Part shown: positions 1 to 64,000 of the stretch, in pieces
How the letters are laid out: every line of letters starts with the position of its first letter
Numbering within the stretch: position 1 is the stretch's first letter
Assembly: GCA_033549025.1 (NCBI GenBank)
Contig: JAWSUS010000006.1
Span: 64,001-128,000, forward strand
Direction: 5' to 3'
DNA length: 64,000 nt
Source: Desulfuromonadales bacterium
GTDB lineage: Bacteria > Desulfobacterota > Desulfuromonadia > Desulfuromonadales > SZUA-540
The notes under the pieces: model-generated
Told to the model about the DNA's origin: nothing
Seen by the model: only the letters and a program-made list of their open reading frames with translations
Database searches by the model: none
Translations under genes and position numbers: made by a program

Positions 1-436
1 CATGGACGCCATGCGGGATCAGGCCATCGTCTGCAATATCGGCCATTTCGACCTGGAAATCGATATCGCTTCGATTCGCGACCTGGAATGGATCAATATC
101 AAGCCGCAGGTAGACCATGTCGTCTTCCCCGACGGTAAGCGGCTGATCGTGCTGGCCGAGGGGCGCCTGGTCAATCTCGGCTGCGCCACCGGCCACCCTT
201 CTTTTGTCATGTCGGCGTCCTTCACCAACCAGGTCATGGCGCAGATGGAATTGTGGACCAACCCGGACAGCTACGAAAATAAGGTCTATATGCTGCCTAA
301 GGTTTTGGATGAAAAGGTGGCCCGTCTCCACCTGGGCCGGCTCGGCGTCGAATTGACGACTCTGACCCCGGCGCAGGCTGAATATCTCGGCGTGCCGGTG
401 GAAGGCCCTTTCAAGCCGGAGTTCTATCGCTATTGA
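1..436 (+). CDS. ahcY: S-adenosyl-L-homocysteine hydrolase, C-terminal part (5' end outside window)
   Basis: Motifs [34 protein letters not shown] and terminal [10 protein letters not shown]. Confidence 0.97.
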
Positions 437-456
437 TAAAAGGACCATTTACGGAA

Positions 457-500
457 CAAACAGCAAGAGCCCTGCCATGGAGCAGGGCTCTTGCTGTTTG
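457..500. terminator. Bidirectional intrinsic terminator between convergent ahcY and lptG
   Basis: Perfect inverted repeat caaacagcaagagccctgc / gcagggctcttgctgtttg with a 6-nt loop. Confidence 0.85.
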
Positions 501-525
501 AAGCAAACGGTTTTTTCCAAAAAGG

Positions 526-1611
526 TTAGCTGCGGGTCGACAGCAGCATCCAGCCGCCAATCAGGGCAAAGAGGACATGGGCGGACCAGGCGGCTACCGC
601 GGGGGGGGCCACGCCCGAATAACCGAAGGCCTGCATGGCGGCCATGATGACATAGTAGGCGAAGCCGATGACAATGCTCAGGGCCACTCCCGTGGCCACA
701 TTGGTCTGCCTTCCTCTCTGGAGCGCAAAGGGAATGCCGAGCACGGCCATAATGACGTTGGCAAAGGGGGTGGCGAGGCGCGAATGCATATCCACTTTGT
801 AGCGGACCGGGCTGTGACCCTCGCCTTCCATTTTACTGACCAGAGCTGAAAGCTGACGAAAGTTGAGGGTTTCCAGGTCCGGCTCGCTTTCTTTGAAATC
901 TTCGGGTGTCTTGGACAGGGGCAGAACTTCCTGGGCCAGCTTTTTCTCGCCGAACATTTCGCCAGAGTGGGGCTCAAACTCCCTGTGGGTGACCTGCTGG
1001 AAAGTCCAGCCGCTATCGGCGGTATAATGGCCGGAAGCTGCATCGGTGCGCCGGGTCAGCCGAAACTGGTCGTCGACATGATAGATGGTCAATCCGGTTA
1101 TCGTTTGATTCTCCGGCTCGACCAGGCTGATATTGACGATGTCGGACCCTTCCCGGAACCAGAGTCGATCCCGTTTGAAGACGATGGACTTTCGTCCTCT
1201 GACCTCTTCCTCGTAAATCGTGTTGGCGGTTTTGACGCTTAAGGGGAGGACGTATTCGTTGATAGCCAGGATGGTCATGGCCGTCAGCAGGGAGGCCAGA
1301 AGCAAAGGCCAGGTCATGCGGATGAGGCTCAGCCCGCAGGATTTTATGGCCGTCAATTCATTGGTCCGGGTCAGGCCGCCAACGGTCATGAAGACAGCCA
1401 TGAGGACGGCCAGCGGAGTGACCTGGCTGATGATCAACGGGATTTTGTTGCCGAAATAGAGGAGGTACTGGGAAGCGGAGGCGCCATGCTCAATGAAATT
1501 GTCCACTTTTTCGAAAAAGTCGACCAGCAGGTAGATGCCCACAAAAGTGGTGCTGGCCAGGAAAAAGATCCGGATGTAGATGGATAGGATGTAGCGGTTG
1601 AGTATGGTCAC
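526..1611 (-). CDS. lptG: LPS export ABC transporter permease LptG
   Basis: YjgP/YjgQ layout (3 TM, periplasmic domain, 3 TM); NELTAIKSCGLS motif; directly downstream of lptF. Confidence 0.88.
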   Translation of the reverse strand: MTILNRYILSIYIRIFFLASTTFVGIYLLVDFFEKVDNFIEHGASASQYLLYFGNKIPLIISQVTPLAVLMAVFMTVGGLTRTNELTAIKSCGLSLIRMTWPLLLASLLTAMTILAINEYVLPLSVKTANTIYEEEVRGRKSIVFKRDRLWFREGSDIVNISLVEPENQTITGLTIYHVDDQFRLTRRTDAASGHYTADSGWTFQQVTHREFEPHSGEMFGEKKLAQEVLPLSKTPEDFKESEPDLETLNFRQLSALVSKMEGEGHSPVRYKVDMHSRLATPFANVIMAVLGIPFALQRGRQTNVATGVALSIVIGFAYYVIMAAMQAFGYSGVAPPAVAAWSAHVLFALIGGWMLLSTRS

Positions 1612-1615
1612 AGGC

Positions 1616-2797
1616 CTATCTCTTGCGTTGAATAAGGCGGCGGAATCGATCCATGCCTTCCAGAAGAAGATCGAGAAGAACGAAACGTCTTTCCATGGCC
1701 GCTAGATGCAGAAGGTAGAGGCCGCCGGCCAAAAAAAGCACCGTCGGGGTCCACATCGTGGGAATTAACGGGAGAATCCCTTCGGTGGCCAGTGTTTTGG
1801 TGAAAGAAAAGAGGATGTAATAGACCAGGAAGATGATCAGCCCAATGGCGAATCCCCCTCCTTTGCCGGAGCGATGGGACTGGATGCCAAGCGGGATGCC
1901 GATGAGGGCGAAAAGTAGCGGAGCCAGGGGCAAAACCAGGCGTTTGTGCCACTGGACGCGGTAGCGCAGGCTTTCTTCCTTGGTTTTTGCCTCCCTGATC
2001 GCTGTCGCCAATTCGGAACGGCTAAGGTCTTTATCCTTTTTTTTGACAGTCTGGCCGGCTTCGAGTTCTTTTCCCATGTTGAGGCTGATGTCGTAGGCGG
2101 AAAAAGCGATGGTCTGGTAGCTGTCTCCCCGGGTTGATTTGGGAGACCGGTGGATGTTACCGTTTTCGAGGCGAAGAGTCAGGGTGTATTTTTCCGCGTC
2201 CGAAAAAATACGGCCTTGTTGCGCGAAAATCGTCGAGGCATCGCTATCCGTGCGTTGGTCAGAAATAAAAACGCCGGTCATCAGGCCGTTTTGTGCATCA
2301 AATTCGTTGGTATACAGCACGAGTCCGTCAAATTCATCGTTGAAAATTTTGGGGGCGATACCCACCGTGGCCCGGCTGGTGGCAATATCGAACACTTTGC
2401 TGCGAAAAGCCGTATTTCCGGCCGGTTCGCCATAGAGGGTGAGGGCTCCTGTCAGTACGGAGGCCAGGGTTGCCAGCAGAAAAACGGGTTTGAGCATCCC
2501 GTACAAGCTGATGCCGGAAGCCTTGAGGGCGACAGTTTCACTCTCGGAAGAGAGCCGTCCGAACCCAAGCAGTACCCCCAGCAGAAAGGAAAGCGGAATG
2601 GTGATGACCAGAAATGCGGGAAGCAGATAGGCGAAAAGGAGGAATATTTCTGTCGCCGGCACCCCTTTGTTGAGCACCATCTCGACCAGGCGGATAATCC
2701 TGCCCATGAGGATCATCAGGGTAAAGACGCTCAGGCCCAGCAGGGCAGGGACCGCGATTTCCTTCGCAATGTATCGGTGAATTCTGGAGGCTGGCAT
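1616..2797 (-). CDS. lptF: LPS export ABC transporter permease LptF
   Basis: GFGRLSSESETVALKASGIS motif; start moved to the ATG at 2797 (MPASRIHRYI) because the longer ORF runs into the rpsB leader. Confidence 0.88.
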   Translation of the reverse strand: MPASRIHRYIAKEIAVPALLGLSVFTLMILMGRIIRLVEMVLNKGVPATEIFLLFAYLLPAFLVITIPLSFLLGVLLGFGRLSSESETVALKASGISLYGMLKPVFLLATLASVLTGALTLYGEPAGNTAFRSKVFDIATSRATVGIAPKIFNDEFDGLVLYTNEFDAQNGLMTGVFISDQRTDSDASTIFAQQGRIFSDAEKYTLTLRLENGNIHRSPKSTRGDSYQTIAFSAYDISLNMGKELEAGQTVKKKDKDLSRSELATAIREAKTKEESLRYRVQWHKRLVLPLAPLLFALIGIPLGIQSHRSGKGGGFAIGLIIFLVYYILFSFTKTLATEGILPLIPTMWTPTVLFLAGGLYLLHLAAMERRFVLLDLLLEGMDRFRRLIQRKR

Positions 2798-2854
2798 GGC
2801 TGCAGATAATATCGGGTTATCGATGCCTTGTAAACTGTAATCCTGAAATTTTCC

Positions 2855-2883
2855 TTGAACTCCCGAGGTGGTCATGGTATAGA
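2855..2883 (+). promoter_or_regulatory. sigma70 promoter of the rpsB-tsf operon (extended -10)
   Basis: TTGAAC-17 bp-TATAGA, with TG at the extended -10 position (TGgTATAGA), just upstream of the S2 leader. Confidence 0.7.
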
Positions 2884-2896
2884 CACGCGTTATCCT

Positions 2897-2986
2897 AAAA
2901 CGCACGTCCTCGGATCCGGCCGGATGGTGCCCCCTGATAGGACAGGGGGATCCGGAGGAAAAGAAGAGGGCGGAGGCAATCAACCA
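2897..2986 (+). ncRNA. rpsB 5' leader (t44 / ribosomal protein S2 autoregulatory leader)
   Basis: cgcacgtcctc...ccggatggtgcccc...ggggatccgg...gagggcggaggcaatcaacc matches the recalled t44 layout (CACACG..CCGGGGTGCCC..GGGGTCGG..GGAGGCATAACC); lies directly upstream of rpsB. Confidence 0.75.
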
Positions 2987-3002
2987 CAAGAAGGAGTAAA
3001 AC

Positions 3003-3785
3003 ATGTCCCAGATCAGCATGAAGCAACTGCTGGAAGCCGGCGTCCATTTCGGCCACCAGACCCGTCGTTGGAACCCCAAGATGAAGCCCTACATCTTTGG
3101 GGCGCGCAATGGTATCTACATCATTGACCTGCAGAAAACCGTTCGTTACTTCAAAAGCGCCTACAGCTTCATCAAAGAAACCGTAGAGCGCGGTGACAAG
3201 GTTCTTTTTGTCGGGACCAAAAAGCAGGCCCAGGACGCCATCAAGGAAGAGAGCCTGCGGGCTGAGCAGTATTTTGTCAACGACCGCTGGCTCGGCGGTA
3301 TGCTCACGAACTTCTCCACCATTAAGGGAAGCATCGACCGCCTCAAGAAGATTGAGGCCATGAGCACCGACGGTACCTACGATCTTCTGCCCAAAAAGGA
3401 AGTTCTGCAGCTTGAGCGGGAAAAAACCAAGCTTGAAAAGAGCCTTGGCGGCATCAAGAGCATGGCCAAAATGCCCGGGGCTATTTTCGTGATTGACCCC
3501 AAGAAAGAAACGATCGCCGTCAAAGAAGCTCGCAAACTCGGTATCCCTGTCGTTGCTGTCGTCGACACCAACTGCGATCCTGATGATATCGACTATCTCA
3601 TCCCCGGCAATGACGACGCCATCCGGGCGATCCGTCTGTTTACGGCCCGTATCGCCGATGCCTGCGTGGAAGGTGGCCAGGCCCGGGAAGCTGCGATTCG
3701 CACCAAACAGGAAGGCGCTGACGAGGCTCCGGAAGAGGTGGCTGCCAATGAGGCCCCTGTTCAGGAAACTCCGGCGGAAGCCTGA
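3003..3785 (+). CDS. rpsB: 30S ribosomal protein S2
   Basis: [28 protein letters not shown] and IPGNDDAIR motifs; AAGGAG RBS. Confidence 0.99.
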
Positions 3786-3810
3786 TCCTTCAAATCGAGT
3801 TATTTTTTCC

Positions 3811-3837
3811 AGGCGACCGGTATCCGGTCGCCTTTTC
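3811..3837 (+). terminator. Hairpin/attenuator between rpsB and tsf
   Basis: aggcgaccgg-tat-ccggtcgcct followed by a short T run. Confidence 0.65.
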
Positions 3838-3922
3838 TCCGAAATAAGGGGACGGTCTTTGATGGCTTGATTGTATCAAGCCGGGCGAATGTCCCTAATC
3901 ATACAAACAGAGGAGGATTTCT

Positions 3923-5577
<1,655 letters not shown>

Positions 5578-5582
5578 AACCC

Positions 5583-6140
5583 ATGTATAAAGATGTGCTT
5601 GACAACACTCGGCAGAACATGGACAAGGCTCTTGACAATCTTAAACGGGAGTTTTCCCGTGTTCGTACGGGCCGCGCCAACGTCTCGCTGCTCGACGAGG
5701 TTCGGGTCAACTATTACGGCACGCCCACTCCACTCAACCAGGTGGGAACTCTCACTGTGCCCGAACCCCGGCTGATCACGATTCAGCCCTGGGAAAAACA
5801 GTTGATTCCCGAAATCGAAAAAGCGATTTTCAAGGCCGACCTTGGCTTGAATCCCTCTTCTGATGGGCAACTGGTACGCATTGCCATCCCCCCTCTGACC
5901 GAAGATCGACGCAAAGAGATGGTCAAGCAGGTCCGACGCATGGGTGAGGATGCCAAGGTGGCTGTCCGCAATGTGCGCCGGGATGCCAATGAGACCCTCA
6001 AAAAGCTTGAAAAGGATAAAGAGATTTCTGAGGACGATCTCAAGCGGGCGGAGAAGGAAGTACAGGACATCACCGACGCCCATATAAAGAAAATTGACGA
6101 AACTGTCACCCACAAAGAGACAGAAATCATGGAGATCTGA
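5583..6140 (+). CDS. frr: Ribosome recycling factor
   Basis: [17 protein letters not shown] and VRNVRRDAN motifs; ATG at 5583 preferred because of the AAGGAG RBS spacing. Confidence 0.98.
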
Positions 6141-6173
6141 TCTCCATCATTAATCACCTGAAGGAGAATGAAT

Positions 6174-6338
6174 ATGGCTCTTAAAATCACTGACGAATGC
6201 ATTGCCTGCGGTACCTGTGTTGATTCCTGCCCTGTCGGCGCCATTGTGGAATCCGCTGATAAGTACGCGATCACCGATGACTGCACCGAGTGCCAGGCCT
6301 GCCTCGATTCCTGCCCGGTCAACGCGATCACCGCCTAG
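6174..6338 (+). CDS. Small 2[4Fe-4S] clostridial-type ferredoxin, 54 aa (absent from ORF track)
   Basis: Hand translation MALKITDECIACGTCVDSCPVGAIVESADKYAITDDCTECQACLDSCPVNAITA has two CxxCxxCxxxCP motifs; AAGGAG RBS at 6161-6166. Confidence 0.95.
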   Translation: MALKITDECIACGTCVDSCPVGAIVESADKYAITDDCTECQACLDSCPVNAITA

Positions 6339-6346
6339 ATCAGTTG

Positions 6347-6374
6347 AAGGGGCGCTCCCGTAGCGCCCCTTTTA
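6347..6374 (+). terminator. Intrinsic terminator ending rpsB-tsf-pyrH-frr-ferredoxin
   Basis: aaggggcgct-cccgt-agcgcccctt followed by T-rich sequence. Confidence 0.8.
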
Positions 6375-6538
6375 ATTTGTTTTGAACGGTTTTTTCTCCC
6401 CATCCCCTTTCCCTTGATATATATCCTTTCCCCCCCCTGCCCATAGCCTGCCTTAATCGGGATTTCCCTTGTCAAATCCTCATCCTGACGGTATCCTACC
6501 GCTCATTTCATGAATCTTTGATCTAGGAGCGCCGCGTC

Positions 6539-7711
6539 ATGCCCGATCGAATACTGGTCGTCGATGATGAGAAAATCATTCTTGAACTCACATCCATGAT
6601 CCTCAAGAGCAAGGGCTTTGATGTCTTTACCGCTGGGGGTGGCGACGAGGGGCTGCAACTCGTCGAAGAACACCGCCCGAGCGTGGTCCTGCTTGATTAC
6701 ATGATGCCGGTCATGGACGGCATGACAGTTCTCAAGAAGATTCGGAAAAGTTTTCCCGATACGTATGTGATTATGTTCACCGGCAAGGGCAGTGAAGAGA
6801 TTGCCGTAGAACTCATGAAAGCCGGAGCCTCTGATTACGTTCTCAAGCCCTTCAACAACCAGGATCTGGTTGAACGCATCGAAAACGTCCTCAAGATCAG
6901 GCGGGTCGAACTTTTAAACAAGGAGCTTCGCCTTGAACGGGAACGTCTGCTGCGGGAGATCGAGGAGTGGAATCTCGAACTTGAGCGGCGCGTTGCGCAA
7001 AAATCCTGTGAACTTGAAAAAGCCCACGCAGAAATCGTGCAGGCGGAAAAACTGGCGACCCTGGGGCATCTGTCGGCCGGCATGGCCCACGAAATTCGCA
7101 ATCCTCTCAACTCCATCAGCCTCTTTGCCCAGATTCTCAAACCGGTAATGGCCGAAGACGCCGAAAAGGCTTCCTATATCGATAAAATCCTGAAAGAAGT
7201 GGATCGCATCGATGACATTCTGGTCAAATTGCTTGCAGCCAGCAAACGTCCGCGATTTGAACTGCAGAACCTGTCGTTGGGCGAGGTTATCCAAAATTGT
7301 CTGTCAAGTTTCCAGGAACAACTGACCAGCCAGGAAATCGAGGTCAAACTGGATTTGCGTCCGTCCTCTCCAATCCTGGCGGATCCGGCCGAACTCGAAC
7401 AGGTCTTTAACAATCTCTTCGCCAATGCCATTTATGAAATGCCGCAGGGGGGGACGTTAAGTGTCTCTCTGCAACAGGACAATACGCATCTGGACATCAC
7501 CGTATCGGACACCGGCGGTGGAATTTCACCCGAACACATCAATATGATTTTCGATCCTTTCTTCACAACCAAAAAGAAAGGCACGGGGTTTGGGCTCTCC
7601 GTTGTTCTGCGCATTATCAAGACCTACAATGGTCATATCTCCGTCGATACCCAGGAAGGCCAGGGCAGTGTATTCAACATCCGGCTGCCCTTGGCTCAAA
7701 CCTCAACCTGA
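6539..7711 (+). CDS. Cytoplasmic hybrid response regulator-histidine kinase (REC, coiled coil, HisKA, HATPase)
   Basis: ILVVDD..LLDYMMP..KPF receiver; AHEIRNPL H-box; DTGGG, FDPFFTTK and GTGFGL boxes; no TM segment. Confidence 0.92.
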   Translation: MPDRILVVDDEKIILELTSMILKSKGFDVFTAGGGDEGLQLVEEHRPSVVLLDYMMPVMDGMTVLKKIRKSFPDTYVIMFTGKGSEEIAVELMKAGASDYVLKPFNNQDLVERIENVLKIRRVELLNKELRLERERLLREIEEWNLELERRVAQKSCELEKAHAEIVQAEKLATLGHLSAGMAHEIRNPLNSISLFAQILKPVMAEDAEKASYIDKILKEVDRIDDILVKLLAASKRPRFELQNLSLGEVIQNCLSSFQEQLTSQEIEVKLDLRPSSPILADPAELEQVFNNLFANAIYEMPQGGTLSVSLQQDNTHLDITVSDTGGGISPEHINMIFDPFFTTKKKGTGFGLSVVLRIIKTYNGHISVDTQEGQGSVFNIRLPLAQTST

Positions 7712-7786
7712 TCCCGCTTCCATGTTCTGCTGCCACGCGACCTTTATAGACCGATCGGCGGGTTTTTCATTGATAAAGGGGAGGAT

Positions 7787-9388
7787 ATGCCTCTTCGATT
7801 GAGGGATCTCACCCTGAATCTCGATCAGGATGAATCGCTGCTTGCCTCTCTTGTCGAGAAAGAACTCGGACTTAAGAGGGGAGAGGTGCAAGACCTCCGT
7901 GTTGTGCGTCAGGGGATTGATGCGCGCAAAAAGCCTCGCATTTTCCGGGTTTATACCGTTGAGTTTCTTGTGGGGGACGAGGCGGCCGTTTTAAAACGGC
8001 ATGGGCAGAACGCTCGTTTGGAACGGGCGGTTCCACCACCACGCTGTGAGGCGAAAAACTTGTCTCTGGCAGGCAGGATTCTGGTTGTTGGCATGGGGCC
8101 GGCAGGTCTGTTCGCGGCTTTGCGGCTCGCTCAGTACGGTTTTTCGGTGACCCTGCTGGAAAGAGGTCGACCCGTTGAAGACCGCGTCAGGGATGTGCGG
8201 GATTTCTGGTCAGGCAAAGGGCTCTGTCCGGAAAGCAATGTGCAGTTTGGGGAAGGGGGCGCCGGAACCTTTTCCGACGGTAAATTGACCACCCGCGTCA
8301 ATCATCCCTGGACGCGGCATGTGTTGGAGACTTTGGTCCGTTTTGGCGCGCCCGCTGAAATTCTCATCCAGGCCAAACCCCACGTGGGGACGGACAGGCT
8401 GCGCCTGGTTCTGATCAACTTTCGCCATGAACTCACCCGGCTTGGGGTCGATATCCGCTACCAGGCTAAACTTACGGGTATACTGACGCATAAAGGGCAG
8501 ATTTCCGGGGCGCTGCTTGGCGATGGTCAGTCTATCCATTGTGACGCTCTGGTATTGGCGCCGGGCCACAGCGCCCGCGATACCTATGAGATGCTGGCGT
8601 CCGCCGGTGTGCGTATGCAGGCCAAGCCCTTTGCCGTGGGGGTCCGGATCGAACATCCGTCCGAGTGGATCAACACCATTCAGTATGGATTTCCCCACCA
8701 CCCCCGTCTGCCTGCCGCCGAATATGCGCTGACCTGCAACAATCCCCAGAGCGGGCGAGGAACCTATTCCTTCTGTATGTGCCCTGGCGGCGAGGTGGTG
8801 GTCGCTTCTTCCGAGGCGGGAGGCGTGGTCGTCAACGGCATGAGTTATCTCAGCCGGTCCGGTTCTTTTTCCAACAGTGCCCTGGTCGTGAGTGTACGCC
8901 CAGAAGATTTCAACGGCGATGATTGTCTGGCCGGTATGCGGTTCCAGCGCGAACTGGAAAAAAAAGCCTTTCAGGCCGGGGGGGGCGATTACAATGCCCC
9001 CGCCCAAAATCTGATGGATTTCCTGGGTCTTGACAAGCTGCCGCTGCCTTCTGCCTCCAGCTGCCGACCGGGCATGCGGCCGGTTGAGCTTGAGACCCTG
9101 CTGCCGGCCTTTGTCACGCAGGAACTGCGGCAGGCCTTACCGGTCTTCAATCGCCGCATGAAGGGGTTTATCTGTCCTGAGGCTGTTCTTATCGGCGTGG
9201 AGACTCGAACTTCGGCTCCCTTGCGTATTTCGCGCGGAGAGGATGGCCAATCCCTTTCCCATCCCGGGCTTTACCCCGCCGGAGAGGGCGCCGGCTATGC
9301 CGGCGGCATTATGAGTGCGGCTCTGGACGGGTTGAAAGTCGCCGAATATATCGCCCAGAAAAAAAAGGATGAACATGGAACTGTCTAA
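7787..9388 (+). CDS. Uncharacterised NAD(P)/FAD-dependent oxidoreductase (COG2509-like)
   Basis: GMGPAG dinucleotide motif, FGEGGAGTFSDGKL, SFCMCPGG and GEGAGYAGGIMSAA. Confidence 0.85.
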   Translation: MPLRLRDLTLNLDQDESLLASLVEKELGLKRGEVQDLRVVRQGIDARKKPRIFRVYTVEFLVGDEAAVLKRHGQNARLERAVPPPRCEAKNLSLAGRILVVGMGPAGLFAALRLAQYGFSVTLLERGRPVEDRVRDVRDFWSGKGLCPESNVQFGEGGAGTFSDGKLTTRVNHPWTRHVLETLVRFGAPAEILIQAKPHVGTDRLRLVLINFRHELTRLGVDIRYQAKLTGILTHKGQISGALLGDGQSIHCDALVLAPGHSARDTYEMLASAGVRMQAKPFAVGVRIEHPSEWINTIQYGFPHHPRLPAAEYALTCNNPQSGRGTYSFCMCPGGEVVVASSEAGGVVVNGMSYLSRSGSFSNSALVVSVRPEDFNGDDCLAGMRFQRELEKKAFQAGGGDYNAPAQNLMDFLGLDKLPLPSASSCRPGMRPVELETLLPAFVTQELRQALPVFNRRMKGFICPEAVLIGVETRTSAPLRISRGEDGQSLSHPGLYPAGEGAGYAGGIMSAALDGLKVAEYIAQKKKDEHGTV

Positions 9389-10529
9389 AACATACATTGC
9401 GAACATTCGAGAGCGGGATTTTGTCGACAGCCCTTTTCTGGTCAGAGACAAGGTCATGGCCATGGCCAAAAATGGCAAGCCCTATATGACCTTGAAGCTT
9501 GTGGATCGCACCGGGGAAGTCGAAGGCAGGGTCTGGGACCGGGTGGACGAGTTCAATGGTCTTTTCGGAAAGGACGACTTTATCCGGGTCAAAGGCAAGG
9601 CCAGCGTTTATCTGGGGAAAATGCAGCTGGTCGTGCAGGAAATTGAACGGCTGGATGAAAAAAGCGTCTCTCTCGCCGACTTTTTGCCGGTAAGTTCTCG
9701 GGATACCGAGGTTATGGCCGCTGAATTGCGGCAGAAGGTCGAATCCCTGGGGAATCCCCATCTCCAGGCTCTGCTGAAAGCTTTCCTGGATGATGCGGCC
9801 TTTTTGCAAGCCTACTGCAAGGCGCCTGCCGCCAAGTCGATGCACCATGTTTATCTCGGCGGCCTGCTGGAGCATTCCCTGGCCGTGGCCGATCTTGCGG
9901 ACGATATCTGCAGTCGTTATCCTGAACTGGACCGTGATCTTCTGGTCGCGGGTGCTCTGCTTCACGATATCGGTAAAGTCGATGAGCTTCGTTATGTCAG
10001 AACCTTCGATTACACGGATGAAGGCAAGCTTCTGGGACACATCGTCATGGGCGTCGAAATGATCGACGAAAAACTCCGGGGACTGGAAAGTTTCCCCCGT
10101 CCGCTTGCGTTGCTTCTCAAACACCTGCTCTTGTCCCATCATGGTCAGTACGAGTACGGATCGCCCAAGCGTCCCAAAACCATGGAGGCTGTGGTTCTCA
10201 ATTTTATTGACGACCTGGATGCCAAAATCAACGGTGTTCGGACTCATATTGAAAAAGAGCCGGACAGCGACAGTGCCTGGACAAGCTATCATCGGCTGTA
10301 TGATCGCTATTTCTTCAAACCACAAAGCCCGGCCGAGCCGACGGACACTCCTAATGAAGAGCAGGAAAGGGAGGCGGTCATGGCACCGGCGCCTCCACCT
10401 CGGCCGGCGGCCCGCCCCAAAAATGACAAAAAGCCTTCTTTCGGCTTTTCTCTCGCGGATCAATTGAAGGGCAAGAGTCTGGATCTTTTTGCCGCCAACC
10501 CGGAAAAGGAGGAAGGCGATGATCGTTGA
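9375..10529 (+). CDS. YhaM/Cbf1-family 3'-5' exonuclease (OB fold + HD domain)
   Basis: N-terminal OB fold (KNGKPYMTLKLVDRTG); PAAKSMHH, GGLLEHS, LLHDIGK and SHHG motifs. Confidence 0.88.
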   Translation: MELSKTYIANIRERDFVDSPFLVRDKVMAMAKNGKPYMTLKLVDRTGEVEGRVWDRVDEFNGLFGKDDFIRVKGKASVYLGKMQLVVQEIERLDEKSVSLADFLPVSSRDTEVMAAELRQKVESLGNPHLQALLKAFLDDAAFLQAYCKAPAAKSMHHVYLGGLLEHSLAVADLADDICSRYPELDRDLLVAGALLHDIGKVDELRYVRTFDYTDEGKLLGHIVMGVEMIDEKLRGLESFPRPLALLLKHLLLSHHGQYEYGSPKRPKTMEAVVLNFIDDLDAKINGVRTHIEKEPDSDSAWTSYHRLYDRYFFKPQSPAEPTDTPNEEQEREAVMAPAPPPRPAARPKNDKKPSFGFSLADQLKGKSLDLFAANPEKEEGDDR

Positions 10530-11148
10530 ATGTCTGACCGTTGGACCATTGCAGGTCAATTGTTTTATCGTTGTGGACGAACCTTCCCGGACGGCCATGG
10601 TTGTGGATCCGGGGGATGAGGGAGAACGCATCTGGCAGTTTCTTCAAAAAAAGGGTTGGACTCTGACGGCTATCGTCAACACCCACGGACACTTCGATCA
10701 CATCGGTGGCAACCGTTTCCTGGTTGAAAAAACCGGGGCGTCTCTCATGATTCACCGTGATGATTTGCCTCTTTTGCAAAATGCCGCACAGCACGCCGCC
10801 ATTTACGGGTTGAAAACCGTTTCATCGCCAGAACCCCAGAGTCTGCTGACGGAGGGAGATGTGCTGAGACTGGGCGATCTGGCCTTTTCCGTGTTGCATG
10901 TGCCCGGGCATTCTCCCGGCGGTATCTGCCTCCATGGTGAGGGGCATCTTTTTGCCGGCGACGTTCTTTTTGCCGGCTCCGTGGGCCGAACGGACCTTCC
11001 CGGCGGGGATCACGACACCCTGATTCAGGGCATCAAGCGGAAGCTGCTGGTGTTGCCGGAAGAGACCGTCGTGCATACCGGCCATGGCCCCGATACGACG
11101 ATCGGGAGGGAAAAGAGATCCAATCCTTTTGTCGGGTTCGGCAGCTGA
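10519..11148 (+). CDS. MBL-fold metallo-hydrolase (glyoxalase II / YcbL-like)
   Basis: THGHFDHIGG, PGHSPG, GRTDLPGG and GHGP motifs; ATG at 10519 with GGAGG RBS. Confidence 0.9.
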   Translation: MIVECLTVGPLQVNCFIVVDEPSRTAMVVDPGDEGERIWQFLQKKGWTLTAIVNTHGHFDHIGGNRFLVEKTGASLMIHRDDLPLLQNAAQHAAIYGLKTVSSPEPQSLLTEGDVLRLGDLAFSVLHVPGHSPGGICLHGEGHLFAGDVLFAGSVGRTDLPGGDHDTLIQGIKRKLLVLPEETVVHTGHGPDTTIGREKRSNPFVGFGS

Positions 11149-11177
11149 AACTTTTAAGGCCGAAGGGAGAAAGTGGG

Positions 11178-12383
11178 ATGCTGAAAGGGAAAAAGATCGT
11201 TCTGGGTGTATCCGGTGGCATTGCCGTCTACAAGGCCGTCGAGCTATTAAGGCTTTACGTGAAGGCTGGGGCGGATGTCTTTGTTGTCATGACTAAAAAC
11301 GCCCAGGAGTTTGTGACCCCCCTTACTTTCCAGACCTTGTCCGGCAATCCTGTTCACACGGAATTGTTCGACCTTTTCCAGGAAAAAGAAATAGGCCATA
11401 TTTCGCTGGCCGACCGGGCGGATTTGTTTGTCGTGGCCCCGGCTACGGCCAATCTGGTGGGCAAAGTTGCCGCCGGCATAGCCGATGACCTGCTGACCAC
11501 CACCATTATGGCCACCAAGGCCCCTGTTCTTTTCGTGCCTGCCATGAACGTGAACATGTGGGAAAATCCCATCTATCGCCAAAATGAGGAGAAGCTCAGA
11601 TCTGTCGGCTACCAGGTGATGGAGCCCGCCCTGGGGATGCTGGCCTGCGGCTGGGAAGGGAAGGGGAAGCTTCCCGATCCTGCCGATATTTTCGCCGAAA
11701 CCGAAAGACTGGTCCATCCGCGGGACCTGGCGGGAGAAACGGTCCTCGTCACGGCTGGTCCTACCCGCGAAGAGATCGATCCGGTTCGCTATATCAGCAA
11801 CTATTCTTCCGGGAAAATGGGATATGCCATCGCTCGGGCTGCGTTTCTGCGCGGCGCCCGTGTTGTTCTGATCTCCGGTCCGACCTGTCTTGCTCCACCC
11901 TGCGGCCTGGAGTTCCATCGTGTCGGCAGCGCCCGTGAAATGCAGCAGGCCGTGCGGCAATTTGCCGATGAGGCCAGTATCCTGATCAAGGCTGCCGCCG
12001 TGGCGGATTATCGTCCCGCCCAGACGTCAGTGCGGAAAATCAAGAAGGAGCAGACCGACAGTCTCCATCTGGCCCTCGAAAAAAACCCCGATATTCTGAC
12101 TGAACTCGGGCAAAACAAGGGGCAGCGCCTTTTAATTGGCTTTGCGGCAGAGACGGATGATCTGTTGGAAAACGCCGCTCGCAAGCTTCGGGATAAAAAT
12201 CTGGATTTGATCGTTGCCAACGATGTCACTGAAGCGGGTGCCGGCTTTGATGTCGATACGAATATCGTCCGGTTTCTTTTCGCCGACGGCAGTCAGGAGG
12301 CTTTACCGCGGATGAGCAAGGATGAAGTGGCCCATGCCTTGCTCGATCGGATAAAATACCTGAAGGAACAAACCAGGGATTGA
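11178..12383 (+). CDS. coaBC: Bifunctional phosphopantothenoylcysteine decarboxylase/ligase
   Basis: GGIAVYKA, PAMNVNM, TAGPTREEIDPVRYISNYSSGKMG and GFAAET motifs. Confidence 0.98.
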   Translation: MLKGKKIVLGVSGGIAVYKAVELLRLYVKAGADVFVVMTKNAQEFVTPLTFQTLSGNPVHTELFDLFQEKEIGHISLADRADLFVVAPATANLVGKVAAGIADDLLTTTIMATKAPVLFVPAMNVNMWENPIYRQNEEKLRSVGYQVMEPALGMLACGWEGKGKLPDPADIFAETERLVHPRDLAGETVLVTAGPTREEIDPVRYISNYSSGKMGYAIARAAFLRGARVVLISGPTCLAPPCGLEFHRVGSAREMQQAVRQFADEASILIKAAAVADYRPAQTSVRKIKKEQTDSLHLALEKNPDILTELGQNKGQRLLIGFAAETDDLLENAARKLRDKNLDLIVANDVTEAGAGFDVDTNIVRFLFADGSQEALPRMSKDEVAHALLDRIKYLKEQTRD

Positions 12384-12395
12384 GTTAGCCGGCGA

Positions 12396-13307
12396 TCAGG
12401 TCTGGGAAAGCATGGCGAGGAGCTGATCAGGCTGAGTGATGCCGGATCGAAATTGCGGGCGCAGTTCGGCGATGATGTTTTCCGCTTCTTTTTCCGGCAG
12501 CTTGCCGTCAAGCCAGAGCAGGTTGAGGTTTTTGCGGATCATTTTGGCGGCATGCAGGGCCCGTTCTCCCGTCGGGTCGGCTTTCCAGTAGGGACTTCCC
12601 TCGCCGTGGACCAGGATGCTTTCCGTCGCCTCGCGGGCCAAGCCGAGATATTCCTCGTGATATTCTTCGGGAAGCACCCATTTGGATGTTGTGGACAGGG
12701 AACGGATCATTTTCTGCCATTGCTGCAGGCGGTTAAGCAGCAGCAGGGAATTGAAAAGCCTCTTGTTGGTCGTGAAGGAAAAGATGGTGTCCGAGAGCAC
12801 CGATCGCAGCATGCGGTCATTGTCCTGAAAGTTTTTCCGGGCCACTGTCCGGGCCAGTTCCCAGATGGCCGGATCGACTTTGGCCTCCAATCGCAGCTCC
12901 CAATAGGCGTGTTTCAGCAGGATCGTGTTGAAGGTGCGCACCATCTTGAAGGGGACGAAATAGGAATGCGCCACGGTGTCAGCGGCCAGGTGGCTCAGAT
13001 AGCCATAGGCGCAGGCCAGCTGGGAGTCGCTTTTGGCGGCTTCAAGGACCTTTTTGCCCATTCGCCAGCTATGGCAATGATTGAGATAGTGGGTGTGCTT
13101 TTTGCCGAGGGTGATGTCGGCGCTCATGCAGCCATAGAGGTAGTCGTTGGGGTAGGCGGTGAGCAGAGTCTGCAGGGCAGGGGCCAGGATGGAGAGGTTG
13201 GATAGAATATGCGACCCCAGTTGCAGGTGCACCCCGACCCCCCAGGCGTAGGCATCTGCAGGCAGTAGAAGAATCGTCAGAAAGAATAATAGGATAGAAA
13301 AAGCCAT
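12396..13307 (-). CDS. Secreted Zn-dependent phospholipase C / S1-P1 nuclease-like protein
   Basis: Signal peptide ending AYA, then WGxxxH; GYLSHLAADxxAH and HxxxE zinc-ligand motifs. Confidence 0.7.
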   Translation of the reverse strand: MAFSILLFFLTILLLPADAYAWGVGVHLQLGSHILSNLSILAPALQTLLTAYPNDYLYGCMSADITLGKKHTHYLNHCHSWRMGKKVLEAAKSDSQLACAYGYLSHLAADTVAHSYFVPFKMVRTFNTILLKHAYWELRLEAKVDPAIWELARTVARKNFQDNDRMLRSVLSDTIFSFTTNKRLFNSLLLLNRLQQWQKMIRSLSTTSKWVLPEEYHEEYLGLAREATESILVHGEGSPYWKADPTGERALHAAKMIRKNLNLLWLDGKLPEKEAENIIAELRPQFRSGITQPDQLLAMLSQT

Positions 13308-13369
13308 AGGCTGAAGAGTCTCTGTTTTTCTTAAAGATTAGTCCACCACCGGCGTGATGTAAAGGGCTT

Positions 13370-14107
13370 ATGGGGAACGATGTAAAACAACAAATCCTGG
13401 AAATTTTAGGCCAGGCGAAAAGCCTGCTCGAGGATTTATCCTTATCAGGAACCCACGAAATCCCCGTGATTCCCCGGGCTGAAGCCTTGCCGCGCTGCGA
13501 GCTCCCCCCAGGTGGAGGAGGGCAGGGGGCGGCTGTGCTTTGTCAGCGCGAGAGTCTTGAAGAAATTCTGACGGATCTCGGTGATTGCCGTCGCTGTCCC
13601 CTTTGTGAGGGTCGTAAAAATATTGTTTTTGGTGTGGGCAATCCGCAGGCGCGGTTGGTCCTGGTCGGGGAGGCGCCAGGGCGTGAGGAAGATGAGAAGG
13701 GAGAACCTTTTGTCGGCGAGGCAGGGCGACTCTTGGACCGGATTCTTCGCGCTATGGGGTTCGGGCGCGATCAGGTCTACATTTGCAACGTGGAAAAATG
13801 CCGCCCCCCTGGCAACCGCGATCCGCGACCGGAAGAAATCGAGGCCTGCGAACCCTTCCTCATCCGCCAATTGGCCTCCATCCGGCCCAACGTGATTGTC
13901 GCTCTTGGCAAATTTGCCGCCCAGACTCTGTTGCGGGACCAAACCCCCATCACCCGGCTCCGGGGGACCTGGAAGGATTACCACGGTATTCCTCTCATGC
14001 CCACCTACCACCCGGCCTACCTGCTCAGAAATCCCGCTGGAAAACAGGAGGTCTGGGAGGATATGAAGCAGGTTCTCAAGCGGCTTCAGCAGAGCGAGGA
14101 CGGATGA
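13370..14107 (+). CDS. Family 4 uracil-DNA glycosylase ([4Fe-4S])
   Basis: CRRCPLC, GEAPG, PFVG, KCRPPGNR and PTYHPAYLLR motifs. Confidence 0.95.
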   Translation: MGNDVKQQILEILGQAKSLLEDLSLSGTHEIPVIPRAEALPRCELPPGGGGQGAAVLCQRESLEEILTDLGDCRRCPLCEGRKNIVFGVGNPQARLVLVGEAPGREEDEKGEPFVGEAGRLLDRILRAMGFGRDQVYICNVEKCRPPGNRDPRPEEIEACEPFLIRQLASIRPNVIVALGKFAAQTLLRDQTPITRLRGTWKDYHGIPLMPTYHPAYLLRNPAGKQEVWEDMKQVLKRLQQSEDG

Positions 14108-14877
14108 CGGCAGCCAAGGGATCCTGGTTGGAGGCGGAGGGCGTCGGCGTTACACGCTGTGATGCCAAAGGATCGCCCGTAGAAATTCTCAGGGGAATCG
14201 ACATGCGGGCTCAGCCCGGCCGGCTGACTGTGGTCTTCGGCCCTTCCGGCGGCGGAAAATCAACCCTTATAAGGCTCTTGAACAGGCTTGAAGAACCAAC
14301 CGCCGGCAAAATACTTCTCGGTGGAGAAGATGTCATTCGCATGGATCCCATTCGGCTGCGCCGGCGTGTAGGGCTTGTGCCGCAGCGGCCCTTCATGTTT
14401 CCGGGCACTGTACTGGATAATCTGCAACGCCCTTTTCTCTATCGTCGTCAGGCTCCGCCCGCCGTGGATGATTCTGAGATTCTCACGGTTTTGGACGCTT
14501 GCCGCCTTTCCCGCGAGATGCTGACCCAGCCGGCCCGCACGCTGTCCATCGGGCAACAGCAGCGTGTTTCCCTGGCGCGAACGCTCATAACCGATCCGGA
14601 AGTACTGCTGCTCGATGAACCGACCAGCGCGCTCGACCGGCCGACAGGGGACCGCCTGGGGCAGACGCTGAAAGACATCTGCCGGAAGCGCAACCTGACA
14701 CTGGTTCTGGTCAGTCATGACCTGCGCATGGTCGAACACATCGGGGATTACCTTTACTACCTTGACGGTGGCTGTATCCTGGAGGAGGGGAGCGTCGGCG
14801 AGGTCCTGAGCCGTCCCCAGACAGCCTCTCTGCGCCGCTTCCTGGCGGAGCCCTGGGAACGGACAGTGGAGGAGTAG
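14104..14877 (+). CDS. ABC transporter ATP-binding protein (FetA/YbbL-like)
   Basis: Walker A GPSGGGKST, LSIGQQQR signature and LLLDEPTSALD; ATGA overlap with the UDG stop. Confidence 0.88.
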   Translation: MTAAKGSWLEAEGVGVTRCDAKGSPVEILRGIDMRAQPGRLTVVFGPSGGGKSTLIRLLNRLEEPTAGKILLGGEDVIRMDPIRLRRRVGLVPQRPFMFPGTVLDNLQRPFLYRRQAPPAVDDSEILTVLDACRLSREMLTQPARTLSIGQQQRVSLARTLITDPEVLLLDEPTSALDRPTGDRLGQTLKDICRKRNLTLVLVSHDLRMVEHIGDYLYYLDGGCILEEGSVGEVLSRPQTASLRRFLAEPWERTVEE

Positions 14878-14878
14878 G

Positions 14879-15679
14879 ATGGAACAGGCGGAACTGATCG
14901 CTCTCGGCACCCTTGACCTGGTCTGGGCCTACGGCTTGATTCTGTTGACCTTCGGTCTGGCGAGGCTGCAGAAGGTCGGGCAGGAAAAACAGTTCCTCTG
15001 GGCCTCTGTGCGCATGGTGGCCCAACTGTTGGCTATCGGCTATACCCTGCACCTTGTTTTTGCCATCCGCAGCCCTTTACCCGTTCTTCTCATTCTGCTT
15101 GTCATGGCCGGGTTTTCTGTCCAGGTCATGGCCGGGCGCGTCAAAGCCAGGATGCCCGGCTTTTACAAGGTCGTCGGCGTCGCCATCCTTGTTGGCTGTG
15201 GACTCGTCTCTTTCTATTTCTGCCTGGTGGTGGTGGGCTTCACCCCCTGGTACGATCCGCGCTATCTGATTCCCCTGGTCGGGATGATTATCGGCAATTC
15301 CATGAACGGCGCCAGTCTGGCGGCCGAACGACTGCACAGCGAGCTGGCGGAGAGAAGGGACGAGATCGAAACGGCTCTTTGTCTGGGGGCGACGGCACGG
15401 CAGGCCTCTCAGGAGGCCATGCGCAGTGCCTTTCGGGCGGCCTTGATCCCGGCGACCAATACCATGGCCGCCATGGGGATCGTTTCTCTTCCGGGCATGA
15501 TGACCGGCCAGATTCTGTCGGGCACTGAGCCCGTCGTGGCGGTCAAATACCAGATCGCCATCATGTGCGCCATTACCGGTGCCGTGGCCATCACGACTTT
15601 TCTGATTGTACACCGGGGCTATCGTGCCTACTTTTCCCGGGCGCACCAGCTTCTCGATCTTACAGCGCCAAGGTCCTGA
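14879..15679 (+). CDS. fetB: UPF0014 ABC permease (FetB/YbbM-like putative iron exporter)
   Basis: RMVAQLLAIGY, IPLVGMIIGNSM, GIVSLPGMMTGQIL and AVKYQI motifs. Confidence 0.85.
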   Translation: MEQAELIALGTLDLVWAYGLILLTFGLARLQKVGQEKQFLWASVRMVAQLLAIGYTLHLVFAIRSPLPVLLILLVMAGFSVQVMAGRVKARMPGFYKVVGVAILVGCGLVSFYFCLVVVGFTPWYDPRYLIPLVGMIIGNSMNGASLAAERLHSELAERRDEIETALCLGATARQASQEAMRSAFRAALIPATNTMAAMGIVSLPGMMTGQILSGTEPVVAVKYQIAIMCAITGAVAITTFLIVHRGYRAYFSRAHQLLDLTAPRS

Positions 15680-15715
15680 CGGGATGACGGGCTGGCCCCT
15701 GCGTGAGCAAATAGA

Positions 15716-17143
15716 TCAGGCGCGGCTCGACTCGGCCGTTCGCGTTTTGTGGTGGGGGTTGTCAAGGCTCAGCCGCTTCATCTTTTCCACCAGGGTCGTG
15801 CGGTTGATCTTCAGCAAGGCTGCGGCCCTGGCCTTGACTCCCTGACCCAACTCCAGCGCTTCCAGAATCATGCCCCGTTCAATATCCGCCAGAACCTGCT
15901 CCATGTTAATCCCCGATTCACTGACTTTGGGGGTCATGAAGGCCGGCCCTGACCTTTTATCCTCGCCACCACCGACGTGCTGAGGCAGATCCCGTCTCTC
16001 GATGCGCTCTCCGTCGGTGAGGGCGACTGTCCTCTCGATGACGTTTTCCATTTCGCGAACATTGCCCGGCCAGTCATAAGCCTCAAGGGCCTGCATGGCT
16101 TCGGAGGAGAGGGCCATGAGTGAACGCTTCATCTCCTTGCAGATTTTCTGCAGAAAGTGCCGTGCCAGCAAGGCGATGTCCTCGCGTCGGTCACGCAGCG
16201 GCGGCAGCAGGATTGGGATGACGTTGAGGCGGTAATAGAGATCCTCTCGGAACAATCCCCTTTTGACCTGCTCCTCCAGATTGGCGTTGGTCGCCGACAC
16301 GACCCGGACGTTGAGTTTGATTTTTTTACTCCCGCCGACCCGTTCGACTTCCTGTTCCTGCAACACCCGCAACAGCTTCATCTGCAGATGCATCGGCATG
16401 GTGCCGATCTCGTCCAGAAAGATCGTCCCGTTGTTGGCGACCTCGAATTTGCCGGGTTTGTCCAGCACCGCCCCGGTAAAAGAACCCCGCACATGGCCAA
16501 AAAGTTCGCTTTCGAGCAGGTCGGCCGGAATCGCCCCACAGTTGATGGCAACAAAGGGCTGCTCCTTGCGGCTGCTGTTGTAGTGGATGGCGCGGGCGAC
16601 GAGTTCCTTGCCTGTCCCCGACTCTCCCAGGATAAGAATTGTTGAATCGGTCTGAACGATTTTTTCCATGCGGGAAAAAACCTGCTGGATGGCCAAGCTG
16701 TTGCCAATGATGTTTTCAAACTTGTATTTGCCGCGCAGTTGCTGACGCAGATACAGGTTTTCAGCGACCAGCTGGCTCTTTTCCAGCGCCTTGGCCACCA
16801 GCACCTTGAGCTTTTCGATATTGAACGGTTTGGTGATGTAGTCGAAGGCCCCTTCTTTCATGGCCTCGACGGCCGTTTCGGCGGAGGCGTTGCCTGTAAT
16901 CAGGATGACATTGGTGTAGGGGGAGTCGGCTTTGACCTTTTTGAGGATGTCGATACCGCTGACGCCCGGGAGAAAAAGATCCGTTATGACGATCTCAAAA
17001 GGTGTGCTCTGCATGATCTGCAGCGCTTCTTCACCGGAATCCGTCGCCTGGACCCGGTAGCCGGCGCTGGTCAGCAGCATGGACAACGCATCCCTGTTGT
17101 TGGCTTCATCGTCGATGATCAAAATCTGTGAAAGGTCGTTCAT
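15716..17143 (-). CDS. sigma54-dependent response regulator (NtrC family)
   Basis: REC domain, [30 protein letters not shown] and C-terminal Fis HTH; no cognate kinase adjacent. Confidence 0.95.
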   Translation of the reverse strand: MNDLSQILIIDDEANNRDALSMLLTSAGYRVQATDSGEEALQIMQSTPFEIVITDLFLPGVSGIDILKKVKADSPYTNVILITGNASAETAVEAMKEGAFDYITKPFNIEKLKVLVAKALEKSQLVAENLYLRQQLRGKYKFENIIGNSLAIQQVFSRMEKIVQTDSTILILGESGTGKELVARAIHYNSSRKEQPFVAINCGAIPADLLESELFGHVRGSFTGAVLDKPGKFEVANNGTIFLDEIGTMPMHLQMKLLRVLQEQEVERVGGSKKIKLNVRVVSATNANLEEQVKRGLFREDLYYRLNVIPILLPPLRDRREDIALLARHFLQKICKEMKRSLMALSSEAMQALEAYDWPGNVREMENVIERTVALTDGERIERRDLPQHVGGGEDKRSGPAFMTPKVSESGINMEQVLADIERGMILEALELGQGVKARAAALLKINRTTLVEKMKRLSLDNPHHKTRTAESSRA

Positions 17144-17296
17144 GGCATCTCCAGAAAGGAGGGAAGGGGCGTCATATCTTTGACGGTTGGTACCTTAGCA
17201 CAGCGCGCATCGGGAGGCAAGCTGCCTTGCCGTGGTCATAAATGGTTCATTGCGCCTGTTTTGACAGGCCTAAGGGCCTGGGGTAAGCTTTTCAGC

Positions 17297-18673
17297 ATGA
17301 ATCGATATGTGCGAACATGCCTGCTTTTGGTGCTGTTGCTGTTTTCCTGGGTCACGGCGTCGGCTGGAAATGGTGCCGATGGTATCCGCGTTGTGCGCGT
17401 CAACGGGGCGATCACTCCCCCCGTAGCCGATTTTATCGCGACTGAACTCAGCGATGCCAATAAGAGCGCGGAAAAAGCCTTCCTGCTGGAGTTGGACACG
17501 CCGGGCGGCCTTGACACCGCCATGCGGGACATTATCAAGGCGATGCTGGCCTCGCGCATTCCCGTTATTGCTTATGTCTATCCCGCCGGCGCGCGGGCGG
17601 CGTCTGCCGGAGCACTCATTACCCTGGCGGCTGATTTCGCGGTCATGGCCCCCGGTACCAATATCGGTGCCGCTCATCCGGTGGCCGTCGGCGCAGGCGG
17701 CCAGCAGGACACGACCATGATGGACAAGGTCCTTGCCGATGCGGTTGCCTATGCCCGCAGTCTCGCCGAGCAGCGAGGACGGAATGTGGACTGGGCCGAA
17801 CGTATCGTGCGGGAGAGTATTTCCACCTCTGCCTCCGAAGCCTTGCAACTCAAGGTTATCGATATGATCGCCGCCGATGAACAGGAACTGATCGAGGGGC
17901 TTCATGGTCGTCGGTATCTTCGCCAAGGGCAGGCCCTGGTTCTGGATATTGCCGGGGCCGAGTTGAACCTGGCCGAGATGAGCTGGCGGCAGAAAATCCT
18001 GGCGACCATCAGCAACCCCAACGTCGCCTATATGCTCCTGATGCTCGGGATCATGGGGATATTTTTCGAGATCTCCCAACCCGGAGGGATTCTGCCGGGA
18101 GCTCTGGGCGCCATCGCTCTGCTGCTGGCGCTCTTCGCCTTCCAAACCCTGCCGATCAACTATGCCGGCGTTCTGCTGATTCTGCTGGCGATCATTCTTT
18201 TTATTCTGGAAGTAAAAATCGTCTCCTATGGCATGCTTTCCATTGGTGGACTTGTCGCCATGACGCTGGGATCCTTGATGCTCATCGAGAGTTCCGAGCC
18301 CTATCTGCAGATATCCCGGGCCATCATCGCGGCTACCGTGGCTGTTTTCGGCGGATTTTTCCTGCTGGTCCTCTTTTTTGTGGTGCGAACACAGAAAAGC
18401 CGCTTTGTCTCCGGCGCCGAAGGCATGGTGGGGGAACGGGGGCGGGCCGTGACGCCCATCCACGGGGATGGCAAGGTCTTCGTCCACGGAGAATACTGGA
18501 ATGCTTTTTCCAAACAGCCTATCGGCGAGAATCAGGACGTGGTGGTGGTTCGCCTTGAGGGTAATCTTCGCATGGAGGTGGCCCCCTGGCCTGCCAGTGA
18601 ACCTGTGTTTCACCCTGTAGATAGCTCTATTGACCCCGGGCAGGACGTAACGATGAACAAGGAGGATTTATGA
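17297..18673 (+). CDS. nfeD: NfeD-family membrane-bound serine protease (long form)
   Basis: LDTPGG, AASAG and [11 protein letters not shown]lpP-like domain, TM region and C-terminal OB domain (VFVHGEYW); start moved to ATG at 17297. Confidence 0.9.
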
Positions 18674-19449
18674 TACCTGTTGGCCTCATCGGTTGGGCGG
18701 TCGTTTTAGGATTGTTGCTGTTTATTATCGTGCAGGCGGTTCAGATTCTCATGGAATATGAACGGGGAGTCGTCTTCCGTCTCGGGCGATTTTCTTCGGT
18801 CAAAGGTCCGGGCCTGCGGTTGATCATTCCCTTTGTCGACCGCCTGGTCAAGATCAGCCTGCGCACGGTAGCCATGGACGTGCCGCCCCAGGATGTCATC
18901 ACCAAGGACAATGTCTCTGTCAAGGTCAACGCGGTTCTCTACTTCCGGGTTCTTTCTCCCGAAAAGGCTTTGATCGAGGTAGAGAACTATCTTTACGCAA
19001 CCAGCCAGTTGGCGCAGACCTCCCTGCGCAGTGTCCTTGGACAGTCCGATCTGGATGACCTGCTTTCGCACCGGGACCGCATCAATCAGGACCTGCAGAA
19101 TATCCTCGACCGGCAAACTGATCCCTGGGGCGTCAAGGTGTCCAATGTCGAGATCAAGCATGTCGATCTGCCGGCGGAGATGCAGCGCGCCATGGCCAGG
19201 CAGGCTGAGGCGGAAAGGGAACGGCGTTCCAAGGTGATCCATGCCGAAGGGGAATTCCAGGCTTCCCAGAAATTGTTTGATGCGGCCAAGGTGATGAGTG
19301 GGGAGCCGACGGCTTTGCAGTTACGTTTTTTGCAGACTCTCACGGAGGTCGCCACCGAGAAGAACTCGACCATCATTTTTCCGGTTCCCATCGACCTCAT
19401 CCAGCCTTTTCTGGATTCCCGCAAGAAGGGGTCTTCCTCTCCAGAGTAA
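18670..19449 (+). CDS. SPFH/stomatin-like (slipin) protein
   Basis: [21 protein letters not shown] and [12 protein letters not shown]; classic pairing with nfeD. Confidence 0.95.
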
Positions 19450-19455
19450 CCCCCT

Positions 19456-19501
19456 TCAAAGCCTCCGGAAGAATCACATTGCCGGAGGTTTTGATTTTTT
19501 T
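19456..19501 (+). terminator. Probable intrinsic terminator after the slipin gene
   Basis: tcaaagcctccgg...ccggaggttttga followed by a T tract. Confidence 0.7.
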
Positions 19502-19588
19502 GGATATGCGAAATATGGGAAGACCTGTGAAATGAGGTTGTTTTGTGCAGTGGAATCAGGGTGTTAAAATATAGAACAATATTTTATA

Positions 19589-19618
19589 TTGACAAGGGTA
19601 TTTGCCATTTGGTTATAT
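19589..19618 (+). promoter_or_regulatory. Probable sigma70 promoter of pyc
   Basis: TTGACA at 19589 and TTATAT 18 bp downstream, in an AT-rich intergenic region. Confidence 0.5.
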
Positions 19619-19764
19619 GTGCGTCATCGTGTCTGTAGAGGTAAGCGTTTAAATTTACGTAAAAAAAATCATTGTAACTAAATTTTAAGTACGCCTGTAA
19701 GTGTTTTATTTTTGATAAAGACTTTTTTGTGGTTTAAAATTCTTTTTCAGTTGGAGGAGGTTGA

Positions 19765-22700
19765 ATGTCTGTCAAGAAATTCAAAAAAATACTGGCTGCA
19801 AACCGTGGTGAGATTGCCATCCGCATTTTCCGGGCCTGTACAGAGTTGGGAATCAGCACTGTCGCCATTTATTCGGAAGAGGACAAACTATCCCTGCACC
19901 GCTACAAGGCGGACGAAGCCTACCTGATCGGCAAAGGCAAGGGACCCATTGATGCCTATTTGGGAATTGACGAGATTATCGACCTGGCGCGGCGTAAAGA
20001 AGTTGACGCCATTCATCCGGGTTATGGTTTCCTGTCCGAGAATCCTGATTTTGCCGAAGCCTGCGCCCGGGCCGGCATTGCTTTTATCGGCCCCACTCCT
20101 GACATCCAGCGCCGCCTTGGCGACAAGGTTTCGGGCCGGCAGGTAGCCCTGGCCTGCGGTGTCCCCGTTGTGCCTGGCACCGAGAAGCCCATCTCCACGG
20201 AAGAGGAAGCCCTCATTTTCGCTAAATCGTGCGGCTATCCCATCATCGTCAAAGCCTCCGCCGGTGGTGGCGGCCGGGGGATGCGGGTGGTTCGCAATCA
20301 GAAAGAGCTTTTGGAAGGACTCAAATCCGCCGCGTCCGAGGCCAAGGCGGCTTTTGGCAACGCTGCCGTCTTTCTGGAAAAGTACATTGAAAACCCCAAG
20401 CATGTCGAAGTGCAGATTCTGGGCGATTCCCACGGCAATATCGTCCATCTCTATGAGCGCGACTGCTCCATCCAGCGCCGGCACCAGAAGGTTATCGAGA
20501 TGGCGCCGTCCCTCTATCTCACCGAGGAAAAGAGGGCCGAAGTGTGCGGATATGCGATGAAGATCGCCCGCGAGGTGGGCTATGTCAATGCCGGCACCAT
20601 TGAATTTCTGACAGACCAGGAAGGTAACTTTTACTTTATAGAAGTCAATCCCCGCATTCAGGTCGAGCACACGGTGACTGAGATGGTCACCGCGCGCAAC
20701 CTGGTCCAGGCCCAGATTCGTATCGCCGAAGGGCACAAGCTGTCCGATCCGGAGATCAGCATCCAGAGCCAGGACGATATCCAGATGCGCGGCTATGCCA
20801 TTCAGTCCCGCATTACCACGGAGGATCCTCAGAACAATTTTGCTCCCGATTTCGGCACCATCAAGGCGTTCCGCACGGCGGCCGGCTTTGGTGTACGTCT
20901 TGACGCGGCGGCAGGTTATGCCGGCGCTCAAATCACGCCTCACTACGACTCCTTGCTCGTTAAGGTCTCCGCCCACGGTCTGACCTTTGCTGATGCTGCC
21001 CGCACCATGAACCGGGCTTTGCAGGAATTCCGTATCCGCGGAGTGAAGACCAACATCAGTTTTCTGGAAAAAGTCATCACCCATCCGACCTTTTTGGCCG
21101 GCAAGTGCGATACCTCCTTTTTGGACAACCATCCCGAGTTGTTCGTTCTGCCGGCCAAGAAAGACCGCGCCACCAAGATTCTACGCTGCATCGGCAACAC
21201 GGTGGTCAACGGCTATCCCGGTATCAAGGTTCCGCTGCAGTTCAAGGATCTGCGTGAGCCCGAGGTGCCGGATATCCCTTACGGACAGGCCCATCCGCGG
21301 GGCTCGAGGGATATTCTGCTCGACAAGGGACCGGAAGGGCTGGCCGACTGGGCACTGAAGCAGAAGAAACTGCTGCTGACCGATACCACCATGCGGGATG
21401 CTCACCAGTCTCTCATGGCGACGCGCTTCCGCACCTTCGATCTCGACCGGATTGCCGAGGCCACCAGCCACCTGGGCGGTTCGCTGTTCTCCCTGGAAAT
21501 GTGGGGTGGGGCGACCTTCGATGTGTCCATGCGTTTTTTGCGGGAAGACCCCTGGGAGCGCCTCGATCGCCTGCGCAAGAAGGTTCCCAACATTCTGTTT
21601 CAGATGCTGCTGCGCGGCTCCAACGCGGTCGGGTACACCAACTACCCGGACAACGTGGTACAGGAGTTTGTGGCCAAGGCGGCCGAAAGCGGCATCGATA
21701 TCTTCCGGGTTTTTGATTCGCTGAACTGGACCAAAGGAATGAGCGTCGCCATGGATGCCGTGCGCAAGAACGGCGCCGTGTGCGAGGCGGCCATGTGCTA
21801 TACCGGTGACATTACCGACCCCAAGCGGCATAAATACCCCCTGAAGTACTATGTCGATCTGGCCAAAGAGCTTGAAAAGATGGGGGCCCATATTCTGGCC
21901 ATCAAAGATATGGCCGGGCTTCTCAAACCCTTCGCGGCCGAAAAACTGATCAAGGCCTTGAAAAACGAGATCGGTATTCCTATCCACCTGCATACCCACG
22001 ATACTTCGAGTAACGGGGGCGCCATGCTGCTCATGGCGACACAGGCCGGGGTGGATATCGTCGACTGCGCGCTCTCTTCCGTGTCGGGGTTGACGGCACA
22101 GCCCAACCTCAATGCCCTGGTTTCTACTCTTAAAGGGACCATCTGGGATCCGAAGGTCGATGAAGAAGGCCTGCAGAAACTGGCCAACTACTGGGAAACG
22201 GTCAGACCCTACTATGCGCCCTTCGAGTCCGAGCTGCGCAGTGGTACGGCCCAGGTTTACTATCACGAAATTCCCGGCGGGCAGTACTCCAACTACAAGC
22301 CACAGGTCGAAGGACTCGGTCTCGGCCACCGCTGGGAAGAGTGCAAGGAGATGTACCGCAAGGTCAACGACATGTTCGGGGATCTGGTCAAAGTGACGCC
22401 TTCTTCCAAAATTGTCGGCGACATGGCCATGTTCATGGTGCAGAACAACCTGCAGCCTGAAGATGTCTTTGAGCGGGGCGAGGAACTCACCTTCCCGCAG
22501 GGGGTGGTCGATTTCTTCAAGGGGATGATTGGCCAGCCCTACGGTGGTTTTCCTGAGGAGTTGCAGAAGATCATTCTCAAGGAGGAGGCGCCCCTGACCT
22601 GCCGGCCGGGCGAACTGCTGGAACCGGTGGATTTCTCCGCCAAAAAGGCCGAGGTGGAAAAGAAGCTTGGGCATGCCATCAGCGACCGTGAAGTCCTCTC

Positions 22701-23211
22701 CGCTGTCCTTTACCCCGGTGTTTTTGAGGAGTTCGACCGCTACCGCCAGGAGTACAGCGACACCTCGTTCCTGCCCACCCCCGTCTTCTTCTATGGCCTG
22801 GGCGTCGGTGACGAGACCAGCATTGACATCGAACCGGGCAAGACCCTGATCATCAAACTCAATGCCATCGGACGCGTTCAGGAAGATGGCACCCGGTCCA
22901 TCTATTTTGAACTCAATGGCGAGCCCCGGCAGGTCAGCGTCAAGGATCTCTCCATCGAAACCGGCGAGGTCTCCCACAAAAAGGCGGACCCTGACGATCC
23001 CAAACAGGTTGGCGCCCCGATGCCCGGCAAGATTTTCAAGATTCTGGTCAATGTCGGCGACGAGGTGGCGGCCGGAGATACGCTGCTGTCGACGGAGGCC
23101 ATGAAGATGGAAACCAACGTCAAGGCCAAGAAGGATGGCGTGGTGGGCGAGATCCTCTTTAAAGAAGGGGAGCAGGTGCAGCAGGGCGATTTGCTGATTG
23201 TGCTGGAATAA
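19765..23211 (+). CDS. pyc: Pyruvate carboxylase (single polypeptide)
   Basis: ANRGEIA biotin carboxylase, RDAHQSL carboxyltransferase, HLHTHDT and EAMKME biotin site; 1148 aa; GGAGG RBS. Confidence 0.99.
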   Translation: MSVKKFKKILAANRGEIAIRIFRACTELGISTVAIYSEEDKLSLHRYKADEAYLIGKGKGPIDAYLGIDEIIDLARRKEVDAIHPGYGFLSENPDFAEACARAGIAFIGPTPDIQRRLGDKVSGRQVALACGVPVVPGTEKPISTEEEALIFAKSCGYPIIVKASAGGGGRGMRVVRNQKELLEGLKSAASEAKAAFGNAAVFLEKYIENPKHVEVQILGDSHGNIVHLYERDCSIQRRHQKVIEMAPSLYLTEEKRAEVCGYAMKIAREVGYVNAGTIEFLTDQEGNFYFIEVNPRIQVEHTVTEMVTARNLVQAQIRIAEGHKLSDPEISIQSQDDIQMRGYAIQSRITTEDPQNNFAPDFGTIKAFRTAAGFGVRLDAAAGYAGAQITPHYDSLLVKVSAHGLTFADAARTMNRALQEFRIRGVKTNISFLEKVITHPTFLAGKCDTSFLDNHPELFVLPAKKDRATKILRCIGNTVVNGYPGIKVPLQFKDLREPEVPDIPYGQAHPRGSRDILLDKGPEGLADWALKQKKLLLTDTTMRDAHQSLMATRFRTFDLDRIAEATSHLGGSLFSLEMWGGATFDVSMRFLREDPWERLDRLRKKVPNILFQMLLRGSNAVGYTNYPDNVVQEFVAKAAESGIDIFRVFDSLNWTKGMSVAMDAVRKNGAVCEAAMCYTGDITDPKRHKYPLKYYVDLAKELEKMGAHILAIKDMAGLLKPFAAEKLIKALKNEIGIPIHLHTHDTSSNGGAMLLMATQAGVDIVDCALSSVSGLTAQPNLNALVSTLKGTIWDPKVDEEGLQKLANYWETVRPYYAPFESELRSGTAQVYYHEIPGGQYSNYKPQVEGLGLGHRWEECKEMYRKVNDMFGDLVKVTPSSKIVGDMAMFMVQNNLQPEDVFERGEELTFPQGVVDFFKGMIGQPYGGFPEELQKIILKEEAPLTCRPGELLEPVDFSAKKAEVEKKLGHAISDREVLSAVLYPGVFEEFDRYRQEYSDTSFLPTPVFFYGLGVGDETSIDIEPGKTLIIKLNAIGRVQEDGTRSIYFELNGEPRQVSVKDLSIETGEVSHKKADPDDPKQVGAPMPGKIFKILVNVGDEVAAGDTLLSTEAMKMETNVKAKKDGVVGEILFKEGEQVQQGDLLIVLE

Positions 23212-23228
23212 TCTGCGCCTGTCTCTCA

Positions 23229-23276
23229 AACAAAAAACAGGAGGCGACCTCTCGGGGTCGCCTCCTGTTTTTTGTT
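23229..23276. terminator. Bidirectional intrinsic terminator between pyc and the efflux cassette
   Basis: aacaaaaaacaggaggcgacc / ggtcgcctcctgttttttgtt inverted repeat with A and T tracts. Confidence 0.9.
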
Positions 23277-23314
23277 GCGCAACTTTCTCCAACGTGCAAA
23301 AGAAATCAGCTCCT

Positions 23315-23527
23315 CTAGCCGGAGTTGTCGTCAGACACCGGATTGTCCTCCTCATCTATCTCCTGCCGTTTTTGGCTGAGGGGGTAGATGAAAGCCGTCA
23401 GAGCGATTAAAAAAAAGGCGGTGGCCAGCAACACGCCATAGAGGATCAACGGATCTCGGACGATCCGATTGAAGCCGGGCCCAAAAAGAAAGAGCAACAA
23501 CCCCCCGCATAAAATAACCGCTTTCAT
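23315..23527 (-). CDS. Hypothetical 70-aa membrane protein at the end of the RND operon
   Basis: ATG 1 nt after the OMF stop; two hydrophobic segments and an acidic tail; ends just before the terminator. Confidence 0.55.
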   Translation of the reverse strand: MKAVILCGGLLLFLFGPGFNRIVRDPLILYGVLLATAFFLIALTAFIYPLSQKRQEIDEEDNPVSDDNSG

Positions 23528-23528
23528 G

Positions 23529-24935
23529 TCAGACCCCGCCGCCCATAACCCGGTAGAGCGTTACCTGATTGGCCTGGCGAGCCAGAAGCGCGTTGATGAG
23601 ATTCTGCTGCGCGCTGAAGAGGGCGCGCTGAGAATCAAGGACGTTGAGAAAACTGCTGATCCCTTTGCTGAAACGGGCTTCCGACAGCCGGTAGGTTGCC
23701 GCTGTCGCTTCCACCAGCGCTGTCTGTGCGGCGATCTCTTCATCAATGGTGCTCCGCTGGGCAAGTGCGTCACTGACCTCCCGAAAAGCCGCCTGAATGG
23801 CGCCTTCATACCGCGTGAGCAGAATGTCCCGATCGACCTTGGATACCGCCAGCCTGGCTCGCAAGCTGCCGGCATTGAATATGGGCAAGGTCAGTCCTGG
23901 CGCAAAAGTCCAGGCCCGAGAGTCGGAATCAAAAAGGTCGGACAACTCGGTGCTGGCCAGCCCGGCCGAGGCCGTGAGGGAAATGCGGGGGAAAAAGGCG
24001 GCCCTTGCCGCGCCGATATTGGCGTAGGCTCCCTTGAGATGGTGTTCGGCGGCCAGAATGTCGGGCCGGCGCAGCAGGACTTCCGAGGGAAGGCCAGCTG
24101 ATACAAGGTTGATGTCGACGACCTGGCTTAGGCTGTCTGGCAGCCGGTCGGTTGGCAGTTCTGTACCGGTCAGCAGTCGCAGGGCGTTTTCTCCTTCCGC
24201 CACTATGCGGGTGTACACGGCGATTTGAATTCTGGCCCCTTCGACGGTGGTGCTGGCCTGGCGCACTTCGAGTTCGGAGGCAACCCCAGCCTCGAAGCGA
24301 CGGTGGGTCAAGTCGTAGGTCGCCTGGTGGCTCTTCAGGGTTTCTTCCGCCAAGGAGAGCTGTTCGTGGGCGGCAGCCAGTCTGAGATAGCTTGCGGCCA
24401 CCTCGGAAATCAGGGAAATCTGCGCTGCGCTCCGGGCTTCCTCGCTGGCCAGATAGGCTTCGAGAGCCTGTTTTTTGAGACTGCGAAGGCGCCCGAAAAA
24501 GTCGATCTCCCAGGAGCTTAACCCCAGGTTGACATCAAATTGCTCCCATGTCCGTTCGCTGCCGGTCAAAATGCCGGGATCGTGCTGGCGTGAAAATCCG
24601 GCCCCGGCATTGACGGCCGGGAATAGCCCGGACCGCTGGATGCGGTACTGGGCACGGGCGCGTTCGATGTTGAGGGTGGCCTCACGCAGGTCACGGTTAT
24701 GTTCCAGCGCGTTGGCGATAAGGGTGCGCAGGTTCGGGTCGGTGAAGAAGGTCTGCCACGACAGGTCGGCCATCGTCTTGTCCGCTGAGAGTTCGGTCCT
24801 GCTTTGGTACGCCGCACCCTGGGGCCAATTCTGCGGTACGGGGGCCTCGGGGCGTTGGTAGTCAGGTGCCAGGGTGGCGCAGCCGGCCAAGGCGGGACCT
24901 ACGCATAACATCATAATTATAAGTAACTTTCTCAT
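23529..24935 (-). CDS. RND efflux outer-membrane lipoprotein (OprM/NodT family)
   Basis: Lipobox LAGC, LAPDYQRP, WEIDFFGRLRS, LRRPDI and AARAAFFP. Confidence 0.95.
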   Translation of the reverse strand: MRKLLIIMMLCVGPALAGCATLAPDYQRPEAPVPQNWPQGAAYQSRTELSADKTMADLSWQTFFTDPNLRTLIANALEHNRDLREATLNIERARAQYRIQRSGLFPAVNAGAGFSRQHDPGILTGSERTWEQFDVNLGLSSWEIDFFGRLRSLKKQALEAYLASEEARSAAQISLISEVAASYLRLAAAHEQLSLAEETLKSHQATYDLTHRRFEAGVASELEVRQASTTVEGARIQIAVYTRIVAEGENALRLLTGTELPTDRLPDSLSQVVDINLVSAGLPSEVLLRRPDILAAEHHLKGAYANIGAARAAFFPRISLTASAGLASTELSDLFDSDSRAWTFAPGLTLPIFNAGSLRARLAVSKVDRDILLTRYEGAIQAAFREVSDALAQRSTIDEEIAAQTALVEATAATYRLSEARFSKGISSFLNVLDSQRALFSAQQNLINALLARQANQVTLYRVMGGGV

Positions 24936-24936
24936 G

Positions 24937-27900
24937 TCAATGCCCCTTTGCTGCTTGGGCTGCAGCTGCTCTGGCCTCCGCGCGCGCCTTATCCCGCCCG
25001 AAGGTCTTTTTGATCAGTACGTAAAACAGGGGAGCGAAAATCGTCACCAGGAAGGTCGAGGTAACGACCCCGCCCAAAACTGCCGTGCCGATGGCCGTCT
25101 GCGCTCCGGCGCCGGCGCTGCTGGCCAGCGCCAGTGGTAAAACACCGAAACCGAAGGCCAGCGATGTCATGATGATGGGTCTCAGCCTGAGTTTGGAGGC
25201 TTCGAGAGTGGCTTCTATCAGGTCCATGCCGCTATCGACCCGGTCCTTGGCAAACTGGACGATGAGAATAGCGTTTTTGGTGGTCAAGCCCAGAGTCGTC
25301 AGCAAACCGATCTGGAAATATACGTCATTGGGTTTGCCGAGCAGAGTCGAGGCGATAACGCCACCGATGGCTCCTAGCGGCAGAGTCAGCAAAATGGAGA
25401 AGGGGATCGGCCAGCTTTCGTACAAGGCCGCAAGACACAGGAAAATAACCAGCACCGAAAAAGCGTACAAGAGCCCTGTTTGCGAACTGCCTTGCCGTTC
25501 CTGATAAGAGAGGCCATTCCAGTCGTAGCCAACCCCTTGCGGGAGTTTGGTCACGAAATCCTCCATTTTGGCCATGGCTTCGCCGGAACTGTATCCCTTG
25601 GCAGGTTCCCCCAGGATGTTAATGGAAGGAAAGCCGTTAAAGCGTTCCAGACGGGGACTGCCGTAACTCCAGTTGCCGGTGGCAAAAGCGCTGAATGGCA
25701 CCATCCTCCCTTTATCGTTGCGTACATAGAGTTTTTCCAAATGTTCCGGCAGCATTCGGTAAGGCGCATCGGCCTGCACATAGACCCGTTTAACCCGGCC
25801 GCGCTGAATAAAATCGTTGACGTATGCGCTGCCAAAGGCCGCGGAGATTGTGTTGTGAATGGTGTTGATGGATACGCCCTGAGCCCCGGCTTTTTCCCAG
25901 TCGACATTGACGCGGTATTCGGGTACGTCTTCCATGCCGTTGGGGCGGACCTTGGTCAGAACATCGCTCTGCGCCGCCATGCCGAGAAGCTGGTTGCGGG
26001 CCTCCATCAATTTGGCATGACCCAGCCCACCGCGGTCGATGAGCTGGAAATCGAATCCCTGAGCTTGTCCCAATTCAACTACCGCCGGTGGTGCAAAGGC
26101 AAACACCATGGCGTTGCGGATTTGAGAAAACTGGCCCATGGCTCGCCCCGCTACCGCGTCCACTTTCAGGCGCGCCTCCTCTCGCAAAGCCCAGTCTTTG
26201 AGTTGAACGAAGGCCAAACCGGCGTTCTGGCCGCGTCCGGAGAAGTTGATGCCGGAAATGGTCATGATCGATTCAACCGCATCAGCCTCATCCTGAAGGA
26301 AATAGTCCCGCACCTGATCCATGACTTCCTGGGTCTGTTCCAGTGTCGAGTTGGCCGGCAGCAACGTCTGGACCATCAGGGTTCCCTGATCCTCATCCGG
26401 AAGATAGGCGGTCGGCATGCGCTGGAAGAGAAGGCCGAGACCAACGACAATCAGCCCGAAAACCAGCATGTATCGCAGCTTTTTACGCAAGGCCTGATCG
26501 ACGATGCGAACGTAAATTGAGCGACTCTTGTAAAAGATTTTGTCAAACCAACGGAAAAAGGGCCGCAGAAACCAGATGGCATTATCCGAGGGTTCATGAC
26601 CTTTGGCGATCGGTTTGAGCATCGAAGCACAAAGAACCGGGGTCAGTACCAGGGCTACCACCACGGAAAGCATCATGGCCGAGATGATCGTCACGGAAAA
26701 CTGGCGATAGATGACCCCGGTGGAGCCGCTGAAAAAAGCCATAGGACCGAATACGGCCGAGAGCACCAGGCCTATGCCGATCAGGGCGCTTGAAATCTCG
26801 CCCATTGATTTATAGGTCGCTTCGCGCGGACCGACCCCCTCCTCGGCCATGATGCGCTCGACATTTTCGACTACGACGATGGCGTCATCCACCAGCAGGC
26901 CGATCGCGAGTACCATGGCGAACATGGTGAGCATGTTGATGGAAAACCCGAACAGGCCGAGGATGGCGAAGGTGCCGAGAATAACCACCGGCACCGCCAT
27001 GGTGGGGATGAGGGTGGCGCGGATGTTCCCCATGAAGAGATACATCACCAGAAAGACGAGCAGGATGGCTTCAAACAGCGTCTTGACCACGCTGTCGATG
27101 GCTACCTCCACGAAGGGGGTCGTGTCATAGGGATAGACCACCTTCATGCCGGGGGGGAAATAGCGACTCATGTCATCCAGCGTGCTGCGGATGGCATCGG
27201 CGGTCTCCAGGGCATTGGCCCCAGCCGCCTGGCGAATAGCGAGACCGGCAGTCGGCATTCCGTTGTAAAACGCCTCGATGTCGTAGGATTCGGTCCCCAG
27301 TTCGGTGCGTCCCACATCGCTGATATGCACAACGGAACCATCTTCATTCACCCGCAACGGAATGTCGGCAAATTCTTCCGGCGTCTGCAGCATACTCTGA
27401 ACAATAATGCTGGCATTGAGGCGCTGCCCCTCAACCGCCGGGGCACCACCGAACTGACCGGCCGAAACCTCGACGTTGTAGGAGCGAAGAGCCGTGACGA
27501 CCTCATCCACCGTCAACCGATATTCCACCAGTTTGTCGGGGTTGAGCCAGATCCGCATGGAATACTGGCTGCCGAAGACCTCGACCTCACCAACACCCGG
27601 CACCCGTGAGAGGGTCTTCTCCAGGTCGGATTGGGCATAGTCGCGCAAGTCGTTGCCGTCCATGCTGCCATCTTCGGAAATCAAGCCGACAACCAGCAGG
27701 TAGTTACGGGTCGACTTACTGACCTTGACCCCCTGGCGTTGTACGACCTCCGGTAAGCTTGCCATGGCCAACTGCAACTTGTTCTGTACCTGAGACCAGG
27801 CCATGTCGGGATCGGTTCCCGGCGCGAAGGTCAGTTCGATACGGGAAGCGCCAGCCGAGTCACTCGTGGCCGACATGTAAAGCATTCTGTCGAAACCGGT

Positions 27901-28110
27901 CATCTTCTGCTCAATGACCTGGGTGACGCTGTTTTCCACGGTTTCCGCCGAAGCCCCCGGATAAAAAGACGTAATGGCGATGGAGGGTGGCGCGATGGGC
28001 GGATACTGGGAAATAGGCAGATTGTAGATCGCCAGGCCGCCGGCCACCATCATGATGATGGCGATAACCCAGGCAAAAACCGGACGGGCAAGAAAGAATC
28101 GTGACAGCAT
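24937..28110 (-). CDS. HAE1 RND multidrug efflux permease (AcrB/MexB family)
   Basis: [40 protein letters not shown] and [11 protein letters not shown]; 1057 aa. Confidence 0.97.
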
Positions 28111-29324
28111 CAGACCCCTCCCTCTTTGCGGGTGGTGGACGCCTGTCCAATGGCTTCGATGACACTTTCGTCTTCATCCTGAATGAGCTCCACCTCCACC
28201 CGATCGCCGGGGCGCACTTTCTGCAAGCCTTCCACAATGAGATGTTCACCCACAGACAGGCCGGAGACAATGAGCCATTGGTCCCCTATGGCTCGCCCTA
28301 CCTCCAGTTGCCTCTGCTCCACCTTGCCCTCTTTGTTTGCCACCATAGCCACTGCCTCCCCTTTGGGATTGCGGGCTACCCCTTGCTGCGGCACCAGAAT
28401 GGCCTGGTCCATGGTTCCTTCTTTGACTACGGCTCTTACGAACATGCCGGGCAAAAGGAGGCGATCGGGGTTGGGGAAGAGCGTACGCAAAATAACCGAA
28501 CCGGTACTCGGGTCGACACTGACATCGGAAAATTGCAGGCGACCGGTATGGGGATAGGGTTCCGCTGTTTCCAGGCGCAGAGAAACCTCGGCTGACTCAG
28601 GGCCTCCGTTGGTCAATCGACCGCCGGCCAGCTTCTGTTTAAGACTGAGAAGTTCCGAAGTGGAGCGGGTGACGTCGACATAGATCGGATCCAGTTGGTG
28701 GATCACCGCCAAGGCCGCAGGCTGGTTGGCTGTCACCAGGGCGCCAACCGTTACGGCGGAGCGCCCTATATGGCCGGATATGGGAGCCTTGACTTCCGTG
28801 TAGCCGAGATTGATGCGGGCGCTTTCCAACGCGGCCCGGGCAGCTTCCACCTGTGCTTCGGCTTGACCAAGGCCTGCCTGGGTATCATCGTACTCTTGCT
28901 TGCTGACCGCATTGACATCGACCAGTTCACCGTAACGCTTTTCCCGCAAACGTATCGTTCTGAGGTCGGCTTCTGCACGAGCCAGTTCAGCCTTGGCCCG
29001 GTTGTAGGCAGCCTGGTACGTCGCCGGATCGATCAGATAGAGGAGTTGCCCGGCTTTGACGTCTTCACCTTCAGTAAAAAATCGCTGTTTGATGATGCCG
29101 GTAACCTGAGGGCGTACCTCGGCCACCTTGAAGGCCGCAGTACGCCCAGGGAGTTCTGTTGACAACGATACGCTGCGAACGCTGACATTAACGGCGCCAA
29201 CCTTGGGTGCTGCCGGGGCTGCCTGTCCGGATGACTGGGGTTCACCCGTTCGCTGGCATCCGAAAAGGGCCAGGGAGAGCGCTATGAAAAGAAAAATTCC
29301 GCATCCTGTTAATTTTTTTTGCAT
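28110..29324 (-). CDS. RND periplasmic adaptor (AcrA/MexA family)
   Basis: Lipobox [21 protein letters not shown] and APISGHIG. Confidence 0.95.
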
Positions 29325-29389
29325 GAGACACCTCTGTAATGAAGATAAGCCCCGGCAGAAGCCGGTGGACGACGTGGCCTGGTTTATGA

Positions 29390-29962
29390 TTATTTGCGGA
29401 CGGCATCCCAGCAGGCGGCCACCGTCTGGTCGATCAAAGATTCATTCAACACAATAAAACCGAGATCCTGGTCCCGGATCAGGCAGATCAAGGGACCAAA
29501 AAACAGAGCGCAAAGGATTTCGATGGGTAGGGGTTTGAGCGCTTTTTCTTTCAGGGCTTCCATCAGAATGTCGTGCAGAAAGCCTGATCCTGAGGGGCCC
29601 AGCAGGCGATCTCGGCGATAGGTCACGCCGAAAGGCGAATTCTGAAATTGTTCCAAAAAGCGAAAATCCATGGGAGCCTGCTGGCAGTAATCCATAAAGA
29701 AACGGCCAATATGAAAAAAACGCTCCTGCATGAGCAGATCTGTTGGCAAATTCTTCGTCATCGCTGATTGAAACCGGTGTTCCAGGGTTTCGTACAAAGC
29801 GTGAATCAGGCTTTCTTTGCTGTGAAAGCAGCGGTAAATCGTGCCCATGGCGATCTGAGCCTGACTGGCAATGACCGACATTGGCGAATCGTGAAAACCA
29901 TGAATGGAGATAACCTCCAAGGCGGCCTGCAGGATTTTTTCCGGTCTGTCATTCGTGTGCAT
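29390..29962 (-). CDS. TetR/AcrR family regulator
   Basis: N-terminal HTH (IASQAQIAMGTIYRCFHSKESL). Confidence 0.9.
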   Translation of the reverse strand: MHTNDRPEKILQAALEVISIHGFHDSPMSVIASQAQIAMGTIYRCFHSKESLIHALYETLEHRFQSAMTKNLPTDLLMQERFFHIGRFFMDYCQQAPMDFRFLEQFQNSPFGVTYRRDRLLGPSGSGFLHDILMEALKEKALKPLPIEILCALFFGPLICLIRDQDLGFIVLNESLIDQTVAACWDAVRK

Positions 29963-29977
29963 AAACCAAACCTTTAA

Positions 29978-29997
29978 TTAATTGACTAGTCAGTCAA
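29978..29997. promoter_or_regulatory. Putative TetR operator, copy 1
   Basis: Palindromic TTGACTAGTCAGTCAA; 18/19 match to the inverted copy at 30623-30641; downstream of a minus-strand TTGCCG-17-TAAATG promoter candidate (30039-30011). Confidence 0.75.
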
Positions 29998-30041
29998 AAA
30001 AAGACCGAACCATTTAGACGGTCGACAGTTTTACGGCAAGT

Positions 30042-30608
30042 TTAACTCTTCAGGGCGTCCCAGCAGGAAGAGATGGTTAACTGAACCATCTCGTCATCGA
30101 CGGGGGTACCGCGATTGGCGTGTTCTTTGGCCAGCGAAGACAGGGGGCCAAAGGCTAGCGCCTCAAGGCACAGAAGGGGGATGTTTTTAATGATGCGCTG
30201 TTCGCGAGCTTGCAGGAGCAGGGTGTGAAAGAGCTGATTTTCCTCACGAAAGCCCTGACCTTGATCGTTGAGAGGGGAATAATGATAGAGTTCAGCGAAT
30301 TTGAATTCGGCCGGGTTGGTGAGGAAATAACGCAGAAGGTTAAGCAACATGCGGTGGAGTCGTTCCTGAGTGGAGAGGTCGGCGGAAACATCTTTCAAAA
30401 CCTCAGAATCAATTCTTTCACGAATTTCTTTGAACAGAGAATGGATCAGTTCCTCTTTGCTTTTGAAATGAAAGAAAAGTGTGCCACTGGCCACACCGGC
30501 TCTTTCGGCGATGAGAGCGGTAGAGGCCCCGTTGAAACCGTTTTCGGCAAAAAGCTCCAAAGCCGCCTGGAGCAGGGCGCGACGTTTTTGTTCCTTTTTC
30601 CCTGACAT
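30042..30608 (-). CDS. TetR/AcrR family regulator (paralog of the neighbouring TetR)
   Basis: HTH IAERAGVASGTLFFHFKSKEEL; start moved to ATG at 30608 with GGAG RBS; shares ALxFGPL and CWDA motifs with its neighbour. Confidence 0.9.
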   Translation of the reverse strand: MSGKKEQKRRALLQAALELFAENGFNGASTALIAERAGVASGTLFFHFKSKEELIHSLFKEIRERIDSEVLKDVSADLSTQERLHRMLLNLLRYFLTNPAEFKFAELYHYSPLNDQGQGFREENQLFHTLLLQAREQRIIKNIPLLCLEALAFGPLSSLAKEHANRGTPVDDEMVQLTISSCWDALKS

Positions 30609-30622
30609 AAAATCTCCAAAAA

Positions 30623-30668
30623 TGACTGACCAGTCAATTAAAATATGGACGATCAATCCTTTTGTCAA
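30623..30668 (-). promoter_or_regulatory. sigma70 promoter with overlapping TetR operator, copy 2
   Basis: Minus strand reads TTGACA-17 bp-TATTTT, immediately followed by aattgactggtcagtca (palindrome TGACT-N4-AGTCA). Confidence 0.8.
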
Positions 30669-30747
30669 GACAAAATTCAACTGGCCTAAAACCTTTTGAC
30701 TTCACGGTGTTCTCCATTGGCTGGAGTTTTACCCCAGCAGGAAGGCC

Positions 30748-31347
30748 TCACGGAGATGATTTCTGCATGAGGACCGTACTGAATTCATCCAGCATTCGGT
30801 TGCGGATAACTTGACAGCCGAGCCGTTCGTACTTCTGGCGAACGTCATAGTTATATTCCCAGAGCATCCCAGACAATAGAATATGAGCGCCTGGAGCCGC
30901 TTTTGGCACAAGCGCGTCAGCAACGGCGAGGAGAATGTCGCCATAGATGTTCGCCAGAATGAGGTCAAAAGATCCGGCGGCAACCTGGTCCAGAGTGCCG
31001 CACAGGTGATCAATTTTATCAACGACGCCGTTGAGATGACTGTGGTGTTGGCAGGTGGCGACCGCCGCTGGATCGATATCGACACAAAGTGCGTGGGATG
31101 CCCCGAGTTTGAGGGCCGCGATGGCCAGAATGCCGGTGCCGCTGCCCAAATCGAGCAGGGTTTTTCCGGACAGATCGGGTAGGTCCTCCAGGATTTCCAG
31201 GCAACTGGCGGTGGTTTCATGTTCGCCCGATCCGAAGGCTCCGGAAGCCATAACCAAGGGCAGACGGTCCTCCTGAACTGGGGTATCGTCAGGGGGGTGA
31301 ATACGAAAACGGTGTCCTACGGTAAAGGGGGCGTACTCGCGTCCCAT
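30748..31347 (-). CDS. Short PrmA-like SAM-dependent methyltransferase (catalytic domain only)
   Basis: AFGSGEHETT, LDLGSGTGILAI, DIDPAAV, ANI and LSG PrmA motifs; about 199 aa with no N-terminal domain; ATG at 31347 with AAAGGA RBS. Confidence 0.8.
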   Translation of the reverse strand: MGREYAPFTVGHRFRIHPPDDTPVQEDRLPLVMASGAFGSGEHETTASCLEILEDLPDLSGKTLLDLGSGTGILAIAALKLGASHALCVDIDPAAVATCQHHSHLNGVVDKIDHLCGTLDQVAAGSFDLILANIYGDILLAVADALVPKAAPGAHILLSGMLWEYNYDVRQKYERLGCQVIRNRMLDEFSTVLMQKSSP

Positions 31348-31376
31348 AAAGGAATATCCTTTCAAGGTGATCCAAT

Positions 31377-32387
31377 TCAGGTCACACAGATAAAGTCGTG
31401 CTGATCCTTGAAGCCGTTTCGATCAGCCCACTGACGGATTTGCTGCCGAGCGCCGGCGGCACCAACCGTAATGAGCATTTTGCCTTGATCCGTCCGAAGT
31501 TCTGTGGGGGCGATGACCGGGGCCCCATGGATGGTCTGGCCCACTTTGCGAGGATCGATATCCACCCAGCGTGCCACGTGAATTCCCTGGCGCAGCAGAA
31601 CCTTCCGCCAGGCTTTGCCTTCGAGCCCGGCGCCCCAGAGAGTAACCTCCCGCTGGCCCCTTAAGTAGTCCTGACAGAGATAGTGGATTTTGCAGTCCCG
31701 CATAGCGGTCAGCGTACAGTTCGCGGCCGTACGGGTCAGTCTGTCGGGGCGGTCTCGCCAGTAGAAGAGGGTGCCGGGCAGGCGCGCAAAGCGGGCACCG
31801 GCGCGGATAAGACGAAGCCAGAGATCGTAGTCTTCCGCCCAGGGCAGCGCACGATAGCCGCCCGCCTCCAGGACCGCCTGACGTCGGAACATGACGCTGG
31901 GATGGGCCAGGGGGGACTCGACGTAGCGGTCGCGCTGAATATCGTCATGCGTGAGCAGGCTGTTTTGCCAGGCCTCGTAGGTTTTCATCCCCTCCGAAAG
32001 TTGGGGCCTAGGAAAATGTCGTATCTGGCAGGAGACGACAGCCACCTCGGGATGGTGTTGCATATACGCGTGCTGAGCGAACAGCCGCTGCGGGTGGCAG
32101 ATGTCGTCCCCATCCATGCGGGCTACCAGAGGGGCGCGGCACTTTTCAAGTCCGAGATTGAGCGCATCGACAAGGCCCAAAGCGGGCTGTTTTACAACGT
32201 GAATTTTATCCGGGTACGTCTGCCTCGCCTGGGCAAGGATTTCTGGAGTACGGTCAGTGGAGCCGTCGTCCACGACTACAAGCTCCCAGTTGGGTAGGGA
32301 CTGTCTGAATATGGAAGCGAGGGCGGCGGGCAGAAAACGTTCCTCGTTACGCACGGCCAGCAGGAGCGATACAGCGGGAGATGTCAT
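31377..32387 (-). CDS. GT2-family glycosyltransferase with C-terminal Rossmann-like domain
   Basis: VVVDDGSTD, RMDGDD (DxD) and EDYDLW, plus C-terminal WGAGxxGK and VDIDPRKVG. Confidence 0.88.
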   Translation of the reverse strand: MTSPAVSLLLAVRNEERFLPAALASIFRQSLPNWELVVVDDGSTDRTPEILAQARQTYPDKIHVVKQPALGLVDALNLGLEKCRAPLVARMDGDDICHPQRLFAQHAYMQHHPEVAVVSCQIRHFPRPQLSEGMKTYEAWQNSLLTHDDIQRDRYVESPLAHPSVMFRRQAVLEAGGYRALPWAEDYDLWLRLIRAGARFARLPGTLFYWRDRPDRLTRTAANCTLTAMRDCKIHYLCQDYLRGQREVTLWGAGLEGKAWRKVLLRQGIHVARWVDIDPRKVGQTIHGAPVIAPTELRTDQGKMLITVGAAGARQQIRQWADRNGFKDQHDFICVT

Positions 32388-33328
32388 AGTCCCAGGCTGC
32401 GCAGTATAAAAAGGGCGACGCTGTAGGTGAGGGCCGATAGCAGGGTGGACATCATGACGATAGAGCCGGCCAGTTCGGCATCGCCTTTCATCTGGTGGGC
32501 CATGATGTAGGTCGCGGTGGCGGCGGGGGTTCCTGCCATCAGCACCCCGATCCCCAAATCCATGCCCCGAATCCCCATGCCGTAAAGCAAAAAGGCCCCC
32601 AGCAGAGGCAGCCAGACGATTTTAATGCCCGTGGCGAAGGCGGCCCGCACGAGATCTCCTTTGAGCTTTTCGAGGGAGAATGAGCCACCGATGGCGATCA
32701 GGGCCAAAGGCAGGGTCATACCGGTGGCGATATCGAGACTGCGGTCCAGAATAATCGGCATCGGCAGGCCAAAAAAGCTCCAGGCAATGCCGGCAAAGGA
32801 GGCGATGATGAGGGGATTGAGAGCGACCTGCTTCACCCAGAAGGACAGTCCCCGGTCGCCATCTTGCCCTCGGTGAGGCAGCAGCAGGGCGAGAATGGCG
32901 AAAAAATTGAGAACGGGCACCAGAAAACCGGTGAGAATGCCCGCCCGCGTGAAGCCTTCAGGGCCATAGGCGTTGAAAACTATCGCCAATCCCATATAAG
33001 CCAGATTGCCGCGAAAAGAGCCCTGGCTGAATGATCCCGCTGCTTCGGGAGGATAGCGGCGAATGAGGGCGTAGCCGTAGGAGGCGAAGAAACCGATGGC
33101 AATGATGAGGGCGGACCCGATGACGAGCCTGCCATTGAAATTACTGAAGAAATCGGCAGTGCCGATTTTGTAGAAAAGTAGCAGGGGCAGACAGATGTAG
33201 TAGACGAGACGGTTAGTCTGGAAGAGAAAGGTCGCATCGATCAGGTCGAGACGCTTCAGGCCATACCCCAACAGAATGACCAGAAACACCGGTACGACAA
33301 TAACAAGAATTTCCAGGAAAAGGGACAC
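32384..33328 (-). CDS. AEC (auxin efflux carrier) family transporter
   Basis: About 10 TM segments; RGNLAYMGL, NPLIIA, PLALIAIGG and TPAA motifs; 4-nt overlap with the GT2 start. Confidence 0.88.
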   Translation of the reverse strand: MSLFLEILVIVVPVFLVILLGYGLKRLDLIDATFLFQTNRLVYYICLPLLLFYKIGTADFFSNFNGRLVIGSALIIAIGFFASYGYALIRRYPPEAAGSFSQGSFRGNLAYMGLAIVFNAYGPEGFTRAGILTGFLVPVLNFFAILALLLPHRGQDGDRGLSFWVKQVALNPLIIASFAGIAWSFFGLPMPIILDRSLDIATGMTLPLALIAIGGSFSLEKLKGDLVRAAFATGIKIVWLPLLGAFLLYGMGIRGMDLGIGVLMAGTPAATATYIMAHQMKGDAELAGSIVMMSTLLSALTYSVALFILRSLGL

Positions 33329-33500
33329 GGTAATCTCCTCTAATGAAGGCTGTCAGGATACATGAACCCCTTTTACTCTGTCCAATATAAATTGCCAACC
33401 CAAAGCAGCCCGGTCGGGGAGCCTTCCCAAGGTTGATGGAACGGGCAGGGAAATTTCTGTCAGGGAAAATTCTTGCGATTGTCGGGGGTATGAATTAAAA

Positions 33501-34610
33501 ATGGTGACCATGAAAAATTACCCGCGGTTTCGCCTGGTGACGATTGTTGCGCTGGTTCTTGTGGTCACCTCCATGCATTATCTGACCACGACCCATCGCC
33601 ACGAATATCACGATATTTATCGACGTCTCTACTATATTCCCATTGTGCTGGGAGGGATGTGGTACGCCCTGCGCGGCGGTCTGCTGACCTCGATGACCGT
33701 TTCGATTCTCTATCTTCCCCATGTTCTCATCCAGTGGAGTCATCATCCGCAAATTCGTCTGGAACAGTATCTTGAGATTCTGCTGTATAATTTGATCGGC
33801 CTTTTGACCGGGTATCTGACGTCCAAAAAAAACGAACAGCAGGATCGCTATCAGCAGACAGCAGAGCAATTGCGCGAAAGCTACAGCGAGCTGAAGAACA
33901 AGGCCGACCAGATTCTGGAAATCGAGGAGCAGCTGCGTCGGGCTGACCGCCTTTCCGCTCTGGGCGAGCTGTCTGCCGGTATGGCCCATGAAATCCGCAA
34001 TCCCCTTGGCTCCATTCGGGGTACGGCGGAAATTATTCAGGAAGGGATGGACCCGACGGATCGCCGCTACGAATTCAGCCGCATTATGATTCAGGAAGTG
34101 GATCGCCTGAACCGCGTGGTGCAGGATTTTCTCGATTTTGCCCGTCCGGCGCCCCTCGATCGGGATCGGGTGGATGTCAATGCGGCTCTGGCCGACATCC
34201 TTATTCTGGTCCGGCAAAAGGCCTCCGCCGCCGGCATCGACATCACTTTTCCGGTTGAGGGCCATCTTTATGTCTCCGGCAAAGAGGAGCATCTCAAGCA
34301 GGCATTTCTCAACCTTACCCTCAATGCCTTGCAGGCCATGCCGGAAGGGGGGACGCTCGATATTCGTACCGGTCGGTCCGGGGCTGAAATCGAAATCCGG
34401 TTCAGCGATACGGGGGCCGGCATCCCTTCGGAAAACCTCGACAAAATCTTCAACCCCTTTTTCACCACCCGGGAAAAGGGAACAGGTCTGGGACTGGCTA
34501 TTTCCGCTCGCATTATCCAGGGACATGGCGGACGCATCACCGTGGACAGCCAGCCCGGGACAGGCACGACCTTCACCCTTTGCCTTCCAGCCATGGATGG
34601 TCAGGAGTAA
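33501..34610 (+). CDS. Membrane sensor histidine kinase
   Basis: Multi-TM N-terminus; AHEIRNPL, NALQAM, DTGAG, FFTTR and GTGLGL. Confidence 0.93.
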   Translation: MVTMKNYPRFRLVTIVALVLVVTSMHYLTTTHRHEYHDIYRRLYYIPIVLGGMWYALRGGLLTSMTVSILYLPHVLIQWSHHPQIRLEQYLEILLYNLIGLLTGYLTSKKNEQQDRYQQTAEQLRESYSELKNKADQILEIEEQLRRADRLSALGELSAGMAHEIRNPLGSIRGTAEIIQEGMDPTDRRYEFSRIMIQEVDRLNRVVQDFLDFARPAPLDRDRVDVNAALADILILVRQKASAAGIDITFPVEGHLYVSGKEEHLKQAFLNLTLNALQAMPEGGTLDIRTGRSGAEIEIRFSDTGAGIPSENLDKIFNPFFTTREKGTGLGLAISARIIQGHGGRITVDSQPGTGTTFTLCLPAMDGQE

Positions 34611-34613
34611 GCC

Positions 34614-35972
34614 TTGGCAGATAAGACGATTTTACTGATTGACGATGATGTCTCCTTGAGACGTGTTATGGAATTTACCCTGCAGGAAGCAGGGTATCGC
34701 GTACTGACCGCCCCCGACGGGACTTCGGGTTTGCGTCAATTCGAGGAACAGAAGCCGGCTTTGGTCATTACGGACATCCAGATGCCGGGACTCTCCGGCT
34801 ACGATGTTCTCAAGCGCGTCAAAGAGCTGAGTCCCGAAACCCTGGTCCTTGTCATCACCGCCTTCGGCACGGTGGAGAAAGCGGTCGAGGCGATGAAGCT
34901 CGGGGCCTACGATTACCTGACCAAGCCTTTCGGTCGGGAGGAGTTGCGCCTTACCGTAGAAAAGGCGCTGTCTTTTCGGGGATTGAAAGAGGAAAACCTG
35001 CGCCTGAAGGAGCAGATCTCCCATCAGGCCGATTTTAGCCGCCTGGTGGGGACTTCCGATAAAATGCAGCACGTCTTCGACCTGGTGCGTCGGGTGGCGC
35101 CGACGGAAGCCAATGTGCTGATCACCGGGGAGAGCGGCACCGGCAAAGAGCTGATAGCCCAGGCGATTCATCGCAGCAGTGAACGTCATGCCGGGCCTTT
35201 TGTGGCCGTCAACTGTGCGGCTATTCCGGCAGATCTCCTCGAAAGCGAACTTTTCGGCCATGTCAAGGGGGCCTTTACCGGGGCGATCAAAGACCGGAAA
35301 GGCAAGTTTGAACAGGCCAATGGCGGCACGCTCTTTCTGGACGAAGTGGGTGACATGCCCCTCGATCTGCAGCCCAAACTCCTGCGGGCGTTGCAGGAAA
35401 GGGAGATCGAACCGGTCGGCGAAGGGATACCGCGAAAAGTGGATGTACGTGTGGTCGCGGCGACCAATCAGGACCTGGAAGCGGCCATTGCCGAGGGGAA
35501 TTTTCGCGAGGATCTCTTTTACCGGCTGTCCGTCATTCCGGTTGAGCTCCCCCCCTTGCGGGCCAGGAGAGAGGACATCCCTCTGCTCGCCCGACATTTT
35601 TTGGGAAAATACGCCGGCAATGTCGCCATCACCCTGTCTGAAGAGGTACTCAGGCGTCTTTGCGACTATGACTGGCCCGGCAACGTCCGTGAATTGGAAA
35701 ACACCATGGAACGCCTGACTATTCTTCGCCGCTCGAACACGATCGACGAAGAGGATTTGCCGGCGAAAATTTGCGCCATTCAGAGATCCCGCCACGCGGT
35801 TCTCCATCTTCCCGACGAGGGATATTCGCTGGAGCAGTTGGAAAAAGAGGCCGTTGAAGAAGCGCTCCGCCGCAACGACTGGAACCAGACCCGTGCTGCC
35901 GCTTTTCTGCAGATTCCCAGGCACACCCTTATTTACCGGATTGAGAAGTATGGAATTACGCGTGAAAAATAG
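34614..35972 (+). CDS. sigma54-dependent response regulator (NtrC/ZraR-like)
   Basis: REC domain, [24 protein letters not shown] and Fis HTH; TTG start with AGGAG RBS. Confidence 0.95.
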
Positions 35973-37284
35973 CTTGCTTCGCTTTCTGTCTGTTCTGCTT
36001 CTGTTCTCGATGTGGGTTTGCGGTTCTTCGGCGCTGGCGGCGGAGCGGCGCACGGCCGTGGTGGCCGCTGTTGAAAAAGCGGGCGCCGCCGTGGTGAATA
36101 TTCGCACCGAGCAGGTTGTCAAAACGCGAAGCACGCCGTTTTTCGGATTTTCCGATCCCTTCTTCGACCAGTTCTTTCAGGAGATGGTGCCCCAGCGAAC
36201 CTACACCACCCAATCCCTTGGCTCAGGGGTTATTATCGACCCCAGGGGGTATGTCCTGACCAATGCCCATGTGACGGCGAAAGCCTCCCGTATTTTCGTG
36301 GCTCTGCCTGAAGGTGGAGTCGAATACGAGGCCACGCTGGTCGGCCAGGATGACTATAATGACCTGGCTGTTCTGCAGATCGAATCCCGTCAGAAATTTC
36401 CCTCCCTTCTTCCCGCTCAGTCCGATGATCTCATGATCGGAGAGACGGTTATCGCCATCGGCAATCCTTTGGGGCTCGGCCATTCCATCACCACCGGCGT
36501 GGTCAGCGCGCCCAGACGGCGGATCGCGACAGGGGAGGGTGTGACCTCTTTTTTCATTCAGACCGATGCGCTGATCAACCCCGGCAACAGTGGGGGGCCC
36601 CTGCTCAATATCAACGGGGAGCTTATCGGCATTAATACGGCGATTGCCCGACAGGCCCAAGGCATTGGTTTTGCTATCCCTATCGATACCGCAAAACGAA
36701 TCGCCCGGGATCTTATCGAGTTTGGCCAGCGACGCCACCCGTACCTGGGGGTTTTTTCAGAAACGGTCGGCCAGGCCTTTTCAAAGACCTTCGGGGGGCG
36801 GGGTGTTCTGGTAGCTGATGTAAAAAATGGTTCCCCAGCCCAAGTCGCCGGTCTGGAAGTGGCCGATGTCCTTTTGAGCCTAGACGGCCACATCTTGACC
36901 TCGCCTGTCGACCTCTACGCTCTGCTGGCTACCTGCACGCCCCAAAATAAGGTTCGACTCGGTCTTTTGCGCGGCACCAAAGAACTTGACCTCGAAGTCG
37001 TACTGGACGAGCTGCCAGCAGACGCCGGCAGCTGGCATGCCCTGAAGGCTTTTGGGTTTCAGGTGGATGAGGACCCTGCCGGTTTGGTGATTGTCCACGT
37101 GGAAGCCGGCTCTGCCGCCGAGAGAACCGGTTTGCGCCCAGGGGACAGGGTGGCTGAGGTTGCCGGTAGGCGAGTGGCCTCTCAGGTAGAGTTTTCCCGG
37201 CACATAATCAGTCTTCGAGGACAGGCACAAACCAAATTTCTAATCGTGCGGGGCAATCGGGGCTATTACATCGAACTGCCTTGA
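35950..37284 (+). CDS. HtrA/DegQ-family periplasmic serine protease with two PDZ domains
   Basis: Signal peptide, GSGVII, LTNAHV, IGNPLG and QTDALINPGNSGGPL; start is either 35950 (ATG) or 35962 (GTG). Confidence 0.92.
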   Translation: MELRVKNSLLRFLSVLLLFSMWVCGSSALAAERRTAVVAAVEKAGAAVVNIRTEQVVKTRSTPFFGFSDPFFDQFFQEMVPQRTYTTQSLGSGVIIDPRGYVLTNAHVTAKASRIFVALPEGGVEYEATLVGQDDYNDLAVLQIESRQKFPSLLPAQSDDLMIGETVIAIGNPLGLGHSITTGVVSAPRRRIATGEGVTSFFIQTDALINPGNSGGPLLNINGELIGINTAIARQAQGIGFAIPIDTAKRIARDLIEFGQRRHPYLGVFSETVGQAFSKTFGGRGVLVADVKNGSPAQVAGLEVADVLLSLDGHILTSPVDLYALLATCTPQNKVRLGLLRGTKELDLEVVLDELPADAGSWHALKAFGFQVDEDPAGLVIVHVEAGSAAERTGLRPGDRVAEVAGRRVASQVEFSRHIISLRGQAQTKFLIVRGNRGYYIELP

Positions 37285-37297
37285 AAAAGGAGATTTT

Positions 37298-37759
37298 ATG
37301 GCAGAACTGCTGGTTGACGGCAATGCCCTTCGGCGTTCCGAGGAGACTCAATTCCGCATGGAGGGCTGGATTGCCTGTGCCCCCTGTGAAGACCTGCTGG
37401 GCATCCATATCCAAAAGGCGGCGGCGGGCCAGGCTGTTCTCACCATGCCTTTTACCGTCAAGCTGGCGCAAGGCGGCGGCTTCATGCATGGCGGTGCCCT
37501 GACAACCCTTGGCGACACGGCGGTGGCGATGGCGATAAAATCCCTTTTGCCGCCGGATACGATCTTTGCCACCACCGAGCTGCACCTGGATTTTGTCGCT
37601 CCCGTCAAGGAAGGCACCGTGACGGCAGAAGCGGTCGTCACCGGACCGGTACAGCGAATTTTTCAGGGAGCCGCCACCCTGTTCGATGACGATGGACGGG
37701 TTGTTGCGCGGCTGAAAACCCAGTTCAAAGTGGCACGAGGACAAGGCTTTGACGACTGA
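37298..37759 (+). CDS. PaaI-family hotdog-fold thioesterase
   Basis: GFMHGGALTTLGDT motif; AAGGAG RBS. Confidence 0.88.
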   Translation: MAELLVDGNALRRSEETQFRMEGWIACAPCEDLLGIHIQKAAAGQAVLTMPFTVKLAQGGGFMHGGALTTLGDTAVAMAIKSLLPPDTIFATTELHLDFVAPVKEGTVTAEAVVTGPVQRIFQGAATLFDDDGRVVARLKTQFKVARGQGFDD

Positions 37760-37885
37760 TCAAGGAAACTTTTCCAACTCGGTTTATACGGCTTAACCGC
37801 CTATGCGACCTTGACTTTTTTAAAAGCAACGGGTAGAACACCAGCAGTGATTCCCCTTTTTGAATATGACGAAAGGCCCATAGAC

Positions 37886-38413
37886 ATGATTCGATTGATG
37901 ACCGCATTTCTACTTCTTTTCACCTTCATGTTTCCGGGCGGTTCCTTGGCGGCCGAGGCCACCGTACCGACGGGGCGTGTGGTTGTCGGGAGCGTTGCTC
38001 CCGATTTTACCCTTAACAATCTGAAGGGCGAACCGGTCTCTTTGTCGCAGTTTCGTGGCAAGGTGGTCTTTCTCAATTTCTGGGCCAGCTGGTGCCCGCC
38101 CTGCCGTGAGGAAATGCCCTCCATGGAACGGTTGAACGAAGTGTTCGGCAGCAGCGATTTTGTCATGCTGGCGGTCAATGTAGAGGATGACGGTCCGCGC
38201 TCTGTGCCCGAATGGCTTAAAGAAAATCCCTACACCTTTCCCATCCTCTTTGATCCGCAAGGTCAGGAAAAGATGCGCTACGGTGTCACGGCCATACCGG
38301 AGACGTTTCTGATCGATAAAAAAGGTGTTGTTGTCGATCGTTTTCTTGGCGCCTACGACTGGTCTTCCGTGTACACTCTTAAAGAAATCTTTTCCCTAAT
38401 CAACGAGGAATAA
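37886..38413 (+). CDS. TlpA/ResA-family thiol-disulfide oxidoreductase
   Basis: APDFTL, NFWASWCPPCREEMP and IPETFLID; signal/anchor from ATG at 37886. Confidence 0.92.
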   Translation: MIRLMTAFLLLFTFMFPGGSLAAEATVPTGRVVVGSVAPDFTLNNLKGEPVSLSQFRGKVVFLNFWASWCPPCREEMPSMERLNEVFGSSDFVMLAVNVEDDGPRSVPEWLKENPYTFPILFDPQGQEKMRYGVTAIPETFLIDKKGVVVDRFLGAYDWSSVYTLKEIFSLINEE

Positions 38414-38414
38414 C

Positions 38415-39164
38415 ATGACTGGTTCCGCTGATATCACCATCTGGATCGCTTTTTCCGCCGGGATACTGTCGTTTTTTTCTCCCTGCGTCCTGCCCCTGAT
38501 TCCCTCCTACCTGACCTACATTACAGGGCTTTCCTTCGGGCAGCTTAAAGAGGCGCATCCCAGCACTAAAGTCAGAGTGACGGTTTTTCTGCATTCCTTG
38601 ACTTTCATCGCCGGCTTCTCTGTCGTTTTCATCGCCCTGGGGGCTATAGCCGGGGTGGCTTCATCCACCTTTCAGACTCACATGCGTGAGGGGCTCATCT
38701 GGATTCAACGGATTGGCGGAATTCTCATTTTTCTCTTCGGCGTTCACATGAGCGGCCTGTTTCATTTTGGTGTCCTTCTGGGCGAGAAGCGCGTCCATGT
38801 CCAACGAAAACCGAGTGGCTTTTTCGGAACCTTTCTGGTCGGACTCGCTTTCGCTGCCGGTTGGACTCCCTGCATCGGGCCCATTCTCGGCGGCATACTC
38901 ACGCTGGCCGCCAGCTCTTCCGGCGGCTATGCGCGTGGGGTGATTCTGCTTTCCTTCTACTCGGCCGGGCTCGGGATTCCGTTTCTTATCTCCGGCGTGC
39001 TTTTTCATGGCTTTCTGTCGTTTTTCAACAAGTTTCGCAAGCATATCCGGATCATGGAGATTGTTACCGGCCTGCTGCTCATGATTGTGGGCGTTATGCT
39101 CTTCTTCAATATGTTCGGCAAACTTTCCGGCTACCTCTACCGCTGGATTCCCATGGCTGGTTAG
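38415..39164 (+). CDS. ccdA: Cytochrome c biogenesis protein CcdA
   Basis: SFFSPCVLPLIPSY and GWTPCIGPILG motifs. Confidence 0.93.
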   Translation: MTGSADITIWIAFSAGILSFFSPCVLPLIPSYLTYITGLSFGQLKEAHPSTKVRVTVFLHSLTFIAGFSVVFIALGAIAGVASSTFQTHMREGLIWIQRIGGILIFLFGVHMSGLFHFGVLLGEKRVHVQRKPSGFFGTFLVGLAFAAGWTPCIGPILGGILTLAASSSGGYARGVILLSFYSAGLGIPFLISGVLFHGFLSFFNKFRKHIRIMEIVTGLLLMIVGVMLFFNMFGKLSGYLYRWIPMAG

Positions 39165-39183
39165 GGATTCCTGCTAAAGAATC

Positions 39184-39227
39184 TTGACTTGACGCCGTCA
39201 CCCCTGTTATCTTGAAAATCATTTTCA
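39184..39227 (+). promoter_or_regulatory. Promoter with overlapping Fur box upstream of fur-feoB-ideR
   Basis: TTGACT-18-TATCTT (with extended TG) overlapped by the perfect 7-1-7 palindrome TGAAAAT-C-ATTTTCA at 39213-39227. Confidence 0.85.
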
Positions 39228-39244
39228 GGTAAAAGGGGTGACGT

Positions 39245-39679
39245 ATGCAGGAAGTCAAAAAAATCTTTCACGACTACCTGGCCCAGCAGGGGCTTAAAAG
39301 TACCCGACAACGGGAGATCATCCTTGACGAGTTTCTCCGTTTCGGATCCCATCCCTCCACCGAAGACCTCTATCTCACGCTACGTAAAAAACATCCCCAG
39401 ATTGGCTACGCAACCGTACACCGCACGCTGAAGCTGCTGGCCGAATGCGGTCTGGCCGAAGGCCATAACTTTGGGGACGGGCAGACCCGCTACGAGTCCT
39501 GTGTCGATGAACAGCATCATGACCACCTCGTCTGTACCGATTGTGGCGCCATACTGGAGTTCTATGACCCGCGCATTGAGAAACTGCAGGATGAAGTCGC
39601 CAGGGACCATGGCTTCACGATCCGAAATCATCGACTCGAACTCTATGGTCTCTGCTCCAAATGCACTCAAAAAAAATAA
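39245..39679 (+). CDS. fur: Ferric uptake regulator
   Basis: GLKSTRQR, IGYATVHRTL, HHDHLVCxxCG and YGLCxxC; upstream Fur box. Confidence 0.93.
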   Translation: MQEVKKIFHDYLAQQGLKSTRQREIILDEFLRFGSHPSTEDLYLTLRKKHPQIGYATVHRTLKLLAECGLAEGHNFGDGQTRYESCVDEQHHDHLVCTDCGAILEFYDPRIEKLQDEVARDHGFTIRNHRLELYGLCSKCTQKK

Positions 39680-39730
39680 CAGCCAGATTCACCATGACCT
39701 CATTCATCCATACTCCTGAAGGACACCCCC

Positions 39731-41692
39731 ATGGCCGCCGTTGATAAAGGCCAAGACGCTCCCCGTATTATTCTTGTCGGCAGCCCCAACGTCGGCAAGA
39801 GCTCTCTGTTTAACGAGCTGACCGGAACGTACACCACCGTTTCAAATTATCCTGGTACATCCGTCGAAATTTCCCGCGGCCACTGCGATATCGCTGGGAC
39901 CCGCTATGAGGTCCTCGACACGCCTGGCATGTACTCGCTCATACCGATTTCCGAAGAGGAAAAGGTGGCGCGGGATATCCTGCTGAACGAAACGCCCCAC
40001 GTCGTCATTCACGTTATTGATGCCCGCAATGTTGAGCGCATGCTCCCCATGACCCTTCAGCTCATCGAAGCGGGCCTTCCCATGATGCTGGTCATCAATA
40101 TTATGGATGAGGCGGAGCGACTGGGCATCCAGATTGATTTCCCCGCGCTGCGTGAGCGCCTCGGCATTCCCGTGATCGGGGCGGCGACCGCGCGCCGCCG
40201 TGGTCTTCAGGAAATTCGGCAGGCGATTGACAATCAGGAATTCGGCGTCGGTGCCCCGTTTTCCTACTCCCCCGACCTCGAAGACGATATTCATGAAATA
40301 TCAGCCTGTTTTCAGAGCGATTACCGACTCAGCCGCCGCTCGCTCGCGTTGCTTCTTTTGCAGAAGGACACACATATCCAGGCGCTGGTCGGGGACAGGG
40401 AAGGGGAGTTGGCTGAGCCGCTGATGGAGTGCGTCAAGAAGGTCTCCTTTGCCCGACGTTCTGATCTTCACCTTCATATCAGCCTGGAACGCAAAAGAAT
40501 TACCCGCAATCTACTCAACGGAGTTCTGACCCAGGAAGGGGGCAGAAAACCGGCGCTGTCGGACCGCCTTTCTGCCCTGACCATGAATCCCTGGACCGGG
40601 TTCCCCTTCTTGTTGGCTACCCTCTATTTCGGGCTGTACAAGTTTGTCGGCGGCTTTGGTGCCGGTACCGTGGTCGATTTTCTGGAGTCGACGCTTTTTG
40701 AGGCGTACCTCATCCCCTGGCTCATGCACCTGGGGGATCGCTTTCTGCCCTGGTACTGGCTGCACGAACTCATGGTGGGGGAATACGGCATATTTACCCT
40801 GGCCATACGCTATGCCGTCGCCATTGTGCTGCCTATCGTCGGTACCTTTTTTCTCGCCTTCTCCATTATTGAAGATACCGGCTATTTTCCGCGTCTGGCC
40901 ATGCTGGTTGATCGGATTTTCAAAAAAATCGGGCTGAACGGTCGAGCGGTCATTCCTCTGGTGCTCGGTTTTGGCTGCGACACCATGGCTACGATCGTTA
41001 CACGCACCCTGGAAACCGTACGGGAGAGAATCATCGCCACAGTCCTGCTGGCCCTGGCTATCCCCTGTTCGGCTCAACTTGGCGTCATTCTCGGCCTTTT
41101 ATCCAGCGTGCCCGGGGCCTTGGCCGTCTGGACCCTCAGCATGGCTCTTGTCTTTCTGCTCATCGGGTTTTTGGCTGCCCGTCTGGTGCCGGGAGAACAG
41201 CCCATGTTTTACATGGAAATCCCTCCCTTGCGCATGCCCCAGTTGCGCAACGTGATAACCAAGACGCTGACCCGGATGCAGTGGTACTTTGTCGAGATAT
41301 TCCCCTTGTTCATTATCGCTTCCGTGCTTTTGTGGGCCGGCAAACTCAGTGGGGGCCTGGCCTGGGTGGTGAAGGGGATGGAGCCCGTCATGACGATGCT
41401 GGGGCTGCCCTCACAGGCCTCCGCCGCCTTTATTTTCGGATTCTTTCGGCGGGATTTCGGCGCGGCCGGGCTTTATGACATGCAGACATCCGGTCTGCTT
41501 TCGCCGGTACAATTGACTGTTGCTGCGGTTACTCTGACCCTTTTCGTGCCCTGTGTGGCCCAATTTCTGGTTATGAACAAAGAGAGGGGATGGAAGGTTG
41601 CCTTCGGGATTTTTATCTTCGTTACTCTTCTCGCGTTTGGGGTCGGCTGGCTTCTCAATAAGATGCTGCTCTTTACGGGTGTACTGGCATGA
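39731..41692 (+). CDS. feoB: Ferrous iron transporter FeoB
   Basis: GSPNVGKS, NYPGTSV and DTPGMYSL GTPase motifs; GFGC, IPCSAQ and PC gate motifs. Confidence 0.96.
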   Translation: MAAVDKGQDAPRIILVGSPNVGKSSLFNELTGTYTTVSNYPGTSVEISRGHCDIAGTRYEVLDTPGMYSLIPISEEEKVARDILLNETPHVVIHVIDARNVERMLPMTLQLIEAGLPMMLVINIMDEAERLGIQIDFPALRERLGIPVIGAATARRRGLQEIRQAIDNQEFGVGAPFSYSPDLEDDIHEISACFQSDYRLSRRSLALLLLQKDTHIQALVGDREGELAEPLMECVKKVSFARRSDLHLHISLERKRITRNLLNGVLTQEGGRKPALSDRLSALTMNPWTGFPFLLATLYFGLYKFVGGFGAGTVVDFLESTLFEAYLIPWLMHLGDRFLPWYWLHELMVGEYGIFTLAIRYAVAIVLPIVGTFFLAFSIIEDTGYFPRLAMLVDRIFKKIGLNGRAVIPLVLGFGCDTMATIVTRTLETVRERIIATVLLALAIPCSAQLGVILGLLSSVPGALAVWTLSMALVFLLIGFLAARLVPGEQPMFYMEIPPLRMPQLRNVITKTLTRMQWYFVEIFPLFIIASVLLWAGKLSGGLAWVVKGMEPVMTMLGLPSQASAAFIFGFFRRDFGAAGLYDMQTSGLLSPVQLTVAAVTLTLFVPCVAQFLVMNKERGWKVAFGIFIFVTLLAFGVGWLLNKMLLFTGVLA

Positions 41693-41874
41693 AATGTGGT
41701 TTTTGCCAGAAAGAACTGCCGGACGACGCTCTTGAAAAACAGCCTCGGTGTGGTCTGTGCCCTGGGGGTTGTCGGAAGATTCACTGCCCCTTCTGCGGCT
41801 ATGACAACCCGGTTATGCCTTCCTATTTAAAACGTTTGGCCAGGAAAAAGAACGATCAAGGAGGATCCCAATGA
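41689..41874 (+). CDS. Small Cys-rich (7 Cys) metal-binding protein coupled to feoB
   Basis: CxxC...CxxCxxxC...CPxCG; ATGA overlaps with both feoB and ideR. Confidence 0.75.
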   Translation: MKCGFCQKELPDDALEKQPRCGLCPGGCRKIHCPFCGYDNPVMPSYLKRLARKKNDQGGSQ

Positions 41875-42518
41875 AGCTTTCTGAAAAAGCCGAGGAAATT
41901 CTTGAGGCGCTGTGGATAGCGACGGAAGAAGAAGGGGAGAATGGCGCCCACTTCCAGACCCTCGGTGTCGGCCCTGATGACGAAGGGCTTCGGGAACTGG
42001 ATCGCCTGGCCTACATTGAGGTCAGGGGAGAGCGTGTCCACCTGCGTCAGGAAGGCCGGGAGGAGGCCAAAATGACCGTTCGCCGCCACCGGCTGGCTGA
42101 ACGCCTCATGATGGATGTGCTGGACATCAAAGGGGAAAGCGGCGACGCCAAGGCCTGTGAGTTTGAACATCTTCTGCACCAGGGCGTAGATACCAAAATC
42201 TGCACGCTGCTCAATCATCCCACCACCTGCCCGCATGGAAAACCTATTCCCCCGGGCAAATGCTGCCTGGAAGCCCAGGCGCGCGGGGAGGCCGGCGTTG
42301 TACCCCTCACGGAGGTCAATGCGGGGCAAAAGGGAGAGATTGCCTATCTGTCCGTGACCGATCCCAAAAAGATGCAAAAACTGATGAGTCTGGGAGTCCT
42401 CCCCGGCAATCAGTTGCGGCTGGCGCGGACTTTTCCGGCTTACGTCTTCACGGTTGGAAATTCCGAGTTTGCCGTCGACGAAGACCTGGCCAGGGAAATC
42501 TTTGTCAGAAAAATCTGA
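41871..42518 (+). CDS. ideR: DtxR/IdeR-family metal-dependent repressor with C-terminal FeoA domain
   Basis: RRHRLAERL, ACEFEH and TTCPHGKPIP, followed by FeoA-like KLMSLGVLPG. Confidence 0.85.
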   Translation: MKLSEKAEEILEALWIATEEEGENGAHFQTLGVGPDDEGLRELDRLAYIEVRGERVHLRQEGREEAKMTVRRHRLAERLMMDVLDIKGESGDAKACEFEHLLHQGVDTKICTLLNHPTTCPHGKPIPPGKCCLEAQARGEAGVVPLTEVNAGQKGEIAYLSVTDPKKMQKLMSLGVLPGNQLRLARTFPAYVFTVGNSEFAVDEDLAREIFVRKI

Positions 42519-42694
42519 TAAGTCCGGTAAAAGGATTTATGGATATCGTCAGCTGTATTTGCCCGGTGTTCCGAAACTGTGTGAGGCTGCAAAAACGCTT
42601 TACTTGATGCATATTTCCTGATAACTATTCACGGGTCGAGTATACGGCACCCCTGACGTTTTCCGACATCACTTCCCTTGGCAGGAGAGTAAGA

Positions 42695-43546
42695 ATGCAT
42701 GCTGATTTGAAATCTGTTGTGGCGACCGTGGGCGATTTGCCCCCCATGCCCGCGGTGGCCGTTAAGGTTATGGAGCTTCTGCAGGATCCTGAGAGCACCG
42801 CTGATGGACTGGCCAATGCCATTTCCGCTGACCCCGCTGTTTCAGCCCGTATCCTTAAAATTGCCAATTCCTCGTTTTACGGATTGCAGCGTCAGGTGTC
42901 GACCCTGAAAGCCGCTATCGTTATTTTGGGGCAGAAGACTTTGAGAAGCCTGGTTCTAGCGGCCAGCCTGACCGGGATGCACCGCAAATATGGATTGCAG
43001 GAAAAAATGCTTTGGGAAGATTCCGTTGGCGCCGCCATCGCCGGACGGCTGCTGGCTCAGCATCTTCGTTCACTTGATCCTGAGGAGGCCTTTTTGGCCG
43101 GCCTTTTCCGTCACATCGGTAAAGTTGTGCGCAGCAATAACAATAACGAAGAATTTACCAGCATTATTCAGGCCGTATATAATGGAGAAGGGTCTTTTTC
43201 CGAACTGGAGAAGCACTATTTTCCCCATGACCATGCCGTTGTCGGGGCCGCCGTACTCGACAAGTGGAACTTCGCACCGGCGCTGATTCAAAGTACCCTG
43301 CATCATGAAAATCTGGATGTTGACCCCGACGAAGACCCGAACGCCTACCGCCTTACCGCAGCCATTAATCTGGCTGGCGCCATGTGTCGAAAGTTGGGGA
43401 TCGGACAGCGTTCGCCGGAGGAAGACCTGGATCTTTCCGCGACGGCCGGGGCTAAGGCCCTTGGAATGGACCAGGATGATCTGGATGATCTTGTCGCGCA
43501 ATTCAAAAAAGTCTATGACGAAAATCGCGGACTTTTTTTCTCCTGA
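42695..43546 (+). CDS. HDOD domain protein
   Basis: LPPMP, DPAVSARILKIANS, AGLFRHIGK and DHAVVGA..WNF. Confidence 0.9.
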   Translation: MHADLKSVVATVGDLPPMPAVAVKVMELLQDPESTADGLANAISADPAVSARILKIANSSFYGLQRQVSTLKAAIVILGQKTLRSLVLAASLTGMHRKYGLQEKMLWEDSVGAAIAGRLLAQHLRSLDPEEAFLAGLFRHIGKVVRSNNNNEEFTSIIQAVYNGEGSFSELEKHYFPHDHAVVGAAVLDKWNFAPALIQSTLHHENLDVDPDEDPNAYRLTAAINLAGAMCRKLGIGQRSPEEDLDLSATAGAKALGMDQDDLDDLVAQFKKVYDENRGLFFS

Positions 43547-43583
43547 TTCCTCTGTCAGTTCCTCCCTGTCAACGTAACCGTTT

Positions 43584-43630
43584 AAAATTCCGGAAGACCC
43601 TGGCCACGCAGGGCTTCCGGAATTTTTTTT
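43584..43630 (+). terminator. Intrinsic terminator after the HDOD gene
   Basis: aaaattccggaagaccctg...cagggcttccggaatttt followed by a T run. Confidence 0.8.
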
Positions 43631-43667
43631 CTGGAAAGCATTTAAGTCTGTAACGGGTAAAAGAAGT

Positions 43668-45494
43668 ATGACTCAACGTGTCGATTTTTTGCCGACCTGT
43701 CTGGAAGATATGAAAAAAAGGGGGTGGGACGAACTGGATGTCCTGTTCGTCAGTGGGGACGCCTATGTCGATCACCCTTCTTTTGGCGTTCCTCTGTTGG
43801 CCCGTTACCTGCTGGCCAACGGTTTTCGTGTCGGGATCATTGCCCAGCCTGATTGGCGGGACCGCGAGGCCTTTGCAGTGATGGGGCGTCCTCGCCTGTT
43901 TGCCGCTCTTTCCGCAGGAGCAATGGACTCGATGGTCAATCATTATACCGCTGCCCGCAAAAGGCGCCGCGACGATGCCTATACGCCCGGTGGCCATGCC
44001 GGTGCCCGTCCTGATCGCGCCCTCATAACCTATACGGCGGCAGTCAAGTCTGCGTTCAAAGGACTGCCCGTTGTCCTGGGCGGCATCGAGGGGAGTCTTC
44101 GCCGATTGGCCCACTACGATTATTGGAGTGATGCGGTGCGGCGGTCTATTCTTCTTGACAGTAAAGCCGATTTACTGATTTACGGAATGGGCGAAAAGCC
44201 TCTACTGGAGGTTGCCCGGCGGATGCAGGCCGGCGAGTCCCTCGAATCGATTCAGGATATACCGGGAACGGCGTTTCTTGGCCGCAACTGCCCGACGGGA
44301 AGTGTCGCCTTGCCATCCTTTGAAGAGGTCAGCCAAAACAAGGCCGCATTCAACCAGGCGTTTCGACAGGCTTCGGAAGAATCCAATCCCTTTCGGGGGC
44401 GCGCGCTTTGCCAGGGTCATGGAAATCGACAAGTCATCGTCAATCCGCCTCAAAAGCCGCTCAGCCAAGAGGAGATGGACCGCATCTACGCCCTGCCTTT
44501 TGCCCGACGGCCCCACCCTGACTATGGGGAGCCCATACCGGCTTTTATCCAGATCCGTCACTCCATCACTTCCCATCGCGGCTGTTTTGGTGGATGCTCT
44601 TTCTGCGCGATTGCCGGTCATCAGGGCAAGACGATACAATCTCGTTCCGAAGCCTCCGTCCTGGCAGAAGTCAATCGCCTGGTTCATGATCCTGAATTTT
44701 CTGGGACCATCACCGATGTCGGCGGTCCCACCGCCAACATGTATGGTCTGAAATGCAAACACCCGGAGGCCGAAACGGCTTGCCGCCGGGTCAGTTGCCT
44801 GTTCCCCCAAATCTGTCCGAATCTGGATACCCGTGACGGTAAGGCTGTCCATCTTTTGCAAAAAATCCGCGAGACAAAGGGTGTGCGTCATGTCTTTGTG
44901 GCCTCCGGCGTGCGGTTCGATCTGTTTGCCAAGCAGCCGGCCTATTTAGACGAACTGCTCAGGCACCACGTCGGCGGATTGCTTAAAGTGGCGCCGGAAT
45001 CGGCCTCGGATGATGTTTTGGCTCTGATGCACAAACCACCTGCCCGTATTTTCGAAGAGTTCCTGCAGGCCTTTCGTCAATTCAACCGCTCAGAGGCGAA
45101 ACGGTTGGGGATTGTCCCCTACTTTATCTCCGGGCATCCCGGCAGTACTCTCTCCGCTTTGGTCGATGGGGCTCTTTTTTTGTGCAGAAATGGGTTGCGT
45201 GTGGAGCAGGTTCAGGAATTCACGCCGACGCCTGGCACCCTGTCAACATGCATCTATCACACCGGGGTGGATCCTTTCAGTGGCCAGGAGGTCTATGTGC
45301 CGCGCTCCGCCCGTGAGCGCCGGCTGCAGAAGTCGCTCCTCTTATGGCATCTGCCCGAAAGCCGCCAGGATATCCTTGAAGCGCTGAAATTGACCGGTCG
45401 GCTGGATGAAGGTGCGGTGCTGCTGGATCAAGCCAAGTTGGGGGGGGGGCATAAGGAAAAAGCCAAAAATCGGCGGCCGAACAGAAAAAGATGA
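43668..45494 (+). CDS. YgiQ/UPF0313-family radical SAM protein
   Basis: GDAYVDHPSFG, DSMVNHYT, HRGCFGGCSFC and GGPTANMY motifs. Confidence 0.92.
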   Translation: MTQRVDFLPTCLEDMKKRGWDELDVLFVSGDAYVDHPSFGVPLLARYLLANGFRVGIIAQPDWRDREAFAVMGRPRLFAALSAGAMDSMVNHYTAARKRRRDDAYTPGGHAGARPDRALITYTAAVKSAFKGLPVVLGGIEGSLRRLAHYDYWSDAVRRSILLDSKADLLIYGMGEKPLLEVARRMQAGESLESIQDIPGTAFLGRNCPTGSVALPSFEEVSQNKAAFNQAFRQASEESNPFRGRALCQGHGNRQVIVNPPQKPLSQEEMDRIYALPFARRPHPDYGEPIPAFIQIRHSITSHRGCFGGCSFCAIAGHQGKTIQSRSEASVLAEVNRLVHDPEFSGTITDVGGPTANMYGLKCKHPEAETACRRVSCLFPQICPNLDTRDGKAVHLLQKIRETKGVRHVFVASGVRFDLFAKQPAYLDELLRHHVGGLLKVAPESASDDVLALMHKPPARIFEEFLQAFRQFNRSEAKRLGIVPYFISGHPGSTLSALVDGALFLCRNGLRVEQVQEFTPTPGTLSTCIYHTGVDPFSGQEVYVPRSARERRLQKSLLLWHLPESRQDILEALKLTGRLDEGAVLLDQAKLGGGHKEKAKNRRPNRKR

Positions 45495-45518
45495 AGGCGG
45501 GATGGTGATCCTGTCGGG

Positions 45519-47564
45519 TCAGGCGCAGTATTTATAGCGGTTTTTACGACAGAGTTCGATAAAGGCCTCTGTGACCTCCGGATCAAACTGGATGCCGGAC
45601 TGCTCCTCAATCTCTTCGATAGCCAACTCGCAGGAGAGCGCTTTGCGGTAGGGGCGGTCTGAGGTCATGGCGTCAAAGGTGTCCGCAACCGCCAGAATGC
45701 GAGCCTCCAGGCAGATGTTGTCTCCGGCTACCCCATGGGGATAACCGTTGCCATCAAACTGCTCATGATGCTGTTCGATGATCTTCGTGACCTCACCCAG
45801 AAAACGAATGGGCTCCAGGATGCGAACCCCGATAATTGGATGCTGCCGCAAGGCTTCAATCTCCGATGGGGAAAGGGCTTCCTCTTTATGCAGGATGGTC
45901 GCGGCTATCCCTATTTTCCCGATATCATGAAGAATGGCCGCCTGCTCCAGTCGCCTCACGGACAATTCGTGGAGTCCCATGTGCTTGGCCAGTTCGATGC
46001 TGTACCGCCGAACGCGATCTGAATGACCGCGCGTATAGGCATCGTTGGCCTCTATCGCCGAAACGAGGGCCTGTACGGTACTGAGGTAGGTTGATTCCTG
46101 CTCCTGGTAGAGCTTGGCATTGTTGATTGCCACGCTGGCCTGGGAGGCGATGGTCGACAGAAGATCGAGATCTTCCGAGGCGAAGGCGATCCCGTCTGTT
46201 CTGTTGGCCATGCAAATGATTCCGCTGACTTCGTTTTTAACCATCAGGGGGGCATACATGACCGTCTCTCTTTTGAATCCGAAATAACTGAATTCGTCAA
46301 AACGAGGCGAGTCCTTGAAGTTCTTGAGCAGGAGAGGGCAGCGGTTCTGGATAACCCAGTTGGATATGCCTCCTACGCGCAAAGGAATCCGGGTTCCAAC
46401 CGTAATGTGTGGGGGGAGCCCGACAGCCGCTCCTATTCGCAGTTCCGCGCCACCTTCCTCAATCAGAAGGATGTAACCTATACTGGCCCTTACCGCCTCC
46501 AGGGTCTTGCTGGTCATGAGTGCGAAGAGTTTTTCGGAATCCACTGTAGAGTTGAGAGCAAAACTCATCCTGTTGAGAGCCGACAGGTGGGAGACGGCCT
46601 GCTCGAGCGTCTCATTTTTATGTTCCAGTTCACTGGCCAGGTCGGTAATACGAAAATGTGCGTCCTCGATTTCCTCAAGTCGCTCCTCAAGGGTGATGTT
46701 GAGGTATTCAATCTCTTTGAGCCGCTCTTCCAGGGTGAGATTCATCTCCTGGATTTCATCATGATGGGCCAATTTTTCCTGACTGACCGTCAATTCCCGC
46801 TCATGCCTGACTTTGGTATCTATCAAGTCTTTCAGGCGATCCACCATTTTATTGAACTTGTTTGTCAGCTCGGACATTTCGGCGGAGCTGTGAATTTCAG
46901 TGCGAGCGTGGTCAAAATGTCCGTTTTCGACGAATTCCATGGAACTCATCAGCTTCCGCAGCGGCGCATCCACATAAAACAGAATGAAGGAGGTTATGGT
47001 CAAAATCAGTATGGCCAACATTCCCATGGAGGAAAGCAGGGTCGTTTTCTGGCCTTTGCTGCGGATAGCGTCCAATTCGCTCAGAGACATATCCACTTCA
47101 AGAATTCCGACGAACTCCCGGTCCGGACTGTGACAACCGTGACAGTTGCTGGAATTTGGTATGGGGATAAGGGTCTTCTGGTGCTCGTTGCCGAAGACAA
47201 TCCTCGTATAGCTGACCTGACCCTTCTGGTAGGCCATCAGATCCCTGGATGGAACATGCCCACCGACCTCGGTGGGATCGGCGGAAACCAGGATGCGGCC
47301 GGTTTCGTCAAATATGCGAACGCCCTTGAAGGCAGGCTCGTTGGCAATCTTTTCAAAAAGGGTGATTATTTCGGTGAGGTTGCCGTGGTCGGTGTTGGTG
47401 GTGATGCTGGTGCGGATGGTTTCGCCGAGAATGCGACTGTTTTCCGTGGCGATTTGTGAAAGGAGGGCTTTTTGTGTTTTCAGGTTATGCCAAACCGTCA
47501 AGCAAACGGCGCCAATCATGATGGCGATGGTCAGTCCCAGGATTTTAAATTTCAGGGAGTTCAT
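45519..47564 (-). CDS. Membrane HD-GYP phosphodiesterase with periplasmic heme-c sensor, HAMP and GAF domains
   Basis: TM, periplasmic domain with CHGCH, TM, HAMP, coiled coil, GAF; YTRGHSDRV, LHDIGK, HHE, GYP and DRPYR. Confidence 0.9.
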   Translation of the reverse strand: MNSLKFKILGLTIAIMIGAVCLTVWHNLKTQKALLSQIATENSRILGETIRTSITTNTDHGNLTEIITLFEKIANEPAFKGVRIFDETGRILVSADPTEVGGHVPSRDLMAYQKGQVSYTRIVFGNEHQKTLIPIPNSSNCHGCHSPDREFVGILEVDMSLSELDAIRSKGQKTTLLSSMGMLAILILTITSFILFYVDAPLRKLMSSMEFVENGHFDHARTEIHSSAEMSELTNKFNKMVDRLKDLIDTKVRHERELTVSQEKLAHHDEIQEMNLTLEERLKEIEYLNITLEERLEEIEDAHFRITDLASELEHKNETLEQAVSHLSALNRMSFALNSTVDSEKLFALMTSKTLEAVRASIGYILLIEEGGAELRIGAAVGLPPHITVGTRIPLRVGGISNWVIQNRCPLLLKNFKDSPRFDEFSYFGFKRETVMYAPLMVKNEVSGIICMANRTDGIAFASEDLDLLSTIASQASVAINNAKLYQEQESTYLSTVQALVSAIEANDAYTRGHSDRVRRYSIELAKHMGLHELSVRRLEQAAILHDIGKIGIAATILHKEEALSPSEIEALRQHPIIGVRILEPIRFLGEVTKIIEQHHEQFDGNGYPHGVAGDNICLEARILAVADTFDAMTSDRPYRKALSCELAIEEIEEQSGIQFDPEVTEAFIELCRKNRYKYCA

Positions 47565-47780
47565 GGCGACCCACAGTGGATCTTAGCACGGCTTAATTAT
47601 TCGTAATTCCTTCATAAAATTATTATTTCCGACTTTAACGATGTGGGATATTTGTGTCAATTTAAAAATCCGGATTGGGTTTATTATTAAAGACAACCAC
47701 AGACCCCGATTCTTATAAACCATATATAAAGATGTTGTTGTTATGTATGTATTTCGTCAGAAAGGAAGGCCCACTCCTTC

Positions 47781-47809
47781 TTGACAGTGCCTTGATGAGA
47801 ACATAAGAT
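47781..47809 (+). promoter_or_regulatory. sigma70 promoter upstream of DUF2065-queA
   Basis: TTGACA-17 bp-TAAGAT. Confidence 0.7.
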
Positions 47810-47868
47810 ACCTCGCATTTGGTATGGTCCTAATTTGCCTCCAATTGATCGTTGACAGGATCCGGGGT

Positions 47869-48054
47869 ATGAAGTTCTTGCTGGTCGTTTTGGGTGTTGT
47901 CCTTGTTTTTGAAGGGGCGCCCTATTTTCTATCCCCTGAATCTACCAAGCGGGTTTTGCGGGAAATGCTTCGAATGCCCGGAAAAAGCATGCGTTTAATG
48001 GGGCTTTTGCTCATGTTCACGGGGCTTTTTCTTGTTTATCTCGGGACCGGTTAA
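47869..48054 (+). CDS. DUF2065 (YjeT-like) small membrane protein
   Basis: LGVVLVFEGAPYFLSP...MRLMGL pattern; 61 aa from ATG at 47869. Confidence 0.75.
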   Translation: MKFLLVVLGVVLVFEGAPYFLSPESTKRVLREMLRMPGKSMRLMGLLLMFTGLFLVYLGTG

Positions 48055-48138
48055 CCTGCGAAAAGCGTTGACAGTATTAAGCGTTTATGGTTCATTTACA
48101 CCCTGAATTTTGGGGATGACACTGCCGCTGGTATTTAG

Positions 48139-49173
48139 ATGATGCGTCTTGAAGATTTCGATTTTGAACTGCCGGCCGAGCTCATAGCGCAGTATCCCCC
48201 CGATTCCCGCGAAGAATCTCGTCTGATGGTTCTGGACAGGTCTCGCCGGAACATACTCTGTGGCAATTTTCCAGAAATCGTCGATCAATTTCGTTCAGGG
48301 GATGTTCTTGTTCTCAACGATACCAAGGTCATCCCTGCCAGGCTTCATGGAACCAAGGCGACTGGAGGCAAGATCGAGGTCTTTCTGGTGCGCCGCCTCG
48401 AATCAAACCAGGAAGACTGGGTCTGTCTGACCAAATGCTCCAAGACTCCCAAAGTCGGTAGCCGTCTGCTGCTTGGCGGCGAGATTGAGGGAATCGTTCT
48501 CGGCGAGGGAGAGGCCCCTTATAAGGTCATTCGTTTCACCTGTGCCGGGGATTTTCATCAACTGCTGGAAAAGGTCGGACGCATTCCATTGCCACCGTAT
48601 ATTCGCCGGGAAGACACCCCGGTGGATCGGGAACGCTATCAGACCGTTTTCGCCCGTGCGAAGGGTGCCGTGGCGGCCCCGACCGCCGGTCTGCATTTTA
48701 CCCGGGACATTCTTGCCGCGTTGCAGGAAAAAGGGGTCGAAATTGTCTCACTGACCCTGCATGTCGGCTTGGGTACTTTCTTGCCCGTACGGGTCGAAAA
48801 TATCCTGGAACACCGTATGCATGGGGAATCGTTTCATATACCAGAAGCGACGGCCGATACCATTAATCTGGCCAAAAAAGAAGGTCGCCGCGTGATCGCC
48901 CTGGGTACGACAACGACCCGTACTCTCGAATTTGCCCTGTCCGGCGAAAAGGCTGTTAAGGCAGGTGAAGGTATCAGCGATCTTTTCATTTATCCAGGCT
49001 TCAGGTTCAGGATTGTCGATGCGCTGATTACCAATTTCCACCTTCCTTGTTCCACCTTGATGATGCTGGTCTCCGCTTTTGCCGGGCGTGATTTTATCTT
49101 GGAAGCATATCGCCGAGCGGTTGAGGAACGTTTTCGTTTTTTCAGCTATGGCGATTGCATGATGATTGTATAG
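48139..49173 (+). CDS. queA: S-adenosylmethionine:tRNA ribosyltransferase-isomerase
   Basis: DFDFELPAELIAQYP, PLPPYI, AAPTAGLHF, TNFHLP and RFFSYGD. Confidence 0.98.
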   Translation: MMRLEDFDFELPAELIAQYPPDSREESRLMVLDRSRRNILCGNFPEIVDQFRSGDVLVLNDTKVIPARLHGTKATGGKIEVFLVRRLESNQEDWVCLTKCSKTPKVGSRLLLGGEIEGIVLGEGEAPYKVIRFTCAGDFHQLLEKVGRIPLPPYIRREDTPVDRERYQTVFARAKGAVAAPTAGLHFTRDILAALQEKGVEIVSLTLHVGLGTFLPVRVENILEHRMHGESFHIPEATADTINLAKKEGRRVIALGTTTTRTLEFALSGEKAVKAGEGISDLFIYPGFRFRIVDALITNFHLPCSTLMMLVSAFAGRDFILEAYRRAVEERFRFFSYGDCMMIV

Positions 49174-50313
<1,140 letters not shown>

Positions 50314-50374
50314 CACTGTCTATTTTTGACCTTAATTTTAACTCGAGTTTTTATTAACCAAGGAGGAATCAACG

Positions 50375-50701
50375 ATGAATCTGTTCGGCGTATCTGAAGC
50401 GTTTGCAATGGCAGGAGGTACCGGTGCCCAGGGAGAACGTCCCGGTTACGAGGGAATTCTCATGCTGGTCATCATGTTCGCCATATTCTATTTTCTGCTT
50501 ATTCGGCCTCAACAAAAGAGAGCCAAACAGCACAAGCAGCTTATCGACGCGCTCAAGGCAGGCGACCAGGTGGTTACCGCCGGCGGCATTCACGGTCGCG
50601 TAGCTGCCATCCAGGAGGGCGTGGTCACTCTGGAGGTGGCGACTGGCGTTAAAATCAGGGTTAATCGCACCTCTATTGTCACCAGCAAACAGGAGCAATA
50701 A
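50375..50701 (+). CDS. yajC: Preprotein translocase subunit YajC
   Basis: FYFLLIRPQQKR and GDQVVTAGGIHG; position between tgt and secD. Confidence 0.96.
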   Translation: MNLFGVSEAFAMAGGTGAQGERPGYEGILMLVIMFAIFYFLLIRPQQKRAKQHKQLIDALKAGDQVVTAGGIHGRVAAIQEGVVTLEVATGVKIRVNRTSIVTSKQEQ

Positions 50702-50766
50702 ATTCCTGCCTGTTGTCGACCTGGCTTCTTAAAGCTTAAAGATTCCGAAAGGAGAACGAGACCTCC

Positions 50767-52365
50767 ATGTCCAAAAGCCTAAAGCTGCGGCTACTTCTGA
50801 TATTCTTTTGTCTTGCGATTTCAATGGTCTCCCTCGCACCGACCTTCTTCTCCAACAGCCTGCCGGGATGGTGGACAAGGAACTTCGATCCTATCAACCT
50901 TGGGCTTGATCTGCAGGGTGGTATGCATCTTGTCCTCGGTGTCGATGTCGACAAAGCCGTTGAAAGTCGTCTGGACAGCTTTGTCGATCAGGCGGAATCA
51001 CTCCTGGTTGAAAAGGACGTTATATTCAAACGAGTGGAGCGTCTCGAAGGTCAGCGCCTGGCCATTACGGTTTACGATGAAAACGCCGGTGCCCAGGTCG
51101 ATGACATTATGGCCAAGACCTTTCCCAACCTGGAAGCCATGACAATCCAGGATTCCAGCGGGTATATCCAGAAAAATTATCGCCTTACCGATAATGATAT
51201 CGCGGCGACCAAGGATTACGCCGTACGGCAGGCTCTCGAAACCATGAGAAACCGTGTCGACCAGTTCGGGGTCAGTGAACCGACCCTGCAGAGGCAGAGC
51301 GGCAACCGGATACTCATCCAGCTGCCCGGGATAAAGGATCCGGAGAGGGCTATTGCTCTTCTGGGCAAGACGGCTCGTCTTGAATTCAAGATGGTGGCTG
51401 AAGATGCCAATATTGAAGACGCGCTCAAGGGTATCCTGCCGCCCGGAACCGTCCTGCTTTACGAAAAAGATGCCGATCCCCGCACGGGTGTTGTCTCCGA
51501 ACGGCCTATCGTTGTTTACGATAAGACGGTTTTGACCGGGGATCTGCTTGCCGATGCCCAGGTTCGCATCGATACGCGCTTCAATGAGCCATATGTTTCC
51601 ATTGATTTCAATGCCGTGGGTGCCAAACGTTTCGAGCAGATCACGGCCGCCAATGTGGGTAAGCGCATGGCCATCGTGCTGGATGACTCGGTTTACTCTG
51701 CTCCTGTCATTCGTGAACGTATTGCCGGGGGCAGTGCTCAGATCAGCGGCTCCTTCAATGAACAGGATGCGACGGATCTCGCCATTGTCCTGCGGGCCGG
51801 TTCCCTGCCGGCGCCGGTTAAAATCCTCGAAGACCGCACCGTTGGTCCGTCCCTGGGGATGGATTCCATCAACAAGGGGATACTCTCCGTCGTCGTCGGC
51901 AGTATCCTGGTCATTGCGGCGATTCTGGTTTACTACAATCTGTCCGGGCTGGTTGCCAATCTGGCCCTGATTCTCAACGTCTTTTTCATCCTGGCCATGC
52001 TTTCCCTTTTCAAGGCCACTCTGACTCTGCCGGGGATCGCCGGGATCGTCTTAACCATTGGTATGGCTGTCGATGCCAACGTGTTGATATTCGAAAGAAT
52101 ACGCGAAGAGCTTCGTCTCGGCAAAACCCCTCACAATGCGCTTGAGTCCGGGTATGCCAAAGCGTTCTGGACCATCGTGGATGCCAACGTCACTACGCTC
52201 ATAGCGGCTCTGGTTCTCTTCCAGTTTGGAACCGGCCCGGTCAAGGGCTTTGCCGTAACCCTCTCTATCGGCATCCTGTCCTCCCTGTTTACGGCCATCT
52301 TCGTCTCCAGGGCGGTTTTCGACTTTATTCTGGAACGCCGTCACGTCAAACGGCTGAGCATATAA
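50767..52365 (+). CDS. secD: Protein translocase subunit SecD
   Basis: LGLDLQGG, RVDQFGVSEP and GMAVDANVLIFERIREE. Confidence 0.98.
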   Translation: MSKSLKLRLLLIFFCLAISMVSLAPTFFSNSLPGWWTRNFDPINLGLDLQGGMHLVLGVDVDKAVESRLDSFVDQAESLLVEKDVIFKRVERLEGQRLAITVYDENAGAQVDDIMAKTFPNLEAMTIQDSSGYIQKNYRLTDNDIAATKDYAVRQALETMRNRVDQFGVSEPTLQRQSGNRILIQLPGIKDPERAIALLGKTARLEFKMVAEDANIEDALKGILPPGTVLLYEKDADPRTGVVSERPIVVYDKTVLTGDLLADAQVRIDTRFNEPYVSIDFNAVGAKRFEQITAANVGKRMAIVLDDSVYSAPVIRERIAGGSAQISGSFNEQDATDLAIVLRAGSLPAPVKILEDRTVGPSLGMDSINKGILSVVVGSILVIAAILVYYNLSGLVANLALILNVFFILAMLSLFKATLTLPGIAGIVLTIGMAVDANVLIFERIREELRLGKTPHNALESGYAKAFWTIVDANVTTLIAALVLFQFGTGPVKGFAVTLSIGILSSLFTAIFVSRAVFDFILERRHVKRLSI

Positions 52366-52375
52366 GGAGTTCGAG

Positions 52376-53290
52376 ATGCAGCTTATCAAACCCGATATCA
52401 ATCTCGATTTTGTCGGCAAACGTAAAATGGCCGCTGTCTTTTCCGTGGCTCTCCTGGTCGTGGGGTTTTTGTCCCTGGTCATGCACGGTGGCCCCAATTA
52501 CGGAATCGACTTTTCCGGCGGCACGCTGGTGCAGGTTAAATTCAATCAGACAACCAGTGCCGGCGAGATCAAATCGGCCCTTACCGGACTTGACCTGGGG
52601 GGCGTCGTCGTTCAGCAGTTTGGTGATGAAGGCAATGAATTTCTCATTCGGTCTCAAAATACCTCCACTGAACTCAAGGGGCTTTCGCTGGAAATTTCAG
52701 ACGTTCTTGAAAAGAACTATGGGGAAGGGCAGGTTGAGGTCCGCCGGGCCGAAATGGTAGGGCCTCAGGTCGGTAAAGACCTGCGGGAAAAGGGTCTTAT
52801 GGCCATACTGTATGCCCTTGTTGGCATACTCATCTATGTGACCTGGCGCTTTGAATTCCGTTTTGCTGTTGGCGCCATCATCGCCCTGGCCCATGATGTT
52901 TTCATCACCCTGGGCGCCTTTTCGCTTTTCGGCAAGGAGATCGATCTGCCGATTATTGCCGCCTTTTTGGCGATTATCGGTTATTCGCTCAACGACACCA
53001 TCATTGTCTATGACCGCATTCGTGAGAACATGGGCAAACATGGGAAAGACGGTTTCGCCGCCGTGGTCAACCGCAGTGTAAACGAGACCCTCTCCAGAAC
53101 GATCCTGACCTCGGGGACGACCCTTCTGGTTGTCCTGGCGCTCTTTACTTTAGGGGGCGGGGTCATTCACAATTTCGCTTTCGCCCTTCTCGTCGGGATC
53201 ATTATCGGGACGTATTCATCCATATTTGTAGCAAGTGCAATTCTCGTCTTCTGGGATAATTACCGTTCGTCCAAAAAAGCGGCAAGCTAA
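52376..53290 (+). CDS. secF: Protein translocase subunit SecF
   Basis: GIDFSGG, GYSLNDTIIVYDRIRE and TLSRTILTS. Confidence 0.98.
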   Translation: MQLIKPDINLDFVGKRKMAAVFSVALLVVGFLSLVMHGGPNYGIDFSGGTLVQVKFNQTTSAGEIKSALTGLDLGGVVVQQFGDEGNEFLIRSQNTSTELKGLSLEISDVLEKNYGEGQVEVRRAEMVGPQVGKDLREKGLMAILYALVGILIYVTWRFEFRFAVGAIIALAHDVFITLGAFSLFGKEIDLPIIAAFLAIIGYSLNDTIIVYDRIRENMGKHGKDGFAAVVNRSVNETLSRTILTSGTTLLVVLALFTLGGGVIHNFAFALLVGIIIGTYSSIFVASAILVFWDNYRSSKKAAS

Positions 53291-53299
53291 AGGAAGGAA

Positions 53300-53881
53300 A
53301 TGTTCCTCATGAAGAACAAGGAAACTGTACTACTTGTTGTCATCGCCTTTATTGTCGGACTTTTGGTCGGCGTACTCCTCAGCAAGGGAGGCAAAGGCTC
53401 TTCGACCGCACCTCCGCCGGTCGCCTCACCCGCGCCCGTTGTCAATCATCAGAAAGAGATCGCTCTGCTGGAAAAGATCGTGGCCGATGAGCCTTCCAAC
53501 CGGCAAGCCTGGGTTAAGCTCGGCCATAATTTTTTTGATTCGGATCAGCCGATGAAGGCCATAGAGGCCTACGCCAAAGCACTGGAGCTTGATGGCCGGG
53601 ATGCCGATGTTCTTACCGACCAGGGTATTATGTTTCGCCGGGTAGGATGGTATGACCGGGCCATTGACAATTTTGTCAAGGCCGGCGAGATCAATCCCAA
53701 CCATGCCCAGAGCTTTTACAACCTGGGTATCGTCTATCGGTATGACGTTCAGGATTTCGCCAAGGCCAAAGAAGCCTGGACCCGGTTTCTGGTGCTGAGT
53801 CCGAGCGGAGCCGGTGCGGATCAGATCCGCAGGGAATTGCAGTTTATTGAGGCTCACCCCGCGGGAGTACCGTCAAACTGA
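53300..53881 (+). CDS. Membrane-anchored TPR protein
   Basis: N-terminal TM, Pro-rich linker and about 3 TPR-like repeats (AWVKLGH, AIEAYAKAL, FYNLGIVY). Confidence 0.85.
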   Translation: MFLMKNKETVLLVVIAFIVGLLVGVLLSKGGKGSSTAPPPVASPAPVVNHQKEIALLEKIVADEPSNRQAWVKLGHNFFDSDQPMKAIEAYAKALELDGRDADVLTDQGIMFRRVGWYDRAIDNFVKAGEINPNHAQSFYNLGIVYRYDVQDFAKAKEAWTRFLVLSPSGAGADQIRRELQFIEAHPAGVPSN

Positions 53882-53890
53882 CCTTGAGTA

Positions 53891-53927
53891 ACACAGCAAA
53901 GCCGGGGCTCTCCCGGCTTTGCTGTGT
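53891..53927. terminator. Strong hairpin between the TPR gene and recJ (terminator or processing stem)
   Basis: acacagcaaagccggg / cccggctttgctgtgt inverted repeat; no clear U tract. Confidence 0.6.
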
Positions 53928-53948
53928 CAGGACTTTGAAGCCTCGTCA

Positions 53949-55679
53949 ATGATAAATCCGGTTGTCAGAAAAAGATGGGCAGAGCGTGGCTCCAGGCCAG
54001 AGTCAGGCCAGGTGGCTGCCCTGGTGTCCGCCCTTGGAATCGGTGAGATCACCGCCGGTATTTTATGCCGGCGCGGGATTGTCGAGGAACAGGCGGGGAG
54101 AGAATATGCCGAATGCCTGCTGGCTTCCTTGCCCGATCCTTTTTTGCTCCCGGATATGGACAAGGGCGTAGAACGCCTCGCCCGTGCCCTGGAACAAGAG
54201 GAAGCGATTGCCATCCATGGGGATTATGATGTGGATGGCATTACCGGCACGGCTTTGCTGGTCCAGGGACTGCGTGATCTGGGGGGGCAGGTCGATTATC
54301 ACATCCCTTTGCGGCTCAAAGACGGCTACGGGCTTTCCGGGCAGGCCTTGACCGCCGCCTCGCAAAAGGGCGCTGCCCTCGTTGTCTCCGTCGACTGTGG
54401 GGTAAGTGCGGTGTCGGAGGCCGCCCTGGCCCTGGAACTCGGGCTCGACCTGATTATTACGGACCATCATCAACCTCCCGAGATTCTGCCCACGGCCTGC
54501 GCCCTGATCAATCCTCAACTGCCCCATTCTCATTTCCCCTTTAAATCTCTGGCCGGGGTCGGAGTCGCTTTTTTTCTCCTTGTCGCCTTGAGGAAGCATC
54601 TTCGGGAGATCGGTTTCTTTTCAAGGCGACAGGAACCCGATCTGCGCCTGCTCCTTGACCTGGTAGCGCTCGGAACCATCGCGGATATAGTCCCGCTGCA
54701 AGGGGTGAACAGAACCCTGACCAAAGTCGGGCTGGGGCTTTTGAACAGCTCTCCTCGACCGGGCATCTCCTGTCTGCAGAAAGTGACCGGCACCCGAGAA
54801 ATTTCCAGCGGCACCGTCGGCTTTCAACTGGCTCCGCGTCTCAATGCAGCGGGTCGATTGGAAGATGCTGCGCTAGGTGTGGATCTTCTTCTGATGGACG
54901 ATGGCGAGGGGGCCATGGAACTGGCCGAACTTCTCGATAGTTTTAACAAGGAGAGACAAAAGATAGAAAAGGAGACCTTCGAACAGGCGGTGCAACAACT
55001 GGAACAGCCTGGCGGAACCTCATTGTCTCATGCCATCGTCCTTGCTGATGAACGATGGCATCCGGGGGTCATTGGCATTGTGGCCAGCCGCCTGGTGGAA
55101 CGTTATCACCGCCCCTCTGTTCTCGTGGCCTTGGACGGAGAGCAGGGCAAGGGCTCGGCCCGATCGATTCCCGGCTTTCACCTATACCGGGCGCTGCAGA
55201 CCTGCGGCCATGTATTGGCCGGGTATGGCGGCCATGAATTTGCCGCCGGCCTTAGTATCGCGTTGGCAGACTTTCCTGAATTTGTTCAGGCATTTGATGC
55301 CCATGCTCAAAACGTCTTAAACGAGGACGACCTTAAGCCTTTGGTTTATTTTGATGAAGAAGTATGTCTTGAGGAAATCTCTCTCGAACTGGTCAAAGAA
55401 CTGGAGATGATGCAGCCCTTTGGCGCTGGCAATCCCGAACCGGTCTTTGTGGCCAGGAAGGTAAGGGCTTTGGGCGTAGAGACACTCAAGGAACAGCATC
55501 TGCGCTGGAAGGCCTGCCAGAACGGCGTCGTGCATCCCTGTATTGCCTTCGGCCTGGCCGCGCGCAGTGACGAACTGCGGGACGAGTTCGATATGCTGTT
55601 TACCCCTTCCCTCAACGAATGGCGGGGAAGGGTCTCCCTTCAGCTGAGAATCAAGGATATCCGCCCCTGTAGGGATTAG
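53949..55679 (+). CDS. recJ: ssDNA-specific exonuclease RecJ
   Basis: GDYDVDG, DGYGL, TDHH, LGTIADIVPL, PRLNAAGR, GSARS and GGH; start moved to ATG at 53949. Confidence 0.97.
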   Translation: MINPVVRKRWAERGSRPESGQVAALVSALGIGEITAGILCRRGIVEEQAGREYAECLLASLPDPFLLPDMDKGVERLARALEQEEAIAIHGDYDVDGITGTALLVQGLRDLGGQVDYHIPLRLKDGYGLSGQALTAASQKGAALVVSVDCGVSAVSEAALALELGLDLIITDHHQPPEILPTACALINPQLPHSHFPFKSLAGVGVAFFLLVALRKHLREIGFFSRRQEPDLRLLLDLVALGTIADIVPLQGVNRTLTKVGLGLLNSSPRPGISCLQKVTGTREISSGTVGFQLAPRLNAAGRLEDAALGVDLLLMDDGEGAMELAELLDSFNKERQKIEKETFEQAVQQLEQPGGTSLSHAIVLADERWHPGVIGIVASRLVERYHRPSVLVALDGEQGKGSARSIPGFHLYRALQTCGHVLAGYGGHEFAAGLSIALADFPEFVQAFDAHAQNVLNEDDLKPLVYFDEEVCLEEISLELVKELEMMQPFGAGNPEPVFVARKVRALGVETLKEQHLRWKACQNGVVHPCIAFGLAARSDELRDEFDMLFTPSLNEWRGRVSLQLRIKDIRPCRD

Positions 55680-55689
55680 GCGGCTCGGC

Positions 55690-56499
55690 TCATTTTTGTG
55701 TGGTGCCTCGCAGGTAGATGAACCAGTAGGTGAGGGCCACAAAGACGACCCCTCCCAGAATGTTACCCACCGTCACGGGGAGCAGGTTCCCTGTCAGAAA
55801 GTTTCCCCAGGTAAGACCGGGTACCTCCCGTCCCAGTTCATCCGCCAGCAGCAGGCCGGTGGGAATGAAGTACATGTTGGCGACACTGTGCTCGAAGCCG
55901 CTGGCGACAAAGGTCATGATCGGGACATAGCAGGCCAGTATCTTGCCGGGAATATCCCGCGCTGCAGTCGCCATGAATACCGCCAGGCATACCAGCCAGT
56001 TGCAGAAAATCCCCCGAACCAGCGCCACGGAAAAAGAGAGTTCGCACTTGCTGGCAGCAATGCTGATGGCGTAATCGGCGACATTGCCGCTTTTCCAGAG
56101 GTCCGAGTGAAGCATAAGCCAGGCGAAGAACAGGGACCCGATCAGGTTTCCTAAAATGACGATGAACCAGTTTTCCCAGATTTTATGCCAGGGGATCTGG
56201 CCCTGCAGGGCCGATTTGGTCAGCAGGCTGTTGCCCGTGAACAGTTCGGCCCCGCAGATGACCACCAGCATCAGTCCCATGGAAAAGACACTCCCCGCCA
56301 GCAGACGGCTGAGCCCCTGACCGAGGTAGCTGGCGCTGTCCTGCGTGATGACGGTCGCCAGCTGGGCCCCAAAGGCAATATAAAAACCGGCCAGAAGGCT
56401 CAGGACCACGGTTCGGGAGACCGGTTGCGTCGTTACGCGCTTGCCGTTTTCTACGATGGCCAGAGCCGTTTCCCGGGGAGGGAGAAATCTTTTTTCCAT
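55690..56499 (-). CDS. Formate/nitrite transporter (FNT) family channel
   Basis: GAELFTGN, CNWLVCLAV, GFEHSVANM and GNILGG. Confidence 0.95.
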   Translation of the reverse strand: MEKRFLPPRETALAIVENGKRVTTQPVSRTVVLSLLAGFYIAFGAQLATVITQDSASYLGQGLSRLLAGSVFSMGLMLVVICGAELFTGNSLLTKSALQGQIPWHKIWENWFIVILGNLIGSLFFAWLMLHSDLWKSGNVADYAISIAASKCELSFSVALVRGIFCNWLVCLAVFMATAARDIPGKILACYVPIMTFVASGFEHSVANMYFIPTGLLLADELGREVPGLTWGNFLTGNLLPVTVGNILGGVVFVALTYWFIYLRGTTQK

Positions 56500-56523
56500 G
56501 GGGGTCCTTTCCGAACGTCCGGA

Positions 56524-57711
56524 CTAGAGGCCAACTTCCTTGGCCAATTTCTCCCAGGCCGGCAGGCTGCGATGGATCACGGCTGTGTCGATGCAGTAGG
56601 CGATGCGGAAAAACCCGGGGGCGCCGAAGCCGCTGCCTGGAACCAGAAGGATATTGTGCTTCTGGGCGAGGCGGACGAAGGCGACATCATCGGGCAGGGG
56701 AGAGCGGGGGAAGAGATAGAACGCTCCGCCAGGTTTAACCATGGTGAAGCCCATGGCGGTGAGATTGTCGTAAAGAAGATCGCGTTTGGCCTGATATTCC
56801 TGGATGTCGACACTTTCTCTTTGCAGAGGGGTGACCAATCGCTGAACCAGCGCCGGGGCGTTGACGAAGCCGAGCACACGATTGCAGAAAACGGCGCCCT
56901 CGATAAAAACAGCGACATTGTCCATGGCGGGATTGACGGCCAGGTAGCCGATCCGCTCACCGGGTAGGGCCAGATCCTTGGAGTGGGAAGTGACGATGAC
57001 GGCGTTTTTCACATGATGGAAAATGCCGGGAACCTGCTGATCATCGTAAAGAATACGGGCGTAGGGTTCATCGGATATAAGGAATATCTGGCGGTCCAGT
57101 TCCTTTTCCTTGCGGGCCAGCAGTTGTCCCAACCGCTGAAGAGCTTCGGCCGGGTAAATAACACCCGTGGGGTTGTTGGGCGAATTGATGATTATGGCGG
57201 CGGTCTTTTCGGTTATCGCTTGCTCAATAGCCGCCAGATCCAGTTGGAAGGAGTCCGGCTGGGTCTGCACTTCCCGGGTCGTGCCGCCATGATTGTCAAT
57301 GTAAAACCGGTATTCGACAAAGAAAGGGGCCAGCACGATGACTTCATCGCCGGGATTAAGGACGGTTTTAAGGACAACATTGAGGGCGGCGCCGGCCCCA
57401 CAGGTCATCACCACATGGTTGGCGGTCAGCGCCTGGGGTGATTTTTCGGAAACCACTTCGGCGACGGCCACCCTGGTTTCTTCATAACCGGCGTTGTTCA
57501 TGTAGCGGTGCATCCCCGGGATAGGGTTGTTGGCCAGCTTGAGCAGTTCCTCGCGGAAAGCTTCGGGCGGCTCCATGCAGGGGTTGCCAAGCGTGAAATC
57601 GAAGACATTTTCATCGCCATGGATTTTGCGGAGCATGGCCCCTTCTTCGAACATTTTGCGGATCCAGGAAGCCTTTTCGATGAAGCTGGACACCTTGACA
57701 GATATGGACAT
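56524..57711 (-). CDS. PLP-dependent class I aminotransferase (aspartate aminotransferase-like)
   Basis: SWIRKMFEEG, NSPNNPTG, SDEPY and SHSKDLALPGERIGY. Confidence 0.92.
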   Translation of the reverse strand: MSISVKVSSFIEKASWIRKMFEEGAMLRKIHGDENVFDFTLGNPCMEPPEAFREELLKLANNPIPGMHRYMNNAGYEETRVAVAEVVSEKSPQALTANHVVMTCGAGAALNVVLKTVLNPGDEVIVLAPFFVEYRFYIDNHGGTTREVQTQPDSFQLDLAAIEQAITEKTAAIIINSPNNPTGVIYPAEALQRLGQLLARKEKELDRQIFLISDEPYARILYDDQQVPGIFHHVKNAVIVTSHSKDLALPGERIGYLAVNPAMDNVAVFIEGAVFCNRVLGFVNAPALVQRLVTPLQRESVDIQEYQAKRDLLYDNLTAMGFTMVKPGGAFYLFPRSPLPDDVAFVRLAQKHNILLVPGSGFGAPGFFRIAYCIDTAVIHRSLPAWEKLAKEVGL

Positions 57712-57918
57712 GAGTGACTCCTTCGGGGTGATTAAAAAAGGCGCTCAGTTTATCTTTGACGATAGGGCAGGGTCAAGGGGAAAGGGAGGGACGGCAGGTT
57801 CTGCCGACCTTGCCGTGTAACTTGCCGTTTCCATATATTGTCCTGGTTTTTATTGCATTTTTCGGTTTGATGTTCTAGATTTTCGGCTTCGGTTTATCTT
57901 CCAGATGCAGGGGGCGAT

Positions 57919-58998
57919 ATGGGAAAGGAAAAAGGCAGGCTCGATGATTTGCGTCATCGCATCGACTCCATTGATGACGACATTCTGTCTCTGCTGAATG
58001 AGAGGGCTAAAGTCGTCATCGAAGTCGGCAAGACCAAAGAGGGCGACAGGCAGGAATTTTACGTTCCCAGCCGTGAGATGGCTATCTATCAGCGCCTGAC
58101 CGCCCACAATCCCGGGCCTTTTCCTTCTGAGGCCATTCGCCGGGTATTCCGGGAGATTATTTCGGCCTCCCTGGCTCTGGAACATCCAATGAAGGTCGCC
58201 TTTTTGGGTCCGCAGGCGACCTTTACCCATGCCGCTGCCCTGCAACAATTCGGTCTTTCCGCCCAGCTCGTGCCGCAAAGGAGTATTCCGGCGGTCTTTG
58301 ATGAGGTCTTGCGCGGCCGGTGCCATTATGGCGTTGTTCCCGTCGAGAATTCGACAGAGGGGGTTGTCTCTCACACCCTGGATATGTTCATGGATTCGGA
58401 CCTGCAGATTAACGCGGAAATTCTGCTGGAAATATCCCACGATCTGCTCTCCCTCTCCGGCGACCTTGAGCGCGTCAGAAAGGTCGTTTCCCACCCGCAG
58501 GCCTTGGCCCAGTGCCGCAAATGGCTGGAAGACAATCTGCCCGATATCCCTCTGGTCGATGTCGGCAGCACCGCTCTGGCGGCCCAGATGGTAGCCGAAG
58601 ACGATGCCGCCGCCGCCATCGCCAGCGAAATGGCCGCTTCCCTGTACGGGCTGCGGGTGGCCAAAAAGAAGATCGAGGACAACCCGAACAATTACACGCG
58701 CTTTCTGGTCATTGGCAGAAAAAGACCGGCGCGAAGCGGGCAGGACAAAACCTCCATCATGTTCAGTGTCAAGGACGAGCCTGGCATTTTGTATCGCATG
58801 CTTGAACCTTTCAGCACACGTCAAATTAACCTGTCCAAAATCGAAAGCCGGCCCCTGAAGAAAAAAGCCTGGGAATATATCTTTTTCCTCGATATTGAAG
58901 GACATCTGGAGGATGACCGGGTGAAGGAAGCCGTTGAAGATTTGCGCCAGTACTGCCAATTCCTTAAGGTCCTTGGCTCCTACCCGAGAATCCGATAA
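57919..58998 (+). CDS. pheA: Chorismate mutase / prephenate dehydratase (P-protein)
   Basis: AroQ domain (LRHRIDSID), PVENSTEG, SHPQALAQC, NYTRF and IESRP. Confidence 0.97.
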   Translation: MGKEKGRLDDLRHRIDSIDDDILSLLNERAKVVIEVGKTKEGDRQEFYVPSREMAIYQRLTAHNPGPFPSEAIRRVFREIISASLALEHPMKVAFLGPQATFTHAAALQQFGLSAQLVPQRSIPAVFDEVLRGRCHYGVVPVENSTEGVVSHTLDMFMDSDLQINAEILLEISHDLLSLSGDLERVRKVVSHPQALAQCRKWLEDNLPDIPLVDVGSTALAAQMVAEDDAAAAIASEMAASLYGLRVAKKKIEDNPNNYTRFLVIGRKRPARSGQDKTSIMFSVKDEPGILYRMLEPFSTRQINLSKIESRPLKKKAWEYIFFLDIEGHLEDDRVKEAVEDLRQYCQFLKVLGSYPRIR

Positions 58999-59020
58999 GC
59001 GTGAAGGATGTTTTTTTGCA

Positions 59021-59893
59021 ATGAAAGATAATCCGGTTTTTATTCCCAAGCTGGCCGTGGTCGGCGTTGGGCTCATCGGCGGATCTCTGGCTCTGGCCCT
59101 GAAGTCGGCCAAGGCTGTTGGAGAGGTTGTCGGCATCGGGCGAGGGCTCGCCAACCTGGAAAAAGCGCTCGAGCTGGGTGTGGTGGACCGCATCGAGCAG
59201 GATTCCTGCGCAGGCGTCGCTGACGCCGATCTCGTTTTTCTGGCCACCCCCGTCCGCTCACTGGAATCCGTTGCCGCTGTCATTGCCCCGTCCATGAAGC
59301 CGGGAGCGGTGCTGACCGACGGCGGCAGTGTCAAGGCCGAGGTGGTCCGGGCCATTGAACCGCTGATGCCCGCCGGCGTCCATTTCGTGCCGGGGCATCC
59401 GATTGCCGGCACCGAAAAGAGCGGCGCCGAGGCGGCTTTTGCTACGCTGTACCAGGGCAAACGCTGCATCCTTACCCCGACAGAAGCCACGAACCCGGCC
59501 GCTTTGGATCTGGTGAAAAGGGTCTGGGAAAGGGCCGGCAGCGAGGTCGTGCTTATGGATGTCGAAAAACATGACCGGATTCTGGCCGCCATCAGCCATC
59601 TCCCCCATATGGTGGCCTATTCGCTGGTCAACTCGGTCGGTTCTTATGACCGCTATCCGGAGAATATCCTGGACTACTCGGCCGGCGGCTTTCGGGACTT
59701 TACCCGCATCGCATCTTCGGACCCCACCATGTGGCGTGACATCGCCATGACCAACAGGGAAGCCCTGGTTGAAATGATGGAGAATTTCGAGGCGTGTTTT
59801 GCCGAATTAAAAAAGGATGTCCGGGAGGGCGACGGTGAGAAACTTTTCGAGTTTTTCATGCGCTCCAAAAAGAGCCGGGACGCCATTCTCTGA
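59021..59893 (+). CDS. tyrA: Prephenate/arogenate dehydrogenase
   Basis: GVGLIGGS, HPIAGTE, HDRILAAISHLPH and FRDFTRIA; start moved to ATG at 59021. Confidence 0.93.
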   Translation: MKDNPVFIPKLAVVGVGLIGGSLALALKSAKAVGEVVGIGRGLANLEKALELGVVDRIEQDSCAGVADADLVFLATPVRSLESVAAVIAPSMKPGAVLTDGGSVKAEVVRAIEPLMPAGVHFVPGHPIAGTEKSGAEAAFATLYQGKRCILTPTEATNPAALDLVKRVWERAGSEVVLMDVEKHDRILAAISHLPHMVAYSLVNSVGSYDRYPENILDYSAGGFRDFTRIASSDPTMWRDIAMTNREALVEMMENFEACFAELKKDVREGDGEKLFEFFMRSKKSRDAIL

Positions 59894-59939
59894 TTTTCCC
59901 ACAAATCGACGCCATCCTTTTGCTTGAAGGAGTTTTCAT

Positions 59940-61232
59940 ATGTCGCAATCCAAAACAGTGAGCCCGGCTGCTGGGCTGAAGGGGGAGATTGCTGTCCCCG
60001 GCGATAAATCCATTTCTCATCGCTCCATCATGCTGGGCTCTTTGGCCGACGGGGTCACGGTGGTCCATGGGTTTCTGCACGGGGAAGATAATCACGCTAC
60101 CCTCAACGCGTTTCGCTCCATGGGCGTTGAGATTGAGAACCTGCCGGGGGATGGCCTCAAAATCCACGGACGGGGACTGGATGGCCTGCAAGAGCCGGCC
60201 GATGTCATTGACTGCGGCAATTCGGGGACGACTATCCGGCTGATGACCGGCCTGCTGGCCGGGCAACGGTTTTTTAGCGTCCTCACGGGGGATCGTTATC
60301 TGCGCAAAAGGCCCATGCGCCGGGTGGTTGAGCCCCTTTCCCGCATGGGAGCGCGCATTTGGGGCCGCCAGGGAGGGCAGCTGGCGCCTCTGGCTCTGCA
60401 GGGAGGAAAGCTCGAAGGGCTCGACTATGATTCTCCTATTGCCAGCGCTCAGGTGAAGTCCGCTTTGCTTTTGGCCGGACTTTACGCCGACAGTCCCACC
60501 ACCGTGAAAGAGCCGCATCTGTCCCGGGATCACAGCGAGCGCATGCTCACGTATTTTGGGGCCAAGGTCGAGCCATTTGCCGGCGGCGTGCGCATATTCC
60601 CCCGGCCTGCCCTCAAGGGCCGGGAAGTTCACGTCCCCGGCGACATTTCCTCGGCCGCCTTTTTTATGGTCGCGGCCCTGGTTACCCCCGGTTCCGATGT
60701 CTTGATCCGCAATGTCGGTATCAACCCGACACGCAGCGGTATTATCGATATCCTGCAAGCCATGGGCGGCGATCTGCGTGTCCTCGACCCCCGTGAGCAT
60801 TCGGGCGAGCCGGTCGCTGATATTCATGTCAGGAGCAGCGACCTGCAGGGCATCGACATTGGTGGAGAACTGGTGCCGAGGGCCATCGATGAATTTCCCG
60901 TTGTCAGTGTCGCCGCCTGTTTTGCCCAGGGTCAGACCGTTATTCGCGACGCCCGCGAACTGCGTGTCAAGGAAACGGATCGCATAGCGGCCATGACCTC
61001 GGAACTCACCAAACTGGGGGCCTCTGTCGAGCCCCGGGAGGACGGCATGGTGATTTCCGGTGGGCAGCCGTTGCAGGGCGGCCACGTCATCTCCCATGGC
61101 GATCACCGCATTGCCATGAGCATGGCTGTTGCGGCGCTGGTCGCGGCCGGCCCCGTAACGATTGATGATGTGCAGTGTACAGCGACATCCTTTCCGAATT
61201 TTTGGGAATTGCTGGAAGGTATTCGGCTTTAG
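59940..61232 (+). CDS. aroA: EPSP synthase
   Basis: PGDKSISHR, GNSGTT, SAQVKS, RDHSE, ELRVKETDRI and DHRIAM. Confidence 0.98.
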   Translation: MSQSKTVSPAAGLKGEIAVPGDKSISHRSIMLGSLADGVTVVHGFLHGEDNHATLNAFRSMGVEIENLPGDGLKIHGRGLDGLQEPADVIDCGNSGTTIRLMTGLLAGQRFFSVLTGDRYLRKRPMRRVVEPLSRMGARIWGRQGGQLAPLALQGGKLEGLDYDSPIASAQVKSALLLAGLYADSPTTVKEPHLSRDHSERMLTYFGAKVEPFAGGVRIFPRPALKGREVHVPGDISSAAFFMVAALVTPGSDVLIRNVGINPTRSGIIDILQAMGGDLRVLDPREHSGEPVADIHVRSSDLQGIDIGGELVPRAIDEFPVVSVAACFAQGQTVIRDARELRVKETDRIAAMTSELTKLGASVEPREDGMVISGGQPLQGGHVISHGDHRIAMSMAVAALVAAGPVTIDDVQCTATSFPNFWELLEGIRL

Positions 61233-61298
61233 AAGAATGCGGAGTTTGTTTGCCGCTTTTAACAGCACATCAGTTTGTGCGTATGTGGAGTTTTTTGC

Positions 61299-61979
61299 GT
61301 GAAAAAAGGATTGATTGTAGCCATAGATGGCCCCTCGGGGGCCGGCAAGAGTACCCTTAGTAAACGCCTGGCCGAAGAGTTGGGATATATCAATATCGAT
61401 ACAGGGGCCATGTATCGTGCCTTTGCCCTGTTCGCTCAGGAAAAAGGAATCGACCCCGCCGATGAAGAGGGCCTGGCCCGACTGTGTCCGCAGGTCCTGA
61501 TCGAATTCTCCCGAGAGGGTGCGCAGGAGAAGGTTCTTCTCAACGGGGAGGATGTCTCCGCCGATATTCGGACGCCTGAAATCAGCCTCCTGACTTCCCG
61601 CATCGCGGCCTGCCCCGCTGTGCGACGCACTCTGGTTGATCTGCAGCGCCGTATGGGCGAGAAGGGCGGGGTGGTGCTGGAGGGGCGTGACATCGGCACC
61701 GTGGTTTTTCCTGATGCCGAGATTAAATTCTTCCTCGTCGCTACTTCGGAGGAGCGCGGCAGACGTCGCTATGAGGAGCTCAAAGCCAAAGGGCTTGAGG
61801 TGGATCTCCCCCAGACCATCGCCGAAGTCGAGAAGCGCGATGCCGATGACAGCGCCCGTGCCGAAGCACCTCTTCTGCAGGCCGCTGACGCCATTGCCAT
61901 TGACACGACCCGGATGACCATCGATGAAGTGCTGGATGAAATGCTGCGGGTTGTACGACACCGTCTGGCGACAGTATAG
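61299..61979 (+). CDS. cmk: Cytidylate kinase
   Basis: AIDGPSGAGKST, DTGAMYR and EGRDIGTVVFP; GTG start at 61299 with GGAG RBS. Confidence 0.97.
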   Translation: MKKGLIVAIDGPSGAGKSTLSKRLAEELGYINIDTGAMYRAFALFAQEKGIDPADEEGLARLCPQVLIEFSREGAQEKVLLNGEDVSADIRTPEISLLTSRIAACPAVRRTLVDLQRRMGEKGGVVLEGRDIGTVVFPDAEIKFFLVATSEERGRRRYEELKAKGLEVDLPQTIAEVEKRDADDSARAEAPLLQAADAIAIDTTRMTIDEVLDEMLRVVRHRLATV

Positions 61980-61996
61980 GAGGCTTCAGTCTACGG

Positions 61997-62836
61997 ATGA
62001 AAATCATTCTGGCAAAAAGCGCCGGCTTCTGTTTCGGGGTCAAAAGAGCCACCAGTATGGCCTTTGACTCCGCCGCCTCCCACCATCGCATCTGTTCGTT
62101 GGGCCCTATCATACATTCCCCGCAACTGGTCAAGAAACTGGAAGAGGAGGGGGTCAGCGTGGTAGGGCGTGTGGAAGACATTCACGAGGGGGCCGTCATT
62201 ATCCGTTCCCACGGCATCACGGCCGATGAGATGGCAGGCCTCGCCACCAAGGGATTGGAGGTCGTGGATGCCACCTGTCCTTTTGTCAAAAAAGCCCAGG
62301 ATCACGCCGCCATGCTCAGCGCTGAGGGGTATGTGGTCGTTCTGGTCGGGGAGGAGGAGCATCCCGAAGTACAGGGGATTGTCTCTTATGCCGCTGGCGT
62401 CGATGTTTACGTCGTCCCCGATCAGGCGAAAGCGGAAAGGATACCTCGCAGCAAGAAAATAGGCGTCGTCGCCCAGACGACCCAGCCGTTCGAGAATCTG
62501 CGCCAGGTTGTCGACGTCTGTTTGCGAAAAAGCAAGGAATTGCGCGTTTTCAATACGATCTGCGATGCAACCTCGGTCCGCCAGAGTGAGGCAAGGGATA
62601 TCGCCAGACAGGTTGACCTGATGCTGGTCATCGGCGGTTTCAACAGCGCCAATACCAACCGCCTTGCCCAGCTCTGTACGGAGATCCAGCCACGAACCTA
62701 TCATGTCGAAACGGCAAGTGAAATCGATGGCGGCTGGTTCACCGGCGTTCAAACCGTGGGGATAACCGCCGGCGCCTCAACACCACAGTGGATCATCGAT
62801 GAAGTTGTGGATAAGGTGTCCGGGTTGAAAAAATAA
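61997..62836 (+). CDS. ispH: 4-hydroxy-3-methylbut-2-enyl diphosphate reductase
   Basis: AGFCFGVKRA, DATCPFV, HPEV, NTICDAT and GITAGASTP. Confidence 0.97.
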   Translation: MKIILAKSAGFCFGVKRATSMAFDSAASHHRICSLGPIIHSPQLVKKLEEEGVSVVGRVEDIHEGAVIIRSHGITADEMAGLATKGLEVVDATCPFVKKAQDHAAMLSAEGYVVVLVGEEEHPEVQGIVSYAAGVDVYVVPDQAKAERIPRSKKIGVVAQTTQPFENLRQVVDVCLRKSKELRVFNTICDATSVRQSEARDIARQVDLMLVIGGFNSANTNRLAQLCTEIQPRTYHVETASEIDGGWFTGVQTVGITAGASTPQWIIDEVVDKVSGLKK

Positions 62837-62938
62837 AATAATTTGTTTTTTTAAAGACTTTGTGCTAAGTTCCGACGTCATGGCTTTGGCCATACTGTCT
62901 GAAAAATGACAGGAAATTCGCTAGGGGGTAACACTTTA

Positions 62939-64000
62939 ATGGTGGAAAACAACGAAAACGCAAATGAACTGATGGAAAACGAAGACGAGTTTGGGGGCAT
63001 GGAAGAAAGCTTCGAAGCTCTTTTTGAGAACAGCCTGAAGGAGCTGAAGGCTGGGAACGTGGTCACCGGCACTATCGTTCAGGTCAACCCTGATTCGGTC
63101 GTTGTCGATGTCGGCGGAAAGTCGGAAGGACTCATTCCGATCGCCGAGTTCCTCGATGACAACGGTCAGGTGAAGACTGACCTTAAAGTCGGCGACCAGT
63201 TCGATGTTTTGATCGAGCGTACAGAAAATGAAAACGGTCTGATCAGCCTGTCGAAAGAAAAAGCCGATCGGATGAAGATATGGAACACCCTGGAAGAAGG
63301 GGCCGATGTTGAAGGACGTATCGTTTCTCGCATCAAGGGCGGGCTTTCTGTCGATATCGGCGTGATTGCCTTCCTGCCCGGTTCGCAGGTCGATCTCCGT
63401 CCCGTGCGCAATCTGGACAAGATGATCGGCGAAACCTACAAATTCAAAATCATCAAACTCAACAAGCGCCGTGGCAATATTGTCCTTTCCCGTCGCGTTC
63501 TGTTGGAAGATCAGCGGGAAAACCTCCGCGCCGACACCCTCGAGAAGCTGGAAGAGGGGCAGGTGTTCGAGGGGATCGTCAAGAATCTTACCGATTACGG
63601 TGCCTTTATCGACCTCGGTGGCATTGACGGCCTGCTCCATATCACTGACATGTCCTGGGGTCGGGTCAGCCATCCCTCCGACATTCTGTCTGTCGGCGAT
63701 AAAATCAAAGTCAAGGTCCTCAAGTTTGACCGCGAAAAAGAGCGCGTCTCTCTGGGCCTCAAGCAAATCACGCCTGATCCCTGGCTGGAAGTCGAGTCCA
63801 AATACCCCGTGGGGATGCGTGTCACCGGCAAGGTCGTCAGCCTTACCGATTATGGCGCCTTTGTGGAACTGGATGAAGGTGTTGAAGGTCTGATCCATGT
63901 CTCCGAGATGAGCTGGACCAAGCGCATCAAGCATCCCAACAAGGTCCTCAGCATCGGCGACGAAGTCGAGTCCGTCGTGCTGGCCCTGGATATCCCCAAC
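62939..64000 (+). CDS. rpsA: 30S ribosomal protein S1, N-terminal part (runs off window; absent from ORF track)
   Basis: Hand translation MVENNE...SFEALFENSL..GNVVTGTIV..VDVGGKSEGLIP; S1 repeats (AFLPGSQVD, DYGAFIDLGGIDGLLHITDMSWG); follows cmk-ispH. Confidence 0.96.
   Translation, partial: MVENNENANELMENEDEFGGMEESFEALFENSLKELKAGNVVTGTIVQVNPDSVVVDVGGKSEGLIPIAEFLDDNGQVKTDLKVGDQFDVLIERTENENGLISLSKEKADRMKIWNTLEEGADVEGRIVSRIKGGLSVDIGVIAFLPGSQVDLRPVRNLDKMIGETYKFKIIKLNKRRGNIVLSRRVLLEDQRENLRADTLEKLEEGQVFEGIVKNLTDYGAFIDLGGIDGLLHITDMSWGRVSHPSDILSVGDKIKVKVLKFDREKERVSLGLKQITPDPWLEVESKYPVGMRVTGKVVSLTDYGAFVELDEGVEGLIHVSEMSWTKRIKHPNKVLSIGDEVESVVLALDIPN

Follow-up and report, generated by a model that had tools for sequence, protein, structure and literature searches.

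Do bacteria, too, attach sugars to the queuosine (Q) of their tRNAs? A single gene raises this question in the window, by which we mean the whole 64,000-nucleotide stretch of the Desulfuromonadales contig analyzed here. An initial annotation had likened its product, a GT2 glycosyltransferase, to the eukaryotic enzyme QTGAL (formerly B3GNTL1), which, according to two reports, makes galQ on tRNA-Tyr (PMC11755703, PMC12313893). Loss of galQ in mosquitoes matches loss of the gene (PMC11705514), C. elegans possesses the gene and galQ was not seen on its pre-tRNA-Tyr (PMC12313893), and for fruit flies the two papers disagree (PMC11705514, PMC12313893). In the parts of the literature available to us, sugar-bearing forms of queuosine come from vertebrates, from a mosquito and, as gal-Q, from Aplysia (PMC11705514, PMC10690763, 10.1101/2025.11.13.688303). 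Likewise, gluQ is the sole bacterial Q derivative named in the accessible text of one source, where the sugars are those of vertebrates (PMC10690763), and the words ‘homolog’ and ‘ortholog’ are absent from the preprint 10.64898/2026.06.28.735034. Our literature search, for which subscription journals lay mostly outside coverage, found nothing on a bacterial QTGAL homolog or on bacterial glycosylated queuosine.

The gene and its protein product

The open reading frame proved real, starts with an ATG and encodes the protein P0001, whose features are the following:

31377..32387, minus strand: QTGAL-like GT2 glycosyltransferase gene, P0001 (336 residues, pI 9.1)
31668..32387, minus strand: GT-A catalytic domain, residues 1–240 (Pfam PF00535, fold matches, AF2)
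32103..32114, minus strand: D92-x-D94-D95 motif, metal and nucleotide-sugar binding by general GT2 knowledge
31956..31979, minus strand: Y137-x-x-W140-x-N142-x-L144 helix, a signature common to QTGAL, putatively at the acceptor site
31830..31835, minus strand: E185-D186, putative catalytic base region by general knowledge of inverting GT2s
31380..31661, minus strand: small C-terminal Rossmann domain, residues 243–336, Rex/CoA-binding/NeuD-N-like, collinear with its counterpart in QTGAL, putatively tRNA-contacting
31614..31637, minus strand: W251-G-A-G-x-x-G-K258 glycine loop, judged by pattern counts across bacterial, eukaryotic and other GT2 rows

The earlier reading of this protein as a 336-residue GT2 with an additional Rossmann-like domain at its C-terminus agrees with both Pfam and structure prediction. 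The GT2 profile PF00535 matches residues 7–173 (E 1e-30), and an AF2 model that draws on 112 relatives, with high confidence throughout (pLDDT 97.9), displays a GT-A fold up to about residue 240, followed by a small β/α (Rossmann) domain. Fold searches returned chondroitin polymerase and SpsA (Z about 24) across residues 1–243, and neither sequence nor fold searches found a solved structure that matches both domains over the full length. The absence of a transmembrane helix and a signal peptide was also rightly noted: the top Kyte-Doolittle 19-mer reaches 1.04, and the first β-strand of the model begins at residue 6, which leaves no room for a signal peptide. By hydropathy and model, P0001 is soluble, and the proteins of its family are basic, with a median pI of 8.6. 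Its closest relatives carry the labels Desulfuromonadales or Geobacteraceae. A promoter scan remained at chance level (three found, 2.0 expected).

The D92-x-D94-D95 motif is invariant in 112 bacterial rows, as are its equivalents D112, D114 and D115 in the 41 eukaryotic rows described below; E185-D186 is invariant in both sets and common in generic GT2s, too. Near-invariant residues peculiar to the bacterial family are E157, H162, R216 and R314. The best NCBIfam matches, EpsE and EpsD, reach 102 bits against a cut-off of 450 and cover the core only, and no cut-off was reached for the polysaccharide GT2 equivalogs EpsE, EpsD, TuaG and WcaA. Such polysaccharide GT2s (EpsE, EpsD, SpsA and the chondroitin polymerase K4CP) share the GT-A core and the DxD and ED motifs with P0001, but they show no match to the C-terminal Rossmann domain, and the P0001 family is mostly found outside glycan clusters. 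The nearest characterized look-alikes of this second domain are generic Rex/NeuD-type domains, with weak NeuD/PglB-N and Rex Rossmann matches in NCBIfam (residues 245–326) and weak matches to Rex NAD-binding, CoA_binding (PF02629) and NeuD-VioB N-terminal domains (residues 241–333, E 1e-6 to 2e-5). Unlike these, it is fused behind a GT-A domain in the P0001 family and is basic, with a net charge of +7 from residue 212 of P0001 onward.

Relationship to eukaryotic QTGAL

For the comparison with eukaryotes, metagenomes were scanned for a short motif from the initial annotation. This yielded 32 loci, six of them having long intronless eukaryotic-type frames, and one such frame as query retrieved, from many animals, proteins that NCBI names QTGAL or B3GNTL1. 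The eukaryotic alignment of 41 rows comprises 36 of these matches, the record of the query itself and four of the metagenome frames; the latter five are motif-bearing by selection, and the human protein is not included. Several QTGAL-like metagenome frames are intronless (L232, L234, L244, L250, L261), while many other matches are exon-split; the intronless frames would be transcripts, intron-poor genes or retrocopies.

Pairwise identity between P0001 and QTGAL is only 21% (BLASTP), while the bacterial and the eukaryotic profile align over 321 collinear columns (hhalign; probability 100, E 4.9e-50, 22% identity). Because any two GT2s align across the core, we split the eukaryotic profile into halves; the sets scored exclude three GTDB rows truncated where their contigs end, as well as the divergent phylum rows L108 and L109. 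The N-terminal half does not discriminate, with family medians of about 44 bits versus 35 for other GT2s. With the C-terminal half, by contrast, the family reaches medians of 32.7 bits (76 motif-selected rows) and 26.3 bits (27 HMM-selected rows) and P0001 itself 32.3 bits, compared to a median of −0.9 among the 98 other GT2s, where a single protein scores above 20. The signal that sets the family and QTGAL apart from other GT2s is thus their C-terminal half. When residues 205–336 were used as a query in the ESM Atlas, a cluster named QTGAL appeared at rank 3 (0.91).

Three sequence signatures are likewise shared and nearly missing from other GT2s. The Y/F..W.N.L pattern occurs in 87 of 112 bacterial, 39 of 41 eukaryotic and 2 of 98 other GT2 rows; the W-G/N-A-G..G-K/R pattern in 46, 37 and none of these rows, respectively; and the terminal EG.D-F/Y pattern in 38, 38 and none. 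P0001 has the first two and a divergent form of the third, DQHDF. The two families further share the DxDD, ED and D-x-D-x-x-K motifs, the glycine loop in the form W-x-A-G-x-x-G-K/R, their solubility and their two-domain architecture: the 24 listed secondary structure elements of the P0001 model recur in the same order in the model of frog QTGAL, which has three extra, in a comparison of element order rather than coordinate superposition. The initial annotation had quoted five motifs running collinearly along the human protein. They start at residues 137, 185 (inside a stretch at 183), 248, 271 and 328 of P0001 and do align with QTGAL in the profile alignment; the protein compared there is that of the frog (P0339), not the human one. 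Nor is the likeness to B3GNTL1 limited to the generic GT2 core, given the C-half profile, the 321-column alignment and the signatures.

In the host genome, the top match of the eukaryotic profile is P0001. Other results are less clear-cut. Across 251 genomes of the host phylum, this profile gave 34 matches, among which the nine family members hold four of the top five places and all four matches extending past position 240; no bacterial group closer to the profile was found in these genomes. By whole-profile score, other GT2s overlap the family, with up to 94.8 bits versus 86.2 for P0001. In a free tree of 68 rows, computed from the core only and after one outgroup row had been dropped as too short, the family (99/95) and the eukaryotes (100/99) each held together but were not joined, being grouped in 10% of bootstraps, and the eukaryotic stem was long (1.26 changes per column). 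Forcing the two together in a 42-row subset, again core only, improved the likelihood by 2.45 log-units and was not rejected (AU p 0.545). By the core alone, a sister relationship is neither supported nor contradicted. Finally, the residues W181, H231, C291, Y303 and K333, invariant in eukaryotes, are not kept in the bacterial family, which also lacks an insert of ~11 residues in the eukaryotic C-terminal domain. For these last two reasons, we file the proteins as a bacterial homolog family and not as QTGAL. On the weight of the profile, motif and model comparisons, it is nevertheless very probable that the two-domain protein shares common ancestry with eukaryotic QTGAL over its full length.

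A viral origin or a role in phage DNA modification was considered and rejected: the 80 viral loci kept are core-only GT2s without a C-terminal match, a scan with the eukaryote-type motif gave no viral contigs, and none of four phage matches reached 80% of the C-terminal half.

Family distribution and fusions

Full-length relatives of about 335 residues are plentiful; the best 150 representatives at the 50% identity level span 59% to about 37% identity. A motif scan of GTDB species gave at least 120 stretches, and 119 of those listed are family members. Among the matches listed with titles (80), we find Gemmatimonadota, Myxococcota, Chloroflexota, Desulfobacterota, Gammaproteobacteria, Acidobacteriota, Verrucomicrobiota, Planctomycetota, Bacteroidota and Nitrospirota. 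In genome surveys that scored just 7–10 candidates per genome, a member is present in 29 of 251 host-phylum genomes (at least 294 bits, the next matches being core-only with at most 208 bits), in 12 of 201 Chloroflexota genomes and in none of 301 genomes of the Actinomycetota, a phylum in which tgt is patchy; misses are possible at this sampling. The gene is single-copy in the genomes listed, and its length is conserved across many phyla. The family is therefore widespread but patchy, and it is without a name.

In Aureibacter and Persicobacter, both Bacteroidota, large secondary replicons also carry family-like genes (L295:4623-5615 and L296); these genes are 30–31% identical over the C-terminal half, and the context of the L295 gene is orphan. 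Fusions were seen in single sequences, namely to a 2-thiouracil desulfurase domain (P0197), a CYTH domain (P0178) and a methyltransferase domain (P0169). As all three are single-member clusters, we rejected them as Rosetta stones, together with the N-terminus of P0144, which gave no match in Pfam or in the genome and seems to be an extension due to faulty gene calling.

Genomic neighborhood

The gene lies between two others on the same strand:

32384..33328, minus strand: AEC-family (Mem_trans) transporter, overlapping the start of the glycosyltransferase gene by 4 nt
30748..31365, minus strand: short PrmA-like methyltransferase of 205 residues, 11 nt downstream of the glycosyltransferase gene

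The PrmA-like protein matches positions 104–294 of the PrmA profile only, i.e. its C-terminal two thirds; a second PrmA-like gene, 34% identical to the window copy, is found on contig C10. The pairing with both neighbors recurs in only one locus of 108, which belongs to a genome of the host's taxonomic order, and the linkage to the AEC transporter is probably incidental. This sample contains 740 called genes; annotation covered one representative for each of 76 clusters, 113 single genes directly beside the family gene and 9 long frames of the family, while about 280 non-adjacent singles were left out. Most annotated neighbors are housekeeping or unrelated genes, and apart from generic ABC ATPases and kinases, none recurs beyond related genomes in the 108 loci. 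A GT4, epimerase or CpsB gene is found near the family gene in eight loci (L111, L116, L128, L145, L159, L173, L174, L190). For the window, the earlier remark that no polysaccharide genes lie nearby stands: none was found among 41 scanned ORFs, barring lptF/G-type permeases about 28 kb off. Similarly, tblastn with the QueA, Tgt, QueG and QueC proteins of the host gave no match in 150 loci (110 flanked, 795 kb; the flanks of the 29 host-phylum loci measured 1.5 kb). Since less than one match is expected by chance, this is neither enrichment nor depletion, and we rejected the neighborhood as evidence concerning Q.

Translation-related neighbors occur in one or two loci each (L086/L087, L147/L187, L160/L168, L156) and comprise a PP-loop (TtcA-like) gene, a Leu/Phe-tRNA-protein transferase, an HflX-type GTPase and a HemN_C radical SAM gene. 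A gene upstream of the family gene in one genome of the Magnetococcales (L149:5616-7952) matches a T6SS Tle1-like phospholipase family. Elsewhere in the window, two tandem TetR regulator genes, with a GC content of 0.49–0.50 versus 0.61 for the glycosyltransferase gene, are followed by what reads as an RND efflux set (MFP, AcrB-like, TolC-like; 23529-30680, minus strand), and an iron-uptake block (39245-42518, plus strand) combines Fur-like and FeoB-like genes, by sequence reading, with a DtxR/FeoA regulator (Pfam).

Queuosine synthesis in the host and in other carriers

The genes that would provide the proposed substrate are unlinked to the glycosyltransferase gene:

48139..50313, plus strand: queA–tgt, Q-pathway genes

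The initial annotation had pointed to this pair, and both genes are indeed present, with queA (48139-49173) and tgt (49180-50313) passing their NCBIfam cut-offs. As support they carry little weight, because tgt is near-universal in the host phylum (249 of 251 genomes) and no Q gene adjoins the family gene in the loci retrieved; in the host, the pair lies ~16 kb away on the opposite strand, upstream of secD/secF. Elsewhere, the host genome (100% complete) contains queC, queG, gluQ and a second tgt, as well as genes for tRNA-Tyr, tRNA-Asp, tRNA-Asn and tRNA-His. At the level of its genes (queC, tgt, queA, queG and the tRNA genes), the host should thus be able to place mature Q in GUN tRNAs. The second tgt is full-length (G000:C1:192213-193301; L294), both copies have the canonical Cys and Val, and two tgt matches were found in nine of nine sampled genomes of the host class.

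Each of the 79 carrier genomes that came out of the motif scan contains tgt (77 over the cut-off, two split across contigs), so that none provides the case of a homolog without tgt that had been named as refuting a role in Q modification. Among the first 50 carriers, 49 have a QueA match, 45 of them above the cut-off; 41 have QueG and six more QueH, two have neither reductase but a GGSLG-type TGT, and one has neither reductase. The proposed check of co-occurrence thus gave a complete overlap with tgt, which is not significant where a baseline exists: in Chloroflexota, tgt is found in 12 of 12 carriers and in 166 of 189 non-carriers (p 0.37), tallies that include three unpublished genomes (G461, G326, G458), all non-carriers. 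Given the baselines in this phylum and in that of the host, we rejected tgt co-occurrence as strong evidence.

The Chloroflexota deserve separate mention, as they gave a result that might have refuted a role in Q modification: 10 of their 12 carriers lack queA, and the five of these tested also lack queG. In all ten, and in three more Chloroflexales-type carriers, the TGT pocket is altered, with Cys replaced by Leu, Gln by His and GGL[AS]VG by GGSLG, whereas queA-bearing carriers retain the canonical pocket. According to the accessible text of PMC11570991, queuine-salvaging TGTs typically show GG[LS][AS]G, a pattern that GGSLG does not literally match, and a GGSLG pocket was modeled 4.0 Å from queuine. 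Direct queuine insertion is the probable meaning of the variant, and since its pocket is probably queuine-accepting, the queA-less carriers may still make Q-tRNA. These ten carriers probably form one clade and therefore represent one event, not ten. The variant genes (L263-L273, L292, L293) contain an insert along with the changed pocket, and two of their genomes, which are without canonical queA, possess a divergent QueA-like gene of about 30% identity (L276, L277).

Candidate functions

An orphan, soluble and basic glycosyltransferase would suit an enzyme whose substrate is already cytoplasmic. The best single explanation for the family, to which we give an even chance, would be hexosylation of Q34 in tRNA. 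For it, we count the 321-column profile match, the signal in the C-terminal half, the signatures, the common order of structure elements, the QTGAL cluster in the ESM Atlas, the rank of P0001 in its own genome, the orphan context, the basic pI, the presence of tgt in all 79 carriers, QueG or QueH in 47 of 50 carriers and the GGSLG-type TGT in all ten queA-less ones; against it, the 21% identity, the overlap of scores, the core tree with its neutral AU test, the lost invariant residues and those peculiar to bacteria, the lack of nearby Q genes, the tgt baselines, the probable single clade of queA-less carriers with its imperfect fit to the published TGT pattern, the C. elegans case and, as far as the accessible literature goes, the description of glycosylated Q from animals only.

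On this explanation, a cytoplasmic, metal-dependent inverting GT2 would take a hexose from its nucleotide-sugar donor, probably UDP-Gal or UDP-Glc, and attach it to one hydroxyl of the diol on the cyclopentene ring of queuosine-34, in a tRNA with a GUN anticodon. Going by general GT2 knowledge and the shared conservation, the DxDD motif would bind the donor, E185-D186 would activate the acceptor, the acceptor pocket would be lined by the Y137/W140/N142 helix, and the Rossmann domain at the C-terminus, being basic, would help to hold the tRNA. A bacterial modifier of the same diol is already known in GluQ-RS (YadB), a GluRS paralog that modifies Q on tRNA-Asp and whose gene is present in the host genome; it is unrelated to P0001 and attaches a glutamyl ester, not a sugar. 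By analogy with QTGAL, and with tRNA-Asp being served by the host's GluQ-RS, tRNA-Tyr would be the likeliest target.

A different cytoplasmic acceptor, such as a protein, a small molecule or a cofactor-bound ligand, is the foremost alternative, although we consider it rather unlikely. Here, the ancestry shared with QTGAL would hold, Q specificity would have arisen on the long eukaryotic branch, and the ligand of the Rossmann domain would resemble a nucleotide, as it does in Rex or NeuD-N domains. The low identity (21%) and the length of the eukaryotic stem (1.26 changes per column) are in keeping with such a shift, as are the differences between bacteria and eukaryotes in the invariant residues around the acceptor site and the resemblance of the C-terminal domain to Rex, CoA-binding and VioB domains. 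There is also no genomic link to Q genes, and with the gene in just 29 of 251 genomes, most tgt-bearing relatives do without it. Set against this are the shared Y/W/N helix, near-absent from other GT2s, the fact that none of the 79 carriers lacks tgt, and the lack of any recurring partner gene that would indicate another substrate.

An improbable alternative is a step in the synthesis of a cell-envelope glycan (LPS, EPS, glycolipid or protein-glycan) by a GT2 encoded apart from its cluster. The top NCBIfam matches (EpsE/EpsD), the top PDB matches (polysaccharide glycosyltransferases) and the eight of 108 loci with a GT4, epimerase or CpsB neighbor speak for it, but the NCBIfam scores fall far short of the cut-off (102 versus 450) and cover the core only, and a single-copy gene of conserved length in many phyla would be unlike the variable glycosyltransferases of surface glycans. 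More doubtful still is a role in storage, salvage or turnover, with free queuine, queuosine or some other modified nucleoside as the acceptor in place of intact tRNA, for which the mostly queA-less Chloroflexota carriers with their probable salvage-type TGT (10 of 12), the desulfurase fusion P0197 and the overlapping AEC gene of the host could be cited, except that the Chloroflexota pattern probably reflects one clade, the fusion is a single sequence, and the AEC link is confined to two genomes, its family being unnamed in the main text of a survey of Q transporters (PMC11130926).

Implications

Returning to hexosylation of Q34, the broader proposal that a bacterial family of many phyla glycosylates this nucleoside, and that QTGAL descends from a bacterial enzyme of like function, hangs evenly in the balance. 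If true, sugar-modified Q would not be restricted to animals and bacteria would gain a tRNA modification, while a large unannotated GT2 family would obtain a function and QTGAL an origin. In some bacteria, among them the host analyzed here, certain tRNAs would bear glutamyl-Q and others hexosyl-Q. Some of the Chloroflexota would follow a route resembling that of eukaryotes, in which queuine is inserted directly and then glycosylated. The family would also offer small bacterial proteins for structural work, where we found no solved two-domain relative. Even if the acceptor is something else, the family would still show what a tRNA glycosyltransferase evolved from.
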